The translations under genes were made by a program, and so were the position numbers. 64,000 nucleotides of DNA, from contig CAWDWP010000018.1 of assembly GCA_963806045.1 (NCBI GenBank), positions 2,068-66,067 on the forward strand, read 5' to 3'. Positions 1-64,000 of this stretch are shown piece after piece (position 1 is the first letter of the stretch; every line of letters begins with the position of its first letter). The notes beneath the pieces were generated by a model. It was not told the DNA's origin. It saw only the letters and a list, made by a program, of their open reading frames with translations, and made no database searches. Source of the stretch: an uncultured Ignavibacteria bacterium. GTDB taxonomy: Bacteria; Bacteroidota; Ignavibacteria; Tepidaquicellales; Tepidaquicellaceae.

Positions 1-458
1 CTGACAGAAGCAGGAACATAATAACATCGCTGTTTATACAGCCTGAGAAGATGGAACAGGTAAACCTGAAACTAAATGAGAAATATGAGCAGATATGCAG
101 GAACGAAGTCAGATTTGAAGAAATAGAGACAAAAGATGCAGAATATTTAATAGTTGCATACGGACTATCTGCAAGGATAAGCCATAAAGTAGTGATACTC
201 GCAAGAGAAAAAGGAATAAAAGTAGGATTACTAAGACCGATAACATTATATCCATATCCATATAACAGGTTAAACGAACTCGCAGACCAGTTAAAAGGAA
301 TTCTGACAGTAGAACTAAATGCAGGACAGATGATAGAAGACGTAAGACTTGCAGTAAACGGTAAAGTACCGGTAGAACACTATGGCAGAATGGGCGGAAT
401 CATTCCTTCACCGGATGAAGTGGAAGAGAACCTTGAGAAATGTATAAAGAAATGGTAA
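1..458 (+). CDS. 2-oxoacid:ferredoxin oxidoreductase, alpha subunit (C-terminal part; 5' end lies outside the window)
   Basis: The reading frame is open from the window edge (codon phase from nt 3). 'AEYLIVAYGLSARI...GIKVGLLRPITLYPYP...NAGQMIEDV' is typical of Kor/Vor/Por alpha-subunit C-termini. Beta and gamma subunits follow. Confidence 0.85.
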   Translation, partial: DRSRNIITSLFIQPEKMEQVNLKLNEKYEQICRNEVRFEEIETKDAEYLIVAYGLSARISHKVVILAREKGIKVGLLRPITLYPYPYNRLNELADQLKGILTVELNAGQMIEDVRLAVNGKVPVEHYGRMGGIIPSPDEVEENLEKCIKKW

Positions 459-461
459 TAT

Positions 462-496
462 CAATGATTAATGAGTAATGATTAATGAATAATGGA
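462..496. repeat. Five tandem heptamers (c/t)AATGAN just after the alpha-subunit stop
   Basis: Direct reading gives caatgat-taatgag-taatgat-taatgaa-taatgga. It lies at the start of an unusually long (~160 nt), very AT-rich spacer between the alpha and beta subunit genes. Confidence 0.8.
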
Positions 497-618
497 AAGA
501 GACAATGTATATTGAGGAATACAGAAATTTTAAAATATTTATGCTTTGATACTTTAATACTAAAAATAAAAACATTTTAACGTTTGAACGTTTAAACTTT
601 TTAACTTAAAAATTATTT

Positions 619-1501
619 ATGAGTAATAAGGAAACAAATAACATACTCGGCTCGGATGTAAAGACAGACGATGAAGTAATATTATCGGAATGTGAAAAAG
701 AAACAGACCAGGAAGACTGGATAAAGGTATACGAAAGACCATACACGCTCACAGAGACAAGATTCCATTACTGCCCGGGCTGCGGACACAGCACAGTGCA
801 TAAGATACTTGCCGAAGTGATACAGGAGATGGGAATACAGGATAAGGTAATAGGTGTAGCGCCAGTGGGATGTGCTGTATTTGCATATGACTATCTTGAT
901 TTTGATATGCAGGAAGCGGCACACGGAAGAGCCTGTGCAGCAGCAACAGGAGTAAAGAGAGTATTACCGGATAAATATGTCTTCACATACCAGGGAGACG
1001 GAGACTTGGCTGCAATAGGAACGGCAGAAACGATACATGCAATAAACAGGGGAGAAAACATTCTGATTATCTTCATTAACAATGCAGTCTATGGAATGAC
1101 AAGCGGACAGATGGCACCGACAACACTGCCCAATATGAAGACAACCACCTCGCCATACGGAAGAGATGTAACAAAAGTAGGATATCCTATGAAGATAGTC
1201 AGAACTTATATCTAATCTTCCGGGAGCATTTTATGTAACCAGGCAATCAGTTCACACAGCGGGAAACGTAAGAAAAGCAAAGAAAGCAATAATGAACGGG
1301 TTCAAATACCAGAAACTTGGCAAAGGGACAAGTTTTGTAGAAGTAATATCAAATTGTCCTTCGAACTGGAAGATGACACCGCTTCAGACAAATGACTTCA
1401 TAACAGATGAGATGATAAAATACTTTCCGCTTGGAGATGTAAAACTACCTTCCAGGGAAGACTTAAAAGGACTTGAGTCAAAAGAAGTGGAGGTTGTATA
1501 A
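619..1501 (+). pseudogene. 2-oxoacid:ferredoxin oxidoreductase, beta (TPP-binding) subunit, interrupted by a 1-nt frameshift
   Basis: The N-terminal part (619-1215) carries 'CPGCGH' and the TPP motif 'GDGD...[11 protein letters not shown]'. The protein continues in the +1 frame from ~1202 ('[30 protein letters not shown]' running into ORF 1292-1501). A stop at 1196-1198 in the second frame confines the shift to 1199-1215. Confidence 0.8.
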
Positions 1502-1568
1502 ACAATATGTCAAAAGCAAACGTAACAGATATGAAAAAGGAATAAAGGAACACAAAACAGGAAAAGGA

Positions 1569-2123
1569 ATGCTGGAAGAGATAATAATAGCAGGATTTGG
1601 GGGACAGGGAGTTCTGAGTATGGGACAGACACTTGGATATGCAGCTATGGTAGAGGGTAAGGAAGTGACCTGGATGCCATCATACGGACCGGAGATGAGG
1701 GGTGGAACAGCTAATTGCATAACAATAGTATCTGATGATACAATCAGTTCACCTATAATCTCGAGATTTGATACTGCAATTATCTTAAACCAGCCGTCGA
1801 TGGAGAAATTTGACGCCAAGGTGAAGCCGGGCGGGATAATGATATATGAATCAACGAATATATTGCATGCATCAGAGAGAACAGATATAGAGATATATCC
1901 TATTCCTGCAGCAGATGAAGCGAATAAGATGAATAATGCTAAGGTTGCAAATATGATACTTCTCGGAGCTTTTCTGGAAAGGAAGCCGATAGTGAGTTTT
2001 GATTCCATAATCGAGGCACTGAAGAAAGTATTACCAGAGAGATATCATCATCTTCTGAAGCTCAACCGTGAAGCCCTCGAAGCAGGACAAAGACTGATGA
2101 GGGAACAAATAACAAAACAATAG
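1569..2123 (+). CDS. 2-oxoacid:ferredoxin oxidoreductase, gamma subunit
   Basis: 'MLEEIIIAGFGGQGVLSMGQ...PSYGPEMRGGTANC' is the gamma-subunit signature. I chose the start at the internal ATG (1569), because the longer ORF from 1473 overlaps the beta subunit and adds a basic, non-homologous leader. Confidence 0.85.
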   Translation: MLEEIIIAGFGGQGVLSMGQTLGYAAMVEGKEVTWMPSYGPEMRGGTANCITIVSDDTISSPIISRFDTAIILNQPSMEKFDAKVKPGGIMIYESTNILHASERTDIEIYPIPAADEANKMNNAKVANMILLGAFLERKPIVSFDSIIEALKKVLPERYHHLLKLNREALEAGQRLMREQITKQ

Positions 2124-2155
2124 TAGTTTTAATAAAAATATAAGGAATAACCTAA

Positions 2156-3229
2156 ATGGAAAATATAATAGAACAAAAAACCAGCAGAATAGGAATTGAA
2201 AACGTAGATTGGAATAATTTAAGATTTGGTGTTTATTTTTCTGATCATATGTTTGTTTCAGATTACGAAAATGGTAAATGGAATAAAGGTAATATTTTAC
2301 CTTATTCAAACCTTGGAGTAGAACCTGCCAACTGCACATTACATTATGGTCAAACAATATTTGAAGGCTTAAAAGCATTTCCTTCTAAAAAAGGAGGAGT
2401 AAATATTTTCAGACCTGATATGAACGGAATCAGAATGATGAAATCTGCTGAATCTGTGTGTATTCCTCCTTATCCGGTTGAAGATTTTGTTGATGCTGTA
2501 AAAGAACTTGTAAGAATAGATAGTGATTGGATTCCTAAGAAACGAGGAGAATCCTTATATCTCAGACCATTTTCTTTTGGGACTGGAAACTTCTTAGGTG
2601 TTAGTGCATCTGATTCTTACAAATTTGTAATTATTACATCACCGGTAGCTTCATATTATGCAGAGGGTTTGAATCCGGTTAAAATTATTGTGGAGACCGA
2701 ACGAGTAAGAGCAGTTCAAGGTGGACTTGGATCAGCAAAAACCGCTGCAAACTATGCGGCTTCATTATTAGCCGGACAAAAAGCTCATAAGAAAGGATTT
2801 TCCCAGGTGTTATGGCTTGACGGGGTTCACAGAAAGTATATCGATGAAGTTGGAGCAATGAATATTGTGTTTGTTATAAATAATGAAATTGTTACTCCGT
2901 CCCTTGACAAGGGAAATATTTTAGCGGGAGTTACTCGTAATACTGTAATTACTTTAGCAAAAGACTGGAAAATGAAAGTTTCCGAGAGGGAAATTTCTAT
3001 TGATGAAGTTGTTGAAGCACATAAAAATGGTTCTCTTAAAGAAGTATTCGGAACCGGAACCGCTGCGGTAATTTCACCGGTTGGAATGCTTGACTATAAA
3101 GGAAAAGAAATGATTATTAATGATATGAAAATTGGTAGTATAGCACAAAGAATGTATGACACTATAACCGGGATTCAATATGGTGAGATAGAAGATAAAC
3201 ACCACTGGAATGTAAATATTAATGTTTGA
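2156..3229 (+). CDS. ilvE: Branched-chain amino acid aminotransferase (class IV PLP enzyme)
   Basis: 357 aa. 'FSDHMF', 'LHYGQTIFEGLKAF', 'ESLYLRPF' and 'GSAKTAANYAASLL' are typical of the long IlvE/BCAT type. Confidence 0.9.
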   Translation: MENIIEQKTSRIGIENVDWNNLRFGVYFSDHMFVSDYENGKWNKGNILPYSNLGVEPANCTLHYGQTIFEGLKAFPSKKGGVNIFRPDMNGIRMMKSAESVCIPPYPVEDFVDAVKELVRIDSDWIPKKRGESLYLRPFSFGTGNFLGVSASDSYKFVIITSPVASYYAEGLNPVKIIVETERVRAVQGGLGSAKTAANYAASLLAGQKAHKKGFSQVLWLDGVHRKYIDEVGAMNIVFVINNEIVTPSLDKGNILAGVTRNTVITLAKDWKMKVSEREISIDEVVEAHKNGSLKEVFGTGTAAVISPVGMLDYKGKEMIINDMKIGSIAQRMYDTITGIQYGEIEDKHHWNVNINV

Positions 3230-3306
3230 CTAATTTACTTTAATTAAATTAACTAATTGCTTTATTCTATTATCCATTACGAGTATAAGATGATGCAATT
3301 TCTACA

Positions 3307-4119
3307 ATGATGAAAGTAAAAAATTCTTTATTTTCGGTACTTCTATGTTTTATTTTATTGTTATCCTCTTGTTCCAAGTCTAAAAATGAAAGTGAGAGTT
3401 CAAAGCTTACCGATAATCTTAATGCAAACATTGTTAAAAAAATGGAATTATCGTTTCTCACCACAGATGACATTAATATTAAAGGTGACTATTATTACAG
3501 CAGTAATTCAAAAGATTTAAAAGAACCTTTAATTATATTAATCCATCAGTTTCGCTCTGACAGGAAACAATGGAATAAAACATTAATAGATTCATTGATT
3601 ACTAATGGCTATAAAGTTTTAGCATACGATATCAGAAATCATGGTGAATCAGGAAAATCAAATGTCAGGATAGAAGATATAATGACAAATAGGAAATTAG
3701 CCCCAAAGGATTTGGAAGCAGTATTTAAATGGGCCAAAATTCAAAATTCTATTGATTCAACAAAAATTGGGTTAGTTGGAACATCTATCGGTGCCTCATT
3801 AGCGTTATATGCAAGATATTTTTTAAATGCGAAATCAATAATCGGTATTTCAGGAGGCAGAAGAACTTTTGAAGGTTTAACCGGGATGAATGATAGGAGT
3901 ATGTCAATGATTGCCATACAAAGAATAAATTCAGTTTTTTTTATTTGTGGTTTGAAAGACAATGATTGTTTGAAAGACGAAGAATATATTATGAACAATT
4001 ATATTATGAAACCGATGCAACTTAAAGTATATGAGTCGGATAAACATGGAAAAGATTTAATCGAACAATATCCTGAAATTAATAGTTTGATTTTAGAATG
4101 GTTCAGGAATAATTTATAA
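3307..4119 (+). CDS. Alpha/beta-hydrolase lipoprotein
   Basis: It has a lipobox 'LLLSSC', a nucleophile elbow 'GTSIGAS' and a C-terminal 'DKHG' His region. The substrate is unknown. Confidence 0.7.
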   Translation: MMKVKNSLFSVLLCFILLLSSCSKSKNESESSKLTDNLNANIVKKMELSFLTTDDINIKGDYYYSSNSKDLKEPLIILIHQFRSDRKQWNKTLIDSLITNGYKVLAYDIRNHGESGKSNVRIEDIMTNRKLAPKDLEAVFKWAKIQNSIDSTKIGLVGTSIGASLALYARYFLNAKSIIGISGGRRTFEGLTGMNDRSMSMIAIQRINSVFFICGLKDNDCLKDEEYIMNNYIMKPMQLKVYESDKHGKDLIEQYPEINSLILEWFRNNL

Positions 4120-4247
4120 TAATGAAAGGAAGATATTTAAACTGGATTCAATAATTTGGGTTTTAATAATTTTAGTTTCAGTAATAATTCTTATTCTGAC
4201 GTTACTTACTTCAGTAAATTCTCTTCATAAAAAATTTATTCAGAAAA

Positions 4248-4904
4248 CTATTGAAAAGAAAGAGCGATCTGAGGATTAATCGGTATCTCACTAAGTTTTT
4301 TCTGGAGCAAATTACACATATATTTTAGATCATCATCAGAGTTTACAAAATCTAAATTGTCAGTTTCGATTGTCAGTGACCTTCCATAAGAATAGTCTTT
4401 AATCCAATCATCGTAACTATCATTAAGCCTTTTTAAGTAATCGATTTCTATTTCTTTTTCAAAATCTCTTCCTCTCATTTTTATCTGCTTCACAAGAGTA
4501 GATACGTCAGCTTTAAGGTAAACAAGGAGATCAGGAGGGGTTAAATAAGAGCACATTTCTTTAAAGAGATTTTTATAATTAAAATAATCTCTTTCTTCCA
4601 TTCTTCCGAGTTCATAAAGATTTTTAGCGAATATCTCTACATCTTCATAAATGCTTCTATCCTGAATAACAGATTTTTTTTGTTGTAAAATTTCTTTATG
4701 AACACGAAATCGATGAGAAAGAAAATAAACCTGCAGATTGAATGACCATCTGTTCATATCTGAATAAAAATCTTCCAGATACGGGTTGTCGCTAACGGAT
4801 TCAAAAAAAGCGAGCCAATCAAATTTTTTGGAAATTAGGCTTGTTAACGAAGATTTCCCTGAACCAATATTACCTGCTATGGATACAAAATATTTTCTTT
4901 CCAT
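4248..4904 (-). CDS. Deoxynucleoside kinase (dAK/dGK/dCK family)
   Basis: It has a P-loop 'GNIGSGKSS', 'ESVSDNPYLEDFY', and the 'QDRSIYED' (DRS) motif. Confidence 0.85.
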   Translation of the reverse strand: MERKYFVSIAGNIGSGKSSLTSLISKKFDWLAFFESVSDNPYLEDFYSDMNRWSFNLQVYFLSHRFRVHKEILQQKKSVIQDRSIYEDVEIFAKNLYELGRMEERDYFNYKNLFKEMCSYLTPPDLLVYLKADVSTLVKQIKMRGRDFEKEIEIDYLKRLNDSYDDWIKDYSYGRSLTIETDNLDFVNSDDDLKYMCNLLQKKLSEIPINPQIALSFQ

Positions 4905-4914
4905 AATTCAACCG

Positions 4915-5317
4915 TTACTCAGTTGCAATCTTTGATTGTGCTGGCAATATTTCAGCAGGGATTTTTTCCAGTTTCTTTTTTTCTTTAATTTTTGTTGCAG
5001 CTTTACCGGTTAATTTTCGAAGGTAGTATAATTTTGCTCTTCGGACGCTTCCTTCTTTCAGAACGTCAATTTTAGCAATTTTAGGCGAATGTAAAGGAAA
5101 TATCCTTTCTACTCCGACTCCATTCGATATTTTTCTTACGCGGAAAGATTTACTGATTCCTTCACCTTTTATTCCCATAACAATTCCTTTGAATTGCTGA
5201 ATTCTTTCTTTATCTCCTTCAATAACTTTTACCGATACAGAAATCGTATCTCCTGGGATGGAATTTGGGTAAATCTGTTTTCATTTGCGCTGCGGATACT
5301 AACTTTATTTTGTCCAT
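4915..5317 (-). CDS. rplS: 50S ribosomal protein L19, frame interrupted (a +1 shift is needed at CCC-A-GGA, nt 5254-5258)
   Basis: The minus-strand ATG at 5317 gives '[21 protein letters not shown]', which then runs into a stop. Skipping one nt restores '[32 protein letters not shown]...' and joins ORF 4915-5178. The total length is 403 nt (3n+1). It is the last gene of the ffh-rpsP-rimM-trmD-rplS operon. Confidence 0.85.
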
Positions 5318-5338
5318 TTTTTTATTATCTCCTTTAAT

Positions 5339-6046
5339 TTAAAACTTATTTTTCTGAAGATTATTATCATTCTTCAGCTTAGTTATTTTTTCAAATTTCT
5401 GTTTCGCTTTTTTGTCACGCCATTTTCTAATTTCCGCATGATTTCCTTTTAATAAAATTTCGGGGACTTTCATTCCGGAATAAGTCTCAGGTCTCGTATA
5501 TTGAGGGTAATCGAAAACTGTTTCAACCTGAAATGAATCTGTAATTGCTGACTCACCGTCTCCGAGAGCTCCCGGGATTAATCTTGAAACAGCATCAATG
5601 AAAACCAGTGAAGCAATATCCCCGCACGACAATACATAATTTCCAATCGATAACTCAATGTTCACATATTTATCAATCACTCTTTGGTCAATTCCCTTGT
5701 AATGACCGCAAATGAGAATATAATTTTTCTTTAGGGAAAACTCATTTAAAAGTTTTTGTTCAAGAGTTATTCCTTGAGGAGAAAAATTAATTATGTTATC
5801 ATAAGTATTCTCAGAAAGTAATTTATCAAGGCATCTGAAGAACGGTTCGGGTTTTAAAATCATACCTGATCCTCCTCCGTATGGTGAATCATCAATCTGC
5901 TTATAATTTCCTTCTGCATAATCTCTCAGATTATGGACGAATATTTCAATCAGGTTTTTTCTTTTTGCTCTTTCGATTAAACCGTTTGTCAAAGAACTTT
6001 CGAGAATTCTGGGGTTTGCACTTACTATATCAAATCGAATAGACAT
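5339..6046 (-). CDS. trmD: tRNA (guanine37-N1)-methyltransferase
   Basis: 'DDSPYGGGSGMILKPEP' and 'LICGHYKGIDQRV' are present, and the gene sits in the conserved position between rimM and rplS. Confidence 0.95.
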   Translation of the reverse strand: MSIRFDIVSANPRILESSLTNGLIERAKRKNLIEIFVHNLRDYAEGNYKQIDDSPYGGGSGMILKPEPFFRCLDKLLSENTYDNIINFSPQGITLEQKLLNEFSLKKNYILICGHYKGIDQRVIDKYVNIELSIGNYVLSCGDIASLVFIDAVSRLIPGALGDGESAITDSFQVETVFDYPQYTRPETYSGMKVPEILLKGNHAEIRKWRDKKAKQKFEKITKLKNDNNLQKNKF

Positions 6047-6598
6047 TTAAATATCGATTAAACCCTCTATATTTTTAACATCGACTCTTTTTTCATCAAT
6101 ATCAATCTTAATTATAAATTCTTCCCGGACAGGAATAAACAATTCCTTCTCTGATTCAGTTTTCACTAATAATAAATCATCTCCTCCATAATTTTCAACT
6201 TTTGAAATATTCCCGATGTATTTATTTTCAGCGAATACCAAAGCATCGATTATTTCATGATAATAAAATCCATTTTTATCCAGGTTCACTTTTTCACTAT
6301 CGTATATACTTACAAATTTGTTGACGAGCTCAGTAACATCATCAATAGTGTCAAAACTTTTAAACTTTATTTTATAAACATTATTGTGCGAAGAAAATTC
6401 CTCTATTTCAAAATTTTCGCAATTGTTATGTTTATTAGTTAATAATTGTTTTTTTTCATCGTCAACCAAAAAAACCTTATTCCTGACCTTGAACCTTTCA
6501 GGAAAATCAGTCAAAGATAACATTTTCAAAGAACCTTTAAGCCCTGTTGTCTTTGATAATTTTCCGATGAATATTAAATTCTTAAAATCAGGCAACAA
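6047..6598 (-). CDS. rimM: 16S rRNA processing protein RimM
   Basis: 'IGKLSKTTGLKGSLK' marks the N-terminal domain and the C-terminus is PRC-barrel-like. Operon context supports the call. Confidence 0.85.
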   Translation of the reverse strand: MLPDFKNLIFIGKLSKTTGLKGSLKMLSLTDFPERFKVRNKVFLVDDEKKQLLTNKHNNCENFEIEEFSSHNNVYKIKFKSFDTIDDVTELVNKFVSIYDSEKVNLDKNGFYYHEIIDALVFAENKYIGNISKVENYGGDDLLLVKTESEKELFIPVREEFIIKIDIDEKRVDVKNIEGLIDI

Positions 6599-6853
6599 TT
6601 ATTGACTTATTGGACTAACAACTTTATCAGGAATTTCCAAAGCAACTTTCTTTTTTGCTTTAGCGCCTATAGCTGACAAAAGAACTCTCATTGCTTTTGC
6701 GTTTCTACCGGCTCTTCCAATAACTTTTCCGATTTCTTTATCATCTACAAACAATTTAAGTAGAATTTTTCCATCGTTTTCCGTTTCATCTATCTTCACA
6801 GCATCAGGATTATCGACCAGATGTTTTGCAATAAATTCTAAAAATTCCTTCAT
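6599..6853 (-). CDS. KH-domain RNA-binding protein (UPF0109/YlqC-like)
   Basis: It has the 'GKVIGRAGRNAKAMR' GXXG KH motif and sits in the conserved slot between rpsP and rimM. Confidence 0.8.
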   Translation of the reverse strand: MKEFLEFIAKHLVDNPDAVKIDETENDGKILLKLFVDDKEIGKVIGRAGRNAKAMRVLLSAIGAKAKKKVALEIPDKVVSPISQ

Positions 6854-6923
6854 ATAGAACCTCCTGTTGAATTTATTTTGATAAAAATGTTTAAAAGAAA
6901 AAACTTATAATTCTATTGTTTAT

Positions 6924-7334
6924 TTAAGTTTCAGTTTTATTTTCAGTTTCTTTTTTCTTGCTTGCTTTCCGCGTTTTCACCCTGAGCTTTCTTGCTTTTT
7001 CGTTTTCGTGTTTGCTATTTTTAGATTCTAAAAAACCGGTCATTTTTTCTTCGATTAGATTTTTATCAAGCCCTTTTTTAGAAAGGTATCTTTTCAAAAT
7101 GATACCCTCTCTTTTTAGCAGACTCCTGACGGTTTCAGTCGGCTGGGCACCATCATTAAGCCAGTTATTTATTTTTGTCTCATTAAATTTTATTTCCATC
7201 GGATCAGTATTAGGATTATAAAATCCTACTGCTTCAATAAATCTTCCATCTCTGGGTGATCTCGCATCTGCTGCTACAATTTTATAGATAGGCTTTTTTT
7301 TCTTGCCCATTCTTCTTAATCTGAGTTTTACCAA
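6924..7334 (-). CDS. rpsP: 30S ribosomal protein S16 with a basic C-terminal extension
   Basis: The sequence begins '[41 protein letters not shown]'. Confidence 0.95.
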
Positions 7335-7407
7335 TTTGTTTGATGCCTCCTTTTAGGTTTTACCTAAATATATAATAAATTAATTAAAATTTTAAGGTTT
7401 TTATAAT

Positions 7408-8751
7408 TTACATCTTATTTAAAAAATTATTGGGAATATTCATTTTCCTCATCACATTTTTCATATTTCCTTTGCTAAACCCTTTTATCATTTTCTGCAT
7501 TTCATCGAATTGTTTAATAATCCTGTTAACTTCCTGAATCGTTGTTCCGCTTCCATTTGCAATTCTTCTTCTTCTCATTCCGTTCAAAATATTCGGGCTT
7601 TGCCTTTCTTTCATTGTCATCGATAAAATTATAGCTTCTGTCCTTTGAAACAATTTTTCATCAATTTCTTTTCCTTTTAACGCATTACTGGCTCCCGGAA
7701 TCATTGAAAGAAGGCTATTCAGAGAACCCATCTTTTTGATTTGCCTTATTTGTGCCAGAAAATCCTCAAAATCAAATTTATTTTTCTTTAATTTTTCTTC
7801 TAATTTCTCAGATTCATTAATATCAAATTCTTGCTGAGCTTTTTCAACAAATGAAATTATATCCCCTTTTCCAAGAATTCTTGATGCCATTCTATCTGGA
7901 AAAAACTGTTCCAAAGCTTCGAGTTTTTCCCCGATACTTACAAATTTAATGGGTTTATTTACCACTGCTCTTATAGACAATGCGGCTCCACCCCTTGTAT
8001 CACCATCTAACTTCGTAAGGACAATACCATCATATTCTAATTTATCATGGAAAGCTTTAGCTGTATTAACTGCGTCCTGGCCTGTCATAGCATCCACAAT
8101 GAAGAGAATTTCAGCAGGATTAAGTTTATTTTTTAAATTAGAAACCTCATTCATCATAACTTCATCTATAGCTAATCTTCCGGCAGTATCGATTATTAAT
8201 GTATCTTTGGCATTCTTTCTGCAAAAATCTTCAGCTTGTTGGGCTATTTCTACAGGATTTTTACTATCAAATGATATCACAGGAATGTCAATTTGTTTTC
8301 CCAATACTTTCAGCTGTTCAATTGCAGCAGGTCTATAAATATCGCATGCAGCCAGAACCGGGTTTTTTCCTTTAGATTTAAGATGTTTAGCTAACTTAGC
8401 ACAAAATGTTGTTTTTCCAGAGCCTTGTAAACCAACAGCCATTATCAGAGAAGGTATAGAATTTGAATATTTTAATTCTGCCTTTTCTGAACCCATCAAT
8501 TTTATAAGTTCATCATTTATTATTTTAACGATGAGCTGACCTGGTGTTATACTGTTGAGTACATTTTGTCCTAAAGATCTTATTTTCACTTCCTGTAAAA
8601 ACTTCGTAACAACTTTATAATTAACATCAGCATCGAATAAAACACGGCGGATTTCACGTAGAGATTCATCAACATTTTTTTCAGTGATTTTACCCTGACC
8701 GCGAATCTTCTTTAAAACGCCTTCTAATTTATTCGATAAATCTTCAAACAT
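7408..8751 (-). CDS. ffh: Signal recognition particle protein Ffh
   Basis: 'MFEDLSNKLEGVLKKIRG', 'GLQGSGKTT', 'DTAGR', 'TKLDGD' and an M-domain are all present. I took the start at the internal ATG (8751). The 18-codon hydrophobic extension up to 8805 is unlikely to be real. Confidence 0.95.
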   Translation of the reverse strand: MFEDLSNKLEGVLKKIRGQGKITEKNVDESLREIRRVLFDADVNYKVVTKFLQEVKIRSLGQNVLNSITPGQLIVKIINDELIKLMGSEKAELKYSNSIPSLIMAVGLQGSGKTTFCAKLAKHLKSKGKNPVLAACDIYRPAAIEQLKVLGKQIDIPVISFDSKNPVEIAQQAEDFCRKNAKDTLIIDTAGRLAIDEVMMNEVSNLKNKLNPAEILFIVDAMTGQDAVNTAKAFHDKLEYDGIVLTKLDGDTRGGAALSIRAVVNKPIKFVSIGEKLEALEQFFPDRMASRILGKGDIISFVEKAQQEFDINESEKLEEKLKKNKFDFEDFLAQIRQIKKMGSLNSLLSMIPGASNALKGKEIDEKLFQRTEAIILSMTMKERQSPNILNGMRRRRIANGSGTTIQEVNRIIKQFDEMQKMIKGFSKGNMKNVMRKMNIPNNFLNKM

Positions 8752-8905
8752 AAGTACAAATACTAGTAAAACAAACAATTTACATATTTTATTAATATTT
8801 TTCAAGGAATTTACCGCAGTTGATTTTTATTAATTTGAAAGTAATTTCAATTAACAGTATTTTTGTATCTTTATTAAATATCTTACTAAAAAATACATAA
8901 TTAGA

Positions 8906-9484
8906 TTGGATTTTCTAAAATGTGGAGTTGATGAATCGGGACGGGGACCATTAGCTGGTCCGGTTGTAATTGCTGCGGTAATATTCGATGTTCGAAAACG
9001 TATATCAGGAGTCAAAGATTCTAAAAAATTAACCGCAAACCAAAGAGAAGATTTATATTTTAAAATTCTTGATCAATGCAAAGAATTTTCAGTTTCTATA
9101 ATTCATAATTGTGTCATTGATAAAATTAACATTTTACAGGCAACAATGGCTGGAATGGAAAATTGTTTGAACTTGCTGGATTGTTCGAAAATCAAAATTT
9201 TTATTGACGGGAATTATTTCAAATTTGATAATAATCGGCATTCTAAATATAATTATGAAACTATAATTAAAGGAGATGAAAAGATTTTTGAAATTTCCTG
9301 TGCATCAATTATAGCAAAAGTTACCCGGGACAGGTTGATGAGAGATTTCCATGAGAAATTTCCGGGTTATAAACTAAATTCAAATAAAGGATATCCGACA
9401 AAAGAACATATTAATGCAGTAAATTTATTGGGAACTACTGAAATTCATCGTTTGTCCTTTTGTAAAAAATTTTTAGCGATTTAA
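8906..9484 (+). CDS. rnhB: Ribonuclease HII
   Basis: It has 'GVDESGRGPLAGPVV' and 'DSKKL'. The start codon is TTG. Confidence 0.9.
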   Translation: MDFLKCGVDESGRGPLAGPVVIAAVIFDVRKRISGVKDSKKLTANQREDLYFKILDQCKEFSVSIIHNCVIDKINILQATMAGMENCLNLLDCSKIKIFIDGNYFKFDNNRHSKYNYETIIKGDEKIFEISCASIIAKVTRDRLMRDFHEKFPGYKLNSNKGYPTKEHINAVNLLGTTEIHRLSFCKKFLAI

Positions 9485-9488
9485 TAGT

Positions 9489-18643: not shown

Positions 18644-19561
18644 TTAATTTATAAACTTTGCAATTCTGTTCCACCTAATTGTACCAACTAATTTGAAGAA
18701 ATCAGAGAACGGAATATTTGCATCCCAGGACCAATATATTATGAATGCCTCTCCTACAACATTTTCCATAGGCATAAATCCCCAGAAACGACTATCAAGG
18801 GAGTTGTTTCTATTGTCACCCATCATCCAGAGATAATCACGTTTAACGGTGTATTCTCCGTTTTGAAGAATGTTACCATCAACCTGAATCTTTTTATCCG
18901 GAGTTAATTTAATATCACTACCTTCTTTAACCACAAACATTCTCCACTGCTCAAAATTCAGTGAATCAATTTTTATTTTATCACCTTTTTTTGGGATACG
19001 AAGCGGTCCATAATTATCTTCATTCCATCCTGAACCTTTTGGGAATATTCTGGGATTCGTTACGTTTGGAGGAAGAGTCGTGCTAAGAAATCTGGATTCC
19101 GGAGGGTTCGGAAATACTTTACCGTTATTATAAAGTTGTTTGTTTATAACCTGTATTGTATCTCCCGGAAGACCGACACAACGTTTGATATAATTTAAAA
19201 CTTCCTTGGATTCCTTTTCGTCTCTGTCACCGGGAAAATCAAATACGATAATATCACCCAGTTTTGGATTTTTGAAACCGGGTAACTTAAAATAGGGAAG
19301 CCGAATATCAGTAAATGGAATATTTCGCGGAGAAGTAGCACCATAAGTAAACTTAGTAACTAGTAGAAAGTCACCTACGAGCAGAGTGTTTTCCATCGAG
19401 CCTGTGGGAATCCGATAGGCTTCAAATAATAAAATTTTAATAAAAAATGCCACAACTGCAGCCCATATAAGCGCATCAAAATATTCCCGTGGCTTAGATT
19501 TTTTCTTGCCGGGTTTTGAATTGATGCTTTTATTTTCGTTATCTTTCTTAAGTAAACTCAA
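18644..19561 (-). CDS. lepB: Signal peptidase I
   Basis: It has an N-terminal TM segment, 'IPTGSMENTL' (catalytic Ser), 'KRCVGLPGD' (Lys box) and 'GDNRNNSLDSRFWG'. Confidence 0.9.
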   Translation of the reverse strand: MSLLKKDNENKSINSKPGKKKSKPREYFDALIWAAVVAFFIKILLFEAYRIPTGSMENTLLVGDFLLVTKFTYGATSPRNIPFTDIRLPYFKLPGFKNPKLGDIIVFDFPGDRDEKESKEVLNYIKRCVGLPGDTIQVINKQLYNNGKVFPNPPESRFLSTTLPPNVTNPRIFPKGSGWNEDNYGPLRIPKKGDKIKIDSLNFEQWRMFVVKEGSDIKLTPDKKIQVDGNILQNGEYTVKRDYLWMMGDNRNNSLDSRFWGFMPMENVVGEAFIIYWSWDANIPFSDFFKLVGTIRWNRIAKFIN

Positions 19562-19590
19562 AATATATTTTATTTAATTAATAATTCTAA

Positions 19591-21390
19591 TTATTTTTCA
19601 ATTGAAAGTACAGCTAAAAATGCTTCCTGCGGGATTTCAACAGAACCCACTTGTTTCATACGCTTTTTTCCTTCTTTTTGTTTCTCAAGTAGTTTTCGTT
19701 TCCGGGAAATATCGCCACCATAACATTTTGCGATTACGTTCTTTCGCAAAGCACTAATGGATTCGCGCGCAATGACTTTAGAACCTATAGCTGCCTGGAT
19801 TGCAATTTCGAACATCTGTCTGTGAATGAGCTTACGAAGCTTTTCACATAACTTCCTTCCCCAGTAATATGAATTTTCTCGGTGAATGATTGTTGAGAGT
19901 GCATCAACAGGTTCCGAATTTAACAGGATATCAAGTTTTACCAAATCTGATTTTCTATAATCTATCAAATCATAATCAAAAGAAGCATATCCTTTCGAGA
20001 TTGATTTGAGTTTGTCATAAAAATCAAATATTATTTCAGCTAATGGAAATTCAAAATTCAAATCAACCCGTTTGGTATCGATGTAATGAGTAGTTTTATA
20101 AATACCTCGCCGATCCTGAGTGAGTTTCATTATGTTGCCAATAAATTCAACAGGAGTAATTATCTGTGCTTTAATATAAGGTTCTTCTACATGGTCAATT
20201 CTGACCTGGTCAGGCATCAGTGCAGGATTATCAACGACTATAACATCACCATTTGTAAGATATACATTATATTCAACATTTGGTACTGTTGTAATAATTG
20301 ATAAATCATATTCACGCTGAAGGCGTTCCTGGACAATTTCAAGATGAAGCAATCCAAGGAAACCGCATCTAAAACCGAAACCAAGTGCAACTGAAGTCTC
20401 CGGTTCATATTTTAAAGCTGCATCATTGAGTTTGAGTTTAGCTAGAGAGTCACGAAGCATTTCAAAATCATTTGTTGCTATCGGATAAATTCCGCTGAAG
20501 ACCATTGGTTTTATTTCCTTATAACCCGGGAGAGGTTCCAGTGCAGAATTATTGGAATTTATAATTGTGTCACCTACTTTTGAATCATTAACATCTTTGA
20601 TATTCGCAATTAAATATCCAACATCTCCTGAATGTAGTTCTTTTGTTCTTAGTCTTTCCATTTTAAGAACACCAACTTCTTCCGCCTGAAACTGTTTACC
20701 ACTAGCAAAAAACTGAATTTTATCACCTTCTTTTAAGGTTCCTTCTGCAATTCTTAGATAAACAACGACACCTCGGTATACATCAAAAATTGAATCGAAT
20801 ATTAATGCTCTGAGTGGCTTTTCATCTTCTACTTTTGGCGGAGGAATTTTTTCGACGATAGCTTCAAGTACTTCATCAATACCAATACCGGCTTTAGCAC
20901 TAACCGCGAGTATATCTTCTTTTTTTCCTCCAATCAGTTCAATTATCTGTTCTTTTACATCATCTATCATTGCACTTTGTAAATCAATTTTATTTAATAC
21001 GGGAATGATTTCCAGTCCCTGATCAATTGCTAAATAGAGATTGCTGATAGTCTGTGCTTCAATCCCCTGTGTTGCATCAACAACGAGTAAAGCTCCTTCA
21101 CAGGCGGCTAGTGAACGTGAAACTTCGTATGTGAAATCCACATGACCTGGAGTATCAATCAGGTTAAGAATAAATTCTTCACCTGATTTTGCTGTATAAT
21201 TCATTTGAATTGCATGGAGTTTGATTGTTATGCCGCGTTCTTGCTCAAGTTCCATATCATCCAGAACTTGTTTGGTCATATTCCTGGATTCAATGGTTCC
21301 GGTTCTTTCTAAAAATCTATCAGCAAGTGTCGATTTACCATGATCAATATGTGCAATAATGCAAAAATTTCTTATCTTTTTTTGTCGCAA
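19591..21390 (-). CDS. lepA: Translation elongation factor 4
   Basis: '[20 protein letters not shown]', 'DTPGHVDF' and 'NKIDL' are present. Length is 599 aa, with the conserved lepA-lepB pairing. Confidence 0.95.
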
Positions 21391-21418
21391 TTTCTGTTCT
21401 TATTTCTAAATATAAGAA

Positions 21419-21465
21419 AGTGAATTCTATATGTTTCTTAAATATGAGAAGATATAGAATTCACT
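21419..21465 (-). terminator. Hairpin downstream of the histone-like gene (candidate terminator)
   Basis: There is a 14-bp perfect inverted repeat, agtgaattctatat ... atatagaattcact, with a 19-nt loop. A moderately T-rich tract follows on the minus strand. Confidence 0.45.
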
Positions 21466-21492
21466 CAGTTTAAGGAAAAAACTTTTTAATTT

Positions 21493-21684
21493 TTATTTGC
21501 CTTCAGCTTTCCTTGTGGCTCTGATTTCCTGAATTTCTTTTCGGAAATCTGCAGCTATTTTCCTGACTTCATTTAAGTCTTTTCTTAATCTGGTCGCAGC
21601 TGCATTTACTCCTTTATCGTAAAATTTTTCCAGATCTTTTTTCATTCCTTCAAGTACGTTTAAGATTTGATTGTATTTTTCCAT
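21493..21684 (-). CDS. Histone H1-like (Hc1-family) small basic nucleoid protein
   Basis: It is 63 aa. '...DLEKFYDKGVNAAATRLRKDLNEVRKIAADFRKEIQEIR' matches the 'KGNKAAGTRxRK' pattern of bacterial histone H1-like proteins. Confidence 0.7.
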   Translation of the reverse strand: MEKYNQILNVLEGMKKDLEKFYDKGVNAAATRLRKDLNEVRKIAADFRKEIQEIRATRKAEGK

Positions 21685-21726
21685 TATGTCTCCTTTAATA
21701 ATAAGTTTATAAAAATATTTATTAAA

Positions 21727-22098
21727 TTACACTGTTTTTCCTACAAATGGTATTGAAAAAATTATTACAAAACCCCAGGTTAAAAAAGCAATGCCTATCA
21801 GAATAAGCGAGGAAAAGATAGTGAGATTTAACCATGGTTTCAATTTGTAATCTCTAAAAATGCCCCAAACTCCGTTTAATCCGTGATACAAACCAAGTGT
21901 TATAAAACTTAAATCTATTATTCGGTACCACGAAAATTGCATTCTGATTAACACCGCTCCGTATGTATGTCCTGATTCCGGTTGATAATGCATAAGTATA
22001 TAATGTCCAATCATCAGAACAACCAAAGCTAAACCGCTGATTCTTTGCAAAACCCAGCTTTTTGACCCTGATTCCTTTGAACTGTTAAATCTGAACAT
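21727..22098 (-). CDS. sdhD: Succinate dehydrogenase/fumarate reductase hydrophobic anchor subunit (SdhD-like)
   Basis: It has three predicted TM helices, 'LQRISGLALV' and 'YHGLNGVWGI', and lies directly after the SdhC-like gene. Confidence 0.65.
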   Translation of the reverse strand: MFRFNSSKESGSKSWVLQRISGLALVVLMIGHYILMHYQPESGHTYGAVLIRMQFSWYRIIDLSFITLGLYHGLNGVWGIFRDYKLKPWLNLTIFSSLILIGIAFLTWGFVIIFSIPFVGKTV

Positions 22099-22110
22099 AG
22101 AACTTAATTA

Positions 22111-22533
22111 TTATTTGAAAATCTTTAAAATTTCATGAGAAAACATTACGAATCCCATTGCGAAAAATAATATTACCGCTGCTACCCATGAAAACCTATA
22201 AAGCTGTTTATGGTATCTTGCTCCATCAGCCCAATCTACTATTACAATTCTTATTCCATTGAATGAATGAAAAAGTACGAATGCAAACAATATCCATTCA
22301 ATAAACATAAAAAAAGGAGTAGAATAGGTAGCCATTTTCTGATTGAAAGCAATTTCACCTTTTGTTAATGGACTCAACGAGTAAATATGAAGAAATATAT
22401 ATCCTATCAAAGCAATTCCGCTAATTCGATGGTATATCCAAGCCCAACTTCCGCTATCTTTTCGGTAAGATAAGTTTTCTTTTACCCATTGTTTCTGGTC
22501 AAAAGTCTTAATCTTAAACGTTGATTCCGGCAT
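22111..22533 (-). CDS. sdhC: Succinate dehydrogenase cytochrome b subunit (SdhC-like)
   Basis: It has three TM helices and 'YHRISGIALIGYIFLHI' and 'FHSFNGIRIV' (heme-ligand His context). Confidence 0.7.
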   Translation of the reverse strand: MPESTFKIKTFDQKQWVKENLSYRKDSGSWAWIYHRISGIALIGYIFLHIYSLSPLTKGEIAFNQKMATYSTPFFMFIEWILFAFVLFHSFNGIRIVIVDWADGARYHKQLYRFSWVAAVILFFAMGFVMFSHEILKIFK

Positions 22534-22689
22534 TAAAAAGCTCTTTATTTTAAAAAAATTACTGTAAAAAATATGTATTTATTTTATTATTAACAACTTA
22601 ATCATTTTTACCACTTTTTAAGCATATTTTGAGTATTAAATTTTTATTCGAAAAGGTTTTTACTATTTTGTCTGTAATATTACAATAAA

Positions 22690-23211
22690 ATGAATTATTT
22701 AGATTTAGTCTATAGCGCACTATTCATTATGTGTCTCAGGATAATTGACGTTTCAATTGGGACAATCAGAACACTTTTTACAGTTCAGGGCAGAAGATTT
22801 CAAGCGGGAGCTTTAGGTTTTGTGGAAGTAACAATATGGGTATTCGCTATTCGACATATAATGCTGAATTTAGATAATATCTTTAATATTTTTGGATATT
22901 CAACAGGTTTTGCTTTAGGTACAATTATCGGGATTACTCTTGAACAGAAATTGGGAACAGGTTTTGTTCAAATTTATGTAATTTCGATGTATTTCGCTGA
23001 TAAAATTGCGGAAGAGTTAAGAAAAAATAATATTGGAGTGACAATTTTACCCGGAGAAGGAACCCGGGGAGGAGTTGCAATTCTTCTTATTATAATTATT
23101 AGAAAAAGACAGAAAGAGTTGGTAAAGCTAATAGAAAACATAGATCAGAAAGCTTTTATTTCAATTCAATCTGCTTTACCATACAGAGGTTACATCCATC
23201 CTAAAGATTGA
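22690..23211 (+). CDS. UPF0316-family membrane protein (DUF5698 + DUF2179, YebE-like)
   Basis: 'RIIDVSIGTIRTLFTVQGRR' precedes three TM segments and a soluble C-terminal domain. Confidence 0.65.
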   Translation: MNYLDLVYSALFIMCLRIIDVSIGTIRTLFTVQGRRFQAGALGFVEVTIWVFAIRHIMLNLDNIFNIFGYSTGFALGTIIGITLEQKLGTGFVQIYVISMYFADKIAEELRKNNIGVTILPGEGTRGGVAILLIIIIRKRQKELVKLIENIDQKAFISIQSALPYRGYIHPKD

Positions 23212-23212
23212 T

Positions 23213-23536
23213 TCAAATCTTTGTAAACATTGTAAGAAGCATTTCAAACCTTTCAATAGCAAAAAGAGAATGTGGTTTATTTGCAGGCATTAATATTAAA
23301 TCTCCTGTTTCCAGGACATACGAAACACCTTGAATTTTCACATCAGCTTTACCATCAATTAGCTGGACCATGGCATCAAAAGGAGCAGTATGTTCGCTGA
23401 GGTTTTGCCCTTCGTCAAATGCAAAAAATGTAACAGTTCCCGCAGTCCCCTTATATATGGTTTTGCTCACAACAGCATCATTTTGATACTCAGCTAAATT
23501 TTTTAACTTAAGGATTTTTTCGCTAATATTATCCAT
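23213..23536 (-). CDS. Cupin-domain protein
   Basis: It is 107 aa with 'FAFDEGQNLSEHTAP...GDLILMPANKPHSL', a cupin beta-barrel pattern. Confidence 0.7.
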   Translation of the reverse strand: MDNISEKILKLKNLAEYQNDAVVSKTIYKGTAGTVTFFAFDEGQNLSEHTAPFDAMVQLIDGKADVKIQGVSYVLETGDLILMPANKPHSLFAIERFEMLLTMFTKI

Positions 23537-24458
23537 CTCGGGTTTTAAGATTTTTAGAACTTATTAAAGATATAATAACTGAAATAAAAATTAAACTTGC
23601 AACTACAATAAGTGATAGTGCAATAGGTATATTATAAATATCCGCAATAAGCATTTTCATTCCAATAAAGAACAGCACTAATGCCAGACCATATTTAAGA
23701 TATTTAAACTTATCCATTAAGTTTGCGAGTGCAAAATAAAGTGACCTCAATCCCAATATCGCAAATGCATTCGAAGTGAATACGATAAATGGATCTTGAG
23801 TTATAGATAAAATTGCTGGGATGGAATCTAATGCAAACACTAAATCCGTTGTCTCGATTATGATTAAAACGATAAATAACGGTGTAGCATACTTTTTGGC
23901 ATTTTCAGTCACAAAAAATTTATCTTTTACATATGAATCTTTAACGGGAAAATATTTTCGGAAGAGTTTGACAACAGGATTTTTATCAGGTTCGACCACA
24001 TCATTCTTAGAAAAAAACATTTTAATACTCGTTATAATCAGGAATAATCCAAATATATATAAAATCCAATGGAACTGAGAAACTAATGCAGTACCCAATC
24101 CAATTAATACAGCCCTCATTATTATTGCACCAACAATTCCCCAAAAGAGCACTTTGTGTTGATACCTTTTCGGTACATTAAAGAAACCAAACAGAAGAAT
24201 AAAAATAAAAATATTGTCTACGGATAGGGAATACTCCAGGAGATAACCGGTTAGGAACTCCATCCCTTTTTGATTACCCATATAACTAAAGACACCAAAA
24301 TTGAAGATAAGTGCCAACGTTATCCATACTGCACTAAACAAAAGTGCCTCTTTGTAACCTATGATATGCGATTTTTTATTGAAAACACCTAAATCAATCG
24401 TAAGCATAGTAATCAAAAACACAAGAAATAGAACCCAATGAACGTAAGTAATTTCCAT
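23529..24458 (-). CDS. TerC-family integral membrane protein
   Basis: It has about 9 TM segments plus 'EYSLSVDNIFIF' and 'TDLVFALDSIPA', the duplicated TerC motifs. Confidence 0.85.
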   Translation of the reverse strand: MEITYVHWVLFLVFLITMLTIDLGVFNKKSHIIGYKEALLFSAVWITLALIFNFGVFSYMGNQKGMEFLTGYLLEYSLSVDNIFIFILLFGFFNVPKRYQHKVLFWGIVGAIIMRAVLIGLGTALVSQFHWILYIFGLFLIITSIKMFFSKNDVVEPDKNPVVKLFRKYFPVKDSYVKDKFFVTENAKKYATPLFIVLIIIETTDLVFALDSIPAILSITQDPFIVFTSNAFAILGLRSLYFALANLMDKFKYLKYGLALVLFFIGMKMLIADIYNIPIALSLIVVASLIFISVIISLISSKNLKTRDG

Positions 24459-24464
24459 ATTAGT

Positions 24465-25175
24465 TTACAAATCCCCCTTCATAGGTCTGATAACGACGTC
24501 TTCAATTAATACTTTTTTTGGTTGGTTAAATACATCAAGTACAATTTGAGCAATATCCGAAGGTAACATCATTCTGTTATGATATTTTTGAATAGACTTT
24601 CTGTCCCACATAGGGGTTTCAACTGCACCCGGAAGAATATTACTCACTTTAATATTATATCTTCTAACTTCTTTTCTCAAACAATTTGATAATGCCAGTG
24701 TACCGGCTTTTGATGCAGCATAAGCTGAACTGTTTGTGAAGACTGATTTAGCTGAAACAGAAAGTATATTAATTATATGTCCTTTTCTGAGTTTAATCAT
24801 AAAAGGAAGAACAGCCTTAATGCATAAAAATGTTCCTCTTAAATTTGTGCTGATGATATTATCGAAGTCGAAAACCTTAGTATCAAGAAATGATTTAAAA
24901 ACTGTCACTCCTGCATTATTAATTAAAGCGTCTATTTTTCCATATTTTTCTCTGATTCTTTTTGCAGTACTTTGAACACTTCTTTCCGAAGAAACATTGC
25001 ATACAAAAGCAGTTGCTTCTCTACCGGCAAATTTAATTTCACTTGCGATAGCAGCTAATCTTGATTTGCGTCTTGCCGAGATAACAACTATGTGTCCTGC
25101 CTTAGAAATTGCATTTGCTATTTCCTTACCGATACCTGTGGAAGCGCCTGTAATCCAGACTACTTTTTGTAGCAT
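24465..25175 (-). CDS. Short-chain dehydrogenase/reductase
   Basis: 'ITGASTGIGKE', 'NNAG' and 'YAASKAG' are present. Confidence 0.85.
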   Translation of the reverse strand: MLQKVVWITGASTGIGKEIANAISKAGHIVVISARRKSRLAAIASEIKFAGREATAFVCNVSSERSVQSTAKRIREKYGKIDALINNAGVTVFKSFLDTKVFDFDNIISTNLRGTFLCIKAVLPFMIKLRKGHIINILSVSAKSVFTNSSAYAASKAGTLALSNCLRKEVRRYNIKVSNILPGAVETPMWDRKSIQKYHNRMMLPSDIAQIVLDVFNQPKKVLIEDVVIRPMKGDL

Positions 25176-25202
25176 TATGAGTACGTTTATTTTATAAAAC
25201 CT

Positions 25203-26774
25203 TTATCTCTTATATTCTCCCCATACACTGCGTAAGGAATTCGAAATTTCCCCAATTGTTGCATAGTTTTCTACTGCTTCAAGTAAATAGGGGAGCATAT
25301 TATCTCTGGTTTTTGCTTTTTTCTTAATATTGTCTAATAACTCATTCACTTTCAAATTATCCCTGGTGTTTCTAAGTGTTTTTAGCTTTCGTATCTGGAT
25401 ATTTCTGATTTCATCATCAATCTTAAGAAGATTTTGAGGAATACCTTCCTCTGTCGCAAATTTGTTCACACCAACTATTATTTTTTCTTCTTTTTCGATA
25501 TCCACTTGATACTTATATGCATTATTTTCTATTTCACTCATTTGAAATCCGGATTCGAGTGCTTTCAGACCTCCTCCCATTTCTTCAATTTTACTCAGAT
25601 ATTCCCAGACTTTTGTTTCTATCTGTTCAGTAAGATATTCAATAATATAAGATCCTCCTAATGCATCTACGGTATCTGCAACACCGCTTTCATAAGCAAT
25701 GACTTGCTGAGTTCTTAAGGCTGTTTGAACCGATTGTTCAGTTGGCAATGATAATGCTTCATCTTTGCTATTTGTATGCAATGACTGACAACCCCCTAAA
25801 ACAGCAGCAAGAGCCTGAATAGTTACTCTAACAACATTATTATCAATCTGTTTATCAGCAAGAGTTGAACCGGCAGTTTGAGCATGAAATCGTAACTTCA
25901 TACTTGCTGCATCTTTTGCTCCGAACTGTTCTTTCATTATCTTTGCCCAGATTTTTCTTGCGGCTCTGTATTTTGCAATTTCTTCAAGAAAATTATTATG
26001 AGCATTAAAAAAGAAAGACAATCTCTTAGCAAATTTGTCAACATCGAGTCCGGCCTTGATTGCGGCATTTACATATTCAATTCCGTCTGATAGAGTGAAT
26101 GCAACTTCCTGAACCGCATTTGAGCCTGCTTCGCGAATATGATATCCGCTTATTGAAATCGTATTCCATGAAGGAAGATTTTCGCTGCACCAGGCAAATA
26201 TATCTGTAATCAGTCTCATTGATTCCACGGGTGGATATATATATGTTCCTCTCGCGATATATTCTTTCAATATGTCGTTTTGTATAGTTCCGGAAAGTTT
26301 AGTCAAATCTGCATTTTGTTTTTTAGCAATGGCAACGTACATCATTAACAAAAGGGAAGCAGTCGCGTTTATGGTCATAGATGTTGTTACATCTTTGAGC
26401 TGTATTCCATCAAATAAGGTCTCTAAATCTTTCAGTGAATCAATTGCGACACCCACTTTCCCGACCTCGCCTTCACTCATCGGGTCATCGCTGTCATAAC
26501 CAATTTGTGTGGGTAAATCAAAAGCAACCGATAATCCTGTTGTTCCGTTTGCAATCAGATATTTATATCTTTTATTGGATTCTTCAGCTGTTGCAAAACC
26601 GGCATATTGTCTCATAGTCCAGAACTTTGAGCGGTACATTGATGTATGAACTCCTCTTGTGAATGGGTATTCATCGGGAGCTTGTTGTGTTTTGGATACT
26701 GTTAAAAAATCAGGAATAATAATTTCCGAATCAGTTTTAAAAGTCTCTTTGCGTAATTTAATCTTTTTTTCCAA
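25203..26774 (-). CDS. Acyl-CoA (methylmalonyl-CoA-type) mutase, large catalytic subunit without B12-binding domain
   Basis: It has '[37 protein letters not shown]' and '[17 protein letters not shown]'. At 523 aa it ends before the cobalamin-binding domain. Confidence 0.9.
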
Positions 26775-26804
26775 TTTAATAATCCCGTCTAATATTTTAA
26801 TAAT

Positions 26805-27164
26805 TTATTTTTTGTTACTGCTTTCTGTTAATTGTTTGTAAAATTTCTTCGAAGACACTGTGTAAAATCCCTGATCTTTTAATACTATCTGCCAATTATT
26901 ATTTTCAAAATAGTCGGGTTTTTTCACTAAGGTAATGGTCAGTAGAGTATCATTTTCGGCTTTTACTGTATAATCGGTTTCGAACGCATCTATACCTAAA
27001 GAATCATCCCACTTGAAGTATATCTTGTCGTCAGAGAATCCAACAGTTTGTTTTTCATTTCCATTTTGATATGTGTAAACTTTTCCGATGAAACTGGTCT
27101 TTTGTTTTGAACATGATGAAAATATCAACACAGATGCAAGAAGTATAAATAAAATGTTTTTCAT
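26805..27164 (-). CDS. Small lipoprotein, function unknown
   Basis: The only recognisable feature is a lipobox, 'LIFSSC'. Confidence 0.5.
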   Translation of the reverse strand: MKNILFILLASVLIFSSCSKQKTSFIGKVYTYQNGNEKQTVGFSDDKIYFKWDDSLGIDAFETDYTVKAENDTLLTITLVKKPDYFENNNWQIVLKDQGFYTVSSKKFYKQLTESSNKK

Positions 27165-27196
27165 AATTTTTTTACGATTTAATTTTCAGATAAAAT

Positions 27197-27946
27197 TTAC
27201 ATAACCATTCCGCCATCAACGCACAAAACCTGGCCGGTTATATAATCAGCTTTGGAAGATGCAAAAAAAGTAACAATCCCTGCAACTTCTAAAGGATTTG
27301 TAGCTCGCCTCAGGGGAATTACATTAAGAAATGCATTTCTTTGTTCCTCAGTCAGAACTGCTGTCATGTCAGTTTCAACAAAACCGGGAGCTATGCAATT
27401 CACTGTAATATTTCTGCCTGCAAATTCTTTTGCTACGGATTTTGATAAACCGATTAATCCGGCTTTTGATGCTGCATAATTTGCCTGTCCGGCATTTCCA
27501 ATGACACCTACAACAGAAGAAATGTTTACAATTTTGCCGGAACGCTGTTTTGCCATTATAGGAGTTATAGCTTTAATCGTATTGAAAGCACCTTTCAGAT
27601 TTACTTTAATAACCACATCCCAGTCATCTTCTGTCATTCTCATTAAAAGTTTATCCCTTGTTATTCCGGCATTATTAACAAGTATATCTATTCTTCCAAA
27701 CTCTTTTACAATTTCTTCACAGACTTTTTTTGTCTCATCAATGTTAGTAATATCCAATTCCCTCCCAAAAACTTTTCCGTCGGACGATTCAATATTTTTT
27801 ACATATTCCGGAAAATCAGCCGGGAATACTTTATCTAATATTACCACTATTGCTCCTTCATTCAGGAAATCAGTGGCAATTGCTCTGCCTATACCTCTTC
27901 CACCTCCGGTAACCAAAGCAATTTTATCTTTTAATAATTTTTCCAT
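27197..27946 (-). CDS. fabG: 3-oxoacyl-[ACP] reductase
   Basis: 'VTGGGRGIGRAIA', 'NNAGITRD' and 'YAASKAGLIGLSKS' are present, and the gene lies in a fab cluster with fabD. Confidence 0.9.
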   Translation of the reverse strand: MEKLLKDKIALVTGGGRGIGRAIATDFLNEGAIVVILDKVFPADFPEYVKNIESSDGKVFGRELDITNIDETKKVCEEIVKEFGRIDILVNNAGITRDKLLMRMTEDDWDVVIKVNLKGAFNTIKAITPIMAKQRSGKIVNISSVVGVIGNAGQANYAASKAGLIGLSKSVAKEFAGRNITVNCIAPGFVETDMTAVLTEEQRNAFLNVIPLRRATNPLEVAGIVTFFASSKADYITGQVLCVDGGMVM

Positions 27947-27950
27947 TTTT

Positions 27951-28610
27951 TTATCTTTTATTGGTTAATTCGTGTTCAAAATCCGGAATATCAATTTGAT
28001 ATTTCTTTTTGTAATTCTGCATGTAGTAATTATTCAGGAAATGAAATCCTTCCATCCCTAATATGAATTTTATTTCCTCATGCATTGCTTCAAACACAGG
28101 CTGTGTAAAGTTTTCAGGATGATTAACACCGCAATAATCTAATTCCTGTGAATGTTCCTCATCATACGTAAGAGTATTTTCAACAATGGTTAGTGGATAA
28201 AGTATACAGTGCAGCGGTTTAATCTGCCATTTATGCCAGTTATTTTTAACCGCCATTACCTGAATTGAACAATAGTTATTGTCGTCTTTAAAAACACATT
28301 GTGACTTGTCGGCAGAATTAGTGTAAACTTCTGTTCCAATAGCATAACCTGAGGGAAAATCCTTATCTTCCACTGTTTCATTGTCAAACCATTTAGATGT
28401 ATCTTTTATTTGAGAAGGTGTCATAATTTCCTTTATATCATCTTCGTGCTCCATTATAACATCTTTATAATTTTTATCCATATAAACGCCCCAGTCGCAG
28501 CATTGTCCTTCGCAAATTCCAACGTCACATCCGTGGACAAAACCTTGTGTAAAAATAATTGGGTCAATCATTAAACCATTATATTCGAGCGGAAATTTTT
28601 TTTCTTGCAT
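27951..28610 (-). CDS. Cys-rich hypothetical protein (DUF3109-like), candidate metal/Fe-S binding
   Basis: The Cys clusters are 'HGCDVGICEGQCCDWG', 'CVFKDDNNYCSIQ', 'HCILYPL' and 'DYCGV'. It is inserted between fabD and fabG. Confidence 0.5.
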   Translation of the reverse strand: MQEKKFPLEYNGLMIDPIIFTQGFVHGCDVGICEGQCCDWGVYMDKNYKDVIMEHEDDIKEIMTPSQIKDTSKWFDNETVEDKDFPSGYAIGTEVYTNSADKSQCVFKDDNNYCSIQVMAVKNNWHKWQIKPLHCILYPLTIVENTLTYDEEHSQELDYCGVNHPENFTQPVFEAMHEEIKFILGMEGFHFLNNYYMQNYKKKYQIDIPDFEHELTNKR

Positions 28611-28618
28611 TTATTTTG

Positions 28619-29548
28619 TTAGTTATTAAGAATGTTTTCCAGGTCGGATAAACTGGATATATTTATAATTTCTACATCAGGATTAATTTTCTTTATTAAT
28701 CCTGTTAAAACTTTTCCCGAGCCGATTTCATAAAATTTTGTAATACCGTCTATAATCATATTTCTCATCGAGTTCTCCCATTTAACGGGAGATATAAGTT
28801 GACGGTATAGTGCATTTTTAATCAATTCTTTATTTGTAATTGGAACACCTTCAACATTTGTATAAACCGGAATTATCGCGTCATCAAATTCTGTATTTGT
28901 TAGTGCAACTCTTAATTCTTCATCAGAAGTTTGCATTAAAGGTGAGTGGAATGCTCCGCTTACTTCAAGCTTTTTTGCTATCTTGCATTTATAGGGTTCA
29001 GCTTTTGCAATAATAATTGCGCGCTCAATTGCAGAAATATCTCCCGAAATTACAATTTGTCCGGGGCAATTAAAATTTGCAGGTACAACAATTTCTTTTT
29101 CTGAAGCTTTTTCACAAATTTCTTCAGCTTGACTTTCATTTAAACCAATAAGTGCTGCCATAGTTCCTGGTTGAATTTCACCGGAATTTTTCATTAATCT
29201 TCCTCGTGTCTTAACCAATCTCAAACCTTTTTCAAAATCAAACGATTTAGCATATAAATTAGCTGTGTATTCCCCAAGTGAATGACCTGCAGTAGCGCTA
29301 GCCTGAATCTTATCGTTTAATATTGAAAACAGAACATAAGAATGGACAAAAAGTGCGGGTTGAGTTATCTGGGTCTCCTTTAAAATTTCAGAAGGGCCTT
29401 CGAAAGAAATTTTGCTTAAATGTATTTCCATTATTTCATCTGCCTGAGCATATATTTTTTTTGCAGAATCAAATTTCTCAAATAGATCCTTACCCATACC
29501 AACTGTTTGCGAACCTTGTCCGGGAAATACAAAAGCAATTAAACTCAT
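28619..29548 (-). CDS. fabD: Malonyl-CoA:ACP transacylase
   Basis: 'FVFPGQGSQ', 'GHSLGEY' and 'VSGAFHSPLM' are present. Confidence 0.9.
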   Translation of the reverse strand: MSLIAFVFPGQGSQTVGMGKDLFEKFDSAKKIYAQADEIMEIHLSKISFEGPSEILKETQITQPALFVHSYVLFSILNDKIQASATAGHSLGEYTANLYAKSFDFEKGLRLVKTRGRLMKNSGEIQPGTMAALIGLNESQAEEICEKASEKEIVVPANFNCPGQIVISGDISAIERAIIIAKAEPYKCKIAKKLEVSGAFHSPLMQTSDEELRVALTNTEFDDAIIPVYTNVEGVPITNKELIKNALYRQLISPVKWENSMRNMIIDGITKFYEIGSGKVLTGLIKKINPDVEIINISSLSDLENILNN

Positions 29549-29640
29549 AAGTACTATAATTATTTTAATTAAAAAATTACCTAAAATGATTTATTAAATC
29601 AATTTAAGAATTATTCAATATTTAGATACTAAATGAAATT

Positions 29641-29667
29641 AAAAGAATTTCAATTTCAAATTCTTTT
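29641..29667. promoter_or_regulatory. Perfect 10-bp inverted repeat in the divergent fabD / pgsA intergenic region (candidate operator)
   Basis: The sequence is aaaagaattt-caatttc-aaattctttt, within a 170-nt AT-rich region between divergent lipid-synthesis genes. Confidence 0.3.
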
Positions 29668-29718
29668 ATCTATTTTTAAATGAATTTTTTAAGATATTAA
29701 TTCCATTATTATCATTAC

Positions 29719-30324
29719 ATGACATTTCCTAACCAGTTATCTGTACTAAGGATTATACTGTCACCGGTATTCTATTTCATGTTTTTATCTGATAACCCGA
29801 TAGTCCGGAGATTATCCATTGTTGTTTTTATTTTAGCAGTACTTACAGACTGGTATGACGGATGGCATGCTCGAAAATACAAATCAGTTTCTAAATTTGG
29901 TATATTTATTGATCCATTGGCTGATAAAATTCTTACTTCATTTTCTTTCGTATTATTTTATACACTGGATATAATTCCACTATGGATGGTTATCGTTATA
30001 ATATTCCGGGATTTGCTGATTACTATTTTACGCTCTTTCGATGAACTTAAAGGCTTTACCTTAGAAACTTCGTATCTGGCAAAAGTAAAGACTTTTATTC
30101 AGATGACATATATATTATTGGTATTAGTACTCTTATCAATTCTCACATTTGATATCGATGATGGTATTAAAGATAATATTTCCAAATTCCTATCACATTC
30201 TAACGCGATAAATTATTTTCTGATGGCGCTAATTACATTTCTTACGTTATATACAGGTATTACGTACTTCTTTCAGAAAAAATCCCCAAAAATTGAAATT
30301 AATAAAGAAGAAAAAAATAATTAA
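29719..30324 (+). CDS. pgsA: CDP-alcohol phosphatidyltransferase (phosphatidylglycerophosphate synthase-like)
   Basis: It has 'DWYDGWHARKYKSVSKFGIFIDPLADK' (D-G-x2-A-R...G-x3-D-x3-D motif). Confidence 0.8.
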   Translation: MTFPNQLSVLRIILSPVFYFMFLSDNPIVRRLSIVVFILAVLTDWYDGWHARKYKSVSKFGIFIDPLADKILTSFSFVLFYTLDIIPLWMVIVIIFRDLLITILRSFDELKGFTLETSYLAKVKTFIQMTYILLVLVLLSILTFDIDDGIKDNISKFLSHSNAINYFLMALITFLTLYTGITYFFQKKSPKIEINKEEKNN

Positions 30325-30820
30325 TACTGCTCACAAGGTAGATTTATTTAGTGTCGCATTCTCGAGCGGATTATTCGTCGGCTATATTCCGATTGCGAGT
30401 GGAACTTTTGGAAGTCTTTTAGCGCTTTTGTTTCTTCTTATACCCTGTTTTTCAGAATATTATATTCTTCTGCCTGCAATCATTATAGCGTTTCCTTTTT
30501 CCATCATTACTTCTGAAAAAATGACTAAGCGGTATGGTGATGATCCCTCAGTCGTGGTTATCGATGAAATAATAGGTATGTGGATTACTATCCTCGTTGT
30601 AAAAATATTTATGTATGATGGTTCTAATTTATTTTATCTTCCGATAGTTCTATCATTTTTGTTATTCCGGTTTTTTGATATTGTAAAACTATATCCTGCA
30701 AATTATTTTGACAAATTGAAATCAGGTTTCGGTATAGTTATGGATGATATAGTCTCCGGTATTCAAGCCGGAATCCTGACATCAGTATTAATATATTTTT
30801 ACAACAATATTTTCAAATAA
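30293..30820 (+). CDS. pgpA: Phosphatidylglycerophosphatase A
   Basis: 'GYIPIASGTFGSL' and 'DPSVVVIDEIIGMW' are present. The TTG start overlaps the pgsA 3' end, so the exact start is uncertain. Confidence 0.8.
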   Translation: MKLIKKKKIINTAHKVDLFSVAFSSGLFVGYIPIASGTFGSLLALLFLLIPCFSEYYILLPAIIIAFPFSIITSEKMTKRYGDDPSVVVIDEIIGMWITILVVKIFMYDGSNLFYLPIVLSFLLFRFFDIVKLYPANYFDKLKSGFGIVMDDIVSGIQAGILTSVLIYFYNNIFK

Positions 30821-32082
30821 TGATGATTTCGAAATTAATTTCTATCGGAGATGAAATTTTAATCGGGCAGATTATAAATTCTAATGCATCTTACATTTCT
30901 GAAAGGCTTTACAGGGCTGGAATTCTTGTAAATAGAATTGTAACAATCGGAGATAACGAAAACGACTTAATCGGAGAACTAAAAGATAGTTCGAAAAATT
31001 ACGACTTAACAATAATCACAGGGGGTCTTGGTCCAACGCACGATGATCTCACGAAATCTATATTGGTAAAATTTTTCAATGATGAATTAATTAAGAATTC
31101 TGATGTTCTTAAGAAAATCAAAGAAATATTCCGCATACGAAATATAAAGTTTCCTGAAGTAAATGTGCAACAAGCATACGTTCCTCAAAAATCAAAGATC
31201 ATCTGGAATAAATACGGCACAGCCCCAGGAATTTTGTATGAAAAATTCAATAAAGTTTTTATTGCTTTACCCGGTGTTCCCTTCGAAATGAAAGAAATGA
31301 TGGAAAGTGAAGTAATACCGCTATTGATAAAAAGATTCAGATTGTCTATGAAAACAAAGTTCAGAAGTTCTACAATCCTTACGACAGGTATTTCAGAATC
31401 TGAACTTTTTGAAAAACTCGGAAATATTAAGAAAATTACAAAACAAACAAAACTTGCATTTTTACCTTCATTAACAGGAATAAGAATGAGAATAGATTCT
31501 TCAGGAAAAAATTTAAATGAGGTGAATGCAAAACTTTCTATTGCTGAAAAATTAATTAGAAAAAAAATAAATAAATATGTATATGGAAAAAATGATGATT
31601 TAATGGAAGAAATTATAGGAAAAATATTAATCAGGAAAAAGAAAACATTATCAGTCGCTGAATCATGCACCGGAGGTTTATTTGCATCAAAAATTACAGA
31701 TATTAGCGGAAGTTCAAAATATTTTTGTGGTGGAGTTTGCACTTACACAAATAATTCAAAAATTGATATATTAAAGGTGAGAGAAGAGACATTAAAAAGA
31801 TTTGGAGCTGTCAGTGAAAAAGTTGCTATTGAAATGGCAGTTAATGTAAAGAAAAAATTTTATTCTGATATTGGATTATCAATAACAGGCATTGCAGGTC
31901 CATCAGGTGGAACTAAAATAAAACCGGTAGGGACTGTTTATATAGGTTATTCAGATAACAAAAATACTTTTGCAAAAAAATTTTTATTTGGTACATATCG
32001 TGAAAGGAACAGACAAAGAGCTGTAATGTCAGCCTTAATTATTTTGTTTGAACAAATATCAAATATACACATCAGGAATTAA
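30820..32082 (+). CDS. cinA: CinA-family protein (MoCF-binding domain + NMN deamidase PncC domain)
   Basis: 'SIGDEILIGQIINSNASYIS', 'TGGLGPTHDDLT' and 'AESCTGGL' are present. An ATGA start/stop overlap links it to pgpA. Confidence 0.9.
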   Translation: MMISKLISIGDEILIGQIINSNASYISERLYRAGILVNRIVTIGDNENDLIGELKDSSKNYDLTIITGGLGPTHDDLTKSILVKFFNDELIKNSDVLKKIKEIFRIRNIKFPEVNVQQAYVPQKSKIIWNKYGTAPGILYEKFNKVFIALPGVPFEMKEMMESEVIPLLIKRFRLSMKTKFRSSTILTTGISESELFEKLGNIKKITKQTKLAFLPSLTGIRMRIDSSGKNLNEVNAKLSIAEKLIRKKINKYVYGKNDDLMEEIIGKILIRKKKTLSVAESCTGGLFASKITDISGSSKYFCGGVCTYTNNSKIDILKVREETLKRFGAVSEKVAIEMAVNVKKKFYSDIGLSITGIAGPSGGTKIKPVGTVYIGYSDNKNTFAKKFLFGTYRERNRQRAVMSALIILFEQISNIHIRN

Positions 32083-32086
32083 TTAA

Positions 32087-33397
32087 TTATTTTAAAATAA
32101 TCATTTTCCTGGTTTGCTTGTAGTCATTAGTTTCTATTATATATAAATATATTCCTGAAGGAATATTATCAGCAGAAAATTTTAGTTTATAAAATCCGGG
32201 ATTCTGAATTTTACTAAATAAAGTTTTAACTTCTTTTCCTTCAATATTATATAGTTTGATTTTTACATTACTCGTTTTAACTATTTTATATTCTATTGTA
32301 GTTGAAGCATTAAAAGGATTCGGAAAATTTTGGTATAAAATATTATTATTAATTATTTCGTCATTTGTAATATTAATCCAGTTCGGGAATCTATTATATC
32401 TAAAAATCGTTCCATATAATCCTACAGCCCAACCATGGTTTTCGTCAACAAACTGAACATCATTAAGCGTTGAAGTATCGGGCGTAGGGATTTCTGACCA
32501 GTTATTGCCTGAATTTGAAGTAAACGCAAAAGTACGGGCATAAGAAAGGGGTACCCAGGCTTCATTGTTTGTTCTAAAAGAAATCGATTTGCCAATGCCA
32601 AAAAAATACAAGGGATTATATTCCCAGCTAAATCCCGAGTCAGTTGATTTAATTAAAATCATTCCATATTCAATATCACCACCAACACAAAAAACGTTAT
32701 TGGAATCAAGGAACGCTAAATCGTACAAAGGTTCTCCCGCTATTCCCTGACCGACCCAGTAATTACCGGTGTTTGATAGTTTCCATGCAACTCCGGAAAG
32801 GTCAACCATTCCTCCACATGCCAAGACATTTCTTTCATTATAAATTTTAATACGATTGATTGAATTAAATAAAAATTGAGAAGTATCTAGTTGCCGAACC
32901 CAATTCGAACCTCCATTAGTTGTTTTGAAAATTTTACCCAGATGTCCACAAGCCCAACCGGTTGATTCATTAAGAAAACTAATTGTAGTCAAAAATATTA
33001 ATGAATCGGTGAATGTGTATTTAGTCCAGTTAACTCCTGAATTTGTCGTTTTCAGTAAAATAGAATTAGGCCATCCAAAAATATTAAATCCAACTGACCA
33101 TCCTGTGGAAGAATTTAAGAATCTAATATCATATAGATCGAAATCTGTATTGGTATTTTGAATTATCCATTGATTACCTCCATTTGCAGTATGTAGAATT
33201 ATTCCTGAATCACCTGCAATCCAGCCATTTAAAGTATCAGTAAAATAAACACGATTGAGCGGTTTGTTAATATTTGATGCTTGCCTATTCCATAAATTAT
33301 CAGGAATGGAAGAATTTGATATATTAATAAAAATCAAAAAAATTTCGATTATCATTAATACATAGGGATAAAGAAAATATTTATAGATGGATTTCAA
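32087..33397 (-). CDS. Secreted Ycf48/BNR-like beta-propeller protein with a T9SS C-terminal sorting domain
   Basis: It has repeated 'TGW..G..G.I..TTNGG.NW' blades and a C-terminus 'LYQNFPNPFNASTTIEYKI...GIYLYIIETNDYKQTRKMIILK'. Confidence 0.75.
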   Translation of the reverse strand: MKSIYKYFLYPYVLMIIEIFLIFINISNSSIPDNLWNRQASNINKPLNRVYFTDTLNGWIAGDSGIILHTANGGNQWIIQNTNTDFDLYDIRFLNSSTGWSVGFNIFGWPNSILLKTTNSGVNWTKYTFTDSLIFLTTISFLNESTGWACGHLGKIFKTTNGGSNWVRQLDTSQFLFNSINRIKIYNERNVLACGGMVDLSGVAWKLSNTGNYWVGQGIAGEPLYDLAFLDSNNVFCVGGDIEYGMILIKSTDSGFSWEYNPLYFFGIGKSISFRTNNEAWVPLSYARTFAFTSNSGNNWSEIPTPDTSTLNDVQFVDENHGWAVGLYGTIFRYNRFPNWINITNDEIINNNILYQNFPNPFNASTTIEYKIVKTSNVKIKLYNIEGKEVKTLFSKIQNPGFYKLKFSADNIPSGIYLYIIETNDYKQTRKMIILK

Positions 33398-33546
33398 ACT
33401 ATTATATTTTATGTATTAAATTATATATTATAATTAAAAGTTTATAGGAATAAGAGCATTTTATATAGAATATAGAATATTGAATTTTTTAACTTTAAAA
33501 CTTATATTAATAAAATATTTTATTCAAAAATTAATTCTTTAACATA

Positions 33547-35589
33547 ATGAAATTATTTACAAAATTTTTCCAGAATTCCTTTGTTAGAAATATTTTTTTG
33601 GTGAGCATCTCAGTCTGTGGTTTTATTTTATTTCAGGCTCAGATTAGCCAATATGTTGACAATCCGGATATAGACAGATGGTGGGTTACAACCGAAGCAT
33701 TTCAAAATCATAATCAACCTCAACCATTAATTATTGTAACTGATGCTTTTGGTTACGATAATTTTAATATGGGTGTTGATAATGCTGAAGTCAGCATTGC
33801 GAACAATCCGCGTAATCCTTTATGGTTCTTTAATGGTTGGAATGGTAATCCGTTGGGTATTGCAGGAACTCATCATACAGAAGATGGATTTGATCCATGG
33901 GCGGTAAATAATCCTTCTTACTCAACAGCCGGCGATCCATGGGCAATGTATGACAGTTTAGGAAATTTATATTATCATAATATGGGACCTGGTGGTGTAA
34001 ATACTTGGGTGGCGAAATCAACAAATAATGGTTTAACGTGGGGTCCGCAAGTTGCTGCTTGTACCGGAAATGATAGAAATACACTTTGTGCTGACCAGAC
34101 TGCCGGACCATATTCTAATTATATATATACCGGAGAAACAGGTTCAGGAGGAGCAACATTCTTCAGAAGCACAAACTTAGGAGTATCTTTTCAAAGTATG
34201 ACAGTTTTAACTCCGCATAACTTACCGGGTATAATGATAGCAGTAGGACCGAATGGAGCAATACAAGGCGGAAGTGTTTACGCTGTGACTTATTCAGGTT
34301 CGAATGCAGCTGGAACATATAATTTCCATCGTTCAACAAACGGAGGAACTTCTTTTACTTTGATGTCAAGTATTTCAGGAATAGGAGTGATTGGTACTGA
34401 AATAAGCGGCAGGTCAACAGTTAATGCAATCAGGACAAGACCTTACCCTATGATTGCAGCAGATAATAGCTATGGACCATACCGAGGAAGACTATATGTG
34501 GTATATGCAAATAATCCGGGCGGAACAAGTGGCTTAAAATCGGATATTTGGTTAAGATATTCAACTGATTTTGGTGCGACATTTTCAAGTGCTATACAAG
34601 TAAATGATAATTTGAATCCGACTTTAAGTAATCAGTGGTTTCCTGCAATTTGGTGTGAAAAAACTACAGGTTATTTATATATTAAATGGTATGGTGATGA
34701 AGAAAATCCTGCAACTTTTCAAACTAGCGTTTATGCAACACATTCAACAACCGGTGGAACAACATTTTTACCAAGTCAAAAAATCTCGAATCAGTCATTC
34801 CCTTACCCAAATGTAGGACCTTGCTCAGGTTGCGTAACAAATTACAGAGGTGATTATGATGGAATCGTATCCAATGGCTATGCTTCAATGGCGGCCTGGT
34901 TTGATGGAAGAACAGCAAATGTGTGGGGCAGTTATTCAGCCTATTATCCGGATTTTGCAATGAAGGTAAGTACAACTTCTTTATCCGTAACTAATCAAAA
35001 TGATAGTGCGTTTGCTTTTGTTAGTATTCCGGGTATTAAAAATTATTCAGATGTGGCAAAATTCAGCGCAACTGTAACTCCTACTCCAACTACCGGAACA
35101 TTAACTTTAACCATGGTTAATAAAACTAATAGTGTCCCGAAAGATTCTTTAAATGCTTTTCCTGATTCTCTAAGGTTAAGGGTAAAAGCAACCGGAGGTG
35201 TAACGATAGGAACTTACACCATTAAGGTGAAAATTTGTGGAGGAAATGGAATACCTGTTCATTATCGCACAATTACACTGAATATTGGACTGGTTGGTAT
35301 CTCTGGCAATAACAAAGAAGTACCGGAAAAATTCAATCTCTATCAAAATTATCCAAATCCATTTAATCCAATAACTAAAATCAATTTCTCAATTCCAAAA
35401 TCACAATACGTTACATTAAAAGTATATGATATTCTTGGAAAAGAAATTTCTGTATTAATAAATTCAACGTTGAAACCTGCTGAATACAGTGTTGATTTCG
35501 AAGGTGAAAATCTACCTAGCGGAGTTTATTTCTATAAATTAGAAACTCCAGAATTTACAAGTACAAAAAGTATGATTTTAACCAAATAA
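33547..35589 (+). CDS. Secreted BNR/Asp-box (sialidase-fold-like) protein with a T9SS C-terminal sorting domain
   Basis: The Asp-box-like repeats are 'STNNGLTW', 'STNLGVSF', 'STNGGTSF', 'STDFGATF' and 'STTGGTTF'. The C-terminus is 'LYQNYPNPFNPITKINFSIP...GVYFYKLETPEFTSTKSMILTK'. Confidence 0.75.
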   Translation: MKLFTKFFQNSFVRNIFLVSISVCGFILFQAQISQYVDNPDIDRWWVTTEAFQNHNQPQPLIIVTDAFGYDNFNMGVDNAEVSIANNPRNPLWFFNGWNGNPLGIAGTHHTEDGFDPWAVNNPSYSTAGDPWAMYDSLGNLYYHNMGPGGVNTWVAKSTNNGLTWGPQVAACTGNDRNTLCADQTAGPYSNYIYTGETGSGGATFFRSTNLGVSFQSMTVLTPHNLPGIMIAVGPNGAIQGGSVYAVTYSGSNAAGTYNFHRSTNGGTSFTLMSSISGIGVIGTEISGRSTVNAIRTRPYPMIAADNSYGPYRGRLYVVYANNPGGTSGLKSDIWLRYSTDFGATFSSAIQVNDNLNPTLSNQWFPAIWCEKTTGYLYIKWYGDEENPATFQTSVYATHSTTGGTTFLPSQKISNQSFPYPNVGPCSGCVTNYRGDYDGIVSNGYASMAAWFDGRTANVWGSYSAYYPDFAMKVSTTSLSVTNQNDSAFAFVSIPGIKNYSDVAKFSATVTPTPTTGTLTLTMVNKTNSVPKDSLNAFPDSLRLRVKATGGVTIGTYTIKVKICGGNGIPVHYRTITLNIGLVGISGNNKEVPEKFNLYQNYPNPFNPITKINFSIPKSQYVTLKVYDILGKEISVLINSTLKPAEYSVDFEGENLPSGVYFYKLETPEFTSTKSMILTK

Positions 35590-35623
35590 CAACAATTTCT
35601 TAGTAAGAAGAATTAATAAATAC

Positions 35624-35653
35624 AAAAGCCCGCAATATGCGGGCTTTTGTTTT
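35624..35653. terminator. Bidirectional intrinsic terminator
   Basis: The hairpin is aaaagcccgc-aatat-gcgggctttt followed by tgtttt, between convergent genes. Confidence 0.8.
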
Positions 35654-35670
35654 AAAATCCAGAAAATTAT

Positions 35671-36444
35671 TTAACTTCTATTTCTAAAGAAATCAAGAAT
35701 GATTCCTGCTGATACTCCTACATTTAATGATTCGCATTTCGTATATCCTTTAATCTTAATCTTTTCAAAATCTTTATTGGAAATTAATTCTTCACTTACT
35801 CCTTTAGCTTCATTTCCAAATACAATTATTTTTTTTCTTGTTACATCGATTTTAATTCCATCTAATAAATTTTCAGTATTTAACGAAGAAATAAATACAT
35901 CCCAGCCTTTCTTGTGAAATTTTAATAATTCACTTTTCAAATTAGTGTTAGTATATATTTCCGTATTGAACAATGCCCCTTGTGTACTTCTAATAACTTT
36001 GGAATTGTAAATATCTACAGAATTTGAACTTAGATATACTTTATCAACACCATACCACCAGCAGGTTCTCAGAATAGTACCAAGGTTTCCAGGATCATTA
36101 ATATCCTCGAGTGCGACTATTAAACTATCTTTAACATTGGAACTGATATTTCCCTTACGGATAGAAACTACAGCAATTATTCCCTGAGAGTTTATAGTCT
36201 CTGAAAGTTTATTAAATTGGATATCGGTAATTACCTCCGGTATTAATCCTGATCCAAGCAACTTCCCGGATAATTTATTATTATAATCTTTTCTAATAAA
36301 AATTTTGCGAATACTCCGGGAATAAAACACTGAAGACAAGCACTCTTCAATTAGATGAGTACCTTCGATTAAAAAAAGATTTTCACTTTCACGGAATTCT
36401 TTTTTTAGAAGGTTCGAATAAAATTTCAGTTCATTATTTGTCAT
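35671..36444 (-). CDS. TrmH/SpoU-family RNA 2'-O-methyltransferase
   Basis: It has an N-terminal substrate-binding domain plus 'DPGNLGTILRT', 'GNEAKGVS' and 'ESLNVGVSAGIIL'. Confidence 0.85.
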   Translation of the reverse strand: MTNNELKFYSNLLKKEFRESENLFLIEGTHLIEECLSSVFYSRSIRKIFIRKDYNNKLSGKLLGSGLIPEVITDIQFNKLSETINSQGIIAVVSIRKGNISSNVKDSLIVALEDINDPGNLGTILRTCWWYGVDKVYLSSNSVDIYNSKVIRSTQGALFNTEIYTNTNLKSELLKFHKKGWDVFISSLNTENLLDGIKIDVTRKKIIVFGNEAKGVSEELISNKDFEKIKIKGYTKCESLNVGVSAGIILDFFRNRS

Positions 36445-36841
36445 TTCTTAACTCAACGTAATTCTTATCGGTTTCATACAATTTTAGCGAATATAACTTC
36501 GCATTAGGGAAATTCAGCTTAGGTTCCAATATTTCCCAAAATTTCTTTACCATATTCTCAGTAGTTGGAATTGAATTATTAAAGATTTCAATATCATTCA
36601 GATATTTATGGTCAACTTTATCTACAATCTCTTCCAGAATAATCTCTTTTAATAATTTTAAATCAACCACATAACCGCTTTCCGGGTCAACTTCGCCGCA
36701 TAATGTCACTTCAAGATAATAATTGTGACCATGGAAATTATTGCATTTACCGAATAATAATTCATTTTTCTCTTCATTGAGATTTGGATTATGAAGCTTA
36801 TGCGATGAAGAAAAATGCTCTTTTCTGGTGACGAGTATCAT
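36434..36841 (-). CDS. queD: 6-carboxytetrahydropterin synthase
   Basis: 'FSSSHKLHNP', 'GKCNNFHGHNY' and 'LYETDKNYVE' are present. Confidence 0.9.
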   Translation of the reverse strand: MILVTRKEHFSSSHKLHNPNLNEEKNELLFGKCNNFHGHNYYLEVTLCGEVDPESGYVVDLKLLKEIILEEIVDKVDHKYLNDIEIFNNSIPTTENMVKKFWEILEPKLNFPNAKLYSLKLYETDKNYVELRNDK

Positions 36842-37138
36842 AAAATTAATTTTTCCTAATTAAAGAAAATTAAATCCAATAATAAACTCAAAATTAAATA
36901 ACCACAAAATCAGATTTTAAGTTTTATTTATTTATTGAAGCTAGTTATAGAAAGGATAATAATCAGAATTACTTTTAAAAACTAATTCTCATTAGATTTT
37001 AACTATTTGGATTTAAAAACTTGTTTACTGTCATATTAATTCCATTAATATTTTATATAGTTTTTAATTTATCTATTTTGTTTAATTGAAACTTATTATC
37101 TTATATAACGTAATATAAAACAATAATATATCATTTTA

Positions 37139-38476
37139 ATGAAAAAACTAATAATATTAATACTTTTTTTTGCATTAACTAATTATTGCCTTCCACAGGA
37201 AAAGTTAAACCTAAAAAAATCCATTCAGATTGCTCTTGAAAATAATATGGACCTGGTCACGATTAAGAATAATATAGATATACAAAATCTGTATATTAAA
37301 TTATCAAAAGGAAGTTTAATCCCAACTTTAAATTTTTCGACCGGTTGGCAAAGATCAAATTCAATTTCCAAAGGGGGAGTTATCTATCAAAACGGAATCC
37401 CTATTCCAGTTCCGGATCAGAATACGACACGAGATAACTGGAGTTTGGGGCTTAACTCTTCAGTTACTCTGTTTAACGGATTTGCAAATTATGAGAATAT
37501 AGAACTAAATAATCAAATTGTCGAATCGTATAATCTCCAGTATGAAAATCTTAAAAAAAGTATTATTATTAATGTTACTTCGAAATATTTTGATTTACTG
37601 AAAAAATCTTATATTGTCGGAATTTATGAGGAGAATCTGAAAAATTCCCGTGATCAGTTAATAAGGATTCAGGAATTTGTGAATGTAGGCAGTAAAACAA
37701 TATCTGAAGTCTATAAACAGGATGTTCAAGTAGCACAGAACGAACTGAGTCTTGAAAGTTCTATGAACGATATGGCAAAGGCAAAAGTTGATTTACTATT
37801 TGCAATGTATGCAAATACGGATATGGATATTGAAATTGACCTGAAAGAATTTCCTGATTATTCTATCGATGAACTAAAAGTGAGATTAAATAAATATGGA
37901 AATGTTGCAGGACTATCAACTATGGCATTAAGTAACAGATACGATTATAAAAGTTCATTGCAGGATATTAAAATTGACGAGACAAGGTTATCAATAGCGA
38001 ACAAGAATTTATTCTGGCCTACCTTAAGTGCATTTGGAAGCTACAATCTTAGTGGACCTCAAGCATACCAAATTGATAATAACCGGTCATTTTCATTTGG
38101 CTTAAGCTTGAATTATGCAATTTTTCAGGGTTTCAACTTGGATGTAAATCAGCAAATTGCTAAAGTCAATGTTCTTCAGAAGCAACAGGATTTATCAAAA
38201 TTAGAATTACAAATCAGATCTGATATTAAAAAAGCAGTGGTTGATCTACAAACAGCATACAAACAGGCTGAGATACTTGACAGAAGTATTACTTCTGCTG
38301 AACAGGATGTTAAATTATCGGATGAAAACTATAGAATCGGAAGGGGAACACTTCTGGATTTACAAACAGCAATCGTTGCATTAAATAATCTGAGAATTAA
38401 CAGAATAAATGCTGTATATGGTTTTCTGCTTGCAGAAAAACAAATTGATTACTTAACAGGTATAATAAATTATTAA
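37139..38476 (+). CDS. TolC-family outer-membrane efflux protein
   Basis: It has a signal peptide and two OEP-type repeats, and it is the first gene of an efflux operon. Confidence 0.85.
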   Translation: MKKLIILILFFALTNYCLPQEKLNLKKSIQIALENNMDLVTIKNNIDIQNLYIKLSKGSLIPTLNFSTGWQRSNSISKGGVIYQNGIPIPVPDQNTTRDNWSLGLNSSVTLFNGFANYENIELNNQIVESYNLQYENLKKSIIINVTSKYFDLLKKSYIVGIYEENLKNSRDQLIRIQEFVNVGSKTISEVYKQDVQVAQNELSLESSMNDMAKAKVDLLFAMYANTDMDIEIDLKEFPDYSIDELKVRLNKYGNVAGLSTMALSNRYDYKSSLQDIKIDETRLSIANKNLFWPTLSAFGSYNLSGPQAYQIDNNRSFSFGLSLNYAIFQGFNLDVNQQIAKVNVLQKQQDLSKLELQIRSDIKKAVVDLQTAYKQAEILDRSITSAEQDVKLSDENYRIGRGTLLDLQTAIVALNNLRINRINAVYGFLLAEKQIDYLTGIINY

Positions 38477-38488
38477 AAATAAATAAAT

Positions 38489-39829
38489 ATGGCGGACGAA
38501 AAAAATGTTGTACAGGTAAACACAATTTCGAAAAAATCGAAGAAAAAAAAGAATAAAAAGGTACTCTGGATTGGTCTAATTGTCATCGTTTTATTAATTA
38601 TAATTGCCGTTGTCATATCAAGCAAAAAAGAGACAATAATTGAAGTCCAGACAGAAAAGATATCGAAAAGAAATATTACTCAAATTGTAACGGCGACAGG
38701 AAAAGTGCAGTCTGAAACAAAGGTGAATATTAGTGCTGAAGTTAGTGGTGAAATTGTATCACTTCCTTTGAAAGAAGGTGATGATGTTAATAAGGGTGCT
38801 TTACTTGTAAAAATCAGACCTGATGCATATTATCCCCAATTAAAACAGCAATATGCAGCAATGAAGGTGATGGAAAGCAATATTAAAGCTCAGGAAATAA
38901 ATCTTAAAAAATTTGAACTTGATTTGAATCGGATGAAAGAACTGTATAGTAAAGGCTTAGCTTCTTCAAGTGATTTAGAGACAGCTCAGACAAATTATGA
39001 TGGATCAGCTGCGCAAATTAATACTATACGTGCACAAATAAATCAGCAAAAAGCTTCACTATCATCTGTGGAATATGATTTATCAAAAACTACAATAAAT
39101 GCCCCTATGTCAGGTACCGTTACTCAGTTGAATAATGAATTAGGCGAAAAGGTATTGGGAACTAGTTTTAATATTGGTTCACAAATAATGACAATTTCGG
39201 ACTTATCAAAAATGGAATGTCAGGTCGATGTTGGGGAAACTGATGTAACTTATATAAAACTAGGAGATACAGCCCGAATCCAAATTGATGCATTTCCGGA
39301 CAGGGTGTTTACAGGTTATGTTTATGAAATAGCAAATACTGCTACCGCAAAAGGATTAGGAACGCAGGAGGAGGTAGTAAATTTTATAGTTAAAATCAGA
39401 ATATTTAATGAACAAGGATTTGATCTTAGGCCCGGAATGAGTTGTACAGTTGATATTGAAGTAAACAAAAAAGAGAATGTACTTACTGTGCCAATTCAAT
39501 CAGTAACAACAAGAGAAGATGAATCCAGTATGACAAATACTATCGCAAATGATAAAGATAAACCGGAAAACCTTACAAACACAAAAGAGGTAAAAAGTCA
39601 GAAGAAAAATAAACCCAAAGAAATAGTGTTTATAGTGGAAAATGGAATTGCAAAGCAGAAACTTGTAAAAACTGGAATTAGTGATGATACATACATTGAA
39701 GTAATAGAAGGACTTTCTGAAAATGAAGAAGTTGTGAAAGGAAGCTTTAAAGCAATTAATAAAGACCTGGAAAAAGACAGTAAAGTCAAAGTTAATAATG
39801 AAAAGAAAAAGATAACGGACAAACAATAA
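38489..39829 (+). CDS. Efflux periplasmic adaptor (HlyD/MacA-type membrane fusion protein)
   Basis: It has an N-terminal TM segment, a lipoyl-like 'SGEIVSLPLKEGDDVNKGALLVKI', a coiled-coil hairpin and 'APMSGTVT'. Confidence 0.85.
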   Translation: MADEKNVVQVNTISKKSKKKKNKKVLWIGLIVIVLLIIIAVVISSKKETIIEVQTEKISKRNITQIVTATGKVQSETKVNISAEVSGEIVSLPLKEGDDVNKGALLVKIRPDAYYPQLKQQYAAMKVMESNIKAQEINLKKFELDLNRMKELYSKGLASSSDLETAQTNYDGSAAQINTIRAQINQQKASLSSVEYDLSKTTINAPMSGTVTQLNNELGEKVLGTSFNIGSQIMTISDLSKMECQVDVGETDVTYIKLGDTARIQIDAFPDRVFTGYVYEIANTATAKGLGTQEEVVNFIVKIRIFNEQGFDLRPGMSCTVDIEVNKKENVLTVPIQSVTTREDESSMTNTIANDKDKPENLTNTKEVKSQKKNKPKEIVFIVENGIAKQKLVKTGISDDTYIEVIEGLSENEEVVKGSFKAINKDLEKDSKVKVNNEKKKITDKQ

Positions 39830-39859
39830 TTAATAATCGAAATTGAAATTTTACGAAGC

Positions 39860-40552
39860 ATGAAGTTAATAGAAATAAGAAACATCACAAAGATTTATGA
39901 AATGGGGGAAGAAAAATTATATGCTCTCAAAGGCGTGGACCTCGATATTGAGAAAAACGAATACTTAGCAATAATGGGACCTTCGGGTTCCGGCAAATCT
40001 ACATTGATGAATATTATTGGCTGTCTCGATACTCCCACTTCAGGTGATTATATACTTAATGGAAAAGATGTTCATGATATGGATGATGACGAACTCGCTG
40101 GCATCAGGAATAAAGAAATTGGTTTTGTTTTTCAAACATTTAATTTATTACCCAGGAGTGATGCACTTCATAATGTTGAATTACCTTTGATATATTCCGG
40201 TATATCCCGGGCTGAAAGAATTAGAAAAGCAGAAGAATCACTTGCTAGTGTTGGGTTAAGCGATAGAATGAAACATAAACCAAATGAATTATCCGGAGGA
40301 CAGCGTCAAAGAGTATCAGTTGCCAGAGCATTAGTAAATAATCCTTCAATAATTCTTGCTGATGAACCTACAGGTAATCTTGATACTAAAACCGGAGAAG
40401 AAATTATGGCATTAATGGCAGAATTAAATAAAAAAGGAAATACTATTATTATGGTAACACATGAAGAAGATATCGCGAAGCATGCACACAGAATTGTGAA
40501 AATAAGGGATGGAATGATTGAATCTGACAGCGGAAGGAAAATTCCTGAATAA
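39860..40552 (+). CDS. ABC transporter ATP-binding protein (MacB/LolD type)
   Basis: Walker A 'GPSGSGKST', signature 'LSGGQRQR' and Walker B '[11 protein letters not shown]' are present. Confidence 0.9.
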
Positions 40553-40563
40553 TTAAATTGTAA

Positions 40564-41790
40564 ATGAATTTTTTATTTGAAATAAAAGAGAACATAATAA
40601 TATCCTATAAGGCAATTATCGCTCATAAGATGAGGTCTTTTCTTGCTACTCTGGGTATTGTTATTGGTATCACAGCTGTTACCCTGATGCAGACGGCGAT
40701 TGAAGGTATTAACAGGGCATTTGAAAGCAGTATAGCTTCTGTTGGAGCAGATGTTCTGTATATTCAAAAATTCGAATGGTTCGGTGGTCAGGATTTTGAA
40801 TTTTATCGAAACAGGAAAGATATTTCCATGTTGAATTATGAATATCTTAAAAATAATTCTACAACAGCCGATGTTGTTTGTCCTTCAGTAGGAACATCCC
40901 AGACATTACAATATGGAAGCCTGGATCTTGAAGGAGTATTCGTAATAGGTACAACAGATGAATATCAAAAAGCTCTAAGTGTTAATATGGATGACGGTAG
41001 ATTTTTCACATCAAAAGAATCTGAAGGCGGATATCCTATTTGCTTGATAGGTATGGATGTTAAGAATGCTTTTTTTCCGAACGTTAATCCTTTAGGAAAA
41101 GATATTAAAGTGGGTTCATATTCATTCAGGGTCATAGGAATATTGGAAAAACAGGGGAGTATGCTTGGGTTGTTTAGTATGGATAACAGGATTATCATTC
41201 CTATTGAAAGATTTTTTAAATTATTTGGAACTAAAAGAAGTCTTACAATTAATGTAAAAGCAACCGATGTAAAAAATCTGGATGAGACTAAAGAAGAAAT
41301 ATCTTCGATAATGCGAAAAGCCAGAAAAATACCCTTGGGGAAACGCGATGATTTTGGAGTAAATCAGCAATCCGCTTTTCGGGATACTTATAATCAACTT
41401 ACTTCATTAATAAAGATTATCGGGTTATTAATTACATCTTTATCTTTAGTAGTAGGGTCGGTTGGAATTGCAAATATTATGTTTGTTTCAGTAAAAGAAC
41501 GTACTAAAGAAATTGGCATTAGGAAAGCAATAGGTGCGAAACGAAGAACTATTCTGATGCAGTTTCTCGTAGAATCTTCCGTTATTTGTCTGATGGGAGG
41601 CATAATTGGAATAGGTATTGCCTTTCCTATTAGTTTGTTGATAGATGCTTTTGTACTACCTACAGCAATGCCATTGTGGGTTGTTGTGCTCGGACTTTTC
41701 ATATCATTATTATTTGGAGTTTTATCTGGATTTTTCCCGGCTTACAATGCAGCAAAAATGGATCCTGTAGATTCATTAAGGTATGAATAA
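40564..41790 (+). CDS. ABC transporter permease (MacB_PCD + FtsX domains)
   Basis: It has an N-terminal TM segment, a large periplasmic domain and a C-terminal FtsX module, 'ERTKEIGIRKAIGAKRR...DPVDSLRYE'. Confidence 0.9.
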   Translation: MNFLFEIKENIIISYKAIIAHKMRSFLATLGIVIGITAVTLMQTAIEGINRAFESSIASVGADVLYIQKFEWFGGQDFEFYRNRKDISMLNYEYLKNNSTTADVVCPSVGTSQTLQYGSLDLEGVFVIGTTDEYQKALSVNMDDGRFFTSKESEGGYPICLIGMDVKNAFFPNVNPLGKDIKVGSYSFRVIGILEKQGSMLGLFSMDNRIIIPIERFFKLFGTKRSLTINVKATDVKNLDETKEEISSIMRKARKIPLGKRDDFGVNQQSAFRDTYNQLTSLIKIIGLLITSLSLVVGSVGIANIMFVSVKERTKEIGIRKAIGAKRRTILMQFLVESSVICLMGGIIGIGIAFPISLLIDAFVLPTAMPLWVVVLGLFISLLFGVLSGFFPAYNAAKMDPVDSLRYE

Positions 41791-41805
41791 TTAAATAAAA
41801 TAATT

Positions 41806-43038
41806 TTGGTAATTAGCGAAACAATAAAATTATCCATTAATACTATCAGAGAGAATAAGCTTAGAGCAATTCTTACTCTTGCCGGGATTACAATTGGTGT
41901 TTTCTCAATTATTGCTATTATGACTTTGCTTGATGCACTACAAGCAGGTATAGAAGGTGGATTAAGTCAGCTTGGCAGTAATACATTTCAGGTTCAAAAG
42001 TTTCCTGCAATGAATTTTGGAGATCCTCACCGGAAAGCCAAATATCGCAACAGACAGGACATCACTTATGAACAGGGACTAAGGTTGATTGAAAAATCTA
42101 CATTGCCTAAATATATTTCTCTTGAATACTGGAAAGGTGGAAAAGTTTTTAAATACGGGCAAGATGCTACGAATCCAAATATGGGGATCTGCGGTGCTCT
42201 GATGGACTTTCTTCCATGTAATACTTATGTTGTTAAAGAAGGAAGAATGTTTACTGAAAATGAAATGAATAGTGCTGAGAGTGTAACAGTTATTGGTATG
42301 GAAGTCGTGAATAAGCTTTTTCCCAAACTGAATCCGATTGGGAAGAAAATAATTATGGATAAAAATGAATTCACAATAATAGGTATTCTTGAACCGAAAG
42401 GTGAAAGTTTCGGACAAAGTCAGGATAATTTAGCTTTAATCCCAATTACACGAATGATTCAGATTTATGGCAAATCTGATTATTCTTTAAATATAGCTAT
42501 ACAGGCAAGGAGCAAAGATTTATACAATGAAACTGTAGAACAGGTTGTAAGTATTATGAGGGTGATTAGAAATGTCAAACCAGGAGAGGAAAGTAATTTT
42601 GAGATATTTTCAAATGAATCCTTAATTAATTCAGTTAATAGTTTTACTAAATATTTTAAATACGGTGCAGGATTTATTTCATTCATTGCATTGCTGGCTG
42701 CAGGAATCGGGATAATGAATATTATGCTGGTATCTGTGACTGAAAGAACAAGAGAAATCGGTATCAGAAAAGCAATCGGTGCTAAAAGTAGTAATATATT
42801 AACTCAATTCCTTGTGGAGGCAATAATCTTATGCCAGATTGGAGGAATCGCAGGAATTTTATTAGGTGTTACCGCGGGGAATCTTCTTGGTACATATCTT
42901 AATACAAAAGTAGTTATACCAATAGATTGGGTTATTATCGGATTAGTTATATGCACAATGGTTGGAGTAATTTTCGGGGTTTATCCGGCATATAAAGCTG
43001 CAAAATTAAACCCAATTGATGCTCTAAGATATGAGTGA
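41806..43038 (+). CDS. ABC transporter permease (MacB_PCD + FtsX), paralogue of the preceding gene
   Basis: It has 'ERTREIGIRKAIGAKSS...NPIDALRYE'. The start codon is TTG. Confidence 0.9.
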   Translation: MVISETIKLSINTIRENKLRAILTLAGITIGVFSIIAIMTLLDALQAGIEGGLSQLGSNTFQVQKFPAMNFGDPHRKAKYRNRQDITYEQGLRLIEKSTLPKYISLEYWKGGKVFKYGQDATNPNMGICGALMDFLPCNTYVVKEGRMFTENEMNSAESVTVIGMEVVNKLFPKLNPIGKKIIMDKNEFTIIGILEPKGESFGQSQDNLALIPITRMIQIYGKSDYSLNIAIQARSKDLYNETVEQVVSIMRVIRNVKPGEESNFEIFSNESLINSVNSFTKYFKYGAGFISFIALLAAGIGIMNIMLVSVTERTREIGIRKAIGAKSSNILTQFLVEAIILCQIGGIAGILLGVTAGNLLGTYLNTKVVIPIDWVIIGLVICTMVGVIFGVYPAYKAAKLNPIDALRYE

Positions 43039-44025
43039 TAACATCTTTTTGTGGTCAATTAAATCTTCTAAAAATTGTTTTAAAAATTTGTCCTGAATAT
43101 TTGGAATTATATCTTCAATTCTATCAAAAGCTTTCAATGTCTTTTTAATAAATATTTTATTTTCTGTAACCGAAAAACTGTACCCATAACTACCTAACAT
43201 TTGTATTAATCTAGCTGCCGAAATTATGTAAAAATTCTCACTAAAATGATTTTTATTAATAGAAATCCTTTGGGATAGATTATTCAAATAAAATTCATAG
43301 AGCTTTTTTCTTTCGAGTTTAGTTAATTTGATACTTCCGGAATAAAGAAATGAAGCAAGGTCATATTGTAACGGACCTTTTCTTCCGGATTGATAATCTA
43401 TATAATAAAGCTTTCGGTTTTTTACCATAATATTCCTTGGCTGAAAATCCCTGTACATAAAGTATTGTATCTTGTCTTTGCTTATTATTTTGTCAAAATA
43501 ATAGGACAAAGTATCGATTACTTTTTTAGGAAATTTATATTTGATAATGTTGCCGGTAAAAAAATCATAAAATTTTTGCAGATCCAAGTATATCTGAGTT
43601 TTATTAAATGCACTGGTTTGGTAGCAAAATTTATAATCAATAACTTTATCTCCTTTTAATTGAATATCAATTAAATCATTCAATGCATTTTTATAAAGCA
43701 GGAATTTATCGTTAGAAACCTCATATTTTCTACTCGATACATATTCCTGCAAATTGTATTTTCCTAAATCCTCTTCAAGGTAATATTCGTAATTTTTTAG
43801 ACAAGAATATATTAAAGGAACTTTTAACTGAATTGATTTAAGTGCTATAGAAAACTTTAAGAAAGCTATGTTTTCCTCAGTATTTTTATTATGTATCCCA
43901 ATACACGTAAATTTTCCGGATTTTATCCGAAAAATCTTTCTTTCCGATGAATGTGAACTTAATTTCGTAATTTCATCAATATCTTTATCAAAAGTATTTT
44001 CAAATAATTTTAGTAATGGTTCCAT
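43024..44025 (-). CDS. APH-family phosphotransferase (kinase-like fold; AmgK/choline-kinase-like)
   Basis: 'YRDFQPRNIMV' (catalytic loop) and 'YIDYQSG' (DxD-equivalent) are present. The substrate is unknown. Confidence 0.65.
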   Translation of the reverse strand: MEPLLKLFENTFDKDIDEITKLSSHSSERKIFRIKSGKFTCIGIHNKNTEENIAFLKFSIALKSIQLKVPLIYSCLKNYEYYLEEDLGKYNLQEYVSSRKYEVSNDKFLLYKNALNDLIDIQLKGDKVIDYKFCYQTSAFNKTQIYLDLQKFYDFFTGNIIKYKFPKKVIDTLSYYFDKIISKDKIQYFMYRDFQPRNIMVKNRKLYYIDYQSGRKGPLQYDLASFLYSGSIKLTKLERKKLYEFYLNNLSQRISINKNHFSENFYIISAARLIQMLGSYGYSFSVTENKIFIKKTLKAFDRIEDIIPNIQDKFLKQFLEDLIDHKKMLSLIS

Positions 44026-44026
44026 T

Positions 44027-44947
44027 CTATATCAATATTAAATTTCTTAAAGCATCGTTTAAATGTGCGAACTGAAACTTGAAATTTAAATCCAAAAGTC
44101 TTTGTGGCAAAACCTTTTGCCCATTAAGAATCGAGGTTGCAAATTCTCCAAGAAGAATTCTTAAAATTAATCCAGGGACAGGAAATATGGAAGGTCTTCT
44201 CATAATTTTACCTATGGTTTTAGAAAACTCCTTATTCGTAACTGGTTTCGGTGAAACACAATTTATAATTCCATCCAAATTCCGGTCGATAATCGATTTA
44301 TTAATAATTGATATTAAATCTGCAATATGAATCCATGGCATCCATTGATTTCCATTTCCCTGATATCCGCCAATAAAATATTTATATGGAATTAGGAATT
44401 TTCTTAATGCACCGCTATTTCTGCTTAATACAATTCCTGTTCGTAAAATTACGGTTTTAATTCCCTTATCATTCGCTTTTAATGCTTCTTTTTCCCAATC
44501 AACACAAAGTTTTGCAAGAAAATCATTCCCCGGTTGTGAATTTTCATTAAGTTCTTCATCTTTTCTGAAACCATAAATTCCGGTTGCAGATATATTAATA
44601 AAAGTTTTTGGTTTAGTATCTCTCTGTCCAATTGATTCAATAATATTTTTAGTTATTTCTATTCTGCTGTCATATAGGATTTTCTTGTAATTCTTCGTCC
44701 ATCTCTTACCCGCAATTGATGCTCCTGCCAGATTTATAATAATCTCACAGTCTTTAAGATCTTCAATATACTTGTTATAGCTATTATATTTAATAATCCT
44801 AAAATTGCTTTGATTACTCACATTCTGGATACTTGGAGAATCTGATCTTGTATAAATATAAAATAAGTAATCTTCAAAGTCTTTGTTACTGATGATTGAA
44901 GTCCCAATTAATCCTGTTCCTCCGAATATTCCTATTATCGTTTTCAA
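44027..44947 (-). CDS. TIGR01777/YfcH-type NAD-dependent epimerase-family protein (with DUF1731 C-terminus)
   Basis: It has 'IFGGTGLIGTSI' and a C-terminal 'GQKVLPQRLLDLNFKFQFAHLNDAL'. Confidence 0.8.
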   Translation of the reverse strand: MKTIIGIFGGTGLIGTSIISNKDFEDYLFYIYTRSDSPSIQNVSNQSNFRIIKYNSYNKYIEDLKDCEIIINLAGASIAGKRWTKNYKKILYDSRIEITKNIIESIGQRDTKPKTFINISATGIYGFRKDEELNENSQPGNDFLAKLCVDWEKEALKANDKGIKTVILRTGIVLSRNSGALRKFLIPYKYFIGGYQGNGNQWMPWIHIADLISIINKSIIDRNLDGIINCVSPKPVTNKEFSKTIGKIMRRPSIFPVPGLILRILLGEFATSILNGQKVLPQRLLDLNFKFQFAHLNDALRNLILI

Positions 44948-44950
44948 TAA

Positions 44951-45694
44951 TTAATAAAGTACTTTTTCAAGGAACAAACCGGATGGGGGAGCAGTGTATT
45001 TTGACGGTTCATTCGAATATTTTTCAAAAAACTTTTTAATATCGTTTTCATTCATATTACCTCTTCCAACCTCGACTAAAATTCCTACTATTCTTCGGAC
45101 CATTTTCCAAAGGAAATGCGACCCTTTAATTCTTATCATAATTATACTTCCATTTTCCTCAACCGTTATGTCATCAACTAAGACTTTTGTTGATTCCAAA
45201 ACTGCATTTTTATCCGAAAATGATTTAAAATCTTTGAATCCTTTAAAAATATCCGAAGACAATTTCATCTTATTCGTGTCAAGTTCGTCCTTTATCCACC
45301 AGACATATTTTTTTTCAAACGCAGTTCTTTTTTTTGAAATTCTATAAACATATTGCCTGGATTTAGCTGAGTGCCTGGCGTGAAAATCATTTCTGATTTT
45401 ATCAATTTTAATGATATTAATATCAGAAGAGAGTTCATCGTTGATTTTCATTCTCAGAATTTCAGGAGCAAGTGTTGTATCACAATCAAGATGAGCAACT
45501 TGTTCATATGCATGAACTCCTGCGTCAGTTCTGCCGGACCCCTGGAGATCTATAAACTTTCCTTTTCCTTTTGTTTGTTCAAATACTTTCTTTACCGCAA
45601 TAATTAAAGACTCTTGAATGCTCCTTGAATTATTCTGCTTCTGCCACCCGGAATATCTGGTACCGTCATATTCCAGTATCATTTTATATCTCAT
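44951..45694 (-). CDS. truA: tRNA pseudouridine(38-40) synthase
   Basis: It has 'YDGTRYSGWQKQ' and 'GSGRTDAGVHA' (catalytic Asp). Confidence 0.9.
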   Translation of the reverse strand: MRYKMILEYDGTRYSGWQKQNNSRSIQESLIIAVKKVFEQTKGKGKFIDLQGSGRTDAGVHAYEQVAHLDCDTTLAPEILRMKINDELSSDINIIKIDKIRNDFHARHSAKSRQYVYRISKKRTAFEKKYVWWIKDELDTNKMKLSSDIFKGFKDFKSFSDKNAVLESTKVLVDDITVEENGSIIMIRIKGSHFLWKMVRRIVGILVEVGRGNMNENDIKKFFEKYSNEPSKYTAPPSGLFLEKVLY

Positions 45695-45701
45695 CTCAAT
45701 A

Positions 45702-46490
45702 CTATTTTAATTTATTAAGGAATGTGAAAATAGCATTATTGAAGAATTCAGGATTTTCAATATTCGGTAAATGTGCAGCCCCGGGAACGATGATAACATC
45801 AGAATTCCTTAGATTCTTATTCATATTATAAGCATATTTTATGGGAATCAAGATATCTTTTTCGCCTACCATTATTAAAGCCGGAACATTAATATTTTTC
45901 AGTTTCTCAAGAGTGTCTATTCTCGTTGCAATTGCGATTTGAGCTCCGCAGATTCCTTCAGGACTTTGTTCCTGCATAATATTATTCAAGAAATTATATA
46001 TTTCCTGATTTTCAAAACTTTCTTCGGTGATTAATTTTTTAATGAAGTTTTTTAAAAAATCACCCCGACCATTATTTTTTATCTGAATTATTGATTGTGA
46101 GCGGTTAATTAAAGCATCATTGTCATCCGCTTCAGCTTTTGTATCAGAAAGTATAACAGCTCTGAATCGTTCCGGATTTTTTGTTAATGCTCTTAAGATT
46201 ATGTAACCCCCCATCGATAAACCACAAGCTGAAATCGTTCCCAATCCCAGATTATCGATAACGGAGAAAAAATCATTCACAAAAGTCTCCATCATATATT
46301 GATAATCGCTGACTTTACTTTCACCCAAACCACGGATATCGTAAGTAAACACATGGTACTTATTTTGAAAATATTCTACCTGTTTTTTCCACATTTTACT
46401 TGATAATGGGAAAGCATGAACAAAAATCAAAGGTTCTTTATCTCCCCCACAATCAAAAACCCCGAGATTATTTATTTTTAATGAATTCAT
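45702..46490 (-). CDS. Alpha/beta hydrolase
   Basis: It has 'FVHAFPLSSKMW', 'GLSMGG' and a C-terminal 'GAAHLPNIE'. Confidence 0.8.
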   Translation of the reverse strand: MNSLKINNLGVFDCGGDKEPLIFVHAFPLSSKMWKKQVEYFQNKYHVFTYDIRGLGESKVSDYQYMMETFVNDFFSVIDNLGLGTISACGLSMGGYIILRALTKNPERFRAVILSDTKAEADDNDALINRSQSIIQIKNNGRGDFLKNFIKKLITEESFENQEIYNFLNNIMQEQSPEGICGAQIAIATRIDTLEKLKNINVPALIMVGEKDILIPIKYAYNMNKNLRNSDVIIVPGAAHLPNIENPEFFNNAIFTFLNKLK

Positions 46491-46765
46491 ATTATACTGA
46501 TTTATGATTTATGTAACAAAAAAGACTGGCTTTTAATAATCCACAAGAATACAAATATGATTTTCCATGAATCGAGTTTTAATAATTGTAGATTTTTGGT
46601 TTATATTTGATATATCCATTGATTTTTTTAATTTATTTAATTTAAAAGTATATTGTCAAGAAATAAAATTTGAAAATAGAATAAAAAATTACTTTATTTT
46701 CTGATAAATTTTAATGATATTTACAATTCCATTAATAACAATTTATAAAATAAAAAACAAAAAAA

Positions 46766-47275
46766 ATGTTCAAAACAAAATTTATTGCACTATTAGTAAT
46801 AGTAGCTGCATTATTTGCTCTATCTTCCAGTTTATCAGCTAAAGAATTACCTGGTGATTTAGCCGGAAAAAAAGCTGATTATCTTTACAAAAAATTAGGC
46901 CTTTCAATGGATCAATATACAAAAACTTATCAGGCTTTTTTAGCTTATGAGTTTAAAGTTGATGATAACATGAAACAAACCAAAAAAGACAAAGCCGCAT
47001 ATAAAGATGCCAATTCAAAAGCAAAAACTGCATTAGTTGGTGAATTAGGAAAAGTCTTCACTAAAGATCAAGCACCCAAATTCGAAACGATGAAAGATAA
47101 AGTAGTCGATATGAAGTTCAAGAAAAGAGTTAAAAAAATGACAACTGAAGGAACTGAGAAAAAAGATGAGACTAAAAAAGAAGAACCTAAGAAAGATGTA
47201 AAAAAAGACACTAAAAAAGAAACTAAAAAAGAAGAGCCTAAAAAAGAAGTAAAAAAAGACGAAAAGAAGAAATAA
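46766..47275 (+). CDS. Secreted protein with an extremely Lys/Glu-rich repetitive tail
   Basis: It has a signal peptide ('...SSSLSAKE') and a tail 'KKDETKKEEPKKDVKKDTKKETKKEEPKKEVKKDEKKK'. Confidence 0.55.
   Translation: MFKTKFIALLVIVAALFALSSSLSAKELPGDLAGKKADYLYKKLGLSMDQYTKTYQAFLAYEFKVDDNMKQTKKDKAAYKDANSKAKTALVGELGKVFTKDQAPKFETMKDKVVDMKFKKRVKKMTTEGTEKKDETKKEEPKKDVKKDTKKETKKEEPKKEVKKDEKKK
47171..47260 (+). repeat. Two 39-nt near-identical coding repeats (3 mismatches) separated by a 12-nt partial copy
   Basis: The copies are actaaaaaagaagaacctaagaaagatgtaaaaaaagac and actaaaaaagaagagcctaaaaaagaagtaaaaaaagac, encoding TKKEEPKK(D/E)VKKD. Confidence 0.7.
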
Positions 47276-47304
47276 TTAAGTAATTATAAATTCTTGGAAT
47301 TTTC

Positions 47305-47331
47305 AGGGGCTTTTAACAAGCCCCTTTTTTT
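47305..47331. terminator. Bidirectional intrinsic terminator
   Basis: The hairpin is aggggctt-ttaac-aagcccct followed by a T-run, between convergent genes. Confidence 0.75.
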
Positions 47332-47348
47332 ATTTATCCGGATTTAAT

Positions 47349-48989
47349 TTACATTCTTCCCGGTGCCGAAATTCCAATTATACTGAAACCATTAAATAAT
47401 ACCTGCTTTGTCATTTGGCATAAACATAATCTTTGCAAGGTCAGTTCGTCGCTTCCCGAATTTAATACTCTATGATTATGGTAAAACTTATGGAAATTCT
47501 CAGCAAGAGAGTTCAGATAAGTAATTAATTTATGTGGTTCGAAAGTAGAAGAACATATTTTTACCTCTTCGGGGAATCTAACCAAATTCTTGATTAAGTC
47601 TATTTCTTCTTCCGAAGTTAATAAATTCAGTTTAAGATTTTCATATTTTTTTGGTAGATCAATATCTTGTACATTTCTTAAAATACCTGAGATTCTTGCA
47701 TATGCATATTGCAGATAGTAAACAGGATTTTTATCTGACTGTTCTTTAGCAAGTGCAATATCAAAAACTAAATGAGTATTTGCACTGCGCATCACAAAAA
47801 AGAATTGTGTCGCATCAACACCTACATCTTCTAATAAATCATTTAAATAATAAACCTTATCGTTTCTTTTACTCATTTTAACCGATTTATCACCTTCTTT
47901 GAAAGTAACCATTTGATGAATAATGACTTTAATATTATCAATTTCAAATCCTGACTTATTGACGCCATATAAAACTTCTTTGTAGGTTTCTTTATGGTCA
48001 GATCCAAAAATATCCACTATCAAATCGAATCCGCGCTTAATTTTATTTATATGATATGCAATATCAGGTAATCTGTAAGTATATTCTCCGGTTGATTTTA
48101 TGATGACTTTATCGTCCGGAATTCCGTCTTTTTCAGGCATTTTCAGCCAAACAGCTCCGTCTTTTTCATAACATAGATTCATTTCTCTAAATATCTTTAA
48201 CAATTTCTCTATTTCACCATTTTCATATAATGATGTTTCCGAAAAGAAAATGTCATGCAGTACTCCAAGTTTTTCAAGAGATTTTTTGATTTTTTCAAAA
48301 TTAAATTCTTCACCAACTTTTTGAAAAAAATAAAGATCATCAATATCTATTTCCGATTTGGAATATTTATTTATTATTTTATCTGCAATCTCAATCACTG
48401 AATCGGAATGGTATCCGTCTTCAGGGAATGGGTAATCAGGTTTACCCGTTTTTTGAATATATCTGGCTCTTACTGATTCTGATAACTTTTTCATCTGGTT
48501 ACCGGCATCATTATAATAATATTCGCGAGTAACCTTATACCCAGTCCACTCTAATAAATTAGCTATAGCTTTACCAAGACATATCTGTCTTCCATGTCCC
48601 GCATGCAATAATCCTGTCGGATTAGCACTAACCCATTCAAGATTAGCAGTTTTATTTGCATTTATATTGCTTTTTCCGAAATTCTTTGATTCTTTCAGAA
48701 TTTTCATTGCTTCTCCTGTGTAATATTCATCCTTAACAAAAAAATTAATAAATCCTGAACCGGCAATTTCGATTTTTTGAAAAAAATCGTCTTTAGTTTT
48801 AATTTCAAATAAAATTATTTCTGCCAATTCTTTTGGATTTTTTTTTAATTGCTTTGATAAAATTAATGATACATTGCAGCTGAAATCTCCGAATTTTTTT
48901 TCTTTAGTATATTCAACCTGAAAATCCACTTCCGGGTAATTCAGATTTTTTAAAGTATTCTGTATCAGGTTAGTAATTAAATTTTTCAT
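47349..48989 (-). CDS. argS: Arginyl-tRNA synthetase
   Basis: It has 'SANPTGLLHAGHGR' (HIGH-like) and 'MSKRNDK' (KMSK), ending in 'M'. I chose the start at the ATG at 48989, immediately after the upstream gene's stop at 48991. The longer ORF to 49091 overlaps that gene. Confidence 0.95.
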   Translation of the reverse strand: MKNLITNLIQNTLKNLNYPEVDFQVEYTKEKKFGDFSCNVSLILSKQLKKNPKELAEIILFEIKTKDDFFQKIEIAGSGFINFFVKDEYYTGEAMKILKESKNFGKSNINANKTANLEWVSANPTGLLHAGHGRQICLGKAIANLLEWTGYKVTREYYYNDAGNQMKKLSESVRARYIQKTGKPDYPFPEDGYHSDSVIEIADKIINKYSKSEIDIDDLYFFQKVGEEFNFEKIKKSLEKLGVLHDIFFSETSLYENGEIEKLLKIFREMNLCYEKDGAVWLKMPEKDGIPDDKVIIKSTGEYTYRLPDIAYHINKIKRGFDLIVDIFGSDHKETYKEVLYGVNKSGFEIDNIKVIIHQMVTFKEGDKSVKMSKRNDKVYYLNDLLEDVGVDATQFFFVMRSANTHLVFDIALAKEQSDKNPVYYLQYAYARISGILRNVQDIDLPKKYENLKLNLLTSEEEIDLIKNLVRFPEEVKICSSTFEPHKLITYLNSLAENFHKFYHNHRVLNSGSDELTLQRLCLCQMTKQVLFNGFSIIGISAPGRM

Positions 48990-48990
48990 A

Positions 48991-49971
48991 TTATAACCAT
49001 TTATTTTCTTTATACCAATCAACAGTTTTTTTAAATCCTTTTTCAAGGGAATATTCAGGTTTGAAGTTAAGTTCTTTTTTAGCTTTTTCATTTGAACATA
49101 CCCATCTTTCCCTTGTTATATCCAGGCATTTTTCTAAGCTTAATGTTGCTGCATTATTAGAAAAGACAGAAATCATCTGAGCAAAAAATCCTACTGAGAA
49201 TACAACAAAATGAGGCATTCTTATCTTTATAGCTTTTTTATTCATTATACCTGAAGTAATTTCAGCTATTTGATCCCAATTATATTCACCGTCCGATGAA
49301 ATAAAATAAATTTCTCCGCTTTTGATATTGTCCTTAGAAGCTAATATTATTCCTTGTACAAAATCTTCGACGTATACCAGACTAAGATACTTATCATCAA
49401 ATCCGATAATGCTGTTAAGACCTTTACTGAATGTTTTAAAATATATTAAAATTTCTGCATCCCTTGGACCATATATAGCCGGGGGTCTTACAATTGTAAC
49501 CGGTAGTTTATCTTTGAACTTTAATACCTCTTTTTCCGCTAATCGTTTTGATAGTCCATACGTTGTAATTGGTCGGGGAATATACTCTTCACTAATTGGT
49601 TTTTCGTTTGGATTAGGCCCACAGGCAGCTAATGAAGAAACATGAACAAATCTTTTCAATTTTGGATTTACTTTATACGCGATTTCGATAAGATTTTTCG
49701 TCGCTTCTGAATTTCCCCTATAAAATCCTTGTTTCTTCTTTGATTTTACCACACCGGCTACGTGAAACACATAATCAACCTTTTTAATAACATCTTCCAA
49801 AACATCATTGTCGAATAAATCTCCTTCAACAAAATGTATTTTTTTATCTTTAAGCCATCTAAGATTCGAGGTTTTTCGTTTAAGACAATAAACATCATAT
49901 TCCATATTTAGTAATTTATCAACTAAATGACTTCCAACGAATCCTGTTGCTCCTGTTACAAATGCTTTCAT
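48991..49971 (-). CDS. NAD(P)-dependent epimerase/dehydratase-family reductase (extended SDR)
   Basis: It has 'VTGATGFVGSHLV' and 'YGLSKRLAE' (YxxxK). It is divergent from the SPT-like gene. Confidence 0.85.
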   Translation of the reverse strand: MKAFVTGATGFVGSHLVDKLLNMEYDVYCLKRKTSNLRWLKDKKIHFVEGDLFDNDVLEDVIKKVDYVFHVAGVVKSKKKQGFYRGNSEATKNLIEIAYKVNPKLKRFVHVSSLAACGPNPNEKPISEEYIPRPITTYGLSKRLAEKEVLKFKDKLPVTIVRPPAIYGPRDAEILIYFKTFSKGLNSIIGFDDKYLSLVYVEDFVQGIILASKDNIKSGEIYFISSDGEYNWDQIAEITSGIMNKKAIKIRMPHFVVFSVGFFAQMISVFSNNAATLSLEKCLDITRERWVCSNEKAKKELNFKPEYSLEKGFKKTVDWYKENKWL

Positions 49972-50096
49972 AAATTATCTTAATTTTTTATTATAGAAGT
50001 TATCAATTAAATTGTGTATTTTCTATGTTAAAATTTCAAATTATTTACCATATTATCAGTAAATAATAAATCAAACATCAACTATTTATAGTTTCT

Positions 50097-51290
50097 ATGG
50101 ACTTATTTCAGAAATGTTTCAGTTTCACAAGGGCTGATGAAGTAAAAGCCGCCGGTTATTATCCTTATTTCAGAACAATTGAGGAAAATGAAGGTCCTGT
50201 AGTCAGAATTGAAGGAAAAGAAGTCATAATGGCTGGCTCGAACAATTATCATGGACTTACTACTCACCCGAGAGTGAAAGAAGCCGCTATGAATGCCTTG
50301 AAAAAATATGGAACCGGTTGTTCAGGTTCGAGGTATTTAACCGGAACATTGGATTTACATATAAAACTCGAGGAAAAATTAGCAGAATTTCTTGGTAAAG
50401 AAGCAGTTCTGTTGTTTTCAACCGGTTATCAAACTGCTCAGGGCATAATTCCAACATTAGTCAATAAAGATGAATATATTATATCGGATAAAGATAACCA
50501 TGCGAGTATTGTAGTTGCAAACATGATGGCGAAAGGAGCTTTTGCAAAATTCTTTCGTTACAAACACAATGACATGGAAGATCTTGAAAAAGTAATAAAG
50601 CAAGTTCCGTATGATACTCCCAAACTTGTAGTATCTGATGGTGTTTTTTCTACTACAGGAGAAATTGTTGAACTACAAGATCTGGTGAGGATTTCAAAAG
50701 AAAATAATGCAAGAATATTGATAGATGATGCTCATTCTACAGGAGTCATTGGTATTGGCGGAAGAGGGACCGCATCTGAATTTGGTTTGGATAATGAAGT
50801 TGATATGATAATGGGTACATTTTCAAAGACTTTTGCATCTTTAGGAGGTTTTGTCGGTGCAAAAAAAGAAGTAATAAATTTTTTAAAACATCATGCATCA
50901 GCACTTATCTTCTCGGCGTCTCCTACTCCAGCAGCTGTAGCTGCTGCCGGAGCGGCACTCGAAATTCTAAAAGAAGAACCCGAAAGAATATCCAAGCTGA
51001 TTAGAAATGCTGAAAAGATGAGAAAAGGGTTTAAGGAAATGGGTTTCACTGTTATTGATGGCAGAACTGCTATAGTTCCGGTGATTTTAGGTAAAGATGA
51101 ACTTGCATTTCTATTCTGGCGGAAATTATTTGACCAGGGAATATTTGTTAATGCCTTCGTATCACCGGGTGTTCCTCCAACAATGGCAATGTTAAGAACA
51201 TCTTATATGGCATCACATGAAGATAAACATCTTGACAGAATTCTTGAAGTATTTCAAAAAATAGGTAAAGAAATGAATATAATACCATAA
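50097..51290 (+). CDS. Alpha-oxoamine synthase, serine-palmitoyltransferase-like
   Basis: 'YPYFRTIE...[18 protein letters not shown]...[13 protein letters not shown]', 'DDAHSTG' and the PLP-Lys motif '[14 protein letters not shown]' are present. That motif is of the SPT type rather than the KBL 'GTLGKA' or BioF 'GTLSKA' types. No bio genes are adjacent. Confidence 0.8.
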
Positions 51291-51721
51291 TGTATTTGAA
51301 TAATTTGAGATACATTTGTTTTATATTACTCGCTTCAATGATTTTTATTTATTCATGCGGGAAAAATGATACTTTTAAGGAAAAATCGAATTTAAGTGAA
51401 TCCGAAACACAAGAACCGGAAGATACTGTTCAGCTTACTCCTGCAGAATTATTTAGCAATGCTTTGTGTGATAATTTTCTTCACGAAACAGATGACGAAG
51501 ATTTGCAGGTTTATCTCGAAGAGGAAATTTTTCCATTAGTCTCAAAATCAGATAAAGTAACAATCGATAAACTATCTGTTTCAATGTTTTTGCTAAATTA
51601 TACAGATGGAAATGAAAGTAAGAATATTCTAATCCAGAAAAATTACAACCCTCAAATTGATGAAATATATTTCTTAAAAGAGGTTGTAACATTTGATGCA
51701 AAAAAATATTATATTAAATAA
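51290..51721 (+). CDS. Small lipoprotein, function unknown
   Basis: It has a lipobox 'FIYSC'. Its start overlaps the stop of the preceding gene (ATAATG). Confidence 0.5.
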   Translation: MYLNNLRYICFILLASMIFIYSCGKNDTFKEKSNLSESETQEPEDTVQLTPAELFSNALCDNFLHETDDEDLQVYLEEEIFPLVSKSDKVTIDKLSVSMFLLNYTDGNESKNILIQKNYNPQIDEIYFLKEVVTFDAKKYYIK

Positions 51722-51762
51722 GAAAATATTTTATTAATTAAATTGTTCTTTTAAAGATATTT

Positions 51763-51915
51763 TTGGTAACACAGTTTTAATAGGGAATCCGGTGCGAACC
51801 CGGAACTGTCCACGCAACTGTAAAAGAGAAGATTAGTTCAGTATGCCACTGATTTCGTAATTTGGGAAGGAGATCTGAAAATTGCTCTTAAGTCAGGAGA
51901 CCTGCCGGGAATATT
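51763..51915 (+). promoter_or_regulatory. Cobalamin (B12) riboswitch aptamer
   Basis: The core is 'aatagggaatccggtgcgaacccggaactgtccacgcaactgtaa', followed by 'gccactg', 'gggaagg' and the B12 box 'agtcaggagacctgcc'. It lies upstream of a TonB-dependent receptor. Confidence 0.9.
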
Positions 51916-51962
51916 TGATTTCAACTCTTTCGTTGGAAAAGAAGTTAATTTTTATAAAAGAT

Positions 51963-52020
51963 CCTTAATTCTTTTTAATTTTATAATTACTCTATTTCAC
52001 GAAAGAATTAAGGTTTTTTT
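51963..52020 (+). terminator. Riboswitch expression platform: terminator / RBS-sequestering hairpin
   Basis: A 12-bp stem, ccttaattcttt ... aaagaattaagg, is followed by ttttttt. The 3' arm contains the likely RBS (aagg), 10 nt before the ATG at 52024. Confidence 0.7.
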
Positions 52021-52023
52021 ATT

Positions 52024-53952
52024 ATGATTAAAAAATTTTACTATATATTCAGTTCATTACTTTTTCTTGTCCAAATTGTATATGCGCAATCTGAGAAGAA
52101 AGATGATAAATCGTACCAAACTGATGAAATAGTTGTACATGGATACAAATTATTTGGAAATATTTTTACTTCACCCACAAAGATTAAAATAATTGATTTA
52201 GCTGAAATTAAATCAAAAAACGGGGACAGGTTATCTGATATTCTTGAATTAACGAGCAGCAGTTATATTAAATCATACGGTGGAAATTCTGCTTTAAAGA
52301 CAATATCTTTAAATGGTATGGGAGCAGAACACACATTAATTCTCATCGACGGAAACAGAATAGGAACTTTTCAAAATTCTCAGGTGGATTTATCTCAAAT
52401 CTCTAAAGACAATATTGAAAAAATTGAGATTCTCAACAGTGGATTTAGTTCAATATACGGATCAGATGCGGTTGGGGGAGTTGTGAATGTTATAACAAAA
52501 TCTCCGGAATTAACGACAGAAGCTAAGTTATCTCTCAATACCGAATTGGGGTCATATAATCAAAGAAAATATTCATTAAATATCTCGAAAAGTTTTAAAA
52601 ATTTATCAATAGCGGTATTGGGAAATTTAGAATCTTCCGATGATAATTTTAAATATTATTTTAATGATGGTATCACAAATATTCTTAAGGAAAGGGAAAA
52701 TTCAAATTATAATTATAAAAATTTTAATATTAATTTTAACTATTATTTAAGTAAAAAAAGTTCTATTCAGTTTAATTCTAATTATATATGGAATTTCCAT
52801 AATTTACCAGGAATAGAAACCGGAACACCTACTATATCGAATACTCAAAAGGATAAAATATTTTACAGCTTTTTGAATTTTGAATCAGACCTAAATGATA
52901 AAACTATATTTCGATCTTCAGTTAGTTTCCAAAATTATCTAATGAACTATGAAACCAAACCTCTGCTAAACAGTTTTTATAAAAATTTAGTTTTTACAAA
53001 CAGGTCGCAGGTTCAGTTTAAAAACTCCAATGATATTGTTTTAGGATATGAAATTAATTATGGAAAATTGTATAGCAATGAAACATTCAATAATCCTGAA
53101 AGATTACAGCCGGCATTATTTATGGCCTCTGAAATAAAATTATTTAATAATGATCGGTTAAATATTTATCCGTCGCTTCGGTATGATTATTATTCTGACA
53201 CAAAAATTAGTAATCTCAGTTATAAACTCGGGTTTAATTATAAATTATTCAAATCTGAGGAAGTGTATTTAAAAGGAAACTTCGGAAATAATTTTCGTGC
53301 ACCTACTTTTAATGAATTATACTGGAATCAGGGAGGAAATAGATATTTATCTCAGGAAAAATCATTTAATATTGACCTTGGAGTGATTTCAAAATTTAAA
53401 TTTATTGGAAATAACGTTTTCGAACTGACGTATTCTTATGATAATCTCCGGGATAAAATTCTTTGGGTTCCCGGAGGTCAGAATGGATTATGGTCTCCTG
53501 TGAACATTGGAAAATCAAGAGTTTACACTTTTACTGCAGAATTGAAGTCAAAGAAAGAATTTTTTAAATTATTGAAAAGTAATATCAATATTGGACTAAA
53601 TATAAATAATTCATTAAATACATTTAATAATATGGATAACTCTTTTGAAAATCAGCAAATTTATGTTCCTAAATATGTAATTAAATTATCTTCCGGATTA
53701 AATGTGAAAAACATTAATTTAAACATATTTTATCAATATATTTCAAAAAGATATACTGATTTAGGAAATAATTATTTTCTTCCTCCCGTAGATTTATTAG
53801 ATGGCAATTTAAGCTATGAATTTGGAATAAATAAACTAAATATTATTCTCAGATTTGAAGCAAATAACATAATGAATAAAAATTATCAGTTTATTTCAGG
53901 CTATCCAATGCCTTTGAGGAATTATAAAATCGGATTACAATTAAATTATTAA
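52024..53952 (+). CDS. btuB: TonB-dependent outer-membrane receptor (vitamin B12 transporter BtuB-like)
   Basis: It has a signal peptide, a TonB box-like 'DEIVVHG', a plug domain ('GAEHTLILIDG', 'YGSDAVGGVVNV'), a beta-barrel, and a terminal aromatic residue ('GLQLNY'). The B12 riboswitch lies directly upstream. Confidence 0.85.
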   Translation: MIKKFYYIFSSLLFLVQIVYAQSEKKDDKSYQTDEIVVHGYKLFGNIFTSPTKIKIIDLAEIKSKNGDRLSDILELTSSSYIKSYGGNSALKTISLNGMGAEHTLILIDGNRIGTFQNSQVDLSQISKDNIEKIEILNSGFSSIYGSDAVGGVVNVITKSPELTTEAKLSLNTELGSYNQRKYSLNISKSFKNLSIAVLGNLESSDDNFKYYFNDGITNILKERENSNYNYKNFNINFNYYLSKKSSIQFNSNYIWNFHNLPGIETGTPTISNTQKDKIFYSFLNFESDLNDKTIFRSSVSFQNYLMNYETKPLLNSFYKNLVFTNRSQVQFKNSNDIVLGYEINYGKLYSNETFNNPERLQPALFMASEIKLFNNDRLNIYPSLRYDYYSDTKISNLSYKLGFNYKLFKSEEVYLKGNFGNNFRAPTFNELYWNQGGNRYLSQEKSFNIDLGVISKFKFIGNNVFELTYSYDNLRDKILWVPGGQNGLWSPVNIGKSRVYTFTAELKSKKEFFKLLKSNINIGLNINNSLNTFNNMDNSFENQQIYVPKYVIKLSSGLNVKNINLNIFYQYISKRYTDLGNNYFLPPVDLLDGNLSYEFGINKLNIILRFEANNIMNKNYQFISGYPMPLRNYKIGLQLNY

Positions 53953-53955
53953 AAA

Positions 53956-54615
53956 ATGAATACTTCACCAGATGAAAAATCTTTGTCCGGTGGGACAAAG
54001 TATAAAGAAAAGATACTAAAGACAATTGAAGGTTATAAAAATCTTAAACCGGAAGATAAAAATTGTCTTCATGTTTATTATGGTTACGGAAAAGGGAAAA
54101 CAACATGTGCGGTAGGGCTTGCAATCAGGGCACTAGGTGCAGGTAAGAAGGTTGTACTTATTCAATTCGATAAAGGATATGATGGTGAAAATGAGCATTA
54201 TTCAGAACGAATTCTACTACGACGGTTGAAAGAATTAGGATATGATATCGAATTGTACCCTACGGGATGTGAAAGGATGAATAATGATGGAACATTCAGA
54301 TTCAAAAACAATGAAGAAGATTTAAAGGAAGCTAAAAGGGGATTAGAAATCGCAGAAAAATATATTGATAATCCTGAACAGGATATGCTGATATTAGATG
54401 AAGCAATTGCAGCAGTGGCTTATAATTTACTTAAAAAAGAAGATATTGAAAAATTAATAACTAAATTTAAAAACGACAGAAAATATGAATTTGTAATCAC
54501 AGGACATAAAATTTGGAAATTTATTGAAGATAATGCTGACTTAATAACTGAAATGAAAAAAATTAAACATTATTTCGATAACGGAATTCCTGCCAGACCG
54601 GGAATAGAATTTTAA
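53956..54615 (+). CDS. cobO: Cob(I)yrinic acid a,c-diamide / cob(I)alamin adenosyltransferase (CobO/BtuR type)
   Basis: 'HVYYGYGKGKTTCAVGLAIRALGAGKKVVLIQFDKG' and 'LILDE' are present. Confidence 0.9.
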   Translation: MNTSPDEKSLSGGTKYKEKILKTIEGYKNLKPEDKNCLHVYYGYGKGKTTCAVGLAIRALGAGKKVVLIQFDKGYDGENEHYSERILLRRLKELGYDIELYPTGCERMNNDGTFRFKNNEEDLKEAKRGLEIAEKYIDNPEQDMLILDEAIAAVAYNLLKKEDIEKLITKFKNDRKYEFVITGHKIWKFIEDNADLITEMKKIKHYFDNGIPARPGIEF

Positions 54616-54623
54616 AAAGAGGA

Positions 54624-55688
54624 ATGAATTTAAACATGATAAATAGTTTTAAAAAAAGTTATTTAATATTATTTCTCTTTACGATTTTATTTAATTCATG
54701 TACAAGAGATGAGATAATTAATGTTCCTCCTCCTATAGTGACTTCAACCACAGGAGCATATGTCTTATCTGAAGGTGGTTTTTCTCAAAACACTTCTAAA
54801 TTATCACTATATAGTATCATACAAGATACATTCTATACTAGCATATTTTATCCCGGAAATCTTGGCCTGTTTTCAAGTGGAATGTTTTTATATAATAATT
54901 TTTTGTTTGTACTTGAACAGGGAAGTTTTGGTGCTCCTGGAAAAATATATCAGCTGGATACAACAGGAAAAGTTCTCAATTCAAATATAATCGGTATTAA
55001 CCCCTATTCCCTGACGGTTGCAAATAACAAAATCTATTATACTAACGGATCTGCTGGAAATGTCGGAGTTCTGAATGTAAATGATTTATCCTTTATTAAG
55101 AATATAACTGTCGGTGCTTATCCTCAGGAAATAACATCTTTTGGTGGAAAAGTTTTTGTCTGTAATACAAGCATATATGGGGGAACCCAGGATTCTACAG
55201 TATCTGTTATTGATTCTCAAAATGATTTAGAAATTTACAAAATAACGGTTAAAAAGGATCCATCTTCTGTATGTATTTCCAGAAATAATACTTTGATAAT
55301 TGGTTGTAATGGAATCAACGGATTAATTTATATCGTTGACCCAATTACATATAATAAAATTGATTCATTGAATACTCCTGAAGGTTTTGGTAAAGATTTG
55401 AATATAGACTCACAAACAAATAATTTATATTTTATTTCATATGTAGGAAATATTGTAAAACTGGATTTGGATTCGAAATTCAGCACAACTGTAATTCAGA
55501 ATCTGAATCCGGGAGTATCTTTTTTTTATGGTTATTCATTTGATTCAAAAAACAGAAAACATTATTTATGTGATGCGGGAAATTTTATGTCCAACGGATA
55601 TTTCCATATTCTAAATATGAATAATATCATTGAAAAGAGTTTCTCTGCAGGAATAGCACCAAGAAGAATTGTATTAAAATCGAATTGA
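54624..55688 (+). CDS. Surface lipoprotein with a YncE-like beta-propeller (candidate corrinoid-capture accessory protein)
   Basis: It has a lipobox 'LFNSC' and repeated blade-like segments ('NKIYYTNGSAGNVGVLNV', 'GKVFVCNT...VSVIDSQN', 'LIYIVDPITYNK', 'NNLYFISYVGNIVKLDL'). It lies within the B12 uptake string. Confidence 0.6.
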   Translation: MNLNMINSFKKSYLILFLFTILFNSCTRDEIINVPPPIVTSTTGAYVLSEGGFSQNTSKLSLYSIIQDTFYTSIFYPGNLGLFSSGMFLYNNFLFVLEQGSFGAPGKIYQLDTTGKVLNSNIIGINPYSLTVANNKIYYTNGSAGNVGVLNVNDLSFIKNITVGAYPQEITSFGGKVFVCNTSIYGGTQDSTVSVIDSQNDLEIYKITVKKDPSSVCISRNNTLIIGCNGINGLIYIVDPITYNKIDSLNTPEGFGKDLNIDSQTNNLYFISYVGNIVKLDLDSKFSTTVIQNLNPGVSFFYGYSFDSKNRKHYLCDAGNFMSNGYFHILNMNNIIEKSFSAGIAPRRIVLKSN

Positions 55689-55708
55689 CAATATTATAAA
55701 ATAGTAAA

Positions 55709-56572
55709 TTGGATCTAAAAAAAAATATTGCTTACAAATTCGAAGACCTGAATATTTCAGAATATCCTTTGAATTATGAGATGATAGGTGCTACAAGCGA
55801 AAATGAAAGATTCAGCATATTCATTCATCAAAATGTTATTGAAGAAATCGATTCATTTCTAATTTCAGATGTAAATAATGAGTGCGGTGGAGTATTGCTT
55901 GGAAAAGTTTTTAGAACAGAATCAAATAAATTATTTGTTATAGTAGATAATTTTATTATTGCAAAGAGCACTAAGTCATCAATCTCAAGACTCACTTTTA
56001 CGCACGATACCTGGGATGGAATAAATAACGAACTGGAAGTGTACCACAAAGATGATATCATCTTAGGTTGGTTCCATTCCCATCCCGGTCATGGTGTATT
56101 TTTATCGGGATATGATATTTTTATACAGGAAAATTTTTTCAACGAAGAATTTATGATTGCATATGTTTATGATCCGGTAAATAATGATAGAGCTTTTTTC
56201 AAGTGGATGGACGGGCAGATTGTTAAATCGAACGGATATAACATAATTAAAAAAAACTCCATTCCTGCATTAGACTTATCGGAACCAAAAGGAAAAAAGA
56301 TAAATGAAGATTCATCCCAAAAGAAAACAGTTGTTAATAAATATTTAGTTTTACTATTCTCATTACTTATTATTAATATGGTTATTCTAATAATGTTAAT
56401 TGTTGATAATAATAAAATGAAAACGCAAATTCAGGAATCGAAAAATGAAAATTCGCAAATTAATAATATAAAAACCTCGATAGACAAGCTGGAATTTAAA
56501 GTTAACGATTTGATATTGAGACAGTTAAATAAAGAAGATTCTGTAGAATTAAGTAATAAATTTAAGAAATAA
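55709..56572 (+). CDS. JAB/MPN+ (JAMM) metalloprotease domain protein with a C-terminal TM helix and coiled-coil tail
   Basis: The JAMM motif is intact: Glu58 ('NECGGVLLG') and 'H123-S-H125-PGHGVFL-S133-GY-D136'. The TM segment is 'KYLVLLFSLLIINMVILIMLIV'. The start is TTG at 55709, with an alternative ATG at 55781. Confidence 0.85.
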   Translation: MDLKKNIAYKFEDLNISEYPLNYEMIGATSENERFSIFIHQNVIEEIDSFLISDVNNECGGVLLGKVFRTESNKLFVIVDNFIIAKSTKSSISRLTFTHDTWDGINNELEVYHKDDIILGWFHSHPGHGVFLSGYDIFIQENFFNEEFMIAYVYDPVNNDRAFFKWMDGQIVKSNGYNIIKKNSIPALDLSEPKGKKINEDSSQKKTVVNKYLVLLFSLLIINMVILIMLIVDNNKMKTQIQESKNENSQINNIKTSIDKLEFKVNDLILRQLNKEDSVELSNKFKK

Positions 56573-56573
56573 T

Positions 56574-57119
56574 TTGAATCCGAGAAGCCGAAGATTATTA
56601 TCCGATTTCAGAAAAATTGAAGAAGAATTCAAAAACCATAATATTATTAGTGTACAGGGTAACGATGAAGTCTTCCCGCCGGAAAGATATTTGGTTAAAT
56701 ATTCCGGAATAAAAGGAATAGCGTTATCACCTTTTTCTACTGCGGAGAATAAAATTATTATGGATGTAAATGAACATATTATCGAAATTGTGTTGCATCT
56801 AAATTATCCCCGATATAAACCTCTCTGCTATATTAAAACTAATATCTTTCATCCAAATTTCAGGTCTGCTCATCCGCATGAAGTCTGCATTGGCGATTAT
56901 TGGGCTCCGGGAGAAGGCTTAACGGAAATAATATATAAAATGGGAGAAATGATACAATATAAAGTATATAACGTAAAAAGCCCTTTAAATGGTATTGCAG
57001 CGAAGTGGGCAAGAGAGCATTCCCATCTTTTCCCTCTAGATAAAAATGAATTAAGAACAGCCGAATATGATTCTAAAAAAAATAATTCGAACCAACAATT
57101 AGAAATTAATATTCAGTAA
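56574..57119 (+). CDS. Ubiquitin-conjugating-enzyme-like (UBC/E2 fold) protein
   Basis: It has the helix 'RRLLSDFRKIEEEF', 'LNYPRYKP', the H93-P-N95 motif and a candidate catalytic Cys105 in 'HEVCIGDYWAPG' (codon 56886-56888). The TTG start lies 1 nt after the JAB stop. Confidence 0.7.
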   Translation: MNPRSRRLLSDFRKIEEEFKNHNIISVQGNDEVFPPERYLVKYSGIKGIALSPFSTAENKIIMDVNEHIIEIVLHLNYPRYKPLCYIKTNIFHPNFRSAHPHEVCIGDYWAPGEGLTEIIYKMGEMIQYKVYNVKSPLNGIAAKWAREHSHLFPLDKNELRTAEYDSKKNNSNQQLEINIQ

Positions 57120-57120
57120 T

Positions 57121-57654
57121 ATGATTTTACCATATAATGGAATTGAACCTAAAATTGATGAAAGTGTATTTATATGTGACGGAGCATTCGTGATAGGGGA
57201 TGTAGTGCTGGAGAAAAATGTCAGCGTTTGGTTTAATGCTGTTGTCAGAGGTGATGTCAACTATATTCGCGTCGGTGAAAGCACAAACATTCAGGACGGG
57301 AGTATTCTGCATGTTACTTACCAAAAATATCCGCTAATCATAGGTACGGAAGTTACTATAGGACACGGAGTTGTTATTCACGGATGTAAGATAAAAGACA
57401 GAGTATTAATTGGTATTGGAGCGATTTTACTTGATAATTGCACAGTGAATTCAAATTCATTTATTGCGGCAGGAACACTTGTTAAAGAAAATTTTATTGT
57501 TCCGGAAGGGGTGCTGGTAGCAGGAGTCCCGGGTAAAATAGTCAGGGATCTGACCGATATTGAAATCAATAAAATAAAGAGAAGTTCTGAAAATTACATT
57601 ATGTATGTTAACAATTACAGAACAAATGGTTATAATCCTCCAAGATTCCCGTAA
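57121..57654 (+). CDS. Gamma-carbonic-anhydrase-like left-handed beta-helix (hexapeptide repeat) protein
   Basis: 'WFNAVVRGDVNYIRVGESTNIQDGSILH' and 'IGHGVVIHGCKI' are present (YrdA/PaaY type). The start lies 1 nt after the E2-like stop. Confidence 0.85.
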   Translation: MILPYNGIEPKIDESVFICDGAFVIGDVVLEKNVSVWFNAVVRGDVNYIRVGESTNIQDGSILHVTYQKYPLIIGTEVTIGHGVVIHGCKIKDRVLIGIGAILLDNCTVNSNSFIAAGTLVKENFIVPEGVLVAGVPGKIVRDLTDIEINKIKRSSENYIMYVNNYRTNGYNPPRFP

Positions 57655-57800
57655 TATTAACCTCTATAGATTTAACAATAAACAGCCAGAATCCCATAAA
57701 TTGTTTAACAATTGAAAATAAGATTTTATATATATATTTTTATGATTATTTTATATACCGTTGAATATTGAATTGAAGGCAATTAAATGAAAGGTTTATT

Positions 57801-58232
57801 TTGAATAATAATAAAGGAAGCAATATTTTAAGTAAGGCAAATATTAAGAAAATTGAACATCTTTTCGGCATTCATTTCGTTAAGAAAGAAAAATCTCTCA
57901 GTACAAATATTAAAAACCCGAAATCGAAAACAGAGATTAATCTTGATTTGATTTCAGAAGATGATAAGTCCATATTAGTATCTGTTTATACAAATAATTG
58001 CCACCTGCAGCTTCAATCCTGTGATAAATTTCTGATAAGTTCTATGCTTGAAGAAATAATTTTTATATCGAAAAATGGTAATAAATTGTCCGGATTAATA
58101 ATAACAAAGCAGGGAGATTGTTCATTATATTCTAATGTTAGTATTTCATCATTGAGAAAAGATTTTACAAACCTTAACTCTGAAAAGCTTATATCAGCAG
58201 TTGCTCTTTCAGTCGCCGAGACACTTTATTAA
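57801..58232 (+). CDS. Hypothetical protein
   Basis: This is an ORF with a TTG start and no recognisable motif. Whether it is coding is uncertain. Confidence 0.35.
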   Translation: MNNNKGSNILSKANIKKIEHLFGIHFVKKEKSLSTNIKNPKSKTEINLDLISEDDKSILVSVYTNNCHLQLQSCDKFLISSMLEEIIFISKNGNKLSGLIITKQGDCSLYSNVSISSLRKDFTNLNSEKLISAVALSVAETLY

Positions 58233-58254
58233 TTCTAAAGGGGAATTACCTTCT

Positions 58255-58755
58255 GTGAACATTCAATACAAAAAAGAACCGAAATTAAGCATTATTATTA
58301 GTAATAAAGATAAATTTCCGTCAGATTGTAATATTAATAAACAAAAAGTTGTTAAGCTAATTGAGAGAATAACGGAGGAAGAAAATCAAAATATAAAGAA
58401 TTTTAACATTTTACTTTGCGGAGATGAAGAAATATTCAGTTATAATATGAAATATCTTTCCCATAATTATTATACTGATATAATTACTTTTTATTATCCC
58501 GAAAAAGGTTATATTGACGCCGATGTTTTAATTTCGGTAGATTCTGTAAAGAGAAATTCCGGAAAATATAAAACAGGCTTTGAGTCAGAATTATATCGGG
58601 TCATAATACATGGTATTCTTCATTTATGCGGTTATGATGATAAAACGACAAAGCAAAAAATTTTAATGCGGAAAAAAGAAAATGAGTATTTGAAATTGGT
58701 TAAGGAAAAGAAAAAAAACATTAATATGAAAAGTAAAAGTCTAAAAAGAGTTTAG
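58255..58755 (+). CDS. ybeY: rRNA maturation endoribonuclease YbeY
   Basis: It has the zinc motif 'HGILHLCGYDD'. I preferred the GTG start at 58255, which has 'aaagggga' upstream. The ORF-track start at 58201 overlaps the previous ORF. Confidence 0.85.
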   Translation: MNIQYKKEPKLSIIISNKDKFPSDCNINKQKVVKLIERITEEENQNIKNFNILLCGDEEIFSYNMKYLSHNYYTDIITFYYPEKGYIDADVLISVDSVKRNSGKYKTGFESELYRVIIHGILHLCGYDDKTTKQKILMRKKENEYLKLVKEKKKNINMKSKSLKRV

Positions 58756-58779
58756 AAATTAATTTAATAACATTTATTG

Positions 58780-61107
58780 ATGAGCAAGTATTTAGTAATA
58801 GTAGAGTCACCGTCCAAGTCAAAAACGATAAAAAAATACCTGGGAAAAGATTATGTAGTTGAAGCCACAGTAGGGCATATTAAGAATCTCCCAAAGAGTA
58901 AGATAAGCGTTGATTTTGAAAAAGATTTTGAACCTGTATATGAAATAATAGAGGGAAAACAAAAGGTTTTATCCGTAATTCAAAAAGCTGCTAAGAATGC
59001 AGAAAAAGTTTATGTAGCGACTGACCCGGACCGCGAAGGGGAAGCAATTGGAGCTGATATCGCTGATGAAATCAAAGCGATTAATCCTAATATATACCGG
59101 GTTCTTTTTAATGAAATTACGAAAACAGGTGTGGAAAATGCAATGACACACCTCAGAAAAATTGACTATCATCTGGTTGAATCTCAAACCGCGAGAAGAG
59201 TTATGGACAGGATTCTTGGATATAAACTCAGTCCGTTTTTGTGGAAAGTGCTGTATTACGGTCTTTCTGCCGGACGTGTTCAATCAGTAGCTCTAAAATT
59301 AATCTGTGAACGTGAAGAAGAAATAGTAAAATTCATAGCAAAAGAGTACTGGTCTATTCACGGTACATTTGTTAAAACATCTGCAAATTCGAGATCATTT
59401 AATGCTAAACTTTTTAAAATAGATGGTGATACGCTTAAATTTAACGGAGAAAATCCGTGTATAAATAATATTGATGAAGCTCACAAAATCACAGAAGAGC
59501 TTAAAAAATGTAAATTTAAGATCAGCGATATAATTGTAAAAGATGTTAAGCGAAATCCTCCGGTACCGTTTATCACCAGCAGTTTACAGCAGTTCGCATC
59601 CTCTAAGCTCGGTTTTGCACCTAAAAGAACAATGTCTTTAGCTCAAAAGCTATATGAAGGTGTCGAGATTAATAAAGGTGAAGGAAATATTGGTCTCATA
59701 ACATATATGAGAACTGATTCAACAAGAATTAGTGCTGAAGCAAAAGATGCTGCTGCAGATTTCATAAAGAAGAATTTTGGTCAGGAATATCTGTCTGATA
59801 TTAATAAAAAATCCGTTAATAAGAAGGCAAACGTTCAGGATGCACACGAAGCTATCAGACCAACTGACGTTTTCATTAAACCTGAAGACCTTAAAAAACT
59901 TGATAAGGATTTGATATCGCTCTACACTTTGATATGGAATCGTTTCCTGGCGTCTCAGATGGCACCTGCAGTTATGATTCAAAAAACCGTAATAATTGAT
60001 TCCATTAATCTTGGGATGAGTCAGAAAAGGTATTATTTCAGGGCAACAGGTACTGAAATCAAATTCAGTGGTTATTTGAAAATATTCGAGGATTTGAATG
60101 AAGAGAATGGTAAGGATGAGGATGAAGATAATCCGTTATTGCCTCTTGACTTATTAAAGGGTGATGAACTTAAGAATATTAGTATGAGCAAGGATCAGCA
60201 TTTTACTAATCCTCCTCCCAGATATACAGAAAGTAGTCTGATAAAACAACTGGACGCTCTCGGTATAGGAAGACCAAGTACATTTGCATTTATTGTTTCA
60301 ACAGTTATTGACAGAAAATATGTAGACTTGATAGAGAGAAGGCTTTTTGCAACTGATTTAGGAATTGCTGTATATAAAATTCTTGCTAAACATTTTTCTG
60401 ATGTAATTGATTATAAATTTACTGCAAGAATGGAAGAAGAACTTGATACTATAGCAAATAATGAAGCAACATATCTTCAGGTTTTAAATGATTTTTATGA
60501 ACCATTTAATAAAGACCTTTTAGCAGCGGAGAAACTTGTTAAAGGAATTAAGCAGGATTTAATTGAAAGAACAGAAATTGATTGTCCGGAATGTGGAAAA
60601 GAAACAGGGGCTAAAATGATAAAAAAATGGAGCAGAAACGGATTATTTCTTTCCTGTGAGAGATATCCAAAATGCCATGCAGCGATGCCATTAATAAAAG
60701 ATAATGATAACGAGATAATCACTGATCATACAACTAACATGAAATGTGAAAAATGCGGAGCAGCTATGATATTGCGGGTCGGTAAATTTGGCAAATTTTA
60801 TGGATGTTCAAATTATCCAAAGTGCAATGGAGTTAAGCCATTCACACTTGGAATTAAATGTCCTAAGTGCAATGAAGGTGAAATTATAGAAAGAAAAGGC
60901 GGAAGAGCCAAAAGAACATTTTACGGGTGTTCCAGTTATCCGAAATGCGATTTTATATCAAATTACGAACCTGTGATTCAGGAATGTGAACAATGTAAGA
61001 ATAATTATCTGGTTAAAAAGATAAGTAAAAAAGATGGAAATTATCTTGAATGCCCTTCCTGTAAATCAAAGGTTTTAGAAGTTATAGAAGAACAAACACA
61101 AACTTAA
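58780..61107 (+). CDS. topA: DNA topoisomerase I with multiple C-terminal Zn-ribbon (CxxC) modules
   Basis: 'LVIVESPSKSKTIKKYLG', 'TDPDREGEAI' and 'ITYMRTDS' (catalytic Tyr) are present, followed by four CxxC...CxxC fingers. Confidence 0.95.
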   Translation: MSKYLVIVESPSKSKTIKKYLGKDYVVEATVGHIKNLPKSKISVDFEKDFEPVYEIIEGKQKVLSVIQKAAKNAEKVYVATDPDREGEAIGADIADEIKAINPNIYRVLFNEITKTGVENAMTHLRKIDYHLVESQTARRVMDRILGYKLSPFLWKVLYYGLSAGRVQSVALKLICEREEEIVKFIAKEYWSIHGTFVKTSANSRSFNAKLFKIDGDTLKFNGENPCINNIDEAHKITEELKKCKFKISDIIVKDVKRNPPVPFITSSLQQFASSKLGFAPKRTMSLAQKLYEGVEINKGEGNIGLITYMRTDSTRISAEAKDAAADFIKKNFGQEYLSDINKKSVNKKANVQDAHEAIRPTDVFIKPEDLKKLDKDLISLYTLIWNRFLASQMAPAVMIQKTVIIDSINLGMSQKRYYFRATGTEIKFSGYLKIFEDLNEENGKDEDEDNPLLPLDLLKGDELKNISMSKDQHFTNPPPRYTESSLIKQLDALGIGRPSTFAFIVSTVIDRKYVDLIERRLFATDLGIAVYKILAKHFSDVIDYKFTARMEEELDTIANNEATYLQVLNDFYEPFNKDLLAAEKLVKGIKQDLIERTEIDCPECGKETGAKMIKKWSRNGLFLSCERYPKCHAAMPLIKDNDNEIITDHTTNMKCEKCGAAMILRVGKFGKFYGCSNYPKCNGVKPFTLGIKCPKCNEGEIIERKGGRAKRTFYGCSSYPKCDFISNYEPVIQECEQCKNNYLVKKISKKDGNYLECPSCKSKVLEVIEEQTQT

Positions 61108-61113
61108 TTAACT

Positions 61114-62076
61114 TTGAAAAAACTTTTCAAAGATTATTCTGAAGAGTATTTAAACTATATAAAAGTTTCGAAAAACTATTCCGAACACACCGTTATTTCT
61201 TATAGGAATGATCTCAATCAATTGGAACAGTTTTTTTGTCTTTCGATAAATGGGCTAAAGGATAATTCGAATACGGAATTTTCAATTGACTTAAATCATA
61301 TCGATGTTAATATTCTAAAGTCATTCATATCAGAGTTATTTGACCGTTCCAATAAAATAAACAAAAGACCGAAAAATTTCAGAAGAGATTACTCCACAAA
61401 ATCCATCTCAAGGAAAATATCGACAGTTAAAGCTTTTTTTAAATATCTGAAACGAAAAAAATACATTGATAAAAATCCCGCATCGGCTTTGATTTTCCCG
61501 AAACAAAAGAAGAAAATTCCATATTTCTTTTCTCAAAATGAAATTACCAAACTTCTCGATGATAGAAACTTTATTGACCTCAAAATACTGGATAAAGCTG
61601 TAATTGAGCTATTTTATAGCACCGGAATGAGACTATCTGAATTAATAAATCTTATGATAAATGATGTAAATTTTGATAATAAAACTGTAAAAGTTACAGG
61701 AAAAGGAAATAAGATAAGGATAATCCCTTTTGGAAAAAAAGCCGAAACAGCTTTGAATAACTATTTTCAGATAAGAGATATATGCAATATCAAAAAATCC
61801 GATTTTCTTTTCCTTAACAAAAAAGGAAATAAACTCTATCCCATGAATGTATACAGACAGATAACCCAAAATCTTTCAAAGGTATCAGAATCTAAAAAGA
61901 AATCCCCCCATATATTGCGGCATTCATTCGCAACACATCTGCTCGACAACGGAGCAGATATCAGAGCTGTCAAAGATTTACTCGGTCACGAAAGCCTGTC
62001 AACAACACAATTATACACACATATTACGCCGGAAAAACTTAAGAAAATTTACAAACAAGCTCACCCAAAGGCATAA
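61114..62076 (+). CDS. Tyrosine recombinase XerC/XerD family
   Basis: It has an N-terminal SAM-like domain, 'GMRLSEL', and 'HILRHSFATHLLDNGADIRAVKDLLGHESLSTTQLYTH'. The start codon is TTG. Confidence 0.9.
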   Translation: MKKLFKDYSEEYLNYIKVSKNYSEHTVISYRNDLNQLEQFFCLSINGLKDNSNTEFSIDLNHIDVNILKSFISELFDRSNKINKRPKNFRRDYSTKSISRKISTVKAFFKYLKRKKYIDKNPASALIFPKQKKKIPYFFSQNEITKLLDDRNFIDLKILDKAVIELFYSTGMRLSELINLMINDVNFDNKTVKVTGKGNKIRIIPFGKKAETALNNYFQIRDICNIKKSDFLFLNKKGNKLYPMNVYRQITQNLSKVSESKKKSPHILRHSFATHLLDNGADIRAVKDLLGHESLSTTQLYTHITPEKLKKIYKQAHPKA

Positions 62077-62229
62077 ATTTTAATACGATTTTATTTACTT
62101 GAAACTATAAATTAACTCTGATATTTTATCATTGAAATCAAAAATTGCTTCATTTGATTTTAAAATCACGAGAGGTTAAAAATAAACTACTTATAAAGTG
62201 GGAATTCAGAAAATAAAAGATTCTTCATT

Positions 62230-62931
62230 ATGAAAATTAAATTTTTATTAGTTTATTCATTTCTGGTATTATTTCTTTTGACATCAAACATCTCTTTTTC
62301 TCAGGACACAACATTTATAGTATTTCCAAATGAAAGTGCACTAAAAAAGGGAAATTATGCCTTGGTGTTTGAACTCGGAACCATTTTTGGTTATTCTAAC
62401 TTTTTCGAAGCTTATACATTAACGATAAAAAATCATTTATCCGATAATATTGCTGTTAGATTGAGTTTTGGAATTAAATATTCAAAGTATAGTGGAAATG
62501 AGCAAGTTACAAAAGATCAAGAAATAATATCAACTAGTGGATTTAATAGTCCTTATTATTCATTTCAGTCATCCTTAAATTTGCAATATTTTCCTACTAT
62601 CAAAACTTTTATAAAACCATTCATCTCGCTGGGTCCTTATGCAGAATACTATCTTAATGAATCATCTAACTTATCTCACAAATATCGGATTATCAAAAAG
62701 TCGAAAGTTGGAGTGTTGGGTTATTTAGTTCATTTGGATTGGAAATATTTCCATTTAAAAATATAAGCTTTATTGGAGAATATATACTTAAAGCTACTTG
62801 GGGAAAAGTCATTAAATAAAAGAATTACTAAAGATCCTTATTGTAATAAAACTGAGGAAACTTATAATTACTCAACTAAATATAATTTTCAAATGAACAC
62901 TGCACGAATGGGATTTTCCGTATATTTCTAA
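62230..62931 (+). pseudogene. Small outer-membrane beta-barrel protein, reading frame disrupted
   Basis: The signal peptide ('...NISFSQD') and the typical OMP terminus ('ARMGFSVYF*', stop 62929-62931) are in the same frame (702 nt). That frame has a TAA at 62764-62766. A beta-strand-like stretch, 'SWSVGLFSSFGLEIFPFKNISFIGEYILKATWG', is encoded in another frame between ~62690 and ~62815. Confidence 0.6.
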
Positions 62932-63110
62932 GATTTACATATTATATTTTGAATTTTTATTAGTGTTTATAATTTCTATTTTTGAATAAATAAACGCTAT
63001 ATCACTTTCCTCGATAGAAAGACTATATACGTTAAATCTTTGTAAATATTAAAATGTTGAACGCTTCATATCCGGAGATATGTGACGTAAGATAACACTT
63101 GGAGAACAGA

Positions 63111-64000
63111 ATGGAATTTAAAGAAAAAATCATTTCTAACGCAAAAAAACATTTTAAAAGAATTGTCCTTCCCGAATCCTTAGAAGAAAGAACAATTAAA
63201 GCAGCTGATGAGTTAATTAAGAATCAAATTGCTCATATTACCCTAATCGGAGAATCTTCTGAAATTCTTAATTTTGCAAATAAAAACGGATTGAAAAATA
63301 TTGAAAAAGCTAAAATAATCAATCCGGCAAAATTTGAAAAGAAAGAGGAATATGCAATAAAAATGGCAGAGATGAGAAAAAGTAAAGGTCTCACAAAAGA
63401 TGATGCTTTTAAATTACTTGATAATCCGCTTTATCTTGCGACACTTCTTATTAAATTCGGAGAAGCAGATGGCGAAGTAGCGGGAGCAATGAACTCGACA
63501 GGTGATGTTTTGAGACCTGCATTTCAGTTCGTAAAAACTCTTCCAGGAATTAGTGTAGTATCTGGTGTATTTTTTATGCTTTTAAAAGATGAGGATTTCG
63601 GCGAAAATGGAATATTGGTTTTTGCAGATTGTGCAGTCCATCCGAATCCGACTGATAAAGAGCTTGCTGATATCGCGGTATGCACTGCTAAAACGACCCG
63701 TGCGATAGGAGGGTTCGAACCCCGAATCGCTATGCTGAGTTTTTCAACGAAAGGAAGTGCAAAACATGAAATGTGCGATAAAGTTATAAGTGCAACCAAA
63801 ATCGCAAAGGAGATGGCTCCGGATTTGAATATTGATGGTGAACTGCAAGCAGATGCGGCAATCATCGAATCTATAGGTAAGAAAAAATGTCCTGACAGTA
63901 AAATTGCAGGCAGAGCAAATGTTTTAATATTTCCTGATTTGCAATCCGGAAATATTAGTTACAAATTAGTTCAGAGACTCGCCGGTGCAGAAGCAATAGG
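63111..64000 (+). CDS. pta: Phosphate acetyltransferase (3' end outside the window)
   Basis: The ATG at 63111 follows 'ggaga'. 'RIVLPES.EERTIKAA', 'GAMNSTGDVLRPA', 'FADCAVHPNP', 'AMLSFSTKGSA' and 'GELQADAA' are present. The frame stays open to the window end and is absent from the ORF track for that reason. Confidence 0.9.
   Translation, partial: MEFKEKIISNAKKHFKRIVLPESLEERTIKAADELIKNQIAHITLIGESSEILNFANKNGLKNIEKAKIINPAKFEKKEEYAIKMAEMRKSKGLTKDDAFKLLDNPLYLATLLIKFGEADGEVAGAMNSTGDVLRPAFQFVKTLPGISVVSGVFFMLLKDEDFGENGILVFADCAVHPNPTDKELADIAVCTAKTTRAIGGFEPRIAMLSFSTKGSAKHEMCDKVISATKIAKEMAPDLNIDGELQADAAIIESIGKKKCPDSKIAGRANVLIFPDLQSGNISYKLVQRLAGAEAI

What the first reader, a model, noticed from the sequence alone, without database searches (positions are those of the whole stretch)
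55709..57119. Translationally coupled membrane-anchored JAB/MPN+ protease and eukaryote-like UBC (E2) protein with no E1 or ubiquitin-like gene nearby
ORF 55709-56572 carries a complete JAMM active site (Glu58; H123xH125; Ser133; Asp136). This is followed by one TM helix and a ~50-aa helical tail. One nucleotide after its stop, ORF 56574-57119 begins. It has a TTG start and no in-frame ATG until residue 63, so it is probably translated by coupling. It reads like a canonical UBC fold: an N-terminal helix 'RRLLSDFRKIEEEF', a 'YPRYKP' flap, an HPN triad (93-95), and Cys105 ten residues later in 'VCIGDYWAPG'. Described bacterial ubiquitin-like conjugation modules combine E2 and JAB with a ThiF/MoeB-type E1 and usually a beta-grasp Ubl. 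These include the prokaryotic E2/JAB/E1 operons of Iyer, Burroughs and Aravind, CBASS Cap2/Cap3, Bil and Bub operons. Here I find neither an E1 adenylation domain nor a small GG-terminated ORF within at least 5 kb on either side. The neighbours are B12 uptake genes and an LbH protein, not defence genes. A minimal, membrane-tethered E2+JAB pair in a metabolic context does not match the described architectures. It could be a new type of conjugation/deconjugation switch, or an E2 fold recruited for another thiol-dependent chemistry.
Basis: partly seen in the sequence, partly recalled or inferred. Interest (0 to 1): 0.8.

Follow-up and report, generated by a model that had tools for sequence, protein, structure and literature searches.

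The report
Split bacterial ubiquitin system: DUB–E2 half
The two genes are a real membrane-anchored Rpn11-like deubiquitinase and a real ubiquitin-conjugating (E2) enzyme, but they are not a stand-alone minimal system: in Ignavibacteria the matching ubiquitin-like protein, E1 and RING E3 are encoded together at a second, distant place in the same genomes.

Summary
ORF 55709-56572 is a JAMM/MPN+ protease with one TM helix. ORF 56574-57119 is a UBC-fold E2 with invariant HPN and Cys105. No E1, Ubl or RING lies anywhere in the 64 kb window.

The interpretation, an E1/Ubl-less minimal module, does not hold. Both proteins are homologues of the E2 and JAB of complete Ubl-E1-E2-JAB-RING operons in Clostridia, Armatimonadota, Planctomycetota and others. 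In Ignavibacteria the system is split:
- All 55 species-representative E2 loci are JAB-E2-(LbH), with no E1, Ubl or RING within 10 kb.
- All 19 Ignavibacteria-type E1 loci from metagenomes are Ubl-E1-RING, with no E2 or JAB.
- Three assemblies (GCA_020437585.1, GCA_016218085.1, GCA_023429265.1) carry both halves on different contigs.

The cognate Ubl ends in ...PEITAG (Ala-Gly), so looking for a GG-terminated ORF was the wrong test.

The most likely mechanism is a canonical E1-E2-RING cascade, reversed by the Rpn11-like DUB at the cytoplasmic face of the inner membrane. The second locus could not be checked in the window's own genome.

What remains of interest is a complete eukaryote-like ubiquitination system that is vertically inherited across a bacterial class, sits among housekeeping genes, and is split into two conserved loci. 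I could not find this described.

The parts
55709..56572 (+). Rpn11-like JAMM/MPN+ deubiquitinase. The catalytic domain (about residues 30-180) is N-terminal and cytoplasmic, followed by one TM helix and a short helical C-terminal tail.
   Evidence: Pfam JAB scores 37 bits, above its cut-off. PADLOC JAB models reach E 1.7e-12. The family profile's best PDB matches are Caldiarchaeum Rpn11-like 6FJU/6FJV at 4e-17, then Rpn11, CSN5, AMSH and BRCC36. It is 32% identical over 279 aa to the JAB of the complete Anoxynatronum operon.
55880..56116 (+). JAMM active-site residues: E58 (55880-55882), H123 (56075-56077), H125 (56081-56083), S133 (56105-56107), D136 (56114-56116).
   Evidence: These residues are invariant in 48 Ignavibacteria and 22 full-operon JABs. 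The codons were read directly from the sequence.
56348..56404 (+). Single transmembrane helix of the JAB protein (residues 214-232).
   Evidence: Kyte-Doolittle 19-residue window mean is 3.17. A TM helix at the equivalent position is present in nearly all Ignavibacteria and full-operon JABs. The Anoxynatronum orthologue carries a LysM domain after the TM helix, which implies an N-in/C-out topology (inference).
56574..57119 (+). Eukaryote-like UBC-fold E2 (soluble, 181 aa, TTG start).
   Evidence: UQ_con gives E 2.8e-5. The AF2 model has pLDDT 89.2. Foldseek gives 393 PDB matches at E <= 0.001, and the listed top 50 are all canonical E2s. A family profile matches 192 PDB E2 sequences. It is 46% identical to the E2 of the complete Anoxynatronum operon. 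The conserved N-terminus MxPRxRRLxSD in relatives supports the TTG start.
56850..56888 (+). E2 active-site loop: HPN triad (56850-56858) and catalytic Cys105 (56886-56888), including a clade-specific 4-residue insertion.
   Evidence: H93, P94, N95 and C105 are invariant in 85 sequences. The Asn-to-Cys spacing is 10 in 56/56 Ignavibacteria E2s, against mostly 6 in full-operon E2s.
57121..57654 (+). Gamma-carbonic-anhydrase/YrdA/PaaY/CaiE-family LbH protein. It is a tightly linked downstream gene. Co-transcription is likely, but functional membership is unproven.
   Evidence: Hexapep scores 54.8 bits. NCBIfam gamma carbonic anhydrase scores 178 bits, below its cut-off, with PaaY at 110 and CaiE at 97. 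It lies directly downstream of E2 in 52 of 54 testable Ignavibacteria loci, and stays attached where both flanks differ.

Best explanation
The two genes are the deubiquitinase and the E2 of a five-component, eukaryote-like Ubl-conjugation system: Ubl, ThiF-type E1, UBC E2, membrane RING E3 and Rpn11-like JAB. In the class Ignavibacteria this system has been split into two unlinked, vertically inherited chromosomal loci. One is JAB-E2 (followed by an LbH gene). The other is Ubl-E1-RING (usually next to a convergent UbiA gene).

Proposed working cycle. Each step is inferred from homology to the reconstituted Caldiarchaeum system. None was shown here.
1. Where the 89-aa Ubl carries a short C-terminal extension (for example 'RF'), the JAB trims it to expose ...PEITAG.
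2. The E1 adenylates the terminal Gly and forms an E1~Ubl thioester.
3. The Ubl is passed to Cys105 of the E2.
4. The single-pass membrane RING E3 recruits E2~Ubl and a substrate, and HPN-assisted aminolysis forms an isopeptide bond.
5. The membrane-anchored JAB removes the Ubl again.

Both JAB and RING have N-terminal cytoplasmic catalytic domains followed by one TM helix. The cycle should therefore run at the cytoplasmic face of the inner membrane. The substrates and the physiological role are unknown.
For: Shown by tools:
(a) The proteins are a genuine JAMM protease and a genuine UBC E2, each with invariant catalytic residues.
(b) They are homologues of the E2 (46% identity) and JAB (32-42%) of complete Ubl-E1-E2-JAB-RING operons.
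(c) In species-representative genomes, 55/55 Ignavibacteria-lineage loci lack E1, Ubl and RING within 10 kb. Every non-Ignavibacteria locus of adequate length has Ubl+E1, usually with RING. Profile HMMs confirm the absence over 1.02 Mb.
(d) The Ignavibacteria E2+JAB clade is monophyletic (100/100 NJ bootstraps).
(e) An E1 family 61-81% identical to P0251 is repeatedly labelled Ignavibacteria or Ignavibacteriae. It always sits in Ubl-E1-RING loci without E2 or JAB: 11 loci, and 19/19 Ignavibacteria-type loci from metagenomes.
(f) Both halves occur in the same assembly three times: GCA_020437585.1 (contigs JAGQWG010000002.1 and JAGQWG010000001.1), GCA_016218085.1 (JACREY010000008.1 and JACREY010000017.1) and GCA_023429265.1 (JAEYVS010000066.1 and JAEYVS010000027.1).
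(g) The Ubl ends in PEITAG, or PEITAG+RF.
(h) Both JAB and RING carry one TM helix.

Established knowledge: the homologous Caldiarchaeum Ubl/E1/E2/RING cascade and its Rpn11-like DUB were reconstituted in vitro (PMC5654768; PMC6043591, listed).
Against: - The second locus could not be looked for in the window's own genome, because only 64 kb is available.
- The window and its sister L006 branch just outside the bracket formed by two of the three assemblies where both loci are proven (inside in 47/100 bootstraps). The third assembly (L058) has no JAB on its contig and is not in that tree.
- The co-occurrence evidence comes from MAGs, where mis-binning is possible. Three independent assemblies, and the reciprocal architecture of the two loci, argue against that.
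- One E1-RING locus (L091) shows no recognisable Ubl upstream.
- The Ignavibacteria E2 has a 4-residue insertion in the active-site loop, and the JAB has a clade-specific F128H change. The functional meaning of both is unknown.
- No biochemical evidence exists for any bacterial member.
Confidence: 0.8

Rival explanations
1. The JAB-E2 pair is an autonomous minimal module that works without any E1 or Ubl. For example, the E2 cysteine could attack a peptide bond in a substrate tail to form the thioester directly, in a transpeptidase-like way as reported for E2-only CBASS, with the JAB as the reversing enzyme.
For: - No E1, Ubl or RING lies within 64 kb in the window, or within 10 kb in 55 related loci.
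- An E1-independent bacterial E2 has been reported in E2-CBASS.
- There is a clade-specific 4-residue insertion next to the catalytic Cys.
Against: - The cognate Ubl, E1 and RING exist in the same class and in the same assemblies.
- Their loci lack exactly E2 and JAB, as expected if the two loci complement each other.
- The N-terminal helix residues R4, R7 and D11 are kept in both clades. In canonical E2s this helix is the E1/E3-binding face.
- There is no CD-NTase or other tail-bearing partner next to the pair, and no PADLOC E2 model matches.
Confidence: 0.06
2. JAB-E2-LbH is a functional triad. The gamma-carbonic-anhydrase/PaaY-like LbH protein would be a dedicated partner, substrate or regulator of the conjugation cycle, possibly tied to cobalamin status through the upstream riboswitch-led gene string. 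This rival is compatible with the best explanation rather than exclusive of it.
For: - LbH lies directly downstream of E2 in 52/54 testable loci. Stop and start often overlap or lie 1-11 nt apart.
- LbH is retained in 15 loci where the downstream synteny differs, and in 3 loci where both flanks differ.
- No + strand terminator was detected between the riboswitch and the end of the LbH gene in the window.
Against: - The LbH belongs to a ubiquitous housekeeping-type family, and no full-operon relative has one nearby.
- The whole region is strongly syntenic in this lineage, so adjacency could be inherited rather than selected.
- Two loci (L018, L027) have lost the adjacency.
- The riboswitch is absent where the TonB receptor is absent (L012, L048), so B12 control is not a conserved property of the pair.
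Confidence: 0.15
3. The system is an anti-phage or conflict system, as shown for Bil and type II CBASS and as predicted for the mobile bacterial Ubl/E1/E2/JAB(/RING) operons.
For: - Related operon families are predicted or shown to be defensive (PMC10557695; PMC3417536).
- The JAB matches PADLOC JAB models.
- The full-operon relatives are scattered over many phyla, which fits mobility.
Against: - In Ignavibacteria both halves sit in conserved housekeeping neighbourhoods: ArgRS...TopA/XerC for one, UbiA for the other.
- The E2+JAB tree shows a single monophyletic, class-wide clade. That is the pattern of a vertically inherited core function, not of a defence island.
- No defence genes flank either locus, and no PADLOC E2 model matches.
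Confidence: 0.12
4. The pair is a decaying remnant of a lost operon with no present function.
For: The partner genes are missing locally.
Against: - Intact ORFs occur in 55 species-level lineages, with every catalytic residue of both enzymes invariant.
- Gene order is conserved.
- The partners are present elsewhere in the genome.
Confidence: 0.01

Closest known systems
Bacterial Ubl-E1-E2-RING-JAB operons (Burroughs, Iyer and Aravind 2011, as cited in PMC10557695 and PMC3417536). Examples here: Anoxynatronum sibiricum L005/L067 and loci L061-L085.
   Same: - The same five protein families are present.
- The E2 is 46% identical and the JAB 32-42% identical.
- The Ubl is 66-70% identical, with the same PEITAG end.
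- The E1 has 47-58% identical segments.
- The RING is of the Prok-RING_1 type.
- JAB and RING are membrane-anchored in both.
   Different: - In Ignavibacteria the genes are split into two unlinked loci (JAB-E2 and Ubl-E1-RING).
- Both loci are fixed in conserved housekeeping neighbourhoods and inherited vertically across the class.
- The E2 has a 4-residue active-site-loop insertion.
- JAB-E2 is followed by an LbH gene.
- The RING carries a C-terminal SnoaL/Cds6_C-like domain.
- I could not read the 2011 paper itself.
Caldiarchaeum subterraneum ubiquitin system (Ub, E1-like, E2-like, small RING finger protein, Rpn11-like DUB)
   Same: - The component set and the logic are the same.
- CsRpn11 (6FJU/6FJV) is the best solved relative of the JAB family (4e-17).
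- The archaeal cascade and DUB were reconstituted in vitro, including trimming of a pro-Ub tail (PMC5654768).
   Different: - The archaeal Ub ends in Gly-Gly, whereas the Ubl here ends in Ala-Gly.
- The bacterial JAB and RING are membrane proteins.
- The Caldiarchaeum genes are clustered, with the Rpn11 gene juxtaposed to the operon, whereas here the system is split.
Bil (BilABCD), Bub and type II CBASS (Cap2/Cap3) ubiquitination-like defence operons
   Same: They use E1, E2-like, JAB and (for Bil and Bub) Ubl proteins for protein conjugation in bacteria. The JAB weakly matches PADLOC and NCBIfam Cap3-type models.
   Different: - The E2 here is of the eukaryote-like UQ_con type, and no PADLOC E2 model matches.
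- A RING E3 is present.
- There is no CD-NTase, effector or DUF6527 protein.
- The context is not a defence island.
- Operon compositions are as described in PMC11601603.
E2-only CBASS (E2 acting without an E1)
   Same: A bacterial UBC-like E2 encoded without an adjacent E1.
   Different: - There the E2 sits next to a CD-NTase whose C-terminal tail it processes, and no JAB is present.
- Here the E2 is paired with a JAB, and a cognate E1 and Ubl exist elsewhere in the genome.

Membership tests
UBC/E2 ubiquitin-conjugating enzymes (Pfam UQ_con PF00179) | Match to the Pfam model at its gathering score | tested here: not met
   The window protein scores 24.2 bits against a 27-bit cut-off, with E 2.8e-5. 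Most relatives have a precomputed PF00179 hit, and a family profile matches 192 PDB E2 sequences. The shortfall reflects divergence rather than non-membership.
UBC/E2 ubiquitin-conjugating enzymes (Pfam UQ_con PF00179) | UBC fold: N-terminal helix, four-stranded antiparallel sheet, C-terminal helices | tested here: met
   The AF2 model has pLDDT 89.2 and pTM 0.83, with elements H3-19, four strands, H116-127 and H140-148. Foldseek against PDB gives 393 matches at E <= 0.001. The listed top 50 are all canonical E2s, with target-normalised TM scores from 0.53 to 0.72.
UBC/E2 ubiquitin-conjugating enzymes (Pfam UQ_con PF00179) | HPN triad and catalytic Cys, conserved in orthologues | tested here: met
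   H93, P94, N95 and C105 are invariant in 85 sequences and present in all loci with a called E2 ORF. They align with the HPN and Cys of UBE2A.
UBC/E2 ubiquitin-conjugating enzymes (Pfam UQ_con PF00179) | Forms a thioester with a Ubl delivered by an E1 | not testable with these tools
   This needs in vitro charging with the Ignavibacteria E1, Ubl and ATP, with a C105A control.
JAMM/MPN+ metalloproteases, Rpn11-like clade | Pfam JAB match at gathering score and an E...HxH...S..D metal site | tested here: met
   JAB scores 37.0 bits against 22.5, and Prok-JAB 25.6 against 25. E58, H123, H125, S133 and D136 are invariant in 70 sequences. The nearest solved relatives are CsRpn11, Rpn11 and CSN5.
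JAMM/MPN+ metalloproteases, Rpn11-like clade | Isopeptidase or Ubl-tail-processing activity | not testable with these tools
   This needs an enzymatic assay on Ubl-RF precursors and on Ubl conjugates.
Five-component eukaryote-like prokaryotic Ub system (Ubl-E1-E2-RING-JAB) | E2 and JAB are homologous to those of complete operons | tested here: met
   tblastn of the Anoxynatronum E2 and JAB against the window gives 4.7e-41 and 1.8e-38. The two share the JAB-TM architecture.
Five-component eukaryote-like prokaryotic Ub system (Ubl-E1-E2-RING-JAB) | Cognate Ubl, E1 and RING encoded in the same genome | tested here: inconclusive
   Met in three related assemblies: GCA_020437585.1, GCA_016218085.1 and GCA_023429265.1. 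Not testable for the window's own genome, because only 64 kb is held and that stretch contains none.
Five-component eukaryote-like prokaryotic Ub system (Ubl-E1-E2-RING-JAB) | All components clustered in one operon or neighbourhood | tested here: not met
   0/55 Ignavibacteria E2 loci have E1, Ubl or RING within 10 kb. 0/19 Ignavibacteria-type E1 loci have E2 or JAB. In GCA_020437585.1 the two loci lie on contigs of 1.08 Mb and 0.77 Mb, each at least 180 kb from a contig end.
Bil / Bub / type II CBASS (Cap2-Cap3) defence systems | System-specific E2 (BilB, BubB or Cap2) with an adjacent or fused E1, plus a CD-NTase/effector or DUF6527 protein | tested here: not met
   No PADLOC E2 or E1 model matches the E2. 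NCBIfam shows only a weak, partial cap2_3 match to the JAB domain, 19.9 bits against a cut-off of 320. The neighbours are B12 uptake, LbH, YbeY and TopA genes.
E2-only CBASS | E2 encoded next to a CD-NTase with a C-terminal recruiting tail; no JAB | tested here: not met
   There is no CD-NTase in the window neighbourhood or in related loci, and a JAB is always adjacent (48/48).

The most novel reading that the evidence does not exclude
Ignavibacteria possess a 'domesticated', vertically inherited, complete eukaryote-like ubiquitination system: Ubl, E1, UBC E2, membrane RING E3 and membrane Rpn11-like DUB. It is split into two conserved chromosomal loci. Under this reading it modifies endogenous proteins at the inner membrane as a housekeeping or regulatory pathway, loosely analogous to membrane-associated RING/E2 quality control in eukaryotes. 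It would not be a mobile anti-phage element. The tightly linked LbH protein could be a dedicated partner or substrate.
Probability: 0.35. Interest if true: 0.65.

Novelty: new variant of a known kind. Interest (0 to 1): 0.4.

Why it matters
Bacterial Ubl/E1/E2/RING/JAB operons are known from comparative genomics. In the papers I could read they are described as sparse, mobile, uncharacterised and probably defensive.

This finding shows the same five-component machinery behaving differently:
- It is fixed across a whole bacterial class.
- It is embedded among housekeeping genes.
- It is split into a 'writer-supply' locus (Ubl-E1-RING) and a 'carrier-eraser' locus (JAB-E2).

This cautions against inferring 'E1-less' or 'minimal' ubiquitin-like modules from local gene context alone. 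It also shows that searching for a Gly-Gly terminus misses this Ubl family.

The E2-JAB pair is present in Ignavibacterium-labelled MAGs (L036, L048, L050, L053, L056). From my own knowledge, Ignavibacterium album can be cultured. If the cultured strain also carries the system, the class would offer a tractable setting in which to ask what a RING-type ubiquitination system does for a bacterium.

Tried and rejected
1. Searching the window and 59 related loci (1.02 Mb, six frames) with tblastn and with purpose-built HMMs for Ubl, E1 and RING, and with the E[IPVL]T[AG]G motif. Nothing significant was found. This confirmed local absence but could not address the rest of the genome.

2. A homologue search with the Firmicute E1. 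The family is so large (7,938 hits) that the 120 listed carried no Ignavibacteria names, so this was uninformative on its own.

3. An E1 profile against the 50%-identity representative library, followed by screening for AT-rich-genome amino-acid composition. This indirect route produced P0251 and led to the second locus. The other AT-rich candidates were divergent (33-45% identical to the Ignavibacteria-type E1s) and unhelpful.

4. Bracketing the window's lineage phylogenetically between assemblies with both loci. The result was ambiguous (47/100 bootstraps).

5. An attempt to match the window's sister assembly (DATCHW01) through a TPA-labelled E1. No NCBI record was returned.

6. The sigma-70 promoter scan was uninformative: 48 sites found against 49.4 expected.

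7. Cobalamin-riboswitch control of the pair was considered. It was rejected as a conserved feature, because the riboswitch follows the TonB receptor and is absent where CobA directly precedes JAB.

8. Burroughs et al. 2011 (PMC5938088) could not be read. Prior description of a split variant therefore cannot be excluded.

9. No structure was predicted for the JAB and no complex was modelled.
Full report
**1. The observation.**
The two ORFs are present exactly as described. JAB runs 55709-56572 (TTG start, 287 aa). E2 runs 56574-57119 (TTG start, 181 aa) and starts one nucleotide after the JAB stop codon. The first internal Met of the E2 is residue 63.

The JAB protein passes Pfam's own thresholds for JAB (37.0 bits against 22.5) and for Prok-JAB (25.6 against 25). 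E58, H123, H125, S133 and D136 are invariant in 48 Ignavibacteria and 22 more distant orthologues. One strongly hydrophobic helix lies at residues 214-232.

The E2 matches Pfam UQ_con at E 2.8e-5 but with 24.2 bits, just below the 27-bit cut-off. It matches no Prok-E2 family, no PADLOC E2 model and no NCBIfam model. Three further results settle its identity:
- A profile of 85 family members matches 192 distinct PDB E2 sequences, with HPN and the catalytic Cys in register with UBE2A.
- An AlphaFold2 model built on that alignment is confident (pLDDT 89.2, pTM 0.83) and shows the UBC topology.
- Foldseek against PDB returns 393 matches at E <= 0.001, and the listed top 50 are all canonical eukaryotic E2s.

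H93, P94, N95 and C105 are invariant. The conserved N-terminus MxPRxRRLxSD in relatives supports the TTG start. The descriptive part of the finding is therefore confirmed.

**2. What surrounds it.**
The window has about 31% G+C and carries chromosomal housekeeping genes. Upstream on the same strand lie, in order:
- a cobalamin riboswitch (51747-51923, 111.5 bits);
- a BtuB-like TonB-dependent receptor;
- CobA/BtuR;
- a YncE-like beta-propeller lipoprotein.

Then come JAB, E2 and a gamma-carbonic-anhydrase/PaaY/CaiE-family LbH protein. The intergenic gaps along this string are 3, 8, 20, 1 and 1 nt, and no + strand terminator was detected. There is no ThiF-type E1, no Ubl and no RING anywhere in the 64 kb.

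**3. Where the pair comes from.**
The E2 has more than 200 relatives. The close ones (47-91% identity) are labelled Ignavibacteria, Ignavibacteriae, Bacteroidetes or Chlorobiota MAGs. They sit in the same neighbourhood: ArgRS ... BtuB-CobA-propeller-JAB-E2-LbH-(CSD)-x-YbeY-TopA-XerC.

A more distant relative is 46% identical and comes from the Firmicute Anoxynatronum sibiricum. It sits in a compact operon: YukD-like Ubl, ThiF E1, E2, JAB (with a TM helix and LysM) and Prok-RING_1. The window's JAB and E2 are clear homologues of that operon's JAB and E2 (1.8e-38 and 4.7e-41).

This operon type is the known eukaryote-like prokaryotic ubiquitin system. The papers I could read attribute it to Burroughs, Iyer and Aravind 2011 and describe it as rare, mobile and uncharacterised in bacteria. 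Its archaeal counterpart from Caldiarchaeum has been reconstituted biochemically. Consistently, the best solved relative of the JAB family is the Caldiarchaeum Rpn11-like DUB (6FJU/6FJV, 4e-17), followed by Rpn11, CSN5, AMSH and BRCC36.

**4. A clean dichotomy.**
I scanned one genome per species with an E2 alignment, which returned 80 loci, and searched each for the partner genes.
- All 55 Ignavibacteria-lineage loci have JAB-E2 with no E1, Ubl or RING within 10 kb. JAB is adjacent in 48 of 48 testable loci.
- The 25 loci from Clostridia, Syntrophomonadaceae, Armatimonadota, Planctomycetota, Solirubrobacteraceae and Riflebacteria carry Ubl+E1, usually with RING, wherever the contig is long enough.

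HMMs built from those Ubl, E1 and RING sequences find nothing in 1.02 Mb of six-frame-translated Ignavibacteria DNA. On a concatenated E2+JAB alignment the Ignavibacteria clade is monophyletic in 100 of 100 NJ bootstraps.

That clade has two signature changes. The first is a 4-residue insertion between HPN and the catalytic Cys: the Asn-to-Cys spacing is 10 in 56 of 56 sequences, against mostly 6 elsewhere. The second is a Phe-to-His change directly after the HxHPG motif of the JAB.

**5. The missing partners are elsewhere in the same genomes.**
The Ubl of the complete operons ends in a conserved ...PEITAG, sometimes followed by a few residues.

The E1 family is very large, with 7,938 hits,412 50%-identity representatives at E <= 1e-30. 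To find an Ignavibacteria member, I screened the 150 best representatives for the amino-acid composition of AT-rich genomes.

One of them, P0251, lies on a contig rich in Por_Secre_tail (T9SS) proteins. Its locus reads Ubl-E1-Prok-RING with no E2 and no JAB within 8 kb. A homologue search with P0251 returned proteins of 385-392 aa at 61-81% identity, repeatedly named 'ThiF family adenylyltransferase [Ignavibacteria / Ignavibacteriae / Bacteroidetes bacterium]'.

Context look-ups show the same Ubl-E1-RING arrangement every time, usually next to a convergent UbiA gene. Three of these loci belong to assemblies that also hold the JAB-E2 locus:
- GCA_020437585.1: JAGQWG010000001.1 carries Ubl-E1-RING and JAGQWG010000002.1 carries JAB-E2-LbH.
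- GCA_016218085.1: JACREY010000017.1 and JACREY010000008.1.
- GCA_023429265.1: JAEYVS010000027.1 and JAEYVS010000066.1.

In the first assembly each locus is at least 180 kb from the end of its contig, so the two are far apart.

A reciprocal survey of metagenome contigs with an Ignavibacteria E1 alignment gave the complementary picture.
- All 19 Ignavibacteria-type loci (57-64% identity, 32-45% G+C) are Ubl-E1-RING(-UbiA), and none has E2 or JAB.
- Almost all other E1 loci of adequate length have E2 and/or JAB next to them.

The Ignavibacteria Ubl is 89 aa and 66-70% identical to the Firmicute one. It ends exactly at PEITAG, or carries a two-residue 'RF' extension. The RING protein has one TM helix and a C-terminal SnoaL/Cds6_C-like domain.

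**6. How it most likely works.**
The pair is the 'carrier-eraser' half of a split five-component system. All steps below are inferred by homology to the reconstituted archaeal system.
1. The JAB trims Ubl extensions where they are present.
2. The E1 adenylates and thioesterifies the Ubl.
3. The Ubl moves to Cys105 of the E2.
4. The membrane RING E3 brings E2~Ubl to a substrate lysine.
5. The JAB reverses the modification.

JAB and RING each have an N-terminal catalytic domain followed by one TM helix, and the Anoxynatronum JAB carries an extracytoplasmic-type LysM domain after its TM helix. The chemistry should therefore take place on the cytoplasmic face of the inner membrane. Substrates and physiological role are unknown.

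The strictly vertical, class-wide inheritance in housekeeping contexts argues against a mobile defence island, although defence cannot be excluded.

**7. Rivals.**
- *An autonomous, E1-free E2+JAB module.* There is a precedent for an E1-independent E2 in E2-only CBASS. This is now unlikely because the cognate partners exist and their locus lacks exactly these two genes.
- *A functional JAB-E2-LbH triad.* This remains open. LbH follows E2 in 52 of 54 loci and stays attached where one or both flanks have changed. However, it belongs to a ubiquitous family and is absent from all full operons.
- *Control by the cobalamin riboswitch.* This is not a conserved property. The riboswitch is present upstream of the TonB receptor in 5 of 5 loci checked, but absent in the two checked loci where CobA directly precedes JAB.
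- *A decaying remnant.* This is excluded by invariant catalytic residues across 55 species-level lineages.

**8. Limits.**
- I could not search the rest of the window's own genome.
- The window and its sister L006 branch just outside the bracket formed by two of the assemblies in which both loci are proven (47 of 100 bootstraps place it inside).
- The co-occurrence evidence rests on MAGs.
- The 2011 paper that defined the parent system was not readable. A full-text search for Ignavibacterium plus ubiquitin returned only two papers, and neither title concerns this system; I did not open them.
- No JAB structure and no complexes were predicted.

**9. Verdict.**

What is there is a lineage-specific variant of a known kind of system. 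It is a complete eukaryote-like ubiquitination pathway split into two conserved, unlinked loci and fixed across Ignavibacteria. I rate it of moderate interest (0.4).

Noticed in passing
window 51747-55688: A cobalamin riboswitch (RF00174, 111.5 bits) heads a tightly packed string: a BtuB-like TonB receptor (52024-53952), CobA/BtuR (53956-54615) and a YncE-like beta-propeller lipoprotein (54624-55688). The last may be a surface B12-capture protein. The string runs without a detectable terminator into JAB-E2-LbH. The riboswitch is conserved in L006, L010, L020, L045 and L057, but absent in L012 and L048, where the receptor is missing.
   Followed up: partly
window 57121-57654; L006-L060: The gamma-carbonic-anhydrase/PaaY/CaiE-family LbH gene is the most faithfully linked neighbour of the pair (52/54 loci). 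It often overlaps the E2 stop codon by 4 nt, and it stays attached when both flanks differ (L021, L023, L029). The two exceptions (L018, L027) have other ORFs inserted after E2.
   Followed up: partly
L087, L088, L091-L093, L095, L099-L101, L108-L121: The second locus (Ubl-E1-RING) has its own conserved neighbour, a convergently transcribed UbiA-family prenyltransferase directly after the RING gene. Band_7/NfeD or Rce1-like membrane protease genes are often nearby. It is unknown whether this is functional or only inherited synteny.
   Followed up: no
L005, L061-L085, L087-L092: The Ubl of this system ends in a nearly invariant DVLRLxPEITAG (Ala-Gly, not Gly-Gly). It is much better conserved between phyla (66-70% identity between Ignavibacteria and a Firmicute) than the E2 (46%) or the JAB (32-42%). 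Some copies carry 1-6 extra C-terminal residues.
   Followed up: partly
L086 (ENA ERZ6864376 contig, 33% G+C): A divergent AT-rich variant has the order E1, Ubl (ending ...MVWAG), a 224-aa E2, a TSP_3-repeat protein and then a 474-aa protein with a JAB-like region. It is only 31-35% identical to the window's E2 and JAB, and no RING was seen.
   Followed up: no
window 56859-56885 (E2 residues 96-104) and 56090-56092 (JAB residue 128): There are two clade-specific changes next to the two active sites. The E2 has a 4-residue insertion between HPN and Cys105 (spacing 10 in 56/56 Ignavibacteria E2s). In the JAB, His replaces Phe directly after HxHPG (48/48, against F in 19/22 full-operon JABs). These might reflect co-adaptation after the split.
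   Followed up: partly
window 57801-58232: A conserved 143-aa protein with no Pfam or NCBIfam match lies directly upstream of, and overlaps, the YbeY gene. It is syntenic in most Ignavibacteria loci. In relatives a cold-shock-domain gene sits between LbH and this ORF, but that gene is absent from the window.
   Followed up: no
L091 (GCA_016702515.1, JADJDW010000032.1): This E1-RING locus has a 470-nt gap upstream of the E1 in which no Ubl ORF could be recognised in any frame. The Ubl may be encoded elsewhere or may have been lost in this lineage.
   Followed up: partly
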